Source: Neophaeotheca triangularis (Eukaryota). From it: a stretch of 64,000 bases of DNA. The notes under the pieces are model-generated. The model was not told the DNA's origin. It saw only the letters and a program-made list of their open reading frames with translations, and searched no databases. A program made the translations under genes and the position numbers. Position 1 is the stretch's first letter. Every line of letters begins with the position of its first letter. Location of the stretch: contig BAAIJX010000014.1 in assembly GCA_054600435.1 (NCBI GenBank), positions 1 to 64,000 on the forward strand, read 5' to 3'. Positions 1 through 64,000 of this stretch are shown here, one piece after another.

Positions 1-91
1 TTTTTCATTTTTTATTTTGTTTTTTTTTTTACCGGGCATTTCTTTTGGGGGGGTTTGGGTTTTTGGGGGGGGGGGGGGGTGGGGTTGGGGG

Positions 92-128
<37 letters not shown>
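1..128. repeat. Homopolymer T/G low-complexity tract, probably a low-quality contig end
   Basis: Almost pure runs of T and G with no telomere repeat unit. Confidence 0.6.
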
Positions 129-338
129 GTCTAACAGCCGGCTACCTTGGTAGGTAGTAGCTAAGGTACTAGTAGCTACTCTCGATTGGGGAAGTTATTG
201 ATCAACGGCGTTGGGACAATGGCGGACGGGGGATTTCATGGTACAGGAGAGGGTAGCTACTACCTACTACCTAAAGTACCTTGGTTTGTAGACGGAGGGT
301 ATCATCCTTCGTAGACGAGGCAAGGACGGAGCTATCGC

Positions 339-1838
339 TCAGCGCTTAACGATGCCAGGTTCTGCTTCGTGCTCCTCGTCCTCGTCCAGCTCCTCATCCC
401 CGTCAACCTCTTCATACCCCTCTCCTTCCCCCTCACTGTCCTCCGATCCACTGCCCTCGCTCTCTCCCTCGCTCCCCGGATCATAATCCTCGCCCTCCTC
501 ATCCTCCTCCTCCTCCTCCTCCTCCATTTCCGCCCCCTCCTCTTGCCCTTCAATCGCAGCCGCAGCTTTCCTCAACTCACCCCCTTCCTCCCCATCAGCA
601 CCGTCAGCCTCTTGCCCCTTAACCTTGTTAACGTTATAAGCCTTGGCACGCCGCTGCTCGGCCATGCTAGCGTCATTGAGCCCATGGCGCTTGATGTAGT
701 CGTCTATGCCGGCAAAGTCCGCTTGGTCGAGCATGCTGTATTCGTGTTCTTGGATTTGGAGGTCGGCGGCGTTGGTCTCGCCATTGTTGGAGGCGGAAGT
801 GGAGGAGGGATTCGGTTTCTGCACGCTGATGACGAGGTTGAAGGTTCGTTGGAGCACCGAGGTGTAGCTTATGCTTTGGATTGCGGAGAAGGGGTAGAAG
901 GCTAGGGGTTTCTTGAAGCCGAAGAGGATGCCGTTGGAGAGGAAGAAGAGGTAGCCTGGAAATAAAGAGTGGGAGGTTAGTGGGTAGTTCGGGTTGAAGG
1001 GAGGGCGGGTCGGGGGTTTGGGCTCACCGTCTTTACTCCCTCGATGCGCTTTCACATGGTAGGCGGTTTCGTTTTTACGGTGTGGTTGGGGTATTGCGCT
1101 GGCAAAGTCTTCATCGCGAGGAGAGATGAGGGATTTGTTTTGATGTGCCAGGAGTTGGGAAAGTTCGGCAGCGACGACCTTGTCGTAACGGCCGCTTACA
1201 TCGCCTCCAGCCGTGGAAATGGCATCTTCTTTGATGGGAATCTCGCCAAGGGTAAAGACAAAGGGCTCGCTGGCGGTGGAGCTTTCTTTCGGGTAGATGA
1301 CGAAGTTGTGCTGGCGAGCTGCCTTTTCTGGCACCGGCAGGCAAAAGGTTTGCTCAATGTCTTCTACTGGTATGGAGAAGTCGACTTGTTGTGTCTGCTG
1401 GTTGATGGCTCTGATACTCTGCGATGCGATACTGTCCCCACTCAGAAACTCGAGTTTCAGCTTCTTCCTGGCCGGCATTGCGAAGCTGACATCTTTGCAC
1501 CAAAACACCACTGGGGCCTCATACTCGGTCTTGGCGGCTTTACTGGGTGGCTCGACATTGAAAGAGTCGATTTCTTCTTGTAGCTTCCTCTTATTGCTGG
1601 CTGCCTCTTCGGCTTGCAATGTACTAGTACGTTTTGCAGCACTTGCCGCCACGTTTTCCGCCACGTCCAGTATCATCTGCTGTACCTCTTCTCCATACGT
1701 CTTGCCAACGTCGAGAGCTCGCTGCAGCAGTGCCGCATCGGTCATCAACCCCCTCAACCGGTTATGCATGTCGGGTATTTGGTTTGCAGCCGTCCAGCCT
1801 TGTTCCAATTTGGCCATTGTGGTGGAATCCGAGCTCAT
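339..1838 (-). CDS. RTT106: Histone chaperone Rtt106-like protein (PH-like domains, acidic tail); intron 956-1027
   Basis: Motifs 'DVSFAMPARKKLKLE', 'AHRGSKD/GYLFFLSNGILFGFKKP' and 'SYTSVLQRTFNL', plus a Glu/Asp-rich C-terminus. A 72-nt GTGAGC..CTAAC..CAG intron restores SKDGYLFF. Confidence 0.85.
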   Translation of the reverse strand: MSSDSTTMAKLEQGWTAANQIPDMHNRLRGLMTDAALLQRALDVGKTYGEEVQQMILDVAENVAASAAKRTSTLQAEEAASNKRKLQEEIDSFNVEPPSKAAKTEYEAPVVFWCKDVSFAMPARKKLKLEFLSGDSIASQSIRAINQQTQQVDFSIPVEDIEQTFCLPVPEKAARQHNFVIYPKESSTASEPFVFTLGEIPIKEDAISTAGGDVSGRYDKVVAAELSQLLAHQNKSLISPRDEDFASAIPQPHRKNETAYHVKAHRGSKDGEPKPPTRPPFNPNYPLTSHSLFPGYLFFLSNGILFGFKKPLAFYPFSAIQSISYTSVLQRTFNLVISVQKPNPSSTSASNNGETNAADLQIQEHEYSMLDQADFAGIDDYIKRHGLNDASMAEQRRAKAYNVNKVKGQEADGADGEEGGELRKAAAAIEGQEEGAEMEEEEEEEDEEGEDYDPGSEGESEGSGSEDSEGEGEGYEEVDGDEELDEDEEHEAEPGIVKR

Positions 1839-2237
1839 AAGTAAGGAGGTATTTGGTGATTTAGATGCCTACCTACTAGTAAGGTATAGGTAGCTAGGTA
1901 AGGTGAAAGGTAGAGGTGACGGTTGGCGTCACGACACGCGCGCGACGCGAACCACGTCAAGCTTGGAAGTTCCAAGTCGTCGTATCTATCTTATCGGAAG
2001 CTACCGCAATTTGACAAAGAAAGCGATGCAGCGGCGGGAGGAGGTACCTTGCCTACAGGTAGTACTGTAGGTATATGCGGAGCTAAGTACAGTACAGTAC
2101 CTACTAGTAGGTAGTGCTAGTAGGTAGTACTAGTAGGTAGTACGGTAAGGTACCTGGTTGTGAAATATACCTACATAGTAATAATCCACATACTACCTAC
2201 AGTAACTACTAGTACTTCACTACTACTAGTACCTACC

Positions 2238-2580
2238 TAGGCTGGCTGGCTGGCTGGCTGGCTGGCTGGGCATGCTCTTCTTTCTGGGCAGTCTCCTTGG
2301 CACTCGAAACAAGCTCAATACGGTCGCACCTTCTGCTACACGCCGGCGTGGCGCCTTTCCGCCATGAGGCAGGGCATGAATTGGCGTCGGGTGTAGGAGG
2401 TAGAGGAGGAAGGCAGGATGGCCTTGGCCTTGGCCTACTCTCTCTCTCTCTCTCTCTCACAAGCCCACAAGCCTACAAGCCTTGGCCGTCGAGGCGACAA
2501 GAAGAAGAGGAATACTACTACTACCACTACTACTACCACTACTACTACTACTACTACTGCATACACCTCACCTCACCTCA
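2238..2580. repeat. Microsatellite cluster: (GGCT)n, (CT)n, (TAC)n, (CCTCA)n
   Basis: Tandem units seen at about 2240-2268, 2437-2458, 2513-2558 and 2565-2580. Confidence 0.9.
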
Positions 2581-2760
2581 TTTCATCTCTCCTCACGCCG
2601 GACGAGCAAGGAAATGCTCTCAATATCAATCCCACACGCTCTTGCTCACAGCTGCTGCACTCCCCCCGGCGCATTTCCTGCCTCTAGACCGTATCCGTCA
2701 AAGATAGAGAGAGATACAAGGACGTAGGGAGAGGGCGGCGATACATACTCCCCGATAACA

Positions 2761-3683
2761 ATGCCGTCACCCCTTCGTCTGCTCACGGCCATTACTCTCG
2801 CCTTCAGCGTGGCAACACAAGTAGCCAATACACAAAGCACCGCCCCCACATCCACCACATCCCCTTCCGAATCTCAAACCATTGTCAGCCTCTTCCTCCC
2901 TTTAGGCGCCGCCAAAAACCTCGGCGCAAGCATCATCACAGCCGTAAGTCGAAGATGAAGAAAAAGCCCCTATACGTCACGACTAAATACCAAAAACTAA
3001 CATCCCCCCTCCCAAAAACAGGCACCACACCTCACCGCCTACGCCATCGGCTGCATCCCCTCAGCCTCAGCCAGCGACAACTCGGGCACAACAACCCATA
3101 GCTTCGACCTCGAAGCCTGCGGTTTCCGCGACTCCATCACCCTGACCGAAGGCGTGAGCACGCTAATCTACACCTACAACCCACACGTCTCTGGACTGTC
3201 CATGTAGGTAACTTCTTCGTTTCGCCACAACTCCTCCTTTTACACACACACACTTTACTAACAGCCCCCCCTCACAGCGAAGGCACAACCCTCACGCCTC
3301 CACCCGCCGAATCTTCCGACCCGGCTTTGGCGACAGTGAATTGCAGTTTCGCCGGCGCCAGCAGCGAGCCCTCTTTCAAACCCGCCAGTCGCGCCGTTTG
3401 CACAGGCCGCTCGGCCATTCACGGTTTGGGAAATGTCGCTTCCACGACTACGCTGGCGAGCACTCAGATTGAGTATGTGCCTGTGACGGTGACGGCGGGG
3501 TTGGAGAAAGTTGCGGCGATGAGCGCGGGGGCTGGTGGGGGTGGGGAGGAGGGGGAGGGCGAGGGGGAGGGGGAGGGAGGGAGTAGTGGGGGGACTAGGG
3601 GGTGGGAAGGGCAGGGTGTTTGGAGTGCGGGAGTTCTAGGGGCGGTTGCTGGGGTTGTTGGGTTGCTTGGGGGGTTGCTTTGA
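2761..3683 (+). CDS. Secreted, probably GPI-anchored Ser/Thr-rich cell-wall protein; two introns (2944-3021, about 3204-3277)
   Basis: Signal peptide MPSPLRLLTAITLAFSVA; exon 2 'LTAYAIGC...CGF..ITLTEG'; 'VPVTVTAGLEK'; hydrophobic C-terminus after a Gly/Ser linker. Confidence 0.75.
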
Positions 3684-4594
3684 AAGATTGGGGGGGGGAT
3701 GGGGTTGGGGGTTTTTGGGGGTTTCTGGGGCTTCATCAAGTTGTTGCCATGGCGTTTGTCTCTTGGTTTTGGTGTGGGATGGCTTGCTTCGATATGGGAT
3801 GGGATGGGATGGGATGGTCTCGGGCTCATGATAGGATTGAGAGCGGTGTTTGGCGTTGTCGCCTGTGCGCGAAAAACCGGCAAATGGTGCCTCGACTGTG
3901 CGCAAATGACATTTTCTTTCGCTTGATACACTGCGCTTGATACACTGCGCTTGTCACTGCTGATGCTTGCATCTACCAAACTATCATATAATGCTCTTCC
4001 CCAGCAAGAGCAGCTGTATTCTCGCCACTTGCCTACTCTGCTTTCCCATTCTCCTCGGTCAAGGTGGTAAGCTCGCTAACAATCCCGTCTACTCATCAAG
4101 TGCAGCACAGCAGATTATCGAACGAACTAGCAACCCCGTCAACCCAAGCGCAGCACAACAGATAACCGAACAATCTAGTCTCCATCGCACCCACGATTAG
4201 CTGCCGAACATCGGCAAAGAGTACGGAAAACTCACGAAAGACGCAACTCACCACTCCCTCCCAACCCGTGCCACCCTATCCCGCCATTCAAAGCCTCAGC
4301 CAGGCGTTGTTCTTCGATTCATAATGGGGGGCAGATCTCTACTCGCACAATCCAGTCCCCCACCGAGCAGCACGATGCATAGAGCGAGCCAAGCAGTTTA
4401 GTTTCCCTGCTCCTCTCCGCAGCCACTGCTAAAAGTAAACGCAGTAACGCCAGCGGTGGCGAGGAACGAGTTCGCGCTCCCAAGTGTGAAAGCGGACGAA
4501 AACCCGGCTAACGAGACCGTCGGACCTCCCGGCTACACCCGCATGAGTGGCACAGTCCTCGAGATTGTAGTAGCTGGCTTTGCTGCTGCTGCTT

Positions 4595-4605
4595 TCACCC
4601 TTGCC

Positions 4606-4636
<31 letters not shown>

Positions 4637-5387
4637 TCCCTCGTGCAATCCCGTGTAGTAGCCCGCGTAGTACCAGGACATGATCAGATTCTTGAGATTG
4701 GGCGAGTTGGCTGCGAGGGGGAGCGTTAGTTACGGTTTTTCCCTCTACTTACTTGGGAAGAGATGATGATGATGGTGATGATGATGATACTGATGATGTG
4801 AGGGACGCGCGATCTTGCTTACTGTTGTTCAGCACGGCTTCGGGCAGGGGCGGCATAGCGGCGGCTTGAGGTTGCGTTTGCTGCTGCTGCTGCTGCTGCT
4901 GCCGCTGCCGTGGAAGCGAGGCCGCCGGCTCCGCAGAGTTCGTCGCCGCACCGGCTACTGCGTCCGCTTCCGCTTCCGCTTCCGCTTCTGCTTCTGCTTG
5001 CTGCGGGCGCACGTAATCGTCGGGGATCGCTGGGCCGATGAAGGTCTGCACCGGTTGCTGCGCGGTTGAGGGTACTTGAGCCGCGGTTGCCGAGGGAGGC
5101 GATGGCGGTGGCTGGGTGGAAGTGACGGGGTCCGGGTTCCCGTTGGGCAGGTTTTGCAAAGGGTTGGCTTCGATTCGCGCTTGGAGGTCCGGAGTTATCT
5201 GCGTGATGCCTTTGGAGGAGAGGCTGTGGTAGGTCTGTGGGTTGGGCTGTTAGTTTGGAGGTTTTGCTGTTGGGAGGTTTTAAAAGGGGTGGGGGATTGG
5301 GGGCCAGTAGCTGACTTTGTATTCGTTCTGCACGCGGTCCCAGTTGCTCAGGAGCTCGTCGTCGTTGAGATCCCAGGCGTCTGCCAT
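4595..5387 (-). CDS. SMN1: Survival motor neuron (SMN) homologue; exons 5387-5316, 5234-4823, 4710-4595
   Basis: The spliced product starts MADAWDLNDDELLSNWDRVQNEYK/TYHSLSSKG (Gemin2-binding type) and ends NLKNLIMSWYYAGYYTGLHEGQQQ (YG-box). Both introns are GT-AG with CTAAC. Confidence 0.9.
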
Positions 5388-5653
5388 GTTGGGGATTTTT
5401 TACCCGTGTTTGGTGAAGTAGTTTTTTTTTGTTGCGAATGCTTGCTTGTACTTACCAGATGTTGGAGTACGGAACAAAAGTGGAGCCAAAAGTCGTAGAG
5501 TGAAGTGAATGCACGGACATTTCTCGGCGAACTTTCTTCTGCTCGCGACTCGGCTGGAGAAAAAGTTCGAGCTTTGGGATCTGGGATTCGGAGGAAGCTG
5601 CATTTTTTGCGCATTTCACACTCTACACTACGATACAAATGCAAACCGCAACC

Positions 5654-6898
5654 ATGTCTGCCGAAATCAAATCGAAGAAGCGTTCGAGCACTGGAGATGC
5701 TACTACTTCCGTCAACAAGAAGGTCAAGACGACCAAGTCCGCCGACAAACCTACACCGCTCAAGTCTGCGCTGAAGAAAACTTCCAAGACAGAGGAGAAG
5801 ACTGCGGCGCCTATCAAAGAGAAGAAGAGCAAAACTGCCAAAGCAAGCAAGAAAGAAATGGCAGAAAATGACGACGGAGGTGTTGCCGTCACCGAAGAGA
5901 CGGCAGTGGTGAACGGCGACAAACCCGCCAAAGTCAAGAAGACCAAAACTACCAAACCCGCGGCAAGCAAAAAGGCCGCAAAAGAGACCACCACCACCAC
6001 CATCGACGCCTCGGACTCTGACTCTGCCCCCGCCGACCCAACCACTGATTTAACCGCCGACCAGACCGCCGCCCTCCTCGCCGGCTTCTCCGACAGCGGC
6101 AGCGACGCCTCCGACAACGAAGCCGACGACGGCCTAGACATCTCGACGCTCCCCCAACCTCCAACCTCCAGCGCCGTGCAAAAGCAAATCGCCAAACTGC
6201 AAGCCGACCCGGAGCGCGTCCCCGGCGTCGTCTACCTCGGCCGCATCCCGCACGGTTTCTACGAACCGCAAATGCGCGCCTACTTCTCGCAATTCGGGAG
6301 CATCACGCACCTCAAACTCGCCCGTAACCCCAAGACGGGCAAGAGCAGGCACTTTGCTTTCATCGAGTTTGCGTCCAAAGCCGTCGCGGAGATTGTCGTC
6401 AAGACTATGGATAAGTATTTGCTGTTTGGGCATATTTTGCAGGTGAGGAATGTGCCGGCTGAGAGGGTTGGGGAGGGGTTTTGGCGCGGGACGGGCAGGA
6501 AGGTCATGCCGAGGAATAGGCTCGAGGGCGCGAGGTTGAGGAGGGGGGTTCACAGGGAGGGCTGGGAGGGAAGGGTGAGGAAGGAAGAGGAGAGGAGACT
6601 GCAGAAGGTGGGCAAGTTGGCGGAGTTGGGGTATCAGTTTGAGATGCCGGGGTTGAAAAAGGTGGAGGATGTGCCTGTTAGGGCTGCGGCTGTCGCTGCT
6701 GTTGAGGGAGATGGGGAGGTTACGGCTGTTGAGGCGGAGAAGGTTGAGGCTGATGGGACCGAGGTTGTCAAGGCTGTCGAGGCTAAACCTGACGGTGTTG
6801 AAATTACTGAAAAGGTCAAGGGGAAGAAGAGGCCGGCTGCCAAGGATACCGGTGCGGTCAAGAAGAGCAAGAAGGCGAAGAAGGTTGTTGCTGCGTAA
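5654..6898 (+). CDS. NOP15: Ribosome biogenesis RRM protein Nop15/MKI67IP
   Basis: RRM 'GVVYLGRIPHGFYEPQMRAYFSQFG...RNPKTGKSRHFAFIEF...MDKYLLFGHIL' with Lys-rich termini. The start may instead be the ATG at 5639. Confidence 0.9.
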   Translation: MSAEIKSKKRSSTGDATTSVNKKVKTTKSADKPTPLKSALKKTSKTEEKTAAPIKEKKSKTAKASKKEMAENDDGGVAVTEETAVVNGDKPAKVKKTKTTKPAASKKAAKETTTTTIDASDSDSAPADPTTDLTADQTAALLAGFSDSGSDASDNEADDGLDISTLPQPPTSSAVQKQIAKLQADPERVPGVVYLGRIPHGFYEPQMRAYFSQFGSITHLKLARNPKTGKSRHFAFIEFASKAVAEIVVKTMDKYLLFGHILQVRNVPAERVGEGFWRGTGRKVMPRNRLEGARLRRGVHREGWEGRVRKEEERRLQKVGKLAELGYQFEMPGLKKVEDVPVRAAAVAAVEGDGEVTAVEAEKVEADGTEVVKAVEAKPDGVEITEKVKGKKRPAAKDTGAVKKSKKAKKVVAA

Positions 6899-7320
6899 GG
6901 GAGTGGGGCATAGTATTTGATACAATGGCTTTCTATCAGGTGGTGTTGCTATGGCGTTCAGGGGTCTTGCGTGATGTAAAAGCCGTCATAACGCTCCATG
7001 ATCATCAGCATGTATAAATTCTGGTCGAGCCAGAGCACTTTTCTCAAACTTTTGTACTCTTCCACCACACCGTCCTCTCGTAGACATTGCCGTTTCTTCT
7101 CTCTCGCAATCGCCGATGCTGTCTCCATAGCAAACGCCACGCTATGCAAAGCAAAGCAACATGAAGCATTCTCCGTGCCCAATTTGACACCTCGTTTCGT
7201 TCCCTCTACAAACCACCACTCTACAACACTAACGCTCCGACAGCATCGTAAAAAACCCCTGCACCCTCTCCCCAAATGCTTAACGCCTGTCCTCCCTCGT
7301 TCGCGACTTCAACAACTCAC

Positions 7321-8265
7321 TCACTTCACAATCAACACAGCACTAGGCACCAGCCCAGCCTCTTTGAGCGTCAACCCAAAATCACTCTGATCAAACGTTT
7401 TCTTGGGGAAAGTGGTAGTGAAACTCTCCACCTCCACGCCCGCCTCTTGCGAGCACACATGCGCAACCTCGAACAGCGTGGTCTCGGCGGGGAAACTCTT
7501 GGTCAAATTCTGATCGGGAACTTGTAACCGCAAGCGAGCTTGAGTGTGGTTTGCTTGAGCGGGCTTGGGAGCTGAAGCAGCCGCAGCACCACCGCCAGCA
7601 CCACCCTGGGGATCCATGCCCGCTTTGCCTTCACGGATGGCTTTCTCCTCTTCCGCCTTCTTGCGCCTGGCTTCCTTGTCCTGCTCAATCTTCTCCCTGA
7701 TCCGCTTCTTCGCCGCAATATCATCCTCCTTTTCCTTCTTCTTCTTCTGCGCCTCTTTGACCCGCTCCTTACGCTGCAGCTCCTCCTTGGCATCACTCGC
7801 GTCCTTGGTGGCTTTGCGACGAATATCCTCATTCCGCTTATTCGCAACCTTGTCCTCAGCCTGCTGCCCTTTACGCTTCTCCGCCAGCGCCGCGCGCATC
7901 TCCTCGAGCTTCTGCTTCTTCTGCTCTTCCGTCAACGGCGCCAGTTCCTCGGTAGATTCCGCGAAATCGTCGTGCCCGCTCTTCTCCGCGTGGAATTGCG
8001 CTTGCGACATACCGCGGAACTTCTTCCCGCACTCGTTGCAGACCATGCTGCGGGGCACTTCGCCGGCTTCGAGGGCGGGGTTGTCGTCGGAGGAGGTGGT
8101 GGTGGTGGTGTTGGCGGTCTCAGCTCGCAGGTCTTCGATGGTCTTGTCCGCGTTCTTGTCTAGCCAGTCGATGGCCGAAGTGAGATTGCCTGACTTTTTG
8201 AGCGCCAGTTCCGAGCGTTCGGGGTCGAAACCCATGTCTTTGAGGTTGTCGAGGTCGGAGGACAT
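7321..8265 (-). CDS. UBA - C2H2 zinc finger - coiled coil - UBX domain protein (UBXN1-like Cdc48 adaptor)
   Basis: UBA 'LKDMGFD...AIDWL', zinc finger 'CNECGKKF...HAEKSGH' and C-terminal UBX 'TFPKKTF...TLKEAGLVPSAVL'. Confidence 0.9.
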   Translation of the reverse strand: MSSDLDNLKDMGFDPERSELALKKSGNLTSAIDWLDKNADKTIEDLRAETANTTTTTSSDDNPALEAGEVPRSMVCNECGKKFRGMSQAQFHAEKSGHDDFAESTEELAPLTEEQKKQKLEEMRAALAEKRKGQQAEDKVANKRNEDIRRKATKDASDAKEELQRKERVKEAQKKKKEKEDDIAAKKRIREKIEQDKEARRKKAEEEKAIREGKAGMDPQGGAGGGAAAASAPKPAQANHTQARLRLQVPDQNLTKSFPAETTLFEVAHVCSQEAGVEVESFTTTFPKKTFDQSDFGLTLKEAGLVPSAVLIVK

Positions 8266-8898
8266 GGTTGCAGTTGTGTGGAGTGGGGTGGTGGGTGGAT
8301 TGGGAAGGTGTGAGGTGACTGCTGAAGTAGCAAGCGTTTTGTGAGCGCGTATCAAGGTGCCGGTGTGCAGTTGAGCAGCCTGGGTGAAAGTGTTGTGGAA
8401 GAGAGAGATGTCTTGAGTATTATTGAAGTGGAAGCTCTAGAGCTGTCTAGGGTAGGTAAGCGTACCACATGCACCCGGACGTCTCGGAAGGCGAAAGTGC
8501 AAGCTGGAGGTGGGGGCTAAATCAGATAAGGGTCGCAGTGACGTCGTCGGTAGCTGGAGGCGTCCAAGGGACACGTGACGTGTACTGCAGGTGACATCCA
8601 AGCGGGCGGTCCCAGCTCCAGGAAGCGAGATCCAGGCACGACACCAAACGTTACTACTACTCGACTCTCCCTCCCACCTCTCCCATTGATTATTCTGTAC
8701 ATCGACCCTCAATCTATCCTCCTTCTCCTTCCCCACAACCTGTACAAACCCCCCTGGTCACCACTCTCGACTCTTCACCTGTCCGCCTCTCCGCCAGCTC
8801 CGTCTCGTCCGGCGCATCCCACCACCCTCGCTCATAACCCCAATTACCCCGTCAACACCCTCAAAGAGTCGCGGCGCATCCTCCTCCATTCAGCCACA

Positions 8899-9996
8899 AT
8901 GTCCGTCGAGCTGGACCCACCGGAGTTGGGCTTCAAACGTATGACATTCCTCGCCAACATACCCTCTACCTACTATACTAATCATGCTGGTCATCCAGGC
9001 CCCTTCACCCATGAGGTCTCGCAGGTCCTCCGCCTCCATAACCCTACCTCCGACCCCATCGCCTTCAAAGTCAAAACCACCGCTCCTAAACAGTACGTCA
9101 TACAAGTCCCTCCCGGATTACTATTTCATACAGCCATGCCTTGATATCACATGGTATGGGAAGGAGGAACGACGCCCTAACACTAGCGTTCAACTAGATA
9201 TTGTGTGCGTCCCAACTCCGGTCGCATCGAAGGTGGCCGCGATGTCGAAGTTCAAGTTCTCCTCCAAGCCATGAAGCAAGACCCACCCCCAGAGACCAAA
9301 TGCCGCGACAAGTTCCTTGTTCAGTCAGTCGCTATCCCTGCGACGGCTGAGAAGGACGCTAGCGTCACTCAAATCTGGACTGGCATCGAGGAAACCAACA
9401 AGTCTTCGATTCAAGAGACGAAGATTCGCGTCAACTTCCTCCCCGCCGACGCGGGCGCTCCTGCGCCAGGTGCCGCTGCGGCAACCACCAACGGCGTCTC
9501 CGCACCCAACGACTCCCCACCCTCCTACACGGCACCTTCGCCCTCCGTCTCGACTCCCCAACGCGCGTCCGGCCCCGTGAGCGAAGCGAAAGACCGTCCT
9601 CTTGACAATAAACACCTCGGCGAAGCCCTCAACTCCACCACCAACCCCTCTGCCTCGCCAGCCTCCACCCACTATGCCTCGCCAGCGCAATCTTCTACCA
9701 CCAACAGCACTGGCGTCGCCGGCGCTGCTGCCAGCATGGGTCTCCCGACATCTCAGCAAGAGTTGAAGAACCAGCTGGACGAGGCCAAAGCGACCATAGC
9801 GCGGCTGCAATCCCAAGTCCAGGAGTCCGCGGGTCTCAGGCAGCGCAAAGGCGACAACATCAACTCGCCCCTGGCGAGCGAGAAGAGCGGGACCACTGCC
9901 CAAACGCAAGTTGTCAGCCAAGGCGGTGGCGTCCCTATGCACTACGCGGCGCTTATGTGTGTGGTGGCCTTCCTGCTCGCGTACTTCCTCTTCTAG
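8899..9996 (+). CDS. SCS2: VAMP-associated protein (MSP domain, coiled coil, C-terminal TM); introns 8939-8998, 9093-9197
   Basis: 'FKVKTTAPKQYCVRPNSG' after splicing, 'CRDKFLVQS' and a C-terminal TM 'CVVAFLLAYFLF'. Confidence 0.93.
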
Positions 9997-10869
9997 AGGC
10001 TGCAGAAGAAGTGCGAAGCTAGGATCGTCAGCGCATTGGTTCAGAGGGGGGGGTGACGGATGGTGCTGCTGGCTGGGATGAAGAGGTATGCGTGTACGCT
10101 ATTCACGAAACGGACTGGATACTGAGCAAAACAAGCGAGCAAGGAAAATCGTGCGACGGCTGGCGGCTTCACTACTCAATTACCACCACCATCACACAAT
10201 CAGTTTGAGGTGATGGGGTGAAAGAAGGCTCGGAGCCGTCTGTTCAGCAAAAGGCAACTTTTGACAGTCGATTGGATGCGGGCTCTGAGAGGAAGATCGT
10301 GTACTTGCCTTTTTTTTTTTTCATGTTCGATTGACTCGCGCGCGTGCTTTCGAGGCTGCTGTAGTGAGGTAGCGGTTCAGTCGGTTGCAGATATCCTTTT
10401 CCCTACAAATTGAAAAGCTGTTTTGAGTGTGCTGCCCTTTGTGCCGTTACTGTCCCCGTTCTTTCGTCGTCTCCGCAGGGTCGACGTTACTGTTTAGGGA
10501 CTTCTAAGACAGCAGGCGTTGATGCTGGTACAGGTGGAGGGGAGGTGAGAGATCGAGCCATACATGTGCTGCAGGGAAAGAAACAGCGTATGGTCCAAGA
10601 AGTTTTGATACCAGAAACGAAAATCGGTGTATCATCTAAACCGCTCTCTCCCGCCAACACTCTCAATGCCTATACTCTCGTTCTCAAGCCCCTCTCCCTT
10701 CTCATCGGCTGAGTGAAAGCGACCCTCCAGCCCCGCACGCCGTCCTCGCCACGTGGTTCAAGATCAGAACCTCACGCACACCCTGCTCTCCACCGCATCC
10801 CTGGATACGAGATCCTCTTCCAACAACCCCTCCAATCCCCCAGCAAGGTGCCGCGCCGAAGCGACGAGA

Positions 10870-11500
10870 TTACTTCTTCCCCTCCGCCTCCTTTTTAGCC
10901 AACGCTACAGATTACCATAAAAGTCAGCCCATTCTGCAAGCAGACTTGCTCTCGACTCGAAACGCGGGCTGCATTCGACCTTTGTTTTGGTCGTAGATTT
11001 TGGGGCTAAGTTGAAGACTCACCGGCTTGTTGCTTCTGCTGCATGATTTGTGCGACTTTTTCCTTCTCCGCCCGTTGTTCGCTGCCGGTCATTGTGTTTT
11101 TGTTTTTCTATTTGGATGAAAGGGGTGGTTAGTGGGGGGGTTTTGATATTGGGGAAATGAGGTGGGTGGGATGGGTTGTGACGGTGGTTTGGGGTTGAGG
11201 GGTATGGAAGGGCTGATAGTGGCGAGGGATGGGACCAATGCTTCCAGGTCTCTGGAGGCAGCTGTTTTCTCCGCGGTTGGCGAGGTAGATGCCTCTCGCG
11301 GTTGTTTGGTCGTGGTCTGTTCTAGAGGTTCTCCTCTTGCGGCAAGGAAGACATGATGGGGTTTGGCGGCTTATGTAGGGCGAGAAAAGGCAAAAAGATG
11401 CCGGAGCGAAGAGAAAGAGAGTAGAAAGTACACATACCTTCCCAGCCTGCTCTTTCAGGTTCTTCTCGCGAGCCTTATCGCGTTGGTTGCCGCGAGCCAT
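10870..11500 (-). CDS. SERF/4F5-family small EDRK-rich protein; three exons (intron 1 11108-11437)
   Basis: MARGNQRDKAREKNLKEQAGK/KNKNTMTGSEQRAEKEKVAQIMQQKQQA/ALAKKEAEGKK*, with canonical splice sites. Confidence 0.88.
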
Positions 11501-12865
11501 GTTTTGTGACCTTTTTTTTTTTTTTTTTTTTGTGGTGTTGCTTTTAGTGTTGTAATTTGCCTCGGTGGCGGCCTGGTGGTAGTTTGCCTCGAAGGTGCGA
11601 TTACTTTGCTTTCCCTAGTGGGTGATTTCAGGGGAGCGCTATCGCTTTTGCTTTGTCGGAGGTGATTGGGTGAGGAGGCGTAGGGGTTCGAAGGTGTTGA
11701 AGGGAAGAATGCAAGGGGTTTTGACTGTTAAGGGTAATCTGGGGAGGTGAAGTTCGAGACTTTTTGAGCTGGGGGCGTTGAGTTGTCCGTGCGATGAACG
11801 CCTCCTTCTGGCAAGGGCTGCTGCGGTTTTAGCGACATCTCGTGAACCCGCACAAGAAAGCAAGTTCTGCTACCAAGACGCAATCGTCGGATGGTAGTAT
11901 GGACCTGCGTTAACAACTTACTATGGCATCACCTGTCGTCTCGGCCAACATGTGACAGAATACGCTCATCTTGTTCACTAGTCTATGGAGCGGCTAATCA
12001 TGCAGCAGCGCAACGCAGCGTGCAATGTAGACCAAGACCACGGATCCGAATCCCTTGTGTATTTGTGCCGTCCAGCAAGATCAGAAGGGAACCTCTTGTT
12101 CAGATTCAACTTCTGGCTTCAAAGGCACTTCTAACGGCGCTCTTGGAAGTGCTGCTCGACTCGAAACCAACGAAAGTCCCGATAGGCTGAATGAGGCCAA
12201 GTTACGTTTCGCGAGAGGTGGTGTGGCAAATCGGTTGTATGAACAGGTTGGGCTTGGACATCACATTTATCAACCTGATTGAAGTGGCGAAGCCTGTTTA
12301 CGCTCGGGATCAGCATGTTTCTCTCGATCATGGTGGACACATCGAGTGTCATCCCGTGTTACTTCTGGTTACGCTTCCCGGCGATCGCGTCGCTCGCTCC
12401 CAGACTGTCGTTCGTCTTCTTGAAGCCCTTCTGGACGCGAGTGGACTGCGGATGAGATACGTTTTGGAGACCGGCTGGCCTACTATACCTACCGAGAGTA
12501 AATCAGTACAGCCATCCTCACCAAAAGTCAAAAGTACCGATCGACCCGGAGCTTCCGTTGATTGCTGATAGTAGGCAGTAGTAGCATGTACGAGGTAGGC
12601 TAGAAGCATACCAGGCAATTTTCATCTTCCCTTGCCCAGCACCTCCTTCATGGCTCTACTAGTGAATGAGGCCTGAGACAGCCGCTTGGATTGAAAGCTA
12701 GATAGCGGTAGGCGCTGTGAAAGTCAGAGACAACTTGCCACATCTTTAAGACTTGAATTGACCGATTGAGACTTCGATAGCAGCACGCTCTAGGTTTGGA
12801 AAAAGCTCACAAGTCAACGGTGCAACCATCTTGCTTCGTTGGATGGTTATATTAGGTCTCTCAGA

Positions 12866-13969
12866 CTAGGTATCAACTCCTCCTTCCACAATAACCCCCT
12901 CGATCCTTCCTTCAGCAAACTCCTTGGCCATGTCACTGAAAGTCACCCACTCCACACCTTCGTGTTGGTTGATGTACTCGATGATCCCTGATCAACCCTC
13001 CTGTCAGCAAGACAAACCAGAATCCAAACCTACCAAAGCATACCCTCTAGCATCCAGAACGAAAGGCAAAAGAAAAACTCACTCTCATGCATCAAAACCA
13101 CATGCGGCTTCCCACTAACCTGCGGATGGACACTAATCGGAAAGACAAAACTCTCATACTCCCTATAAGCGAAATCCCACTGCTCGCGCCACAGCTTCTC
13201 CACCACACTCGTATCCACAAACCCGTGACTCCCCGGTGTCCCCATCGCACTCTGCAGCGGCGGCCAGTCGTCCAAATGCCAGTTGGCGGGGATCTCGACG
13301 ACACGGCTCGGCTTTAGAGCGCCCATGGGTTTCATCCAGGTGCTGGCGGGTTGGGAGGCGTTAGTTTCGATCCAGCTCTCGCTGCTATCGGGCGCCCAGT
13401 ACGGTTGCACATCGTGGTGCATGAAGGAGTGGTCGTAGAGGATTCCCGCGCTTTGGAGCTGGGGGATTAGCTCGCGGGATGTACTCCAAGCTGGAGCAGT
13501 GTACCCCTCTGGGCGTTTGCCGTGGTTAAAGTTGGTCAGGACTTCGATGGATTTGTCGAGGATGGCTTGTTGCTCGCTAGCGGAGTGCTTTGAGGGGTAC
13601 TCGTGGGTATAGCCGTGGAGGCCGCTGAGGAGGGAAAGAAAAGATAAGTTGTCAGTGAGATGTTGGAAGCATAGAGTGGTAGAGACGGAGCTCTTTGAAT
13701 CGCACACCAACTCACAGCTCATGTCCCCCATCCCTGACCTTGGCCATCTGTTTCGGAAAGCTCTCAACCGTGTGTGCCGGCGTGAACCAAGTCGCCTTGA
13801 TACCATACTTGTCGTACAAATTCAACAGCCGATCGACGCCGACCGTCGCGCCGTAGACGCCTCGAGACACGTTGGTGGGGTTTTGTGAGGAGCCGTCGAC
13901 GGTGTTGATCCAATTTGCCACGGCATCGACGTCGATGCCATAGCCGACTAGGACGCGCTTTTTCGGCAT
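12866..13969 (-). CDS. Cytosolic polysaccharide deacetylase (CE4, PuuE/HP-PgdA-like); introns 13625-13715, 12988-13082
   Basis: 'GYGIDVDAVA', 'ATWFTPAHT', 'HEL/GLHGYTHE', 'EIPANWHLDDWP' and 'HPQVSG'; no signal peptide. Confidence 0.88.
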
Positions 13970-14700
13970 TGTGGTTAAGGGTTGTGGGGATGGGTTAATT
14001 AGGACGAAGGTTTAGAAGGTGTTTGAAGAGTGGGTCAGAGGTGCTTGAGTCGATGAATGGGTTAGAGAGGTGACTCTGGCCTTGGTGGGAGCTGAGGTGT
14101 CAGAATATTGTTTGACGATTACGGATCGACTGTGGCTCTCTTCTTGTAATCGATAGCGCCTTGTAATGCTGAGGTGGCTGACTGTTGCTGGTATGCTATA
14201 CCGGTCCGGACCACAGGTCGACTCGCGAGGAATGCTCGATAAAGTCGACCAAGTCAGAGTGTTGTGGAATAACCAGGGAGAGATAAGCTCAAGAGGCAGA
14301 TCTTTAGATGTGAGTGCTTTCATACCATCGACCATCCGTCAAAGTTCCTCTGAATTCTATTTCCCACGTACTACATAAGTACTCTTAACGACATGCCTAA
14401 TAAAGGTACTAGCTGTATCAGCCCCACTTCCACCAAGCAGGTCTCCCGGCAATAACGGGTATACTCAGATAAGCCCCCTCACCTCACCTCACCTCGTCTC
14501 ATCACTGGGAGACCTCGCCCTACTACTCTTCGACAAGACCGCAAATTCAATCCATAGCGCTGCGAGCAGACGCCGGACCTTCAAAAGTCATGGTTAAAAA
14601 GTGCACCTCCTGCAACCAAACCCCAGCCCCATTCCAACCAGTTGAAACCCCGTTCCTAGGGGCCCAGCCCTCGCCACACCTAACCCCTAATAAGACTAGG

Positions 14701-15869
14701 ATGCTGCAAATACACTGTTCAGGGACACCGTATGAGGTACGTCAATTTCCCTCGATCCAAACAACAAAAGCCACGAGCTAACAGAAAACATCATCGTAGA
14801 TCGGTCATACACATGGCACCGAAGCTCGCGCGGAGATATCGCGCTGCATAACCTTCTACGCCTCGCTCTTTCAAGAAGCGGCCAAATACGAGTGGAGCAA
14901 AGTCCAACAGACAGCGCTGGAATTCGAACCCATCGTCCGGGATAAATGGCCACAGTATCTCGAGGAAATGCAGGGTAAAACTCACCCCTCTTCCCCCCCC
15001 CCCATCACCTACCTCCCTATCGCCATGCGCAACCGCTGACTCTGCCAGGCGTCGCTGACGGCGCGAATGTGGCGCTGGCTTCCATCCTCGCCCTGAACGT
15101 GCGCACCGAAATTACCTTCGGGCTGTTCAGTGATGGGTGTACTGCCCTTTCTTGGCGAACTCCCAACGCTTCGTATTTAGCGCAGAACTGGGACTGGATG
15201 GAACGACAAAAGGAGAATCTGATCGTCCTCACCATCGAGCAAGTTTCCAGACCGACGATAAAAATGGTCACGGAAGCTGGGTTGATTGGGAAGATAGGAC
15301 TGAATTCCGCGGGTGTGGGAGTGTGCTTGAATGCCGTGAAAGCGCATGGCATGGACAAGACGAGGATTCCTTGCCATCTTGGGCTCAGAATGGCGCTGGA
15401 GAGCGAGAGTCGCGAGGCTGCTGTCAAGGCGCTGGAAGGGTATGGCGTGGCTTCATCTTGCCACTACTTGCTCGCGGATGCTAGTGGGGGTGTGGGGCTT
15501 GAGTGGTCGCATCTTGATTATCGAGAGGTTGGGATGAATGAGGCCAAGCAGGTTTTTCACTCGAATCATTATTTGCGGGATCATGTTGAGGGAGTCGTGG
15601 ATACGAATTGGTTACCGGATTCGAATTTTAGGGTTAGTAGGATTGAGGAGCTTTGTGGGCGGTTTGATGGGAGCGAGCCGCGGTTTGAGGAGGTGCAAGG
15701 GTTGTTTAGAGATGAGGCGAATTTTCCGGGGGGTATCTGTCGGGCTGAGAGTGGAGGAAGTGATGTGGCGAGCTTGTTTGGGGTCGTGATGGATTTAGAA
15801 GCGAGGAGGGCGGTAGTGACGCTGGGGAGGCCGACAGAGCCCGAGGAGTTTGTTGAGTTGAGTTTTTGA
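14701..15869 (+). CDS. Peptidase C45 / acyl-CoA:6-APA acyltransferase (AAT) family Ntn-hydrolase; introns 14737-14799, 14975-15048
   Basis: 'CSGTPYE/IGHTHG', 'LNVRTEI', autoproteolytic 'DG^CT', 'QNWDW', 'TEAGLIGKIGLNSAG' and 'HSNH'. An in-frame upstream ATG exists at 14590. Confidence 0.88.
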
Positions 15870-16047
15870 TGGCTGTCAGTGTCTTCGCTACTTCTTGTCC
15901 CTACCTTTGATTTACTTGGCGGAGGTGTTCGGTCGTTGCGAGTTGCCACTTTCCGTCTTGGCTCGTGAGTAGGATAGATGATATGTGTGTACTGATACAG
16001 CGCCGTACGTACGGACCTATTACATACGCTCGTACTGTTAACAGAGC

Positions 16048-16700
16048 TTATTGCGACGCGCCCTCGCCGCCCTCGGCCGAAGCAGGCACGAGCACTTCCT
16101 TCTCTTCCAACAGCTTCGCCAAGCTGCCATCCTGGTGCATCGACATCATGATATCCGTGCCGCCGACAAACTCGTTGTTGACGTACAATTGGGGTATCGT
16201 GGGCCACTCGGAGTACTCCTTGATGCCTAGAAACAGTCAGCCATAAACCCTGTTATCAAAAGACAATTGACAGCCATTGCCATCACCATCCCAGCCATCG
16301 CCTTGGATATCAGATCAAACTCACCAGACCTCAACTCTTCATCCTCGAGCACATTGAAAGCCGTAAACTTGGCGGGGTTGACGCCTTGCAGGCCGAGAAT
16401 CTGAATGCTCGCGCGCGAGAAACCGCACTGGGGCGTCTCGGGGGTGCCTTTCATGAAGAGCACAACGGGCGCGGAGCCGACGGCTTTGTCGATGGCGGTG
16501 CGGGTTTCAGTTGAGAGGAAGGACTTCTGAAGGTGTGCGAAGCGGGCGGAAAGGAGTGGGTTGCGGCGCGGGCGCAGGGCGGTGGTGAAGAGCTAGGCCG
16601 TGTGGTGTTAGTGAGGTGCGCTGTGAGGGTCAGGACGATGGCGGCAGTGATGGTGTTGGCGTACGCTCGAAGCCGCGGTCTTGTTGAATAGGGATGCCAT
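16048..16700 (-). CDS. GRX5: Mitochondrial monothiol glutaredoxin; introns 16593-16664, 16227-16324
   Basis: '[16 protein letters not shown]' and '[24 protein letters not shown]', with an Arg/Ser-rich presequence. Confidence 0.93.
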
Positions 16701-17290
16701 GGCGGGTCGTAGTTGGCTCGTCTTGATGTTGTAGGTGATGGTCAAGGTTGATTGGGTGCAATTTGGGATGAAATTGTTTCTGCTGAGAGCTTGAGATGCG
16801 GCAAAGGAACCTGTGAAAGCTGCCATGCAATGACGCAGATAAGGTTATTAATCAATTTGGGGGCTAAACTCATTGATCATCAGTCACTTGCCATTAAAAC
16901 AATCTTAAACCCTTTCTTATTACACCTTTGCCATCACCTTCACTTTCACATGGAATACATACAATTATGTATCTCGTCCAAACACAAGCACTGATCGACG
17001 AGCTTCACCCATGAACCGAAGAAGTTGTCGACAAACTCTTAGCAGGACTAATTCGAACGTCGAGCGCCGTTGTTACTAGCGACACGTTCCTCATCCCGGT
17101 CGTATTCTTACTCGTCGAATGTCTGATCATATACCTCACCATTCGCTTCTCTCATCCCGCCCAGACAAGGCGACACAGTGCCCGAGCCGAGCAGTCTGAT
17201 TGCCATCACCCAGCGTATCCGGTCAGGTCAACGACAAGAAGCGGCACTAAATCATATCCACATAAAAGCGACCTCCTCCACCTCTATACG

Positions 17291-18331
17291 ATGTCTTTCC
17301 CTAAGACGGAAGCCGTTCTGAATAACAACTCTTTCCCTTCTTTCCCTTCAATAAAGGAAGTCCTCGATAGTTTCGCTTCGATTCTGGTTACGCTTTACCT
17401 GGTATTTGCTACCGAAACAACGGCTTTCGCCGTTGCAATCTTTCTTATATCCCTCATCCTTGTGTTAGGCTTCACGGCATGTGTCATCAAACTCGCCTTC
17501 TACTGGTTCAGATACGAAGACGACTCGTTCCCAGGAGATCGCCCCTCGACTCAGTCCCGAAACAGCATCCCCCCAGCCCTCCGGGCCTCTGACCACACCT
17601 CGGACAAAAAACACCACCTCCTCCTCTGCGCCACCGGTAGCGTCGCCACCATCAAACTCCCCTTAATCCTGCACGCCCTCTCCCACCACCCCAACCTCAG
17701 CATCCGTATCATACTCTCCAAATCCGCCACCAACTTCCTGCAAGCCCAGTCCCAGGAACAACCCTCCTATACCACTCTCACGGCTATCCCAAACGTCGAT
17801 GCCGTCTACCTGGACGAAGACGAGTGGCGCAAACCCTGGGTCAGGGGGGATGGAATCCTGCACATCGAGCTAAGGAAGTGGGCAGATCTTATGGTCGTGG
17901 CGCCTTTAAGCGCGAACGCCATGGCGAAACTCGCCAACGGTATGAGTGAGGACCTAATCTCTAGCGTGGCGCGCGCGTGGGATACCACGGGGAAAGTGGA
18001 TGAGGGGGAAGGTCGGGAGGGGTTCAGCGGGGGGCGGGCTGCTGCTGGAAAAGGGAAGTTGATGTTGTTGGCGCCGGCTATGAATACGGCTATGTGGATG
18101 CATCCGGTTACGAGGCGGCATTTGGGTGTTTTGGAGGAGGAATGGCGGTGGGATGGGGAAGGCGGATGGATTGAGGTTTTGAGGCCTATGGCTAAGGCTT
18201 TGGCGTGTGGGGATGTTGGGGCGGGGGCTATGATGGAGTGGAAGGAGATTGTTGGGGTTGTGGAGAGGAGGTTGGGGCTTGGGGAGGAGGAGTGGGATGA
18301 AGTCGGGGTCAAAGAGGGGAGTGGAACGTAG
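17291..18331 (+). CDS. Phosphopantothenoylcysteine decarboxylase (HFCD flavoprotein, Hal3/Cab3 family)
   Basis: 'ATGSVATIK', 'LHIELRKWAD', 'APLSANAMAK', 'PAMNTAMW' and 'LACGDVG'. The N-terminus is uncertain. Confidence 0.88.
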   Translation: MSFPKTEAVLNNNSFPSFPSIKEVLDSFASILVTLYLVFATETTAFAVAIFLISLILVLGFTACVIKLAFYWFRYEDDSFPGDRPSTQSRNSIPPALRASDHTSDKKHHLLLCATGSVATIKLPLILHALSHHPNLSIRIILSKSATNFLQAQSQEQPSYTTLTAIPNVDAVYLDEDEWRKPWVRGDGILHIELRKWADLMVVAPLSANAMAKLANGMSEDLISSVARAWDTTGKVDEGEGREGFSGGRAAAGKGKLMLLAPAMNTAMWMHPVTRRHLGVLEEEWRWDGEGGWIEVLRPMAKALACGDVGAGAMMEWKEIVGVVERRLGLGEEEWDEVGVKEGSGT

Positions 18332-19538
18332 AAGGGAGTTTCAGCTGGCCTTTCGAGTATGGACGAGACCTGCGTTATCCAGGTCCAATCGCGGCAACGT
18401 TACGAATGAGCTTCTGCAGTCTCACTGATCCGACGGCAGCGGCCTAATGAGCGGGACCAAGCAATCACGCTTCCCAACGCAAGATACTAAGACGTGACAC
18501 TCCGGTCGTCCTTCTAGGCGAAACCACCATCAATAGCACTTTACCGCTGAGAGAAGTTGCGACGACCAAAGCAAAACTTGCGCGAGGACACAAGAAGCCG
18601 CCGTCCTCGACCTGGTTCAGGCAAGAATCGTCCTTCTGAATACATGCGAAGCTGAAGCAAGGAGCAGACCTCAACAAGCCGGCGCGAATTGCTACATTCA
18701 CCAAAAACGCCACGTCCTTCTATCGCAGCGCTGCACTCTCTTCCAACCTCCTGACAAACGCCCACACAACCCATCGACGGGATTACCACGGCACGTGATC
18801 ACGTGATATGATATGAAGTCGAAGGTAGCACGTGGTAGCCAGATCTTTAATTACCAAGGTAATAAGGTACCAGGTAATAAGCTCACGTTGCTCATGCTGG
18901 TGCCTCGCGGTACTGTTCATGAAATGCCTTGGCACCTTTGCATTCGGCACTTGAAAAGTTCCAATCTCGAGCTGTCTGATGAGCTGAGCCTGCCTGAGCC
19001 TGCCTCCAATAAGATACCGGGTCGGTCCAAATTCAACCCATCACTCGGGTCAGCCTAGCCCGGGAAGTTGGAACGGGCCAAAATAATTGGAGCCTCCTCT
19101 ACGTCGGCTTCCGGGCCACTCCGCTTCCCGCACGCCGACTTCCCCGCATTTACTCCAAATCGGAAGTCGGGATACTTCCAATGGGGAGATCCTAGTACGA
19201 TGTAGGTATGTATACTACTACCTACCCAAGGCACCTTGTCCTACCTAAGATTCCTGGAAATCAGTGTGACGTCCCTCTCTCTTTGATCGGCAATAGTCAC
19301 CGCAGTAAGGCCTCCTAAGCCACTAAAGAAAAGCTAGTTGGTATTGGCGTGGGATGCATCCAGTCGGCAATGGTATACCAGCGGTCGGTGGATGGTGGCT
19401 GGTGGCCCACTGGTCGTTTTGCCAATATACATTTCCCCTCTTGATGTAAGATAGGTAGGAATATATAAGTCACCCGCCGAGTCCACCACGATCGTCCTTG
19501 ATATCAATTCAGACATCCTGCTTTTGACCATCATCACC

Positions 19539-21491
19539 ATGCCTCGCTTCGGTGTGTTGTCGTCCGCTTTGCTCGCCCTCTCTTCCACCGCCACTGGCCT
19601 CGTTCACCGAGATCATGGTCACCATGCCCTGCTCGATGTCGAGCAACCATTGATCAAACTCAGGCCGAAGCACACTTCCACCCGCGACCTCGTCAACCTC
19701 GACGGCCTATGGAAATTCAACATCGTCCCAGAGTCCGGTAACACAACCTTCGATGCCGAGTCCACGCAACAAACCTGGACCCAGCCTCTGTCCCCCTACC
19801 TCGAGTGCCCGGTCCCAGCATCGTTCAACGACATCTTCCTAGACCAGGAGATTCGCAACCACGTTGGTTGGGTGCTCTACCAAAAGAACGTTAGAGTTCC
19901 TCGTGGCTGGTCGGCCGGAGACCGATACCTCGTCCGCGCCGAGTCCGCCACCCATCGCGGCCGTATCTACATCAACGATCGCATCGTTGCCGAGCACCAG
20001 GGCGGTTACCTGCCCTTCGAGGCCGACATTACCGATCTCGTCTCCGCCGGACAGGAATTTCGTATGACCATCGCTGTCAACAACGAGCTCAATTTCGAGA
20101 CAATCCCACCCGGCGTCGTCTACCGTGATGAATACACCGGCGATCTTCGTCAGGATTACTTTCACGATTTCTACAACTACGCTGGGCTCGCAAGGTCGGT
20201 TTGGATGTACTCCGTACCGCAGGAGCACATCCAGGACGTTACTGTGACTACCGACGTCGAAGGCGAGACCGGCATCATCAACTACGACGTTCAGGTCGCC
20301 AACGGCGCTGACGGTAATGGTCGGGTCGAAGTTTGCGTACTCGATGAGGAAGGCAACATTGTTGCCAACGGCACCGGAGCCCAAGGATCCGTCAACATCG
20401 AATCGGTCAATCTTTGGCAACCCGGAGCCGCATACCTATACGACTTCACCGTCAACATTGTGGCCGACGACGGCAGTGTCACGGATACCTACAGCGTCGC
20501 CACTGGTGTCCGTACCGTCGAGATCCGAGGCACCCAATTCCTCATCAACGGCCAGCCCTTTTACTTCACCGGATTCGGCAAGCACGAAGACGCCGCCATC
20601 CGCGGCAAAGGCCACGACAACCCGTTCATGGTCCACGATTTCGAGCTCCTCGACTGGATCGGCGCCAACTCCTTCCGCACATCGCACTACCCCTACTCGG
20701 AAGACATCATGGACTTTGCCGACCGCCGCGGCATCGTAGTCATCGACGAGACAGCCGCCGTGGGCCAGCACTTCACGCTCAATAGCGTCGCCGTCGAAGT
20801 CCCCGACGTAACCTTCCAAGACAACGGCGTCAACAACGTCTCGCGCGCCCACCTGGCCAACGACATCCGCGAGCTCATCAGCCGCGACAAAAACCACGCC
20901 TCAGTCGTCATGTGGTCGCTAGTCAACGAGCCAGCGTCACAAGAAAGCGGCGCACGCGGCTACTTCGAACCCCTCACGGAGCTCGCACGCTCCCTCGACG
21001 CCCGCCCCATCACCTACGCCAACGTCGCCACCGCCAACTGGACCTCGGACGCCATCGCCGACCTCTTCGACTTCACAATGCTCAACCGCTACTTCGGCTG
21101 GTACGAGACGCCGGGCCAGCTCGACACGGCGGAGCTCGCCCTGCGCGAAGACCTGCAAGGCTGGATCGAGACGTACCCGCGGCCGGTCATGATGTCGGAA
21201 TACGGCGCCGACACCATCGCCGGCCTGCACTCGGTGCGCGACGACACGCTCTTCGCCGAGGAATTCCAGTCGCTGTACTTCGAGACCTATCACCGTGTCT
21301 TTGACGAGTTCGAGGCCTTTGTCGGCGAGCATGTGTGGAATTTTGCCGACTTTCAGACGAAGTTGGGCGTGGGCCGTGTTGATGGGAATAAGAAGGGGGT
21401 TTTTACTAGGGAGCGTAGGCCCAAGTCTGCGGTGCAGTTGTTGAGGAATAGGTGGACTGGGAGGGATTCTTACGGGCAGCCGGGGGAATAG
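19539..21491 (+). CDS. gusA: Secreted beta-glucuronidase, GH2, intronless
   Basis: Signal peptide; 'HDFYNYAGL', 'GFGKHED', 'GANSFRTSHYPY', acid/base 'NEP', nucleophile 'SEYGADT', 'WNFADF' and the GUS-specific 'GNKKG'. TATA-like ATATATAA at about 19461. Confidence 0.93.
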   Translation: MPRFGVLSSALLALSSTATGLVHRDHGHHALLDVEQPLIKLRPKHTSTRDLVNLDGLWKFNIVPESGNTTFDAESTQQTWTQPLSPYLECPVPASFNDIFLDQEIRNHVGWVLYQKNVRVPRGWSAGDRYLVRAESATHRGRIYINDRIVAEHQGGYLPFEADITDLVSAGQEFRMTIAVNNELNFETIPPGVVYRDEYTGDLRQDYFHDFYNYAGLARSVWMYSVPQEHIQDVTVTTDVEGETGIINYDVQVANGADGNGRVEVCVLDEEGNIVANGTGAQGSVNIESVNLWQPGAAYLYDFTVNIVADDGSVTDTYSVATGVRTVEIRGTQFLINGQPFYFTGFGKHEDAAIRGKGHDNPFMVHDFELLDWIGANSFRTSHYPYSEDIMDFADRRGIVVIDETAAVGQHFTLNSVAVEVPDVTFQDNGVNNVSRAHLANDIRELISRDKNHASVVMWSLVNEPASQESGARGYFEPLTELARSLDARPITYANVATANWTSDAIADLFDFTMLNRYFGWYETPGQLDTAELALREDLQGWIETYPRPVMMSEYGADTIAGLHSVRDDTLFAEEFQSLYFETYHRVFDEFEAFVGEHVWNFADFQTKLGVGRVDGNKKGVFTRERRPKSAVQLLRNRWTGRDSYGQPGE

Positions 21492-21856
21492 CTACCGTGA
21501 ATTGCTAGGATAAAGTTACTTTAATTTATTGATTGATGGTTTCAAGCGGCCAATGCGGCGCAAGATGAAATGTTGTTCGTAAGACTCGTCATGGGTGGGT
21601 AGTGAGCGTGAAACAGCTATCGACATGGGTGTTACAACGCTCCGCCTTGACTCCAAGCATACCGCAGCAATAAAAGCAGCGGCAAGACCAAAACCCCCTT
21701 TCCAGGGTTGAAGAAGACGCCAAACGCTTCCTTAAGAAAAAAAGAAGGCCAAGAAAACTCAAGACTACGAAATCCACCTGCTCTCTCATTGATGACCACC
21801 CAAACCCTTCACCCTCACCTATTCCACCTAACCTATCCCCCCTAAGGCTCACTCCC

Positions 21857-23041
21857 TCACCTCCACCCACTCCTAGCCGGATGCAGAGCCGAATCCGGTC
21901 TACGCACAAGATGCGCGAATTGCGGATTCACGCCCATCGGCCCGGAAATCTCCGGCTCCTTCCACTCCCCAGGTGGCGTCGTACCCTTGCCGTTGCCACT
22001 GCCAGTAGTGTGAGAATTGACGGGCAGCGGAGGCGCGAGACTGGCCCGGTACTGGTTGCGCGGGTTGAGGAAGTTGAAGACTTTCTTTTTCGTGCAGGCT
22101 GTGGCGCGGGAGTAGCGGCTCGTGGGGGAGATTGGTTGGGTGTAGGGGTTGGAGGTTGGGTTGTAGTTGTGATTGGAGGAGGTGGGTGAGGAGGTTGGGT
22201 AGGGTGGTGATGTGGGTGTGGTGTCGACTGTGATGTTTGTCTTGGTTGGCGAGACTGTCGTGTGGTAGCTTGGCAACAAGGAGTTCCGGCGCGAGTCGCG
22301 GGAGCTGAGGATGCGGAAGGCGTTGTTGCCGCTCTTGGTCGGGGTTATGGGGTTCGAGAGGTAGGATTGTGCTAGTACTGGGGCGGAGGGTGCGCTTTTG
22401 GCGCTGCTGCTCGTGCTGCTGCTGCTGACGCTCTTGCTGTGAGAGGGAGGCATCGGGGATTTCTGGATCGCGACGGCACCGTGGGCGCGAACTTGTCGAG
22501 CTGTGATGTTTTGGTCGCGGTCGCGGAAAACATAGCTCGCGAGGAGGTTGATCCAGCCCATGATGAAACACATGCAGCCGGAAGCTATGATGATGCGCCA
22601 GAAGGCTAGGCCTAGGTTTTTGGGACTGTGGGCTTCGCGGTTGAGGTTGCCAAGCATGTTGACGCCGAAGATGATTAGACATAGCGCGAGGGTGACGAAG
22701 CCGTGGTTGGGGCTCAAGAGTGGCCAATTACGGGCAAAGTAGTGGCGGAAGAGCGAGAGTTCGGAGGCGACGAGGAAAACTGTCGTTGTCTCAAGTCAGC
22801 GCTTAAGTCCTTCTCACAATCTTGATCGCACGTTTCTGTATGACAAGGACGACTTACTCGCAGCAACGACAGTAAAGACATGGCCCACAGCCTCGAAAAA
22901 GAAGAATTGGGTCGCCAGAGTCGTCTTGACAAGCATAACCACGCTGGCGGCGACGATGGCTAGCAGTGCAGCGATGTTTGCAACTCGGATGCCGTTCAAG
23001 ACAATGTAGCCCGGTCCGGCTAGGTTCTTCGGTGAAAGCAT
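21857..23041 (-). CDS. Conserved fungal multi-pass membrane protein with a long Ser/Pro-rich tail; intron 22780-22857
   Basis: MLSPKNLAGPGYIVLNGIR followed by about four hydrophobic segments; a GTAAGT..CTGAC..CAG intron joins the two ORFs. Confidence 0.8.
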
Positions 23042-24511
23042 CTTGCGGGCGGTCTCTGGATTCTCGTTGTCGGGATGAGATTGCCGTCTGGCGCTGGCGA
23101 ACGCTTTGAGGCGTTCGAAGCGGCTTAGTTCGATGGGAATGTACAATAGTCTGTTGGGTGAACGGTTAGTCACATGCTTTGATGCGGAGCCAGCGCTGGT
23201 ATAGTGAGGAAGCTCTTACTTTTCGCTCGGGTAAAGGCGAAGGAACATGTGTTCGCAACGACAATGGATGTCGTCGTATTAGTGATGGATGTCCGTCCAG
23301 CGGGCAAGCAGTAACTCGTAGATGATATCGCGAAGTCTGGCAAACGGATGTGGCAGTTTTGATCAAAGAAGATTAGGCAGAAGCGCCGGCGCTGGTGTCA
23401 GGTAAGTACGTAGCAACTGGCAAAGAAAGAGGGAGTGAGAGGGAGAAACAGATTATGGAAACAAGGGAAGGTCCACAGCCTCTCGAAGGCTATGGAGACT
23501 TCCTGTCGCTTAACAATAGCAATGAAGGGGACAATACTGGACAATGGCAGAAAAGGAAGAGAATACGGTAGAGACAGAGGATGGGGGAGGGCGAGAAAGG
23601 CTTCACTTGGTCTGTTTGGGTGGCAGCATCGGCAATGACCATTTTTGGCGCACTCTTCCATTGTTGCCACAATATCACCGCGCAATTCTCGCGTACTCTC
23701 TAACTTCACTTGAATCTCCAGGCTCCGTGTACGACCATCTCGTTAGCAGCGTGCTCGCTGAAACATTCTCCAGGTCCATGCGATCTTGGGTAGGCGGCTC
23801 TATTGGGGATCAAAGAGGCCTGCAGGCTTCTGGTTCAGGCTTGATTTGTTTTCCGTTGCAGGTGATTGCTTGCTGCGTGCCGTTGTGCATTGCCCGGGTA
23901 TCAGAATCCACGCATCAAGTGAAGTTGATTGGGGTCCGTTAGTTGTTCGGTGCACGGGGCGGCAGATTGACGCGCTGCTTGATGTTTCAGATTCGAGTGA
24001 ATATGATTGGCTTTGGAGGTTCCGCGCTAGTAGGCGTCCGTTTTTTGAAAATCAGAGAGCTCTCAAGAGCAAGCTGACTCTAGTTTCGTGGCACAACCTT
24101 GACGTGCTGGGACTGCTTCATATTCGCTGGTAAGAGGTCTAAAATTTGGATATCTAACCAGCTCAGATCTTCTTGGCTTTAACAACTTGATATTGCGAGT
24201 CCGCCGCCACATTGGTCGTCGTGGGGGACGCCGTTGCTTTGAGGCCTGAGGGAGGCTTGAGCGGTCAAAAAAGTTGTGAGGTCGCCGGGACCAATGAGTT
24301 TTAGCATTTCGTCGGCAGCGCAGCGCCACGTGAGGCTCTCTACATGTCGATTGAACTGCTAGAGCAAGCAGCAAAGCTTCAAAACATCTAAACGCACTGT
24401 AAGCGATCGCTATCGAAGCCAACAATAGCGAGGCCCATTCGAATTGACCCTTCATCCCGCGGAACATCAACACCTCCCCACTCCTACAGACCCCCTCACG
24501 CAGGCAAAACC

Positions 24512-25377
24512 TCAAGACATATCCAGCACAAAAGCCTTAATCCTCCGATTCCTCTCCCTAGTCCTCTCGCGATCCTCCCTCCTCGCCTCTCTTACCTCTT
24601 CAGCAAACTCCGCCTCCTCCCTCTCAAGAGCCTCCCCCAAACCCGCCTCCGCAACCTCCAACTCCCTCAAAGCCTCCCTAACCTCCTTCCCCTCCACCAA
24701 ATCCAACCCGGCAGCCCCAATAGCCCCCTCCACCTCCCCCAACTCCCTCTGCAGCTTGCCAAGCAAAAGCGACCGCTTCTCGACACTCCCGCGAAAGAGC
24801 GCCATGATTTGCCCGAGCGTCGCGGTACGAGTCTCAGTCTCGCCGTTAGGGAGCGCTATTTGCAAATCGAGAGCTTCCGAGGCCATGGAATGGGCGAGGG
24901 AGTTTTCGAGCTCGGCAGTTTGTTGGTCTTGGGCGTCCGAGTCGGGGGTCGCAGCGTGGAGGAGGTCGAGGAGGTCTTGGTGGATGGGGGCGAGTTGGGA
25001 GATGGTGCTGCCGGCGGCTGCGATGCGGTAGGTTGTTGTGGTTTCTGGGGGTGGGTGGTTGAGTTAGGGTTGGGGAAAGTTGGGAGAAGGGAGACGGATG
25101 GTGTACTTTTGAAAGAGGTGAGCATGGGATGCTCGGGTCGGGTCTTGCGGCTGCGTTTGGTCTTGTCTGGACTGCTCGGGAATTTACCGACTTTGCTGTG
25201 CTTGGATGAGGTGTGAGCCTTGTCGCGCTGCATGAAGAGGCCGGCGATGGATTTTGATTTTGGCTTTTTCTTGCTTGTCGCTGGACGGATGTTCTCCTTA
25301 TCCACAGTCGCGTCCGCGGTGCTGTGTTTGTTGGGTTTCGCGAACTGCTTGCCTGGTACTTGACGTGTTCTTGCCAT
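24512..25377 (-). CDS. Hypothetical protein (267 aa) with a basic N-terminus and coiled-coil C-terminus; intron 25045-25106
   Basis: A phase-1 GTACAC..CTAAC..CAG intron joins ORF 24856-25551 to ORF 24512-24886 in frame. Confidence 0.65.
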
Positions 25378-25720
25378 GGCGCGAAAGAGAGGACGTGAGT
25401 GATCTTGATGCTGTGTCTTGTCCTTGTATGTAGCTGGATGTTTTGTCAGGGTTGCAACTGGAAAAGCTCGAAAGAAGTGAGGTGAGGTGAGGTCGGCTTC
25501 ACAAGCATGAGAAAGGGAAGGAACGACAAACCCGCAAAGCGTACAGCCCACACGTGACTTTGAACTTCACCTCAACTACGTACCATTGTAGCACACGCTC
25601 TTCATGTTGAATGAGTATATGTTACAACAACAAAACATCCAATGCCATCTTTATGCAACGCCTACGCTCAATATACAGCATATGCGAACTCCAAAAACTC
25701 CAGGAAGCAAGTACTTCTCG

Positions 25721-27296
25721 CTACGCCTGCTGCGCCTGGCCCTGCCGCAAAGCCAACAGCGCTCGTACATCGGTCGCATATTGCAAGCCTTCCAAGAAAG
25801 GCACCAAATGCAGTAGATCCATATCCGTTGGGTCAGATATCCAGCCCTCGATGGGTATCGCGTTGTCTTCAAGCAAGTTCACATCAGCAGCGGCGACAGA
25901 TCTTCCTGGACGACAGGCACTCACCTTCATGAAAAATGTAGCTCATCGGACTATTATCCAAAATCATAACGCGACTCAAATCCGGCTCTACTTGCGCCAG
26001 ATCCTTAATGTACGCTCCGTTGCGAAATGTACAGTGCTGCCGGTAATACCTGCCGGAAAAGTACTTGCGCTCGCGCTCCAGCCAGTCGATGACTGGGTCC
26101 GCGTACTCTTGCACGCTTGCCGTGAAGACGACGAGGTTGTACCATTTGCAAACTTTACGCAAGAAGTCGTGGCAACCCGGTCGCTCGTGGACGTAGTAGA
26201 GGATTGGGACGCCGGAGAGGGCCGAGGGATATGAGGTCGTTAAGCGCACTTCTACCATGTGCCCGGTTGACATGCGGCCGCCTTTGGCCATGGAATGGAT
26301 TAGGGTCTCGTCGAGGTCTATGATGAGGGTCTTCTTCGCCGGGAGGTAAGTTTCAGGTGAGACGTAGGTAGGGAGCGCGTATGAGGGCTGTCGGCGGGGT
26401 ACTAAAGGCCGAGGGGCAGCGGGTAGGCGTGGGTAGCGAGTGAGTTTGGAGCTGGAATTTGTCGATGGCGATGAGGGTGATTTGAGAGCTGTTGCGACGG
26501 CTGCCACATCGTCAGGGTGCGCGTTGGAGGAGCGTTTCTTGTCCGCGCTTTTCTGAGCTTTACGTTTCCGCAGAGCTTCATCGCTGCTACCCAACTTTAT
26601 TCGGATGGATTTCTTTTGGGGGTTGATCTCGTCTCTTTCTTGCGCGGCGGCTGTTCGTGAACGCGTGTGCCGGGCGGGACTATCTTCTCGTTCATTTCCA
26701 ACTTCTCCATCGGACGTCTCTATCGAAGTGGAAGATGCTACACTGTCGACCGAGGGTGATCTTCGTTTAGGTTTGCGACGCGCTCCTGTTTCCCTTTCCA
26801 GCTCCTCTTTCTCAGATAGCCCCTCCATGCCGCCTGCTTGTGTTATGGGTCTTCGTCTCCGGCGAAGCAGCAAGTTCTTGACAGCTCTAAGCGGCAAGAT
26901 GGCTGAGAAGTGGCCCTCTTCGTCGTAAAAGGACGCTACGACATATCTCCCCGGAGCGGCGATTGCAGTAAACACGACTGCAAGACCATGCGACAATGCC
27001 TCTGCGACCCTTCGAGGAATACCCCAAACGCGACTCGAGCGCGAGGACTGCTGGAAAGCATCGTTAGAACCCTCCCCAAGCAACGGCGACTTCTCATCCA
27101 TTTGCGCATCGCCTTCGTCTTGCATTCCTGTCATGTCGTCGTCTCCTAGCTTCTCTGAAAGCTCCCCCGTATCAACGCCATATTCCTCTGCGTTCTGTTT
27201 TGAGGGGTCGAGTTCTGCCTGGGATGCGCTCCGCGATCGGGGGGGACTCGGCGGCGGCGTAGTCGTGAGACCAGAGAGAATGTTGAGACTGTTCAT
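25721..27296 (-). CDS. NEM1: Nuclear envelope morphology phosphatase Nem1 (NIF/FCP1-like HAD); intron 25867-25924
   Basis: 'DLDETLIHS', 'VFTASVQEYADPVIDWL', 'ILDNSP' and spliced 'HEDNAIPIEGWISDPTD'. Confidence 0.92.
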
Positions 27297-28032
27297 GGCT
27301 CACGGCATGGGCGTGACTACGTCTAAAGCGAATGACTGGGTTGGGAAAGGGTGTTTTGGTCTATCAGATGCGTTTGTTCAAAGGAAGCTCGCGACGTCGA
27401 CTGTTTCGGATGACGGAGGGCTGGAGGAACTCGGTTGGATTCGGATTCGGATGACTGACTGGGACGCGGCGGTCGAGGACTAATGATTGACGTTCGAGCC
27501 CGAAGGCAGAGGTATAGCCGGAAGAGCCGTGTCTGTTTGTATGTAGGCAGCGATAGGTTGTAGGTTGTAGTAGTAGTCGTAGTAGTATAAGGTAACCTGA
27601 TAGCAGTAACTGACTGGTTGGCTGCTTGCTTACGTGGGGGCGAAGCTGAAAGTCGGGGAGAGCTCGGACCGCTTTGGCTTTCGCATTCACCTTCCAATGC
27701 CTTGAAAATTATTGGCATCAGACAAAAAGGACTTGTTGAAACCAACGACCAAAGCCAGACAGCCGCGCGAACAAGGAGCAAGCCAACCGCTAGGCTAACA
27801 AGCGGATCCCTCATCGCATTCACACGCCTTCCACGGAACTCTCCCGCCGCCCGAGGCTTCAGCCCAGGACCATTCCATATCCCTTGACTCACCCCGTAGC
27901 AAAGGATTCAGCTGGCCGAACGTACGACGAACAGTCGCAGCAGACTACTCGATAGAACCGTCAAGCGAAAGAGACTCGACCAGCCCAGTCGTCTCTCCCC
28001 CTCCCCCTCAACTGAAGACGACACGCGACGAC

Positions 28033-29523
28033 ATGGCCCCCTCAGCCGTAGGCCGGACGCCTTCACTGTCCACTTTCCTCAAATCGCTCAAGCACAGCAA
28101 CATCGAAACCTCCATTGAACTGTTGGTCTCCCTACTCAAGCGTCGACAAATCAAGAATTCCCGCCCATGTGCAATCGCCACCTCCCAGCTGCTTCTCCGG
28201 GTCGTCGCAAACTCCAAGACTCGCGATGCTCAGACTCTCATCCAGCGCGTACGTGATGTAGGCCGGAAGCTTGTATCCGCTCAACCGCGAGAGATGGCAG
28301 TCGGCAACATCGTACGCAGAGTGCTCGGCGTCGTGCGCGAAGTCGCGGAGGAGGATCAGGACGCCGTGGCCTCCGATGTGTCCCCCAGCCCGGCAGGCGG
28401 CCAACACGGCCCTCACGATTCCCTTACTAGACCGCAACTCTCCTCCACCATCTCCAGCTTTAGTCCACTCCACCAGTCAGCTGCTCTTCCACACGATCCG
28501 AACGTCCGTCCTGCAAGTAGCTCCGCCAGCGATGTCTCCCAGCAACTCGAAAGCCTAGACATTTCAAACCAACGCCCACACTTGGCAACCAATGCATCCT
28601 ACACCCAAGCCCCGGCAGGTTCTCTCTTCGGCATCTTCCAGAACCCTACCGGCGCTTCCCCAATGGGTACACCACCAACGGGTACGCAATCTCCCGTCCC
28701 GAAGCAAAACAGCAGCAGTGGCGGCGGTGGCAGCGGGCAAGCCACCCCCCGCAAAGACGCCAGCGAACGCAAAGAAAAACTCGACATCAAAGCCGAAGTC
28801 ATCGATGGCATTAAAGAACTCATCGACGAGCTCGAAGTCGTCGACAGCCAAATCGCCGAGTCGGCGCTAGACCACATCCACAGCAACGAAATCATCCTAA
28901 CCCACACGTCGTCCCAAACGGTGCAAAAGTTCCTCATGACAGCCGCCCGCAAGCGCAAATTCACCCTCGTCTACGCCGAAGCCTACCCCAACGACCACCT
29001 CGACACACACGCCACCATCGTCAACGGCGCGCGCAAAGACGGCGCCGACGCCGACGACGACGAGCGCTGGAAACCCCTCACCAGCATGGGCATCACCGTC
29101 ATCATGATCCCCGACTCGGCCGTCTTCGCGCTCATGTCGCGCATCAACAAAGTCATCCTCGCACCGCACGCCGTGCTCGCAAACGGCTCCCTCGTCGCCG
29201 CCGCCGGCGCAACCACCATCGCCCAAGCCGCCAAACACCACCACGTCCCCGTCGTCGTGCTCAGCGGTGTTTACAAACTCAGTCCCGTGTATCCGTTCGA
29301 TATCGACGAGTTGATCGAGTACGGCGATCCGAGCAAGGTTGTGCCTTTCCAGGAGGGCGCTTTTATCGATGGCGTCGATGTCGTCAATCCGCTTTATGAT
29401 TACGTTGGCGCGGAGTTGGTGGATTTGTATATTACGAATCTGGGCGGGCATGCGCCGAGTTATCTTTATAGAATCGTGGCTGATCATTATCGGAATGAGG
29501 ATATTGATATTATGGCCAAGTAA
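28033..29523 (+). CDS. GCD7: Translation initiation factor eIF2B beta subunit
   Basis: 'AQPREMAVGNIVRRVL', 'HIHSNEIILT', 'IPDSAVFALMSRINKVIL' and 'GGHAPSYLYRI'. Confidence 0.93.
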   Translation: MAPSAVGRTPSLSTFLKSLKHSNIETSIELLVSLLKRRQIKNSRPCAIATSQLLLRVVANSKTRDAQTLIQRVRDVGRKLVSAQPREMAVGNIVRRVLGVVREVAEEDQDAVASDVSPSPAGGQHGPHDSLTRPQLSSTISSFSPLHQSAALPHDPNVRPASSSASDVSQQLESLDISNQRPHLATNASYTQAPAGSLFGIFQNPTGASPMGTPPTGTQSPVPKQNSSSGGGGSGQATPRKDASERKEKLDIKAEVIDGIKELIDELEVVDSQIAESALDHIHSNEIILTHTSSQTVQKFLMTAARKRKFTLVYAEAYPNDHLDTHATIVNGARKDGADADDDERWKPLTSMGITVIMIPDSAVFALMSRINKVILAPHAVLANGSLVAAAGATTIAQAAKHHHVPVVVLSGVYKLSPVYPFDIDELIEYGDPSKVVPFQEGAFIDGVDVVNPLYDYVGAELVDLYITNLGGHAPSYLYRIVADHYRNEDIDIMAK

Positions 29524-29903
29524 GTAGAGGTGGGGGCTTGCGTTGGGGGAAAGGCGGAGAGATGGGAGTGGTTTCAGATTCGGGCAGTGGGATGCTCAAT
29601 GACATACAAGATGCGCGTAAGCTACTCTACACCTCGTGGTATTTCGAATTTCAGGCTGTTTTGTAGCGCTCTTATTCCCTCGTGTCATCGCTCAAGCCAA
29701 CATCCTCCTCAACGGACCGGTGTTACCAATTAGGTATCCCCACGGGTGATTGAATAGATTAAAGAGGCAATCCAATGGAGAACCAATATGCACTGGCTCG
29801 ATTAAACGACACCTACATCCTAGTCCATTGCCTTCGTATAATTCATGCCATCGTATACCCATCTCATAGCCGCCTCAACATGCCCTTCCATCTATCAATC
29901 CCC

Positions 29904-30776
29904 CTACCCAACAAGCACCCCCAAATACTCCGCCTTCCCCCCAGCCGCCCCCTCCAACTGCGGCCACTGCACAATAAACCTATCCACAACCCTCCCCAAC
30001 AGCCTCCCACTCAAACTCGGCCTCTTAACCCTAGCCCAGCTCTCCACATACACCGTGCGCAACTTCCCCCTCGCACTACACTGCTTGTAGTTAAAAAACC
30101 TCAACACGACCGCAACCGCACACACCACCACCGCCGTTGCAGGCCCATTGCAAAGAATAACATCCGGCACATCCGCAGCCTGGCCCTCAACTCTCGGCTG
30201 CGCATGCAGTTGCGGTTTCAGCGGCTCCGGCGGCAGCATGGACACGAGCATCTCCCAGGCGGCGAGAAAGCTCTTGACGCAACTCCACGGCGTCGTGGCC
30301 AGGGGCTGGTGGATATCGCGCGCTCGCGGCAGTTTGCGCACCGTCCAGCTTCCCGGTCCGACGTCCGTGGCTTTCTTCACTTTGCCCGCCATCAGGCCCT
30401 CTTGCCCCTGGTCGCTCAGGCTGGTGGTGAAAGTCTCAAAGTCGTGCGCGCGCGTCGCGGAAATCGCGTCGTCCGTGCCCGTGACCCAGGTGCGGTGGCT
30501 GTAGTCGCGCCAGTCGAGACGGAGGGCGTTGCGTTCCGAGGGGGTGTTGGCGAGTTTGGTGGGTGGGTCCACGGCTTTGTGCAGCATGGAGAGCATTTCG
30601 GTTGTGTGGCCGCCGCTGCCGAGGATTATCATTAGGTGGGTTGGTTCGGAGGGGTTGCGGCGGCCGTGGCGGAGGGGTTTGTTGCGGCGGTAGCGGAGGG
30701 TGCTGCGGAGGCGGAGGAGGGTGAGTGGGATGGCTAGGAGGAGGATGGTCGTGAGGAAGAGGGTTAGGAGGGCCAT
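29904..30776 (-). CDS. ALG14: UDP-GlcNAc transferase subunit Alg14
   Basis: N-terminal TM; 'LGSGGHTTEM', 'PRARDIHQ', 'CNGPAT', 'YVESWARV' and 'FIVQW'. Confidence 0.93.
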   Translation of the reverse strand: MALLTLFLTTILLLAIPLTLLRLRSTLRYRRNKPLRHGRRNPSEPTHLMIILGSGGHTTEMLSMLHKAVDPPTKLANTPSERNALRLDWRDYSHRTWVTGTDDAISATRAHDFETFTTSLSDQGQEGLMAGKVKKATDVGPGSWTVRKLPRARDIHQPLATTPWSCVKSFLAAWEMLVSMLPPEPLKPQLHAQPRVEGQAADVPDVILCNGPATAVVVCAVAVVLRFFNYKQCSARGKLRTVYVESWARVKRPSLSGRLLGRVVDRFIVQWPQLEGAAGGKAEYLGVLVG

Positions 30777-31878
30777 TGTTGGGGAGATTGATGTTGATTG
30801 GATGGAAGGTGGGGTTTGGGTTCACTTGTCGAGGTGTACAGATATTGGCCTACGGACCATGGTGAAGAAAAGGGAGGAGAGGGAGGAGGAGGAGAAGCGC
30901 GGGGGAGGTCGGGGTGGTCTTTATGGTTTGGCAAGGTGTACAGAGAGCCCAGTTGTCAGAGCTTGGTATCGGAGAATGGGGAGGTCCGACATGGCTTTCA
31001 CATGCATTGGATTTGAACCACACCTAATCGAGATGGAGCTGCCCGGGCCGGCGCATGGCATCTGCATCAAGATTGCCGATAGAGTCTGTGCTTTAGCTAT
31101 ATTCTCCGAGGGCGTCTCTACGTACGGGTGAGGGTTGGAGTTGGAAGTAATATCACCGACTATCGAACCTGACCTACATGAGAATATACTGTACCTAGGT
31201 AGGTGCGGAGTCTTGCGAGGATGATATGGACACTTTAGGTGAACATCTTCACATTGGACAGCGATGCTGCTACTTAACGTTGCCATCTTTCGAACATCTT
31301 TATCTCGGAGGGAAAAGTGGCGAAGACGACTCAAACTGTGAAAATAGAAGTGATTATACATATTCTACATGATATACATTCGTATTAATTGAGTAGAGTA
31401 CAAGAGTTGGCCGCAGCCCATCCAATCCGCTATACCGCCGCTCCTCCTAGAAGGCAGTGCGATCTTGAGTGATTGTAGTGAAGTCGGCGCATTAGGTGTC
31501 TCAGACGTTTCTCGGTCCAATTATGGCTCCGGCATTCTATGTTCATCCTGCGGCGGCGATTCGAGTCCCTAGATCCAGCTTCAGGCAATGGGTCGCGACC
31601 ACGGAGTGAAACGCCCTCGACTGAATGCAAAACGCTCGATTGATGTGAAGCCCTCCTTCGATAGAATTCGCTTCGCACCAGTCGCGAGGACCACGCACGT
31701 CGAACGACCTAGAGCAAGTCCATTTGCGGTCTTACAATGGGTTCGCGTGTACCCTCTCTTCCATGGTTCGACTAAGAACCTATGACCGCGTGACTGCCTC
31801 TTTACGACCGCGCTGCTTCCATGTACTGACCCGACGAATTTCTGCAGCACAAAAGCGACCATCGAACCGTCTCCTTAT

Positions 31879-32688
31879 TCACACGCCCCCAAAAGCCTTC
31901 GCAGCCCTCATCCTAACCCCCTCCCAACTATTCACCTTGGGCCTAACATCCAAATGAAAACTCAGCCCTCCCATCCCTTTCCCTTGATAAAAATCAATCA
32001 CATACTCCACCCTCTCCCCACAACGATCAACAACCCAATCATGCCGATCAAACGGCCTCTGATACCCCTTAACCCACATATTCCAAACCGCCCTGGGTGT
32101 CAACTTCTTGCTATCGCCGCTGAAAGACACCAACTTGGGACCTCCACACTTGTCCGCCAAACGCCCCTCCCAGTCGAGAATCTGCGACCACGCTCTCTCG
32201 TTGACGGCGTTGTGGATGGGCACGATGCTGCCCATGTCGCTGGTCTGCGGGGCGTGGCCCTTGCGCTCCATGGCTTTGAAGAACATTTCTTGCGACGGGT
32301 AGATCCAGTTGCCGCTGGCGGCGTCGTGGCCTGTGTCGCCTTGGGAGTTGGCTGGGGGGAGGGCGGCGCGCTCGGCGTGGTTTAGAGAGGTTGGATCGGC
32401 GTTGGGGAAGGCGCGGGGGATGGTGGAGATTTCGCGGTCGGTGGAGAGGCGGCGGAGTTTGGGGGGGCGGGATTCGGGATTCTGTTGGGAAAGTGGAGGA
32501 GGAGATGGGGCCTGCCATCGTCCTGTGTCGAGGGAGTAACGGAGGCTCGAGGGTGTTTTAGGTCGAGGGGCGTTTTGAGGCGTGGCGGCTTTCTGCTGGT
32601 CTTTTGCTCTAGCTGCCTCGAGCCATTTCTCCCGAGTCTGGTGATCGACTGGGCATTTTGCTTCTGGATCGTCACTCTCACTTCTCAT
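31879..32688 (-). CDS. CYT2: Holocytochrome c-type synthase, most like cytochrome c1 heme lyase
   Basis: Heme-regulatory 'CPVDH', 'NWIYPS..MFF.AM.RKG', 'IHNAVNERAW' and 'PFDRHDWVVDRCG..YVIDFY'. CYT2 versus CYC3 was judged from the N-terminus only. Confidence 0.8.
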   Translation of the reverse strand: MRSESDDPEAKCPVDHQTREKWLEAARAKDQQKAATPQNAPRPKTPSSLRYSLDTGRWQAPSPPPLSQQNPESRPPKLRRLSTDREISTIPRAFPNADPTSLNHAERAALPPANSQGDTGHDAASGNWIYPSQEMFFKAMERKGHAPQTSDMGSIVPIHNAVNERAWSQILDWEGRLADKCGGPKLVSFSGDSKKLTPRAVWNMWVKGYQRPFDRHDWVVDRCGERVEYVIDFYQGKGMGGLSFHLDVRPKVNSWEGVRMRAAKAFGGV

Positions 32689-33040
32689 GTTGGATGTTTA
32701 TGTCGCAAATCCCAAAAGGGCAGTAATGAGGTCAAAATTAAGGTAATGAGCATGGCAAATGCACAAATGACCTTGCAGATCGGCAACGGCGGTCGAGGAT
32801 TTTGCGGGGAAAATCAAACCTCACTCAAACGAAATCTACGAGACCTCTCGTATTGCCTTTTAATCACTATTAAGAAGTTTTATCTATTTCTCATTTCGAT
32901 CACAGCCTGTAATCGATCGAGTGTCCATCACTCATTGAGACTTTTGCTTGCTTCAAAGCAATAAACATGAGCAGGTCCTCATACATGCTTGGCAAAATTA
33001 CAATCAGGTTCGTTAAAGAGCTATGTAGTTGTATCTTATC

Positions 33041-35296
33041 TCAGACTTCAACTTCTCGCCCATCCATCCGTTCGAGAGCCCGTTGCTCATCCGCAGTCGG
33101 CTGATTGCTAGGTGGAGGTACTACTGCAGTGGCATTCGTTGCCGTGACACCGGTCATGCCCCATGCCTATACGGGAATGTCAGCAAGATACAATCGGACT
33201 AGCCAACGACGTCTATCTCTGCTCACCTGAGATCCCAAATTCTTCACGACAAGACTAAACACAGCCATGCTCATAAACGGAGAGATCAAGCGGTTGATGC
33301 AAAATCCGCCCACAAGCTTGTACCATTGACTCCGCAGATGCTTGTTCAGAAACAGCATCGCGAACAGGAACCAAGTGGTTGGGGTGAAAACTACCACCAA
33401 AGCCGGAAGGAGCTTGACGATGCTGAACTCGTCGGTCGCGAGGCCATACAAGAAAAGAGCCGTGTTGAAAACGCGGTAGAACACCATTGTAGCTCGGATG
33501 ATTTCTATTGCTGCCGCGATGCGAGTGATGACAATCATGTGCGCGCCGCCAAGGTACCAGTAGTTGTTGAAGTAGGCATTGCTTCCCCATCTGCGGCGTT
33601 GGCTCAGGTAATGCTTGACGCTCTGGGGTGCGACTGTTTCTGAGCCGGCTTCTGGTATGAAGAGAGTACGGAGATGACTCCCCTGTGACAGCATTGAGTA
33701 TGTCAATCGACGGTCTGTTCCGAGATACTGCACTTGATGGCGCATCACGCCAAACGAAGTCACCGGCTTGGCATACTTTGAGATCGCCCCGGCCATCTCT
33801 GGCCTCACGGACGTCATTGTGATGCAGCCTGGCAAGCAAGTAACTTTTCCAATGTAGTGTTCGGCTCCTCGGCGCACAATCTGACCAAAGGAGTACTGAA
33901 ATTGCTGGTACAAATTCCACATGGACCATTCTTTCCCGGGCTCGAATTCCACATAGACAAATCCGCAAGCCCCAATGCAGTTGGGGTCTGCCAGGCAGGC
34001 ATCGGCGAGCTTTGCGAGGGCGCCGCGGTGTATTGTCGAGTCAGCATCGGTACAGAACATGAGGTCGAAACCCTCGAACCCTTGTGTTCGGGTCAAGTGA
34101 GGTATGATGTTGGACCAGATCTCTTCGCGCAGCCGCAGAGTATCGAGGTCGATTTCGGAGCGCGGGTAGTTGAAGAGGTCATAACACAGGACAAGTGAAT
34201 CCTTTTTCCCGGCGTTGAGGACTTTTTCGATGCAGATGACTGGCATGTCTTCAATAAACCCGGCATTGATCCTGAGGGTCCCGACTTTGTATTTGAGGTT
34301 CAAGTAATCCCTCTCGAAAGAAGCCACAATTTTGGTCATGCGGTCTTGGATCGGTCTTGACTTTCCATCAAGGATGACGCAAAAGACTTGTTTGTGGTCT
34401 CCCGTGTCGTTGTCCCGCAATGAGTACATGGACTTGACGATTTGTTCCTCTGATTCAGAGTAAGCTGGAATCAGCGAGAGGATCCAGGAAGACTTCTTGG
34501 CCGGCGCCTTGACGAAGAGAGACTTGCCCCCGTAGTAAAGCCGGAAGTAGATCTGGATCAAAACGGAAAGGAAATCTTTGCTCTTAAAGAACAAGATTAG
34601 GATAAGAACCCAAAGACCCGATTCGTGAACTCCAACGAGGACCATCGGAAGTACGTTGAGGGCCAATATGATGCTCCCGAATAGTACGCGCTGCAAAAGC
34701 AACTCCGGCTTTGTCAGCTTTCGGACCGGTGTAGGAGGCGCCTCTTTCCTCGCCAGACCAAGTTCGATGTCAATGTCTGCGTTCGCGGTCGGGGGATTTT
34801 GAGACGCGTCGTTGGCGACATGTATGCTGTTCCTCCCGTCCGTAGGGTCATCAGGCACGATCGAAGACTGGTATGAGCCTGCAGAAGCTTGAGACCTCCC
34901 GGACCGTCGCAACCGAGCATCGCCTTGATTTGTGTCCCTTTGCTCTGTTTGAGTTGTAACAGCGGCGGGAAACGAGGATGGACGTGGTTGATGGACGTTT
35001 CGTATACGCCCACTCAAGCGCTGTTGACTGGCTGTAGAATCCGCGGCGACTACGTTTGTGGTATCAGATTCATCGTCTTCTGCATGCTTCTCGCTTGGAA
35101 TACCGTCGCTCTCTAAGTCGTTGCGCTGGTCCTCGTCATTTCGTCCCCGGTCGCTTTCCTTCTCTCCAAGCTCCAACGAGCCTTGCTCATCGGCAGCCAT
35201 AAATGCACTCGATAGTAGTTTTCGTGGGTGGATAGCGGGCTGTGATTGTGTGTTGGTGGAATCGCTCAGGGATGGTCGCGAAAGAGGTCTCGTCAT
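33041..35296 (-). CDS. Atypical chitin-synthase-like GT2 processive glycosyltransferase; intron 33167-33226
   Basis: 'IPAYSES', 'ILDG', 'NAGKKDS', 'CTDADS', 'QQFQY', 'VTCLPGC', 'GTDRRLT', 'QRRRW' and spliced 'SQ/AWG'; TM helices on both sides of the catalytic core. Start ATG is 35296 or 35200. Confidence 0.88.
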
Positions 35297-38045
35297 ATCC
35301 CGATTTTTCAAAGCTGCGCCCGCAACCCCTTGAACTATTGAGCCGTTAAGTAAAGGTCCGGACCTTCCTGCCGTATCAACCCTTGCACGAAGTCGAAACA
35401 GAGACACCGAGAAATCCCACAGACAAAAGCGACTGGAGGAAGCAGTTGAATAGCCAAGTAAGACTCGAGTCCAACGAGAAGAAGACTTGGAAATGGGCAA
35501 GGGAAACTCTCACAGCAGCGAAGACAGTGACGAGAACAAGAGTAAGTACATGCACACAATCGACTGACCGAGCCCAAGAAGGACGAGCCCAAGACCTTGA
35601 TCCTTCTTGTTGGACATACCTCTCATGCCATAGAATTTCTCGTCAAAAGCGGACGTAGATTATCGAAATCTTCGAAGTTCAATCTTCCGACATGATGGCT
35701 CACCAGTACTGTTGAGTGTGCCACCACCTACGTAAAAAATAGCACGTAGAAAAGCAGATTCGTCGCCAATAGCGTGGAAAATTGCCTCTGAAGTAAATGT
35801 TCGGAAGTTTGTACTAGCAGAATCGAAGCCCAAGATTGGTTTTGGACCCAATATGGCGGTACTCTCCTCGGGAATTTTTCGTTTTTACGACAATTGGCAG
35901 TCGGCTACACTGACCAGAAAACCCCGAGGTACCGGAGGGCATGGTGGATCTTCAAGACCTCCCACGGCTAACATACCGGGAAGTATGTTGCCGGACGGCA
36001 TGGCAGGCCGTCGAGGAGTGCAAAGTGTGGCTGCCATGCTGTTGGTTCCATGGACCGTGTTTGTGGATAGATGGGCATTTCCGAAAACGCATGTCGAGAG
36101 GGACGGTAAATGGCAATTGGGAGTGACCGAGTGACAGGTCACAGCCAGCCCTGACAGGTACCGGCTTCCTCCATCTTCGGAGAATTGTCGTACTCGGACA
36201 CGGCGGACATGCTCGGACGGGTCGCCATCCATTGGCGCTTCCACGCTATCTCACGTGACTCTTCGAAGAAATGTTAGCAGATGTGTGTTGATTCCTCCTT
36301 CTTCTACATGCGAACAACAATAATAATTGCTTACCGGCATCGGTTTGAACGATGCTCCCTTGCCGACATGATCCTTCTGCCCTGCCCATTGTAATATTAT
36401 ATATTATTGAGGTGTAGTAGACTAGTAGTACCTTAGTAACCTCACTGACTGCTGTGTGCATACTATCCCAGTGTGGTGGTCGAAGTGTGAGCGGTACCAC
36501 TTCGTGAGGGGCACTCAGGCAAGGAGACCGCTTGGTGGCGTGAGACATGGTAACACCAATGTGCCTATGTTCGGGTCGAGGAGCCACCATTGGATTGCGT
36601 AGTGGCGCTGAAGGAAGAAAGAAAAAAAGAAGCTTGGTAGCGAGGTGGCAGTGGCACCCACGTGGTCCACACGGGGGTGCACTACCGTTACCCAATGCGA
36701 AGCCAAAATACGACGGCCGGACTGTCAACGGTCGGCGCCGATAACCTAACATCGACCTAATCCTCACTTCATCCTATGGACTCGGGTCTGCACTAGGCGT
36801 GCTGGTGCATCGATGGTACGTACAGACTACAGTACGTGCTCAACGCACAACGACCTCCTGTAACTTTCGAGCCTTTCTAATTGCCGACTTCTCCTTCACG
36901 GTGAAGCTTTTCATAGCCTTCCAAGGCTATGAAAAGAGGTTACGACGAAGCCAAAGTCACACCACGTCACCTATATACCACGTTCGTAACCTTTTCGATA
37001 GATACTTCCGGTAGGATGACAGCCTACAATGCCAGCTGGCTATGCAGCCAGTCTTCACCGAGGCTTCCGCTCTAATTATTACTAGCCACGTACTAAGATG
37101 TTCGATGTACTATCATTTCTGAGATGTTCTTTTGAACATGTAGGACGTCGATACTGACTAGCTGCTCAGGAACCACGTTGGATCCGCGGTTGACCTAGAC
37201 ATGTATCCGCAACACTGGAAGGAGCAAATAGCCGAGCTTTATCCCATCGACCGAATAGCAGGAACAACGTTAATGTGGGCCCGTTCGAACAACGCTATGC
37301 CTTATGGAAGATTAGCCGGGCAAGTTCCTCGATAGGGCCGTCTCCCCGGCTGTATCAAACCACCTTGTATGTAGTGTGTCGCTTGATCTGTACGAGATGG
37401 AGTGCGCGTTTTGCGTGTGAGGTCCTTGGGGACACCTTGAGCCGCTCACATCGCAGCACGGCTCCCAATACTCCTCCGCTGTAGCCGCCTCCAAACTTCC
37501 TTCCATCTTGGAACACTCCCTGTCGCAGACCCAATAATCTGGTCGGTGCCCTGATCGGTATGCTCGCCCTACGACTGCATGTCAGATGTCTAGCGGTCGC
37601 CGATTTTACTGCTGAGAGTTCCACACTGACCAACAACTACTGGGATCCAATCCACAGTCTTCCATCCCGCTACTGCGCGCTGTCACTAGTAATTATGTGC
37701 TTATACTTACTCCTTTACGGTTCAGAATTGTTGAGTCTTACCAAGTAGGTGGTTCTGTATACCGTAGACTTTCTACGACGCTCCGGTCACATCTCTTGAT
37801 TGCGGAGAAGAAGAGGATGGACCAAAAGGGCACACGCTACCGCTGTAGAGGATGGTCCTCGCGCAAAGCCTAGTCAGGAGATCATACTACTGAGTTCTCG
37901 GGACACATGTGGCCAGACCTGGATGCTTGCGGCTTGTCGAAGGAGTATGGTACCGTCTGGTCAGTGTCAGCCTTGTCCCGTTTGGTCTGTCAGTATGGCG
38001 GCCGCTCGTACGGGATTGAGTCGATCCGGAGGAAGGCATCGCAGC

Positions 38046-38052
38046 ATATAAG
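38046..38052 (+). promoter_or_regulatory. TATA-like element upstream of the dehydrogenase gene
   Basis: ATATAAG about 125 nt before ATG 38175, followed by a CA/CT-rich 5' leader. Confidence 0.5.
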
Positions 38053-38174
38053 ACCTTGACCACGACCGCATAGGTCTACATCAGCATCAACTCATTCATC
38101 CTCCTTACTACCATCCACAACAGCATCGCTCATTCGCTTCGCAAAGTCTCTCGTTTCTTATCACCAACACAACA

Positions 38175-39636
38175 ATGCCTCACTTCATCGACCCAGTTGC
38201 CCTTGAGGGTGCTCAAATGTAAGCAATCTTACAGTATCTCAAGTACTCATGAGTTGAGCTCCGACTGATCCTTGCACAGTCTCTCCGAGCTGAAAGCCGA
38301 GACCGCCGTGACGACCACAGAACTCCCAGAGATCACCATCACCCCTTCGGATGACGAGTCTATTGACCCATTCGACAAGGTTGCCTCGGCCAAAAAATCC
38401 GTCGAAATCTTGAAGACCGACTACTCCGTCCAACAGCCCACCGAGACGATAGCAAACCTCGACAAAGCCATCCATGAAATCGCCTCGGAATGGAGTCCTC
38501 ACGTCTGCGTCGTAGGTGTCGGATATGTCGGCGAGATTCTACTCAGCGAGTTCGGCTCCGTCTACCCAGCGACTGGTTTCGACATTTCCGAGAAGCGACT
38601 TGCGCAGATTGCCCCAGACTTTGCCTCATTGAGCAATGTAAAACTCACCTCTTCCATCTCGGCGCTGAAGCGCGCCACACACTTTTGCATCTCGGTGCCC
38701 ACTCTCCTCCGAGAGGACAGGTCGGTCAACCTTGACCACTTGAAGCGGGCCATTGACATGGTCACCACCCACGCCAACCCGGGGTCGACCATCGTCATCG
38801 AGTCCAGCGTTTCCGTGGGCACCACGAGGGCTCTCCTAGGCCCCTACTCGGACAGGTTCCACTGCGGCATGTCTCCCGAGCGTGTCGACCCAGGCCGTAC
38901 CGTTCCCGCTGCCCACGATATCCCCAAAGTCATCTCAGCCTTGACCGAGCCCGCGCTTCAAAGCATGATCAAACTTTACTCCAAAGCTTTCCGCACCGTC
39001 GTCCCCGTCTCGAAGCCAGAGGCTGCCGAAATGATGAAGCTCTTCGAAAACTGCTACCGAATGATCAACATTGCCTATGTCAACGAAATCGCCGACGCCT
39101 GCAAGAAGCAAGCCATCGACGTGGCCGAAGTCATTGCCGCAGCTAGCACAAAGCCCTTTGGCTTTTCGCCATTCCACCCCGGTCTTGGAGTCGGCGGACA
39201 CTGCATCCCCGTCAACCCATTCTACATCATGGCCAACAACAGCTTGCCCCTGCTTCAGCTCGCTACCGAGAACAGCTGGGAACGCCCCCACGCCATCGCT
39301 CGCGAATTCTTCAAGGAAGCCGAGTGCAAGCTCGGCCGGGCACCAAGAGTGCTCGTCGTCGGCATGGGCTTCAAGCCAGGACAAGACGTTATCGACTGCT
39401 CCCCAGCCGTTGCTTTCGCCGAGGAGCTCAACACTCTGTCCTGCGGCGCACTCGCATTCCACGATCCTCTCGTCAAGCAAGAGCAGCTGCCCTGGATCCG
39501 ACGCATCGAAGCATCGGAATTCACTGAAGACGGTATTGACGAGAAGTTCGACTGCGTGGCCGTTTGTGTCAAGCAGCACCACGTCGACTTCGATGTGCTT
39601 GACAGAGTGCAGAAGGCTACTCTGACTTGGTTTTAG
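38175..39636 (+). CDS. UDP-N-acetylhexosamine 6-dehydrogenase (WbpA/TviB/WecC-like nucleotide-sugar dehydrogenase); intron 38219-38279
   Basis: Rossmann 'VVGVGYVG', 'ISVPT', 'IESSV', 'SPERVDPG', 'KLFENCYR.INIA..NE', catalytic 'GVGGHCIPVNP' and 'GMGFKP'. Confidence 0.9.
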
Positions 39637-40222
39637 GCTTGAAAGCGTTTCTGCATAGGCTCGGGAGTTATTAAAGGGGGATCGTTTTCGTAGGGCTTGG
39701 AGTTTTGGGTCACTGATTAGATACACCGCGTAAATGACATACTTTATTAGCCATCATGTCTCCATCTCGACGTTTGCAAAACTCACTCAGTACTACTAGA
39801 TTTTGCAGTTGTCGATTCGTAACGAATTCTGAATGTTGCGTGAAATGGACGCTCTGTAGGTCGTATACCTGCAGACCGTTCACTCAAGGCAAGTCGAGAA
39901 TGCAGTCGGCAAAGTGGGTGTAGACTCAGGTGTAGAGCAATAGCTGTTGCGGTGACGTTGGAAGAGAGACGTGTAAAGTTTAAGCCTCGCGAAAGATCGA
40001 CCGGGTACCTGTCAAAGATGTCATCCATGAATCCTTCTCGAACATCATTCGGGCCTCCCGGCTCAGCCTTTCCCGCCGAAGCCCAGCATCCGAGCCGTAG
40101 AGCCGCAGAGCCTCGCGCGGAACGTGCCCTTTAACAACGGAACTTTTGCATATTGATATCAAACAGAAACATATCAACACAAAACAAGCAACCCCATACA
40201 ACCCCCACCAGAACTCTCCAAC

Positions 40223-41380
40223 ATGGCCTCAGAAGGAGAAATCCACCGCTCCAGCACCTACGCCCCCGTGAACATCGCCGTGATTAAATACTGGGGCAAG
40301 CGCGACCCGAAACTAAACCTGCCCACCAACTCCTCCCTCTCCGTAACCCTCTCCCAAGACGACCTCCGCACCCACACCACCGCCTCCTGCAGCCCAACCT
40401 ACACCACCGACACCCTAACCCTCAACGACGCCCCGCAAGACCTCAACACGCCCCGCACCCAAGCCTGCCTCCGCGCCCTCCGCGCCCACCGCTCCGCGCT
40501 CGAAACCGCCAACCCCTCTCTCCCCAAACTCTCCTCGCAACCTCTACGCCTCATCTCCGCCAACAACTTCCCCACAGCCGCGGGCCTCGCCTCCTCCGCC
40601 GCCGGCTTCGCCGCCCTCGTCCGCAGCATCGCAGACCTCTACGCGCTCCCGCTAACCGCAGCCTCACTGTCCCTAATCGCGCGCCAAGGCTCCGGCTCCG
40701 CCTGCCGCTCGCTCTTCGGCGGCTACGTGGGCTGGAAAGCAGGCGAAGCCATCGACGGCAGCGACAGCGCCGCGTACCAAGTCGCGCCGGCGTCGCACTG
40801 GCCGGAAATGCGGGCCCTGATCCTCGTGGCCTCGGACAAGAAAAAGGACATTTCGTCGACGACGGGGATGCAAGCGACGGTCGCGACGTCGGCGCTCTTC
40901 CAGACGCGCGCCCAACACGTCGTTCCCCAACGCATGCAAGCCATGACGGACGCGGTCCGGGAGCGTGACTTTGCCGCTTTCGCTACGCTTAGCATGCGCG
41001 ATTCTAACAATTTCCACGCAACCTGTCTCGATACTGAGCCCCCTATCTTTTACATGAATGATACGTCTCGTGCGGCGGTGAGGATGTGCGAGGCTATCAA
41101 TGCGGCTGAGGGGAGGGTGGTGTGTGGGTATACGTTTGACGCGGGGCCGAATGCCGTGGTTTACTATCTGGAAAAGGATGAGAGTGCTGTTGCGGGGGTG
41201 TTCAAGGGAGTGCTGGGCGAGAAGGGAGGGTGGATGGGGAGTAGAGGCGGGAAAGTCGGGGTTAAGAGTGTGCCGGAGGGTATGGAGAGTGTGGGGGAGA
41301 TGTTGGAGAGGGGGGTTAGTGGGGTTATTTTGACTAGGGTCGGTGATGGGCCAAGGAGGGTCGAGGAGCATCTTTGTTGA
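40223..41380 (+). CDS. MVD1: Diphosphomevalonate decarboxylase (ERG19)
   Basis: 'APVNIAVIKYWGKRD', 'NNFPTAAGLASSAAG', 'ARQGSGSACRSLFGG' and 'YTFDAGPNAV'. Confidence 0.97.
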   Translation: MASEGEIHRSSTYAPVNIAVIKYWGKRDPKLNLPTNSSLSVTLSQDDLRTHTTASCSPTYTTDTLTLNDAPQDLNTPRTQACLRALRAHRSALETANPSLPKLSSQPLRLISANNFPTAAGLASSAAGFAALVRSIADLYALPLTAASLSLIARQGSGSACRSLFGGYVGWKAGEAIDGSDSAAYQVAPASHWPEMRALILVASDKKKDISSTTGMQATVATSALFQTRAQHVVPQRMQAMTDAVRERDFAAFATLSMRDSNNFHATCLDTEPPIFYMNDTSRAAVRMCEAINAAEGRVVCGYTFDAGPNAVVYYLEKDESAVAGVFKGVLGEKGGWMGSRGGKVGVKSVPEGMESVGEMLERGVSGVILTRVGDGPRRVEEHLC

Positions 41381-42159
41381 TTTTGAGTCCGCTCAGTAGT
41401 ATGAGCTGCTTGGTTCGAGAGTTGGTGTGCGGATTGCATAGCTTAGCATAGCGCGGAGAAGATGATACCCCCCACCAAAACCCCCCCCAATCAACTTAGC
41501 CCGATAGCCGTGGTCAAGATTGTTCCATTCCAGAGCAGTTGAATGCATAGCCGTTAGCGTTCTTGTTTAAGTGTTCTGCTTGCTTGCTTGCAAGAACCAC
41601 TTCGGAAACTTCTAGTCCTCGACGGTTGACCAGACCCAGCTAGACTACAAGCCGCTACACCCAAGATCGCATCCTATCAAAGCAGTCGCCAACCCAGTGG
41701 GACAACAACATTGACAGATGGAAAGGATGCTAGAGTAGAGCGAAGATCAGGCTTGCTTCGGATGAGCGAGGGCTAGCTAGCTTAGCTACAGGTAGCTAAA
41801 CAACTGGCTGAAATAGCCAATTATGATAGTATCCGCGGCTTTCGCAAGAGGACGCCAAAAATCTGCTATGGAGGGCATTAAATAAACGGAAGAAGGGGGG
41901 GGGGGGTATATTCATCAGTCAAGTCAGTCACTTGAAGCGTGCAAGCGTGTTTCCATCTTCCCAGTCAGCCAGCCATCCATTCGTTCATCCATTGCAACGC
42001 GAAATAGAGAAAGCCTCCAAAAACAGCACGTAGCAGGCTCGTCAGCATCAGTGACCATCGTCAGAGACGCCCCAAAGAAAAAAAGAAAAGCTCTCCCGGC
42101 CAATTGTTACCCCATAAACCTCCTTTCTTTACCCCAACGTCTCAACACCTCACCCAAGC

Positions 42160-43671
42160 TCAGCCCTCCTGCCTCACCTCCCTCGTATCCGTCCGCCCAA
42201 TCCCATGATACTGATCATGCCGACTAGGCACGCCGACCAGCGCCTCACCATCGCGTGTACTCATCTTGGCAATCCGCTCTCCCAAACTCTCGACGTTTAC
42301 ATCATCATCATCATCACCATCTCCTTCAGCGACACGCGGGCCGGGCGCCACGTCCAAGATATCCCCTACGCTCTTAGAACGCACGCGGTCGAGACTTGCT
42401 CCGGCACCCGAGCCGGCGGTTGCGGTGGCTGCACCGTTGTTGCTGTTGTCTTTCTTGCCCCCAGCGAGGGAGTCGAGGGTTGGGGTCGTCGAGGAGCTGC
42501 CATAGTCTCTAGCCACGGTGGGGCCGGAGTCGGATTTGCTGCGCACAGGATCTTCGGCGGGGGAGAGGGAGGAGCTGCGGGGGTTGGTCTGCTGGCGCGC
42601 AGGTTTGGGACGGCCGAAGGATTTGAGGCGCGAGAAGAAAGAAGGGCGGGTTTGTTTCGTTGTTGTGGAGGGGGTGGTGGGTGGTGTGGTTTTCTTGTTG
42701 TTAGTCTTGCCGTTTGGACTGTTTTCCCCGCGGTGGATGAGGGTTGTCTCCGGTTTGGGCGTTTTGTGTTCGTCGGACGGCGGCGTGATTTCGGCGAATA
42801 GCGGGTTGAAGAAGATGCTGTTTTCCTTGCGCTCGCGCTCAATTTGATTGAGCGCTTCCTGCGTCGCTGTCACGTACTCTGGGTATTCGTCTTGGCAGGC
42901 TTGCTGAATGAGGCGGAGTTTGCTAATGTCGTTTGTGGTGCGCGTGCGATCGTTGGAAATGTGCCAGCCCAGGGCGCGCACGTCCATGCGCACGCCGCGG
43001 TCGACGCGGTCTTTGACGTCGAAGAGGTTGATCAGGGTGTCGACGCGCTCTTGGGTTTGCACGATGAATATTGCGAAGCGCGCCGTGTCGTTGATTGTCC
43101 AATTTTGCATGGTTATGGAGTTGCTCCGGCGCGTGTTGAGGTGCGCGTAGGATTCGGCGACCTCTTGGAGGAGCTCGTATTTCTCGCGGAAGGCTTCGAG
43201 GCGGTTTGTATCCAGGGCGGGTTGAAAGCCCGAGGCGGGCTTCTTGGGTGGTTTGAGGCCATAGACTTCCATCATCTCTTCGCGTGTCATGTGCACCGAG
43301 CGGTCGACTATGCCGTTGAGAGCTTCCTCCACTTTGACTCGGGTCTCCGTCTCGTCTAGTCTTGCATCTCTTTCGCCGAAGAAGGTCGGTTCTTTCAGGT
43401 CTGGGTATGCCAGACTAGGGTGTTTGGGCACAGCTCTATTGGTAACGCTCTTGGGTGGTGAATGGATCCCAACAATGTCGCCCCAAATCAGCAGACGTGC
43501 CTGTTGTATACCCAATCGAGCCAGCAAGACTTGTTCCTCCTTGTCCCATTTCTGCGCCGGGTGTACTAGTCCAAAGGCTTCGACACAGTTGCTGAAGAGA
43601 CCAGCCAGAGCTACAACGCCGGTGAGTGCGCTCTCATGCTCGAGATGCTGGGCGCTTTCGTCTTTCGACAT
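42160..43671 (-). CDS. HeLo (prion-inhibition/propagation) domain protein with a disordered C-terminus
   Basis: N-terminal 'GVVALAGLFSNCVEAFGLV...RLGIQQARLLIWGDIVG' and 'W.IND..RF...V......VD.L' match the HeLo pattern. Confidence 0.75.
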   Translation of the reverse strand: MSKDESAQHLEHESALTGVVALAGLFSNCVEAFGLVHPAQKWDKEEQVLLARLGIQQARLLIWGDIVGIHSPPKSVTNRAVPKHPSLAYPDLKEPTFFGERDARLDETETRVKVEEALNGIVDRSVHMTREEMMEVYGLKPPKKPASGFQPALDTNRLEAFREKYELLQEVAESYAHLNTRRSNSITMQNWTINDTARFAIFIVQTQERVDTLINLFDVKDRVDRGVRMDVRALGWHISNDRTRTTNDISKLRLIQQACQDEYPEYVTATQEALNQIERERKENSIFFNPLFAEITPPSDEHKTPKPETTLIHRGENSPNGKTNNKKTTPPTTPSTTTKQTRPSFFSRLKSFGRPKPARQQTNPRSSSLSPAEDPVRSKSDSGPTVARDYGSSSTTPTLDSLAGGKKDNSNNGAATATAGSGAGASLDRVRSKSVGDILDVAPGPRVAEGDGDDDDDVNVESLGERIAKMSTRDGEALVGVPSRHDQYHGIGRTDTREVRQEG

Positions 43672-45415
43672 TGTATCGTCAAGCTCCAGATGGCGTCGCC
43701 CGGTGGCCCTTCTTTCCCTCGAATAGCTATGGATGCGGAGGTATAGCGAAATATAAGGTGATAGTAGCAAAGCAGAAGTGTGTCGTACCTAGGTGAGTAG
43801 ACCTACAAAAGCTGTACTCGAGTCTCGGTAGCTGAAAGAGAAGCAAACCTTGAGACCTAGTTGACAACGATGATGATGTCGCCGAGCAAATGACCGCCCC
43901 CTCTTCATGTAACAGTCAGGCTACGAGGTAAAGGTACAAATATGGGAACACGGAGAGTGGATGATTACCTGGTATTCGCATGCAGTCATGATTTTCTCCC
44001 CTTTTTCATGTGAAAAGACAGGACATGACCTCCTCATCTTCCCCCATCTCGACAGCATTCAAGCTTCCCGTCCCTTCTTTTCGGCCATATCTGGTCAAAG
44101 TGAGGGGCAAAAGCTCTGCCCGGCGTGTGACGCCAGCTCGTCGTCTTGGCTACATGTTCTTGTTGCATGGCATGCAGGTGGGTATAGTATCAAATACATC
44201 CATGGATACCTAGGTAGTCACGTAGTATTGAGGAAATTGCAGGCGAAGAGAAAGGGACATTACCTAGGTATTGCAGGTGGGAACCGACGCGACTATCGAG
44301 ACGGAAGGACGAGCCGACAGAAAAAGGGGTCTGGTTGGTAGGAGCCAAGGGTTTCGGAAAGGGACGACGACGACCAAGTCTCCAGAAGTCTCAACTCTTG
44401 TCTACCCATGGACTTCCCTCTACTTGGGTGATCAAAGAAGTACGTGGCATTGACCGGAAGCAGTGACATTGTAATCCAAAGATGAAGCGAGTCTATCGAG
44501 TCACCAAAGTGCTGGCCATTATAGAAAGACTACGTTTCTTGCCCGCCCCCTTCCCCCACTCTCGACCACATTCTATCCTCGACTTTTCAACTTCGCTGCT
44601 CGCACAACAATGGACGATAATCGCGCGAGGACGCCATGGCAGAGAAGTGGGGCAATGGTAAGTGATGGCACTCCGGCGTCCACTGTTCAGGAACGACATC
44701 AATCTATCAAGACCGCGGACAACGACATGTTCTGTAGCTCTCGATATCCAGGTACATGTGCAATTGCAAGCTTCCACACAACTTCTACCAGCTTTCCCGA
44801 ATCCACAACATGCCATCTCGAGTTTCGCCCCCCGGCTTTAAGCCTCTCGAAGAGACGACTACTCTGTTCAAGTAGCAGCAAATCGGACACCTTGACGTGG
44901 TGCGTGCTGAGCTTAATGCTACCGCACCCACACAGCACCCACTACCACGCCTGGTAAATCTATCATCTCTCCGAGAATCGATGCAACTTCCAAATTGTCT
45001 AGTAGCATCTCAAATGTGAGAAAATTCAGGCAAAAATGGGGGCCAAACGTGTCACTCGGCTCGCCGCGTTGAATCGACAGCGAGCTTGACGAAGTCGACC
45101 GGGGATCTTGAACTTTGACGCCCAAAAGCGAGTGCTGACGTCGACAATTTGAATTATCGCACCAACAACAGAGGTCAACGATCGTACCTGCAAATCAAGC
45201 GTACGCAAGCATCTGCTACCCGTATCGATGCGAAAATCTAGACTCTTGCGAGTGATCAACTATAAGTACATCGAGGTTTCATTTTGCGCGCCGTTTTCTG
45301 TCAGCCTCTCCAACACCGAGTACTATCATTGCTTTAATACTTGAAACAAGATACTTACTACAGCACGTCAAACTCCCATTTCACACCCTAGGACCACTAC
45401 ATACAGTCGATCACC

Positions 45416-45827
45416 ATGAACCAAACAAACGCGCACACAGCCATGGGCGGCAAATACAACGACACCCTGACTTCTCGCGAGACGAACAAACGCCTATCCC
45501 GCCCTGACCTGGCCGCTCCCTCGCAACCCGCTCCTGTCGCTCCAGCCGCTACAGATCACCACCGCAGATCGGTAAGCTCGATATCATACACCATTCCAGC
45601 TTTACATGACCTGGTAAATGGGGAACGATCACTAATGTCTCCGTTTCCAGTCGCCCTCGGAGCTGTTTACGGGTATCCACCAGCAGAAGCGTGCCAGTGG
45701 TCAGCAAGAGCAGCCTATGCAGGGAACAGCGGTGCAGGCGAGGCAGAGTATGGATGAGCAGACTGCCAAGGTCAGGGGTGGGGATGGAGTGTTGGGGTCT
45801 GCTTGGAAGAAGTTTGTGAACTCTTAG
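45416..45827 (+). CDS. Small hydrophilic protein resembling conidiation-specific (Con-8-like) proteins; intron 45572-45650
   Basis: A GTAAGC..CTAAT..CAG intron gives RRS/SPSELFTGIHQQKR...ARQSMDEQ...GVLGSAWKKFVNS*. The family call is from memory of this pattern. Confidence 0.6.
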
Positions 45828-46435
45828 AGATGGCTGAGGCAGGTGTTAGGAGATGGCTGTATTTGTACGAGGTTTGCTGGACCTTTGAAGGGAGCTTCGG
45901 AAAGAAATTCTGCGTTGTCCTCACCCTGGATGACGCCTTTGTAACATTAATTTACGGTATGTTAGATGAATGATAGTAATGTTCATGCCGGGGTGTGATG
46001 ATTGACGATCTTGCCCAATTCCTTGCGTGTTTTGGTTCTTCGTGAAACCCCTCTCCCGTTCGTCTCCTGCAAGTACGCACCTGCTCTTTCTCTGTCCATG
46101 TCTTATTTACACATCATCCCCCTCAATTCAAATACCAACGTCGATACACAAAAATGTCAACATGTCTGTCGCTGTGATATTAAAACAGATGGAAGAGGAG
46201 GGCGACTTTCAAAACAACAACATCAACACTGAACCTGGCCGCCCGGGATTATCCGAAGGAACTAGCCATAAACGCGGCGGAACAGAGAACGTGCGTCAGA
46301 GCTTCCCCTACCGCGCCCGGAGCGTTTTCTTTACCACCGACCTCAAACCTCCCCCGTCTGCCCTACCCCCTAACAACCACTCTACAGCATCCACCACGAC
46401 CTTCTCGATACAGCATATCCAATCTCTTCGCCAAA

Positions 46436-47824
46436 ATGACTACCCCATCCTTCTCCTCCGAGATTCCCAAGCCCTTCGGCTCCACCGAGAAGCTGGCAAA
46501 GGACATCAACAAGGAATTCCAGATGCCCATTCCCGCTTTCGGAGACCTCAGCAAGGCTGCCAACGACGTGAGTGGAGACATGAGGAGACAATAAAGAAGA
46601 GGGAAGGGCGAGGAGGCTAATGCCGTGGGATACAGCTCATCAACAAGGACTTCTACCACGCCAGCCAAGGTGAGACGGCGCGCAACACCCAATGGCGCAT
46701 TAGAAAGAGCAAAGCGCTAACACATCCCGCACAGCCACCCTCGACGTTAAGCTGAAGGCGCCCAACGGCACCAACGTCAACGTCAAGGGCAAGCAGGGCT
46801 TTGACGGCGTGACCAGCGGCTCCGTATGTCCCCTTGTACAATAGCTACCCGCTTTTCTCAGCTCGGCAAGCTAACAAACACCACAGATCGAGGGCAAGCA
46901 CACCCTCAAGCCTCAGGGTACGGACTCCGATTCTCCCCCTTTCATATATTTCACACAGCGCGCGCAAAAGAAACCGTTCATACGGACAATCTCCTTCTTC
47001 ACCCGTATCCCCACAACACCCAACACCAGACTGTCTCTCGCAGCAGTCACCAGCCCAGAATCATACTACGACAGAATTGTGTTGACACTTCGCCATCGAT
47101 CAGGCATCACCCTCACCCAGGCGTGGACCACCGCCTCGCTCCTCGACAGCAAGGTCGAGCTCGCCGACGTTGTCGCACCCGGCGCCAAGGTTGAGCTCCA
47201 GAACCTGTGGAACCCAAGCAAGCCCAACAGCGCCGCGCAAAAGATCAACCTCGCTTTCAAGAACCCCAACGTCCACTCGCGTGCCTTCATCAACTACGGC
47301 ATGGCCAACGGCAACTTGGACGCCACCGTCGACGTGACTGCCGGCTCTGACGGCTTCTTGGTCGGTGGTGAGGCCGGATACGACGTCCAAAAGGCCGCCA
47401 TCACCCGCTACTCGCTTGGTGTCGGCTACCAGACTCCCAGCTACACCGCCAGCTTGGTCGGCCTCCAGAACCTCTCCATGATCAACGCCAGCTACTACCA
47501 GAAGGTCAACAGCACCGTCGAGGTTGGCACCAAGGTCGCCTACGACGTCCAGGGCAGCAGGCCCGCTGGTCTCGAGCTCGCCTCCAAGTACAAGCTCGAC
47601 CCCCTCAGCTTCGCCAAGGTCAGTGACAGGTCGGAACCGCCAGAGCAAGATCAGATGCTAACAACATACTCTAGGCCAAGATCAACGACAGCGGTATTGC
47701 CGCCCTCGCCTACAGCACCAAGCTCAACGCCGGTACCACCATCGGTCTCGGTCTGTCTCTCGACACTAAGAAGCTCAACGAGGCTGGCCACAAGGTCGGC
47801 ACCTCTCTCACTTTTGAGGGTTAA
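46436..47824 (+). CDS. POR1: Mitochondrial porin / VDAC; five introns
   Basis: Spliced 'PAFGDLSKAAND/LINKDFYH', 'GITLTQAW', 'ASYYQKVN', 'AK/AKINDSG' and C-terminal 'GHKVGTSLTFEG*'. Confidence 0.95.
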
Positions 47825-48041
47825 GCAGTTGATCAGCAGGCGGAGGAGATGACCTTTAGTTGTGGAGAAGTACACAGCCGGTCTTGCGAACCGTGCTTCT
47901 CCAAATTTGTCAAGATAGCTGTTGCGGTAGATTTGTATAATTGCATCAGAAAATCCGCCCTTCAAGATCTATACCTCCTTAACATGTATACGCCCAACTC
48001 CACGCTATGCATCTGTACAGGCCGAATCAGACACGTCATCT

Positions 48042-48995
48042 TCACTTCTCCCCCTCATCCTTCTTCCCCTTCCCCTTTCCACCCCCTCTCCCCTCAAACC
48101 CAAAAATCACCCCGCTAACCCCATAAATCACCCCCAAAACCCCCATCAACAACACAAAATTAAACCCCGCACTATTCCCACCTCCTTCGTACTCAAAATC
48201 CTCTTCCCTCCTAATCGTCGACCTCCGTCTCCCCTGCTGCCGCTTCCGCTCAATACTACTCTGCGTCTGAAAATGCCCACGCTGGTCAAAATGCGGCACA
48301 TCATTATCGAAGCCCGCCGTGAAGCCACCCGGCCCCGTCCCCGCCGTCTGCGATTGAAACTCCCGCTCGTTGTCCGCGCTATTCGCTCGCGACTCCCCGC
48401 GCGCTTCCGCCGTGTGCGAGCTCTTTTCGCTTTCCGCCCGGCGTCTACTGCCGTGTTGGCCCCAGCCGCCGCTGCGGTAGAACGACGGCGGCGGGCCGCG
48501 GTATTGCGTCCTGCGGCGGCTGAGCCCGCTCGCTGGTCTCCCGCCGGGCCCGCTCGACGCCGACGAGTACGAGCCCCCGCCGCGGCCGGCTGCGCTGCTG
48601 GGATCGGACGCGGCTTGTTGCGGTTGGATGACTTCGCGGTCGTATTTCGCCCGTTTTTCCGCTGAGCCCAGGGTTGCGTAGGCTTCGCTGATTTGGACGA
48701 ATTTCTCAGAGGCCGTCGGGTCGTTGGGGTGGAGGTCCGGGTGGTGCGTTTTGGATAGTGCGTAGAATTGCTTTTTGATCTCTTTGTCTGTCGCGGTTGG
48801 CGGGAGGGAGAGGGTTTGGTAGTGGGTTTGCTTGTTATCGGGCGCGAGGCGGGGGTGCGTGGTGTGGAATTGGCGGCGGAGAGGTGGAGGGCGTGGTCGT
48901 GTGGACGGCGGGATGGGAAGGAGGGTCGTGAGCGTGAGAGTGGTGAGAGGGCCGGCCTGCCGCGTCTGCAGGAGGCTGCATTGTCGCACGATCAT
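48042..48995 (-). CDS. Mitochondrial J-domain (DnaJ type III) protein with C-terminal TM
   Basis: Arg-rich presequence; 'HYQTL...IKKQFYALSKTHHPD...FVQISEAYATL'; hydrophobic segment near the C-terminus. Confidence 0.88.
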   Translation of the reverse strand: MIVRQCSLLQTRQAGPLTTLTLTTLLPIPPSTRPRPPPLRRQFHTTHPRLAPDNKQTHYQTLSLPPTATDKEIKKQFYALSKTHHPDLHPNDPTASEKFVQISEAYATLGSAEKRAKYDREVIQPQQAASDPSSAAGRGGGSYSSASSGPGGRPASGLSRRRTQYRGPPPSFYRSGGWGQHGSRRRAESEKSSHTAEARGESRANSADNEREFQSQTAGTGPGGFTAGFDNDVPHFDQRGHFQTQSSIERKRQQGRRRSTIRREEDFEYEGGGNSAGFNFVLLMGVLGVIYGVSGVIFGFEGRGGGKGKGKKDEGEK

Positions 48996-50192
48996 GCCTT
49001 TGCGGGGGCATTGGGTGGGTTTGTTGCTTTGGGGGAGCTTTCTGCGCGACGGAGCCGTGTCGCCTGCCTCTCGGAGAGGTGATATCTGGCACTGATCTTG
49101 CGGGAGGCCCGGGCGATGTTTGATAGGCCTCGATACGTCACTATCGCTCGGTTCCCGGCGCGATGGCGGATAGATCCTTTGGCATTAGCGTCTGTGGCTT
49201 CGCGCGTCTATCTGAACCACACTTCACGTTTGGGTCTTTTCCGGACAAACATCGAACCATCGATATCATGGTATTGTTACCGCAGACGTCCACGGCAGAT
49301 GACTTGACCATCGATACCACGCTAGATCTTGTCAGCTACAGAGTGAGCTAGCAAACAGAAATCCGTCGAATCTTCCCATCAGATCTGGCCCTGCTCGGTG
49401 AAACGCACAATTAAGCGTCGTAGAAAGCGCCGAAAAAGCTTTTAACCCAACGCACGACATGTGGACCGATGCCGTCAAGATAACCTCAAACTGCACCCGA
49501 GTCCGGTCGATCCTTTCGCCTACGTCCGTAAGGCTTGACTGTTCTTACTTCCAAGACCGATGCGCTCAGGTCCTGGGCACCGTGGTTTGTATCACGCACT
49601 GGAGTTTATTCGAAGAAAGTCGGGTAGACCTTAGACAAGCAATCGCTGGCACTTGGCCACCAACGGTCCCTGATCATGAGTCTCAAGGCGTCGCCAGGGA
49701 CTCCCGAGGTCGCCGAAATCAGACCGCGCGGCTCGGATATTCTGGTGTTGGTTTCCTGAGTTGAGCCCGTAAGTGACGAATGCTACCCCAGAGGAGATAG
49801 TGTAGCAATATGACTATTTGTGAGCCTCGAGAAGCTTGCTGTGGATGGCCATCAAGGTAAGGCACGGCTGAGCACTATACTGTCGATCGAGGAAGACTCC
49901 CGAGTTTATCATCCTATCGTTGAGCAGAAGCCAAAGCCTGCGTTTGCTAAAAACGGACATGATACGCACAACGGTGCACCACTGATATCGAGTGCATTGC
50001 GCCATTGCGTTCCGAGAATGCGTACTAAGTTACTAACAAGAGAACGTTACAGTAGTTGAACTCGGTACGTCCGTACAGTGGGTCGAAAATCAGCCTCTCA
50101 GTTTGTTTTTAATAAACGCAGACGGACTGCACATGCTAGCGTTTTGTTCTCAATCTCACCTCTTCTTGCCCTTCGCCGCCACTACCCACACA

Positions 50193-51803
50193 ATGAGCGC
50201 TATTGACGAACGAGACAGCCATGCAGGCAACAATACCTCGAGGGCGCCAACACTCGCAGACGATGCGTCTACAAATTCGAAACACGACTACAATAGCGTA
50301 AGCGACGACCCCATCGAAGACGCTTTCGAGCCGCCCCAGGACGAGGAGTCGGCCTCCGATGGCAACCATGGTCAAAATGCCAACGAGAAGCAAGAAGAGA
50401 CCAACATTGTCGATTGGGATGGACCGGACGATCCGGAGAACCCTCAGAACTGGCCACTCCCAAAGAAGCTCTGGATTACCGCGATTTGCGGTATGATGAC
50501 TTTTGTCGTCTCTTTTGGCTCATCCGTATTCTCCACAGCGACGAACGTCACAGCACGTGAGTTTGGCGTCAGCAGCGAGGTCATGATCCTCGGCGTCACG
50601 CTTTATGTAGTCGGATTCGCAGTTGGACCGCTCGCCTTCGGGCCGCTATCAGAGCTCTACGGCCGACAACGACCGCTCATGGCAGCACTGTTCTGCTTTC
50701 TGATCTTCCAAATCCCCGTCGCCGTCGCCCCGAACCTGGCCACCCTCTTCATCTGCCGCTTCCTCTCGGGCGCCTTCGGTAGCGCCCCGCTCGCCATCGT
50801 AGCAGGCATGTATGTCGATTTTTGGCCAAACACCCAGCGAGGCTACGCGACCCTCTTGTACGCAGGCGCCGTCTTCGCAGGCCCCACGGTCGGCCCAATA
50901 GTTGGCGAATTCACCGTCAAAAACGAGTCTCTCGGCTGGCGCTGGACCGCCTGGTTCACCATGATCATGGGCTCGTTCTTCTACTTGCTAGCCCTCCCCA
51001 CGGTGCCCGAGACTCTGCACACCGTACTTTTGACCCGCAAAGCCGCGCGCCAGCGTATCGCAACCCGCAACTGGGCTCTCCACAGCAAAGCAGAGGAAAT
51101 GGCCAGCGAGCTGCCCGCCCTACTCCGCAAATACGGACTCAAACCCATGCAAATGATCTATCGCGAGCCCATCCTCATCGCCATGACCGCCTATATGAGC
51201 CTCGTCTACGGCATCCTGTACCTAATCTTCTTCGCCCTACCTTACAGCTACCAACTCGACCGCGGCTGGACCCTGGGCGTCGCCTCCCTCCCCTTCATCG
51301 GCATCTTCATCGGCGTCGTGCTAGCCTGCGCGATGATGTCGCTAGAAATGCGCCTACGCTTCAACCCCAAAATGCTCAAGGCGCAGAAACTGCTCCCCGA
51401 GGAACGCCTGCCGAACATGATCGCGGGCTCCATCATCCTCGTCATCGGCCTCTTCTGGTTCGCGTGGACGTCCTTCCCAACCATCTCCTGGGTCCCGCAA
51501 GTCATCTCGGGCATCTTCGTCGGCTGCGGTATCATCATGGTCTTCATGCCGGCTATCATCTACCTCGTGGACGTCTACCTGTTTGACGCGAATAGCGCGA
51601 TTGCTGCCAACACTTTCGTGAGGAGTTTCATTGCCGCCGCTTTTCCCATGTTCGCCACGAGCTTATATGAGGGCTTGGGCGTGCAGTGGGCGACAAGTGT
51701 GCTGGCTTTTGCTTGTTTGGCGCTGACGCCGGCGCCGATATTGTTTTATGTTTATGGCAAGAGGATTAGAGGGTGGAGTACTTATGCTTATGATTTGGGC
51801 TGA
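50193..51803 (+). CDS. MFS drug:H+ antiporter (DHA1 family)
   Basis: 'VDWDGPDDPENPQNW', 'GPLSELYGR', 'GWRW', 'PET' and 'PEERL'; about 12 TM segments. Confidence 0.93.
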   Translation: MSAIDERDSHAGNNTSRAPTLADDASTNSKHDYNSVSDDPIEDAFEPPQDEESASDGNHGQNANEKQEETNIVDWDGPDDPENPQNWPLPKKLWITAICGMMTFVVSFGSSVFSTATNVTAREFGVSSEVMILGVTLYVVGFAVGPLAFGPLSELYGRQRPLMAALFCFLIFQIPVAVAPNLATLFICRFLSGAFGSAPLAIVAGMYVDFWPNTQRGYATLLYAGAVFAGPTVGPIVGEFTVKNESLGWRWTAWFTMIMGSFFYLLALPTVPETLHTVLLTRKAARQRIATRNWALHSKAEEMASELPALLRKYGLKPMQMIYREPILIAMTAYMSLVYGILYLIFFALPYSYQLDRGWTLGVASLPFIGIFIGVVLACAMMSLEMRLRFNPKMLKAQKLLPEERLPNMIAGSIILVIGLFWFAWTSFPTISWVPQVISGIFVGCGIIMVFMPAIIYLVDVYLFDANSAIAANTFVRSFIAAAFPMFATSLYEGLGVQWATSVLAFACLALTPAPILFYVYGKRIRGWSTYAYDLG

Positions 51804-52785
51804 TTGGTGGAAGGATTGGATGCTTGTTGGATATAGAGGAGTATAGATCATGGAAGATACCCTTGTTGTTTAGTTTCACGAATCGGTACAGAATTCATGC
51901 AGGAGTCTTCAATCGAGTGTACCTGGCGTAAAGAAGCAATCAAGCTATAGTCTCGAGGCGGCAAGGCGTACTAGCAGAGGTGCAATAGACCCCTTCATTT
52001 TTGTGCATATCGCTGCTGATTGGTGGACTAGAGCTCGCCTGGGCTAGAGGGTTCTCAACAATAAGCAAGGACAAGATGTTCCCGGCGGCGCAGCTCCAAG
52101 GTCGAGAGTGCTCTGCGAGGAGTCATCCCAACGAGTAGCCTCTTGCACTTCCAATACGCAAGCGGAACGCGTTGGTCGATATCTCGCGGGTCAAGTCTCC
52201 GTACCCAGCTCTAGCATCCCGTCTTTGCCAGGAGATCGCTCGGGTCTAGGTACTGCGAACGGACTTTCCTGGAGATGATGGTGCAAGATCAGGTCACGTC
52301 GAGAAGTTCGGGAGCGCGAGATACTCAAGTACGCAGTAAGCAATAATGTCTTGTTTTCTTTGACAACGGACAGGCCAGAAGGAATGGTCTGCAGAGCGGT
52401 GCTAGTATCTGTGATATGCTCAAGGAGGCGTTGGAAGTGGACATTTATTTCATTATTGGCTAGGTGGTTGGGTGCTGAGTCTAATAAAGAAGGTCTACCG
52501 AGTTCTTCTAGACCCTGCAGCATCGCAGACTGCCAAGGCTAAACTTACCCCTGGCGTGCCCTGGCTCTGGCGCTTCGACGACAACAACCTCTCCTTTAAC
52601 ATTCTCTCCAGCATTCTGTAACTAACCACTCGAGTATTTCCATACCACACTCTTTGAACAGCTTCATCACTCTTTCTGAAGCGCCACATTCCTTCCTTCA
52701 TCCTTTCATCCATCTCAAACAGTCAAAGATACCCACTACTCGAATCCCAAAACAACACTCCTAATACCACAAATACAACCTCAAC

Positions 52786-53619
52786 ATGTTCGCCAAATCC
52801 ACCACCTTCGTCGCCCTCTTCGCCGTCGCCGCGCGCGTCGCAGTCGCAGCGCCACCAGCATGCATGATCGCCGCTGTCAAGTACGCCTTATACCATATCT
52901 CGCGCAAATCGACCCAAAGACTAACGTGATTCCAGCACCTGCCCTAACCCCGGCGACATCGAGGAGGTTTGCAAGAGTGCGGACAAGGTCGAGAAGCACA
53001 TGAGCAACAACTGCGGCGAGCACGAGGAAGTCGCCGTAAAGCACTTCCGTGAGGTGTGCGACAAAGCTGGTGTGGAGCTCTGTGCGTTTATTCCCTGAGC
53101 GCGTTGAATACATATGCACAACATGACCCCTACTAACACAACACAGCCACTTCCACCTCGTCCTCCTCCGACGCCTCCAAGACCGCCTCTGCCTCTGCCT
53201 CCGGCACAGGCGCCGGCCAAGGCGCCGTTCGCATTCCCTCTACTGGCACCGCCTCCGGCCACGACTCCTACGCGACTTCTTCCGGCGCCATGGACTCCCT
53301 CACCGGCCTCGCAACCGCCACGGAGACTGCGTCCAACACGATGATGACGTTCACTCCTGGCGGCGCTTACACAGCCTCTTACGGCACCGGTAACAGCACC
53401 ATCGCGCCCACCGGCACTGCCGCCCCTACTAGCAGTACGGGCGGAGGCTCGGGCTCCGACTCCGATTCTGAGGATGCCGCCAATGATAGCGGTAACGTTC
53501 CCCCGGCCCCTACTGAGAGCAGCTCGAGCGAGGAATTTGAGGGTGCTGCTGCGAGATTCGGTATGGAGGCTGCTGGTGTCGTGGTCTTGGCTGTCTTCGG
53601 TGTTGTGATGCTTGTCTAA
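52786..53619 (+). CDS. GPI-anchored cell-wall protein with a Cys-containing N-terminal domain; two introns (about 52881-52935, 53081-53146)
   Basis: Signal peptide; 'PPACMIAAVN/TCPNPGD...C...C...C'; Ser/Thr-rich stalk; 'FEGAA' followed by a hydrophobic tail. Confidence 0.82.
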
Positions 53620-53978
53620 GAGCAAGGAAATTAGTGTGCACAGGGCGTTTGCAAGGATATTGGCGAAGAGTGGACAGGCTGGCGTTCTCACAGCGGGAGT
53701 TTTCTATTTGCACTGCGCTACGATGGCCGATGCTTTTGTTTCCGGAGATGGACGTTCTAATTTCTTTCTAGATTATCGAGGATTGGGTCGAGTATACCAG
53801 TGTACTATGTCCAGCTTTTGAGTACTTTGTCAAGGCTCGTGAGGTTCGAGAAGCAAGGAGCGAAGCTGTCTCGAAAGGTAGAAAGGAACTCATTCACTCA
53901 CAGGTTCGAGAGCTCTCAATAAAGAAGCAACAGCGACAGCACCTCCAAGACGATCAGCCGACTCAGCCCTACCACCAA

Positions 53979-54599
53979 TCAAACAATATTCTCAATAGCC
54001 ACGACCCCCTTGCCCTGACAAGCCACATGCTTCGGAACGCTCAACGACAACAATCCCGCCTCCAACCGCGCACTCACCGCCTCCAGCTCAACCTCCACGG
54101 GAAAAGTGAAAACCCGCTTAAACCCGCCAACCCTCCTCTCCGCAACCAAAAACTCCGGCCCCGTCTTCCCCTTGCCCTCCCCTCCCGAGCCATGAAACCG
54201 CCCCTCCTGCCGCTCCAACTCAGCCCCAAACTCCCCGCTCTCGTCCCCGGGCCGCCGCACTTCCCCCGTCAGCACAAGCCGCCCCGCGTTCTGCCATTGC
54301 AATCGCAACTCCGCCGTGTCTTTGACGCCGGGCACTTCGACGTCGATCAGGTAGTGCGTTTCCGTTTCGCGGAGATCGAGGTCCGGGGTGTTGGGGTGGG
54401 CTTGGGGGTCCGGGGGGCTGGTGAAGGGGAGGTGGAAGAGGGGCTGGTGTTGGTGGTGGCGGGGGTGGGGTTTGTTCACTAGGTGGGTGGGTGGGGTCTG
54501 TTGGAATTTGTTTGGTTAGTTTGCGGGTTTGGGAACAGGAGAGGGAGGAGGGACGATGGGTGGGCGTGCCATTATTGCGTCTGGGTAGTAGCCTGCCAT
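53979..54599 (-). CDS. Small heat-shock protein (Hsp20/alpha-crystallin); one 5' intron ending at 54498
   Basis: 'PDLDLRETETHYLIDVEVPGV' and 'ERRVGGFKRVFTFP...ARLEAGLLSLSVPK'. The 5' exon is inferred. Confidence 0.85.
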
Positions 54600-55352
54600 T
54601 GTGTAGTGGGAGGGAAGGTGGATTGGAGGAGAGTTTGTTGGTGGTTATGGGCATTATTCCATGCTGTCTCCGGCGTTGGGTGCTCGCTTAATATGCTTCT
54701 TGCGTCATTGCGACTGCGCTCGTACTGTGACTTGTCATGTCGGTTGGACGCTGATTTCCTCACGATACCGCATTGGCCGGTCGCCGTATTTCGGCGTGGT
54801 CGAAGTGGTCTTCGTCTGTGACGTTGCTTTCCCTGCAAGCGGCGAGCTCCGCGTGAAGCGAGTGGTGTGACTGACCGGACAAAACCTTCTCGGCGTTGCA
54901 GGAGGGCGACTTCGGACGGAGCGCATGCGAGAACGGTGTTGGGAATACCAGGACTGCGACCCGAACAAATGAATGATACAAGTGTTAGGATCACCTTCGT
55001 GCGAATTGATGATTGACAAAGGCTATGCTTGATCTTGGTCTCAGCAAGTCTGGCTTGTCGACCAGCTCCCCTATCGACAACGTATTGGAACACTAGCTCC
55101 TAACATCTGATCGGATACCTCTTCTCTCCACGTTGACACGGCAAGCTGAAGCTGCCGGGAGATGATAGGCAAGAAGATGATTCCACATTGTCGATCCACA
55201 ATACTCCCAGCGGTACATCTAAACCACCTAAACCGATACCTTGCAAAGCGCATCTACAAGTGAACATCTCCACCGTCCATCAAGCAGAAGATCTCAACCA
55301 TGCCAACCCAACCCACTCAAGTTCAGTCTCAGTCTCAGTCTCAGCCCCAGCC

Positions 55353-55739
55353 TCAGTCTCTCGACGACCCACCCTTGCATCCCTTGCATCCCCCACAGCC
55401 CTTCTCACCCCCTCTGCCACTCCCCGGTCCCTCCACCCACTCCACCTCAACCCTTGCGGTTCCCTCGGCACCCTCAGCCCGATCCTCACTCTCCCTCGGA
55501 ACAGCCTTCCCCTTCAGCATCTCAACAACCTTCTCCGCCTCATGCTGTCGAATGTAATAGCTTTCGCTAGCTTGCTCGCGATTGGTAAAAGCGTCGCCGC
55601 CGGAGCGGGGCGAGCCTGTGTCGCCTTCTGCGAAAACCCTGGGCGAGGAAGTGAAACAGCGGGCTGTGGGTGGTGGGGGTTTGAAAGCGAGTTGGGAGAG
55701 GGGGCGGACGAGAGGGCGGAGTTTGGTTTGTGGGGGCAT
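55353..55739 (-). CDS. Mitochondrial ATPase inhibitor (IF1)-like protein
   Basis: Presequence followed by 'EGDTGSPRSGGDAFTNREQASESYYIRQHEAEK'. Confidence 0.8.
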   Translation of the reverse strand: MPPQTKLRPLVRPLSQLAFKPPPPTARCFTSSPRVFAEGDTGSPRSGGDAFTNREQASESYYIRQHEAEKVVEMLKGKAVPRESEDRAEGAEGTARVEVEWVEGPGSGRGGEKGCGGCKGCKGGSSRD

Positions 55740-56321
55740 TGTGGGTTGGATAGTGGTTTTTGGTTTTCACGTGTTGGGTTGGGGGTTTTGGGCTGGGGCG
55801 TTGTAGAGTTTGTGAAAGAGGGGAGAGGGACGAGATCTGGGAAGAGAGCGTACTTGCTTGTGGTTTTACATAGGGTACTTGCATTGTTTCAGTGTGCACT
55901 TGATCTTACCGCGTCTGGCGAGGGAGATGTAGGAGTTTGCAGACATGTCGGCCCACTGGTGGCGTGATGGGCCGGGCATTTGTCTTGCTATCAGTCAGTA
56001 AATAAATGCCTGTCCCGCTCTTAGTATCTGTTCACTGACATGGCTCACTGGATGACGAGCGTTCTCTACGATGAACTCACTCTGCCGACAGCTGAGGACC
56101 TGACCTGAGCCTCCTGAGGTGCCTGAGGTCGTCCACGTCCCCAATCCTCTTTGAGCCAGCCCCGACTTCCCCACACGCCCCAATCGGGCCACCGGGTGCT
56201 CCCGCCAACTCCAGGTACCTGACAGCTACACCTCGAGCATAAGGTAAGGTACTACCACTACAACTTCTCCCCAACTTCCTCTCTAGCAATCCTCACTCAC
56301 CAGCGCCTCGTCCAACCCAGC

Positions 56322-57166
56322 ATGGCCTCAAGACTAGTCCTGGTCCTCGGCGACCTCTTCATCCCTGACCGCGCAATCGTACGTCCCGCATCCGAAGAAG
56401 CTGGGAAACAGCACGCCAGGCAAAGCAAGCACCTGAACTGACGGAACCGCCTCGAGGGCTAGGACATACCACAAAAGGTAGCACACCACCACTGCCCATA
56501 CCCACCTCCACCCACCCGCCCCTAACCACCACATCTCCCGCACAGTTCAAAAAACTCCTCACCCCCGGCAAAATCTCCCAAACCCTCTGCCTGGGCAACC
56601 TAACCAGCGGCTCCGCCCACGCCTTCCTGCGCTCCCTCTCCCCAGACCTGCAACTCGTCAAAGGCGACATGGACATCGCCCTCACCGGCCCGCAACAACA
56701 ACAACAACAGCAACAACAATCCGCCGCCTCCTCCTCCGACCCCACCCAACCCCCGCAACCCGCAACCGCGCAGTCCAAAGTCGTGACACACGGTTCTTTA
56801 CGCATAGGCTTCACGCACGGCGACAGCATCATCCCGCCCGCGGACCCCGACGCGCTCTTAATAGCCGCGAGGCAAATGGACGTGGACGTGCTGTGCTGGG
56901 GCGGGACGTGTAAGTTTGAGGCGTATGAGATGGAGGGGAAGTTTTTCGTGAATCCGGGTAGTGCGACGGGGGCTGTGAGTTGGGGCGAGGAGATTGATGG
57001 GGATGGGGAAGAGGGGGAGGAGGAGGGCAATGTGCCGAGTTTCGTGCTTATGGATGTGCAGGGTGGGGTTTTGGTGCTTTATGTTTATCAGTTGAGGAGG
57101 GATGGGGAGGGGAATGAGACGGTTGGGGTGGAGAAGGTTTCGTATCGGAAGGGGACGGCGGCTTGA
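56322..57166 (+). CDS. VPS29: Retromer subunit Vps29; introns 56379-56462, 56478-56545 (15-nt micro-exon)
   Basis: MASRLVLVLGDLFIPDRAI/DIPQK/FKKLLTPGKI..LCLGNL; 'FFVNPGSATGA'; 'PSFVLMDVQG'. Confidence 0.95.
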
Positions 57167-57553
57167 GTGAGCGGGGGGAGAGGGAGGTCTTGTGTTTGCG
57201 GTTGAGGACGTTGCTGGGACTTTTGCACAGGCGAAGAGCGTACGTACGGAGATGATCATGTTGCAGGATGATAATGCGGCATCGCCCGTGAAAAGGTCTG
57301 TTGCATCACGAAGCATGGTACGTCTAGCTGCTCGTCATACCCTCTTCACGGAGCAAGACGGCATACATTGGCAAGACGGGATTCAAGACGCTAAGAGCAA
57401 ATGAAACCCATGAAACGCACATTGCTCCTTTCAATAATCGGGCAGTACACGCCTAGACGCCTACGCTATGGTCTGTATCCTCATGATCCGTCAGTGCAGC
57501 AAGCCCACTCATAGTACAACCATCCATCATCAAAACCACTCTATCAGCTCTCC

Positions 57554-58503
57554 CTACGCACCACCAACAACATTAAGCACACCCCCATCCACCGTCAAAA
57601 TCTGGCCATTCACATACTCATTCCTCGCCAGAAACAACACAGCCATCCCCATCTCCTCCTCCTTCCCACCCCGCATAGCAGGCACGTGCCCCTTCTCCTG
57701 CACCTTATCATCCGGCAAAGCACTCTTCTGATTTTCATCAGAGCTCTTGGCCGTCATCTCACTGGGGAAATAGCCGGGAGCAATGGAATTGACTCTAATC
57801 CACGTCCGCTGGAACTCGGCGCTCATCAATTTGGTCAAGTGCACGGTAGCGGCCTTGGCGGCATTGTAACTGAAATGGCCCTGGGCGTGACGCATGAGGC
57901 CGGACATGGAGGAGGTGGTGATGACGGAAGGACCGTAGCGGTTCAAGGGGCCTTGAGGGGCGATGCCGGCTTGCAGCAGGGGCAGGAAAGCGACAGTGGT
58001 GAAGTAGACGCTGGAGACGTCGGTTTGGTAAGTGTCGTTCCACTCTTCCACGCTCTCGTTGTCCCAAAGGCGGGATTTGAGGTCGCTGGCGTCCGAGGGG
58101 TCGGGGGAGGCTTTGGGACCCGCGATGCCGGCGTTGCACATGAGGAGGTTGATGTAGGTTTCTTTGGTTGAGAGGTCGTCGACGAGGGCTTGGAGCTCCG
58201 ATTTCTTGTTGACGTCGCAGGGGCCGATGGGGATGATTTGGCCGCCGCGGTCGGTGTTGGGGTCGTGGGAGGCGGCCGCGTTTTCCAGGGCTTCTTTGCG
58301 GCGGCCGGTGATGTAGACTTTGGCGCCGTTGGCGGCCATGGCTTGTGAAGCCATGAGGCCAATGCCTGTTCCGCCGCCTGAGAGATTGAGAGGTTAGCCT
58401 GGAATAGTCGAGTCAAGGTGTTATTAAACATACCGGTCACCACGCAAACATAGTCCTTCATCGAGAAGAGCTTGTGAGCGTGGAATTGGTGAGTGTCCGC
58501 CAT
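57554..58503 (-). CDS. Short-chain dehydrogenase/reductase; intron 58378-58433
   Basis: Spliced 'VVTGGGTGIG', 'CNAGI', catalytic 'YNAAK' and 'RVNSIAPGYFPS'. Confidence 0.92.
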
Positions 58504-59245
58504 GGTGGTTGAGTGGTTTTGTTGCTTGTTAAAAGTTGATGAGAGCTGGTGTCGAGCTTCAGAGGTTGATTCTACGTTTCGAGCTCTTACAAACAATCAC
58601 AAATATTTTGGACGTTTTTATTTGAAGAGGCAAAGGAAAAGTAGAAGGACCCGACGGTGGGGTCGAAGTGGCATCCACGGATGATGTCTGCAAGGTACAA
58701 TCTGTGACGTCGATGTGATCAGTGAGGTCGAGATCACCACTGGATAGCTTGCGATTTCTGATTGGCGGGTAGGAAAGCCACGCTAAGTTAGGGACGACAG
58801 GCATGATATGGATAACATTGCAAGCACTACTTAGGTAGTAACCCATTACCTGATCACAATGAGAGACGGAAAGTTGCGTCGCAAGTAAGATATGACATTT
58901 CATCACCCCCAGAGGCGTATGCTATCTACCGAACTAAACTAAAAGGGCCAGAAGGAGCCGAGTCTGGTACCATAAAACAACCCAATCCCCAAGGAAAGGA
59001 TTGTTTTTACAGAGACAGATCCTCTTGCCCTGACAGTCCGATTTGCTCAGTAAAACAACAAACCCTCGACGAGAGCGCCGAAATTTCCTTGGTCTTACTT
59101 TGCCTGTGCCACGTGTTTAAACCCCCCTCATCGCCTCCCCTGCTTCTTCAATAGTGTGCTTGGAACTTCATGTGCTGACTTACTCCAGCTCGTCAAGCCA
59201 GCGTAAGCCCCAACAACTTGCGTACGTGACTTTTTGAGACAGTTT

Positions 59246-61848
59246 TCACAACTCCTCGTCGTCGTCGTCTGGCGCCGCTGCGGCAAGCACAGCAGCAACA
59301 CGAACGGCATCCTCCGCAATCTTGACCATGCGCTCGCGCATCTTGCTAGCGGCGATGTGGAGGATAGCGGAAGTGGTCTCTGGCGTGTTTGCGCGTAGGG
59401 TACCAACAAAGTCGAAGGGAGCGGCGTGTTTCTTGTCGTGACAGCCCCAGCTGTCGCCTGTAAAGGACTCCAAGTCAAGGTGGAAGGAGCCTGCAAGGGC
59501 AACATCGTCGGTAGACGATCGTTTGGCCTGCTTGTACAAGGGGGTTTTGCCTTTGTCTGAGACGGCAGTCGTGGAGGCCTGTTGAGAGGCCGCCGGTGGG
59601 GATGTGAAGTCGGTGGGAGTCATGCCTGAAGCGCCACCGAACACTGGAATGGTTGAGCTGGCGAGAGCCTCCACGTCTGGGTCGACCTTGACTTCAATCT
59701 CTTTCTTGACAGTAATTGAACCGCCCGCACGCTTGGTATGGAGACCACGAGCTGCCTTGCGAGCAACTTCGGTGGCAAAACTACCCGTCAGACGGTTAGC
59801 ATCGTCAGAGGTGGACTTGTGCGCCGCCTTGCCAGCAGCAACGGACGAAGAAGCGTTTTCTTCAGCGACTCTGGTAGCGTCGCGAGAAAATGGGTCGTTC
59901 TTGATCTCCAAAGTGACATCAGATGTCTCTGGAGCATGGGGAGTCGGGGTCGGGGCTGCAGATGATGACACGCTCGCGCCAAAAACGTTGGCCGTAGACA
60001 TTGGAGCAGCTGGTGAAAGAACGTACGGTTCTTTCTCGTCGGGCGGGACAACCATCTTCACACGGCCTCCCTTCTTCTTTTGGACCGTGGTAGGTGCAGA
60101 CTGCGGCTGAGTCTGAGCCCTGGGTGCGACAGCACCTGGAGCAGCGGGTTGGACCTTCGCTAGTACTAGCGCAGCTGGAGCACGTCCGACTGAAGCAGGC
60201 GTGACTGGAGTAGGTGTAGCTTCACTGCCATCGTTGAGCGACATGTTCTGCACAGAAGAAGGAAGCTGGGCCGCTACGTCCACGACAGTAGCTGGCTTGG
60301 CTAGGGTAGAAGACTGAACAGAAGTTGGAGCAAGCTGGCTGCGGGATTCCGTCTTCGCCTCGGCATTCCCTCCAGTCTCTGCCTTTTCCTTTGCGAATGC
60401 TGCTCTGGCAGGTCCTAGGAAGTCATTGATCTCTGGGTGGTCTTCGTAGTACCGCGTAACCTCATCCTCTGGACGTGTGCGAACCATCTCTCGAGCCTTG
60501 ATCGCGGCCTCCAACAGCCACACCTTGTCGTTGCCGGTGTAGCATTGGTCGGCGGCCTCGCTGGTAGGGTCCGCAGCGTGCAAAGTGGCCTCTCGAACCA
60601 ACTTGCGGCGAACGGCGAGGTAGACTGGCCTGCGCTCTGGATGCGCGCGGTAGAAGTCTTCGCCATAGGTCGAGGACTGTTGAATGAACGCGCTCGCCTG
60701 AAGAGCATGCCTACGCTCGACAATGTCGTCCCTGAAATCTTTGTTGCCGGGCGGCTGAGAAGCGATGAGATGAGCTACAGCCTGAGCTCTCGCGTTAGCA
60801 GAGCGATGAAGTGGAGAATCGCGACCAAAGGTAGCATCACGAACCGGGGGTGGAATAGCAGGGGCATTGCGAGGAGCAGCAGCAGCAGCAGCACGAGCTC
60901 GAGGTGGAGTAGCCGGAGTGCCGTCGCGCTGAGGACGCTCTGCGCCAGCCATGATGGTAGCAAGCGGAACATCGCGACCCCTGGCGTTGTTGTGCTGGGG
61001 ACGTGTAGAGTTGGTGGCGCGGATGATCGGTGTGTCGTTGACAGGAGCGGTTGCTGTTGGAACACGAGCCCTAGAACCTAATGGGATTGCATTAGCTCCG
61101 GTCGCACCAGACTGAACACGCTGTCCGTTTCTTCCAGTAGAGCCTAGGGGTATGGCATTAGCCCCGGTCGCACCTGACTGAATACGCTTTCCATCTCTTC
61201 CAAATCGCACCGTGCCGCTAGCACGAGGCGAAGGAGCGCGATTGGGGTTTGCTTGGCGAGGACCGGGAGGAGGTAGGCGCCCTGAACCAAACGATGGACC
61301 CGCGCGAGGAATTGAGTCGCGAATATTACCGCGACCGCCGGATGTGGTGTAGTTGCCTGGAGCAGGTGGCCCACTGCGACCACGATTCTCCGTAAGCCAC
61401 TGAGCACGCTCCTCACCAACACGCAACTCGATGCTCTCTTGTCCTTGATCGTAGCGGTTTCGGAGGCCGGCCGCGTTGGCACGACGATGCCCCTGTCCGT
61501 CGAAGTAGTTGGTCCTCGAAGCGTGAATGGTTTCGACTTCGAAGTTGTCTGGGTCTGCAGGGGTCACGGGTGTTAAAACGGTATCCTCTTCCATTCGCGG
61601 TGAAAGCATAAGCATGAGGAGCGGTCTTCATGCTTGCACTTGAGGGTAGAATTGTACTTACTGTTCCACTGTGACAACTTCTCATCACCTCTCGCCCCCG
61701 CGCGATGCGCTTCAGCAGCGCGGAGCAGGTTCGCTTGCTGGTGTGCATTGATGTTGGCGAGTCTGTCGGGCATGGCGGAGATGGTTTCGCGAGTCTCTTC
61801 GCCGAGATCGCGCAGCATCGCTGCCATCTCTGCCTCGTCGGAAGACAT
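59246..61848 (-). CDS. Large low-complexity hypothetical protein (Arg/Gly-, Ala/Pro-rich); intron 61555-61661
   Basis: A 789-codon ORF is joined in frame to the upstream exon MSSDEAEMAAMLRDLG by a GTAAGT..TTAAC..CAG intron. No domain recognised. Confidence 0.7.
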
Positions 61849-64000
61849 GGTGAAGGTTGGGGAGCTCTTTCTAAAAGTCGACAAGTTAGTGAAGGCCGAT
61901 CAAGGGCTCGAACAAGCGAGTAGTACGAGTGGGTGAAGGTGAGAAGGTGTAGGATGGGAGAGGTGAGGAGTTCAGCCGCAGCAGCGCATCGAAGGGATGT
62001 AGCACGTGGTTGCAGGTGATGGTGAAGGGAGAGGTTAATATGTGCAAGGCATGTGCTAGGGGTATGTGGAGATGCTTACCGAGCCTGTGATGTTCTTGTG
62101 AAGATGTGCGCAGTACCAATATTCGAAATACTGTGCGGTCGGTTGTGGTTGGTGTTGTTGTTTGTTTGCAGAAATTGAAGAGGCTGGCGTCGTGTCAGTA
62201 TTTTGTAGGCAGGCGCGCCTGAGCTTGAGGACCGAGCTTTCATTCACACTTCTGCCAAGCTATTAGATACGACCAATGACGCTACCTGACGCATAGACTC
62301 ACCCAGAGGCCTACTCTCAAAGCAGGTGAGGTCGTCCCGGTATCCCCTTTCGTTGGCTCACATTCACATAGCAGTATGTCGGCCTTGGCAATATCAGTCT
62401 TCGCTTCAGGGGCCCGTACTACTCCGGAGCCGGGATCTGAACACTACACGGGGTCTGTTAGCATTGCCAGCATCTTATGCTTCGACTAGGACATCATTTA
62501 CCTATACAATATGCTAGCCGAGTCCCTGCATTAGTGTACAGTCTCAGGAGAACTCTCCGAAACTGCCTCCTCATGTTTCAGCTGCTCGGCCCTCTGCTTC
62601 ACAATCTCCCAGCTCGTGCGTACCGTGGACACTAACGGCATACCCAGTCATGAGGGTAGCTTCTCCATTGGGAACGTCGAGTACGAGTACTCTCCTCTTA
62701 TCAAGCCATTGTCAGCGGTCATCGCACTTAGTCGACGCATTCTCCTTGCCCATCAAAATTCAAGCAGGGTCCCACATCCTCTTCGGCAATCGAGTCCATT
62801 CGGCACGGATACTCGAAGGAGAGGCGAAGCAAGAAGCGAATGTAAAACAAAAGCATTGCCTTGAACAGCTCGTGTGACCTACATGTATAGAGCACTACCT
62901 TAGCTTTCCCAAGCAATCTGTAGAAAGTTAGGGGTTTGCGATGCCTCAAAGCCTCGAATGGGGCCGTAAAAGAGGATCAAAGCACCTCACAACGTGCTAA
63001 TTCCCAATGCCAGGCAAGTGGCATGTTTCTGACTTTCCATCCGATGCAAGTGTAACGTACCGTCTGCCTCTCGACAGTCCCGTGCGGTGATGGCTTAATT
63101 GATCGAGTTGCTGGTTTTTGTACGGCAAGGCCAAGTTGGACCCAGTTTGCCAGAAGGATACTCGACCAGGTGATGGAGACACCTTCGTGAGGTGATTAGT
63201 AGCTGATAGTACTGCGCAATTATTCCGCACAGCCATTCACAAAAGAAGAAGAAGATTGAGCAAGAAGCCTGGCAGCGGTCGTCTTACCGAATTCGCCTTC
63301 AATGCTTTATTTTTTGAAAAAAAAAAGAAAGAGAATAAAAAAAGCGCAAAAAAGATCGCTCGAATCACCGTGGATGGAACACGAATTCGAACTGTAAACA
63401 ATCGGGGGTAGTACTCCGTTAGCTCCAAAGATACGGGCCTCTAGTTCGCGCCGTATATCCCTCTGGTTAAGAGCCCGATGGTTTCCCGCTACACCATATC
63501 TCCACCACAGAGATTTGGGTATGGCATGCTCTTCTTCGAGGGAAGAAGAGACCTAGGCGGATTGTTATGTCATCTTTTGGGATGTCAAATATATTGACTG
63601 GGGTTATGTCGCATCTTTTGCAATATTCGAGGTTCGTAGGTGCCTGTGTAACACGTGCTTTCGTCCTCGACGTCATGGGCAGGCACTCTGAAAGCACACC
63701 GCCTTCGTGCACTGCCCATCCGCTGCGACAGCTTTGACCTTCTACTACCGGAGAATTGTCACTGTCATGCAGTGGCGCTGTCACGAATCTTTGCTCTACC
63801 GGTTCCGGGGGCACGCTCCTCAAGTCCTTACGATCTTTGTTCTCCAGAGTTGCCAGCTTGGGGGTTCCTCTGGCAGGATCCGAGAGAAGAGTCCAGGAAG
63901 CAGCGAACAGCATACTGCGACTTCCTAGGCGTACAAGCCATCGGATCCCGGATTCCAGTACATACCTACGGTAAGTTTCGACTGAGATACACACTACAGC

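Follow-up and report, generated by a model that had tools for sequence, protein, structure and literature searches.

Neophaeotheca triangularis carries the UNGD–CHSL gene pair of fungi and giant viruses, a possible source of an acidic amino-sugar polymer

The UNGD–CHSL two-gene cluster, in which the gene for a nucleotide-sugar dehydrogenase (UNGD) lies beside that for a chitin-synthase-like glycosyltransferase (GT2), was described in Wangiella (Exophiala) dermatitidis as HMPREF1120_01790/01791 (Chen et al. 2014, PMC4059230). A supply of UDP-GlcNAcA from UNGD to the synthase has also been hypothesised in print already. Virus-like chitin synthases were divided into ESV and CV classes by Goncalves et al. 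2016 (PMC5122149), who report only ESV-class members in Ustilaginomycetes. Clusters of the CV class include those of FgCHS8 in Fusarium graminearum and of chs8-cda1-UNGD in Trichoderma atroviride (Goncalves 2016, Kappel 2020). The chlorovirus polysaccharide genes (CVK2-type CHS; PBCV-1 A098R hyaluronan synthase, UDP-glucose dehydrogenase and GFAT) follow a comparable plan, with one membrane synthase and precursor-supplying enzymes in the same neighbourhood, and reviews report their products as chitin or hyaluronan. The best solved and curated relatives of UNGD are the bacterial and archaeal enzymes WecC/Cap5O and TviB/WbpA. An earlier note on the DNA considered here mentioned that virus-like chitin synthase clades occur near such dehydrogenases, which is correct (Chen 2014, Goncalves 2016); its hypothesis that the two proteins make and polymerise a UDP-HexNAc uronic acid repeats the published one and is not novel.

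The Neophaeotheca triangularis locus is almost certainly an instance of this published fungal and giant-virus cluster, to judge from its sequence, with a GT2 of the ESV class and in the form that has no polysaccharide deacetylase. The instance is new whilst the gene pair itself was already described: the window (the whole stretch of DNA analysed, 64,000 nucleotides) extends a cluster that has been known since 2014 by one further species, and the question that it poses is biochemical, not genomic. The genes and intervals are as follows.

31879..32688, minus strand: cytochrome c/c1 heme lyase gene, flanking and outside the module (PF01265, 6.8e-36)
33041..33166, minus strand: GT2 exon 2 including the TGA stop; begins with AWG, the SWG/CON2 motif
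33167..33226, minus strand: GT2 intron of 60 nt, GTGAGC...TATAG, seen in the sequence; the NCBI length of 699 aa fits this splice
33227..35296, minus strand: exon 1 of the GT2 (ESV-class chitin-synthase-like), an open frame matching Pfam PF03142
35297..38174, no strand: intergenic region from start codon to start codon, without recognisable gene
38175..38218, plus strand: UNGD exon 1; the NCBI model has the same 466 aa
38219..38279, plus strand: UNGD intron of 61 nt, GTAAGC...CACAG, seen in the sequence
38280..39636, plus strand: UNGD exon 2 including the stop codon; encodes the extension, then the Rossmann, central and UDP-binding domains
40223..41380, plus strand: diphosphomevalonate decarboxylase gene, flanking and outside the module (PF18376 and PF22700)

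The GT2 gene (minus strand, 33041-35296) and the dehydrogenase gene (plus strand, 38175-39636) are thus head-to-head, and the spacing of about 2.9 kb given earlier is borne out by an ATG-to-ATG interval of 2878 bp (35297-38174). Within this interval 13 ORFs were tested against Pfam and none gave a convincing match, no Rfam family reached its gathering score, and a search for direct repeats found none. The flanking genes had been named CYT2 and MVD1; Pfam supports the heme lyase and decarboxylase families but does not distinguish CYT2 from CYC3. A tblastn search of the 64-kb window with three deacetylases from CV-like loci returned zero matches, and PF01522 was absent among the 25 long ORFs of the window that were scanned; lack of a deacetylase distinguishes ESV clusters from those of the CV class. 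Homologues of deacetylase, PL14 lyase and GFAT were found neither in the window nor in the fungal-like loci. The cluster of E. dermatitidis is composed of the same two adjacent protein families, likewise with no deacetylase, and its proteins are 55-56% (GT2, over the catalytic region) and 56% (dehydrogenase) identical to those of the window. The window differs in coming from another fungal class (Dothideomycetes), in its flanking genes, in the head-to-head arrangement across 2.9 kb and in the N-terminal extension of its dehydrogenase. The CV-class clusters share with it a compact Chitin_synth_2 GT2, bearing TDR and QxFQY and linked to a UNGD with Asn near the catalytic Cys, but they contain a polysaccharide deacetylase, and T. 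atroviride CHS8 has QRKRW (Kappel 2020) where the window has QRRRW. In giant-virus loci the GT2 is paired with UNGD, sometimes together with GFAT; PL14 lyase and multicopper oxidase genes also occur there, in contrast to the window.

The GT2 is 731 aa long when read from the first ATG and 699 aa in the NCBI model, which fits translation from the second ATG (35200); it is 100% identical to the NCBI Neophaeotheca triangularis protein. It matches Chitin_synth_2 (PF03142) at 3.7e-28. Its AlphaFold2 model (pLDDT 89.8) has two N-terminal and five C-terminal long helices. Residues 1 to about 190 come ahead of the two N-terminal helices (presumed transmembrane), which are followed by a GT-A catalytic domain and a C-terminal helix bundle. 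As modelled, this build would be the same as that of chlorovirus hyaluronan synthase. The top match in a library of viral structures was the namesake of the class, ESV-1-84 (ORF 84 of Ectocarpus siliculosus virus 1, Q8QNI9; E 1.2e-32, TM 0.82 over 493 residues, 23% identity). The GT2 had been called divergent, and it does lie outside the canonical chitin synthase classes by its motifs and by its place in a quick LG+G4 tree of 89 rows, which was rooted on a single long outgroup (a class V/VII synthase with myosin, cyt-b5 and DEK_C) and included no named sequence of classes I-IV or VI. In this tree it belongs to a fungal clade of 12 rows (SH-aLRT 100) that includes the E. dermatitidis protein and that forms, with Ustilaginomycete sequences, a clade of 15 rows (SH-aLRT 96). 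The CV clusters are the sister clade (46 rows, SH-aLRT 99), at approximately 30-38% identity to the window GT2. No phaeovirus-like contig fell within the fungal clade.

The motifs of the GT2, all on the minus strand, lie at these positions; those of the ILDGKS Asp and of DAD were computed arithmetically from the reading frame, as was that of the dehydrogenase GxGxxG given further below.

34367..34369, minus strand: Asp of ILDGKS, the DGx substrate-binding motif (invariant D121, alignment A1)
34040..34048, minus strand: DAD in FCTDADS, the DxD metal/UDP-binding motif (invariant D228 and D230)
33893..33907, minus strand: QQFQY, against QxxEY in chitin synthases (Glu to Gln)
33710..33721, minus strand: GTDR, against (G/S)EDR in chitin synthases (Glu to Thr); the catalytic Asp is retained
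33587..33601, minus strand: QRRRW
33158-33163, minus strand: WG of AWG, with which the last exon opens

Every motif that had been named in the earlier note (D, DxD, TDR, QRRRW and the terminal WG in the GT2, SPERxDPG, here SPERVDPG, and GGHCIP in the dehydrogenase) is present in the sequence. The chitin synthase signature consists of QxxEY, EDRxL and QRRRW (review PMC12653383). When the GT2 is set against this signature of EC 2.4.1.16, only QRRRW is conserved, since QxxEY is replaced by QQFQY and EDRxL by TDRRL. The Glu of EDR has been assigned to donor-sugar binding, and a role is likewise described for the QNFEY motif (PMC12653383). In the virus-like GT2 clade of 76 rows, 70 of which were displayed, the EDR Glu is Thr in 70/70 and the QxxEY Glu is Gln in 68/70, whilst both Glu residues are retained in all 13 rows outside it (13/13). 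What stood out from the alignments is that TDR with QxFQY is a signature of this clade, as opposed to EDR with QxxEY in chitin synthases. Virus loci that lack a UNGD within 5 kb or more also show this signature, which therefore does not follow UNGD adjacency. Hyaluronan synthases, which accept a uronic acid donor, have GDDR there and so retain an acidic residue in place of the EDR Glu, a point against the acidic product proposed below.

The dehydrogenase is 466 aa long, equal to the identical protein at NCBI. It begins with a non-conserved extension of some 75 residues, followed by all three UDPG_MGDP_dh Pfam domains, and two of its motifs lie at these positions.

38515..38532, plus strand: GVGYVG, the GxGxxG NAD-binding motif (invariant G79, G81 and G84, alignment A2)
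39202..39216, plus strand: CIPVN, with the catalytic Cys and, at Cys+4, an Asn in place of the Asp of characterised family members

The catalytic set (C308, K253, N257, the PER Glu E200 and G79/G81/G84) is invariant in alignment A2. UNGD shares GxGxxG, ES(S/T), PER, KLxEN and GGHC with the bacterial and archaeal UDP-HexNAc 6-dehydrogenases, although identity to them is 30-37% at most and Asn takes the place of Asp at Cys+4. Its assignment to the WbpA/TviB/WecC branch is upheld insofar as it scores nearer to UDP-ManNAc and UDP-GlcNAc dehydrogenases than to UDP-glucose dehydrogenases: among solved structures UDP-ManNAcA dehydrogenase 4r16 gave 6.8e-33 and Cap5O 3e-26, UDP-glucose dehydrogenases reaching 1.9e-13 at best, and the NCBIfam ranking places WecC and then TviB ahead of the latter. 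It is not upheld at the level of equivalogs, every NCBIfam cut-off being missed (TviB 101.9 against 592, WecC 121.5 against 459, archaeal UDP-ManNAc dehydrogenase 125.6 against 750), and only the subfamily model TIGR03026 is passed (245.2 against 189.8).

The substitution near the catalytic Cys was the second feature to stand out, the linked dehydrogenases being of an Asn type, in contrast to relatives with a conserved active-site Asp. Asn is found at Cys+4 in 119/120 fungal matches, in 40/40 UNGD matches in GT2-anchored loci and in 29/30 viral matches with at least 36% identity, as against Asp in 80/80 of the nearest prokaryote loci and in each of the five best solved relatives for which individual residues were displayed. 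The position corresponds to Asp280 of human UGDH, one of six conserved active-site residues, which holds the active-site water (PMC3129169). With the active-site Asp replaced, even a full four-electron oxidation, ending in the acid, has to be assumed for UNGD. The enzyme might instead release a 6-aldehyde, or hand on its thioester intermediate differently, leaving the GT2 to polymerise some sugar other than GlcNAc or GlcNAcA; the near-universal Asn gives this idea some substance, but it is improbable, for Asn could still hydrogen-bond water, the Cys, Lys, Asn and PER Glu are all invariant, and the PER Glu is the favoured base for thioester hydrolysis (Egger 2011, PMC3129169).

Conservation of the linkage across fungi had been put forward as a check, and the linkage does recur, in giant viruses as well. 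A locus was taken as informative if UNGD was visible or if a flank of at least 5 kb was present on both sides, and the counts include duplicate contigs. UNGD lies within the flanks at 9 of 28 fungal-like GT2 loci (9/12 informative) and 37 of 75 virus-like ones (37/47 informative); it was not nearby at 3/12 informative fungal-like and 10/47 informative virus-like loci. At five virus loci without an adjacent UNGD, the gene is present at another place on that contig or in that MAG. Viewed from the dehydrogenase, a GT2 match lies within 3 kb at 13/29 viral Asn-type loci, whilst none was nearby at Asp-type loci (0/41). No prokaryote dehydrogenase locus had a clear GT2 relative (0/80), two of the 80 showing a weak match (48 bits). 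Among named genomes of eight comparable species, Neophaeotheca triangularis excluded, the locus tags of the two genes are consecutive in 5/8, three to seven apart in 2/8 and far apart in 1/8. Co-regulation through the divergent arrangement had also been suggested, but head-to-head orientation is seen at only one of the nine fungal-like loci with both genes and is not a conserved feature. Gene orientation varies, hence a shared promoter is not conserved.

From the two genes we infer a substrate, a product and a functional coupling of the enzymes. UNGD would oxidise a UDP-HexNAc at C6, giving the uronic acid, by means of NAD+ and its Cys nucleophile, the most likely substrate being UDP-GlcNAc because of its abundance in fungi. 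The GT2 would build a beta-linked polymer from the resulting sugar, alone or with UDP-GlcNAc, and export it through its own membrane channel to yield a charged, chitin-like component of the wall or matrix. That the pair makes such an acidic HexNAc polymer is given a little short of an even chance. Literature searches and a 2025 review revealed no chemically defined product for any member of the cluster. The acidic product is challenged by the chlorovirus CHS, since these nearest experimentally studied relatives are reported to make chitin fibres (reviews citing Kawasaki 2002). The GT2 could accordingly be an extra chitin synthase making beta-1,4-GlcNAc chains, with UNGD co-transferred or serving another pathway, for example in adjusting the UDP-GlcNAc pool or in the synthesis of a separate glycoconjugate. 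Deletion of CV-class FgCHS8 lowers chitin and CHS activity (Goncalves et al. 2016, PMC5122149), the deacetylases in CV-type clusters suggest an N-acetylated chitin-like polymer, two species have ESV-type GT2 proteins with an annotated GH18 domain on the N-terminal side, some loci have a GT2 without nearby UNGD, and the Pfam family is Chitin_synth_2. On the other hand, the linkage survives many rearrangements of orientation across fungi and giant viruses, two of the three chitin synthase motifs are altered at Glu clade-wide, and a partial uronic acid content may escape the assays behind chlorovirus 'chitin'. Plain chitin is possible on this evidence, albeit on the unlikely side.

It is similarly possible, though doubtful, that Thr/Gln-type synthases and Asn-type dehydrogenases are a co-evolved pair, in fungi and giant viruses, making a polymer other than chitin. 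On sequence grounds such a product might tentatively be poly-HexNAc-uronic acid, alternating GlcNAc/GlcNAcA or, if Asp-to-Asn alters the oxidation, a polymer of a C6-modified sugar. A hyaluronan-like variant, in which the dehydrogenase would act on UDP-glucose and the GT2 would alternate GlcA and GlcNAc, draws on the fold comparison, in which the best alignment, near full-length, is to the hyaluronan synthase of Chlorella virus (Z 26.2 over 389 residues, rmsd 3.9), on which the model is nearly superposable at a sequence identity of about 15%; a chitin/hyaluronan synthase has been speculated for a CV relative (Kappel 2020). This variant is very unlikely. Saccharomyces cerevisiae Chs1 ties in fold score (Z 25.0), sequence E-values for HAS and CHS are alike, and UNGD matches UDP-ManNAc/GlcNAc enzymes far better than UDP-glucose enzymes.

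If an acidic chitin-like polymer is indeed made, it would count as a new component of the fungal wall or matrix, shared by numerous pathogens of plants and humans as well as by extremotolerant fungi. Immune recognition, tolerance of desiccation and salt, and antifungal targets would all be affected, and a fungal trait would be tied to gene exchange with giant viruses. Should the polymer be other than chitin, fungi like this halotolerant black one would possess a charged polysaccharide of the wall or matrix that has yet to be described, and what is called 'chitin' in some chloroviruses would need re-examination. The two lost Glu residues of the synthase signatures and the Asp-to-Asn change near the dehydrogenase catalytic Cys offer residues to mutate.

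The pair might also be a silent leftover of viral gene transfer without present function, an idea that draws on the integrated EsV-1 copy in Ectocarpus (Goncalves et al. 2016, PMC5122149) and on a listing that showed no RNA run for Neophaeotheca triangularis. It is the least probable of the readings considered. Transcripts of both genes are present in E. dermatitidis and shift together at low pH (Chen 2014, PMC4059230), and UNGD is down-regulated on skin (PMC5075926). Orthologues at 50-80% identity are found across several fungal classes, and in the window both genes are intact, with spliceosomal introns and every catalytic motif retained. Contigs of a second strain differ from the window by about 3% in the intergenic region, with small indels, but by 0.7-1.8% in the coding pieces, with zero indels in either coding sequence. 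Of 240 strain differences 40 were listed, 31 of which fall inside the GT2 coding sequence; 22 of these are synonymous and 9 are not, and the coding sequence is under purifying selection.

The gene pair of N. triangularis, encoding a processive chitin-synthase-like glycosyltransferase (GT2) and a UDP-HexNAc-dehydrogenase-like protein (UNGD), is real, intact and well conserved, yet it is an already known cluster, for which this species is new. A 'two-gene cluster' of UNGD and a chitin-synthase-like gene (CHSL) was described in Wangiella (Exophiala) dermatitidis, other Ascomycota, Ustilaginomycotina and algal viruses; the available text of that paper proposes that the two products act in concert, notes the variable orientation of the genes and infers transfer between fungi and viruses (Chen et al. 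2014, PMC4059230). Trichoderma has a chs8-cda1-UNGD cluster, as the accessible part of Kappel et al. (2020, PMC7053769) describes. Goncalves et al. (2016, PMC5122149) named two classes of virus-like chitin synthases, ESV and CV, and stated that functional evidence for ESV is lacking. In the consulted part of a 2025 review (PMC12653383) both classes are still unclassified, with precursor genes clustered. Literature searches for a defined product of the cluster found nothing further.

The window is fungal. NCBI entries from N. triangularis with the consecutive locus tags g1477 and g1478 match the two proteins at 100% identity. The gene structures, read from the sequence, are as follows.

33041-33166, minus strand, GT2 exon 2
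33167-33226, minus strand, GT2 intron, 60 nt
33227-35296, minus strand, GT2 exon 1
38175-38218, plus strand, dehydrogenase exon 1
38219-38279, plus strand, dehydrogenase intron, 61 nt
38280-39636, plus strand, dehydrogenase exon 2

The GT2 comprises 731 residues from its first ATG, the 699-residue NCBI model matching the second ATG, at 35200, with identical splicing; the dehydrogenase has 466 residues, as in the NCBI model. The genes lie head-to-head, 2878 bp from start codon to start codon, and are flanked by genes for a cytochrome heme lyase and a diphosphomevalonate decarboxylase (Pfam). The pair, its layout and its neighbours were thus observed correctly in every detail by the earlier note. 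A third gene in the spacer is rejected, as its 13 ORFs gave no convincing Pfam hit (a single one, E 0.091, below the cut-off), and searches of the 2878 bp for Rfam families and direct repeats found none. Elsewhere in the window, a HeLo (prion-inhibition and propagation) domain protein is encoded immediately past the decarboxylase gene (42160-43788, minus strand), and a 793-residue open frame (59246-61627, minus strand) matches no Pfam family at E 1e-5.

The GT2 matches Pfam Chitin_synth_2 (3.7e-28) over part of the profile only. S. cerevisiae Chs1, Phytophthora Chs1 and Chlorella virus hyaluronan synthase are equally remote from it (E 5e-7 to 4e-6; 3e-15 to 5e-12 with the family profile). A 28-row alignment yielded a confident AlphaFold2 model (pLDDT 89.8, pTM 0.89), in which a GT-A domain lies between two N-terminal helices and a bundle of helices at the C terminus. 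Its top VIA-align match is the Chlorella virus hyaluronan synthase (Z 26.2, 389 residues, rmsd 3.9, model residues 32-500), tied with ScChs1 (Z 25.0), and the Foldseek E-values tie too. The modelled fold points to a processive, membrane-embedded synthase of beta-glycans but not to a particular polymer.

A quick IQ-TREE analysis (LG+G4) covered 89 rows: the window protein, 56 of 150 listed representatives, hand-picked for coverage of about 400 or more of 501 residues, and 32 of 52 distinct virus-like ORFs merged at 85% identity. The root was a synthase assigned to class V/VII on the basis of its myosin, cyt-b5 and DEK_C domains. The window GT2 groups with Fusarium, Aureobasidium and E. dermatitidis proteins in a fungal clade of 12 rows (SH-aLRT 100), which joins Ustilaginomycete sequences in a 15-row clade (SH-aLRT 96). 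Ustilaginomycetes have the ESV class only, according to the available text of Goncalves et al. (PMC5122149), whilst that of Chen et al. (PMC4059230) places the W. dermatitidis CHSL in a clade with a brown-algal virus at its base. In a viral structure library the model best matches ESV-1-84 of Ectocarpus siliculosus virus 1. On these three grounds the GT2 is assigned to the ESV class. The sister clade (46 rows, SH-aLRT 99) has two parts, one CV-like and found beside polysaccharide deacetylases, the other chlorovirus-like and found beside a PL14 lyase and a multicopper oxidase. Three proteins of 1077-1224 residues (P0347, P0364, P0382) carry a Chitin_synth_2 domain of TDR/QxFQY type fused to a C-terminal formin FH2 domain.

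The dehydrogenase had been placed in the WbpA/TviB/WecC branch. Resemblance to that branch holds: its best solved relatives are the UDP-ManNAcA dehydrogenase 4r16 (6.8e-33) and Cap5O (3e-26), with UDP-glucose dehydrogenases following only from 1.9e-13, and the UDP-ManNAc and TviB models of NCBIfam rank over those for UDP-glucose. Membership does not follow, the general subfamily model being the only one whose cut-off is passed. Identity is 30-37% for the nearest relatives in prokaryotes and 39-44% for those in giant viruses. About 75 residues preceding the Rossmann fold (38281-38510, plus strand) lack conservation in most relatives, hits spanning 80-92% of the query.

Linkage of the two genes extends well beyond this species. 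Scans of metagenome and viral contigs with a single protein found nothing; those with the GT2 alignment gave matches. The resulting counts include duplicate contigs; loci are termed fungal-like at 45% identity or more to the window GT2, and informative where a UNGD is visible or both flanks reach 5 kb or more. UNGD is present at 9 of 28 fungal-like loci and at 9 of the 12 informative ones, being missing from three (L028, L037, L038); for virus-like loci the figures are 37/75 and 37/47. A scan of viral contigs with the dehydrogenase alignment showed that five of the loci with no UNGD next to the GT2 do have one further away, on that contig or within its MAG. Locus tags agree: in eight comparable named species they are consecutive in five, within 3-7 tags in two and far apart in one. 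The linkage, whose conservation across fungi the earlier note proposed to check, recurs in both fungi and giant viruses. In prokaryotes, GT2 matches accompany only 2 of 80 dehydrogenase loci, both weak (48 bits). Exophiala spinifera has UNGD (PV08_06692) and no chitin-synthase-like gene in Table 6 of PMC5742258, possibly a dehydrogenase without its partner.

The nine fungal-like pairs are convergent in five cases, tandem in three and divergent in one; the head-to-head layout of the window is therefore exceptional, and selection has not preserved a shared promoter. Co-regulation through divergent arrangement is not a retained trait.

Both proteins carry clade signatures. Motifs were compared in 83 of the 89 tree rows, 70 displayed from a 76-row clade and 13 outside it. 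All 70 have T-D-R where the 13 have E-D-R, and in 68 of them Gln replaces the Glu of QxxEY, which the outside rows keep; P0310 has Ser there and P0345 has Glu. According to the accessible part of a review (PMC12653383), the Glu of EDR is a donor-sugar ligand, and QNFEY, which pairs with QRRRW, forms the lining of the channel entrance. In the dehydrogenase, Asn occupies the position four residues past the catalytic Cys in the window, in 119 of 120 fungal hits (the last yielding no motif) and in all 40 UNGD matches of GT2-anchored loci. The residue is Asp at the 80 nearest prokaryote loci and in the five best solved relatives displayed residue by residue. Among viral hits it is Asn in 29/30 at 36% identity or more and Asp in 40/43 below this. 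A GT2 hit lies within 3 kb at 13 of 29 Asn-type viral loci and at none of 41 Asp-type. The homologous Asp280 of human UGDH is described, in the consulted part of PMC3129169, as one of six conserved active-site residues and as holding the active-site water. The remaining catalytic residues are invariant in the alignment. These signatures fit a changed substrate or chemistry and are no proof of it. TDR/QxFQY as proof of an acidic donor is rejected, the signature occurring also at loci with no UNGD within 5 kb. The signature residues make the biochemical question of the polymer product easier to attack.

Against a second strain's contigs, the spacer differs by about 3%, with small indels, and the coding pieces by 0.7-1.8%, with none in either coding sequence. 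Of the 240 differences, the 40 listed include 31 in the GT2 coding sequence, 22 synonymous and 9 not. E. dermatitidis transcribes both genes, with a joint drop at low pH (Chen et al. 2014, PMC4059230, available text), and UNGD falls on skin (PMC5075926, likewise in part). Judged from the strain differences and this transcription, both genes are alive. Run X3, whose RNA status is a guess, gave three contigs of 189-253 nt at depth 2.8-4, all in dehydrogenase exon 2, and nothing firm on expression.

As to the product, UNGD would form a UDP-HexNAc uronic acid, which the synthase would build into an exported polymer; this published mechanism appears the likeliest, if tentatively held. The main rival, plain chitin, is rather unlikely, and has several points in its favour. 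Chitin is the reported product of chlorovirus synthases in the parts of reviews consulted, loss of FgCHS8 lowers chitin (Goncalves et al. 2016, PMC5122149, available text), and CV clusters contain deacetylases. A GH18 neighbour of an ESV-type GT2 would also hint at a chitin-like product. In two annotated proteins of this type, P0027 (Neocucurbitaria cava) and P0095 (Coniocarpon cinnabarinum, also with MAPEG), the synthase domain is preceded by a weak GH18 (chitinase family) domain; they could be true fusions or merged gene models.

Uronic acid polymers are substrates of lyases. In chlorovirus-like contigs (L001, L004-L006, L008, L019, L087 and others) a PL14 polysaccharide lyase and a multicopper oxidase lie about 1 kb downstream of GT2, a synteny amounting to roughly one observation because it is common to related viruses. 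Four candidate partners of the N. triangularis pair are rejected, since neither the window nor the fungal-like loci contain a deacetylase, a PL14 lyase, GFAT or a multicopper oxidase. Other giant-virus-like contigs have GFAT along with GT2 and UNGD (L014, L022, L039, L065), some include one or two polysaccharide deacetylases (L014, L045, L064, L065), and these six loci look like fuller amino-sugar polymer cassettes.
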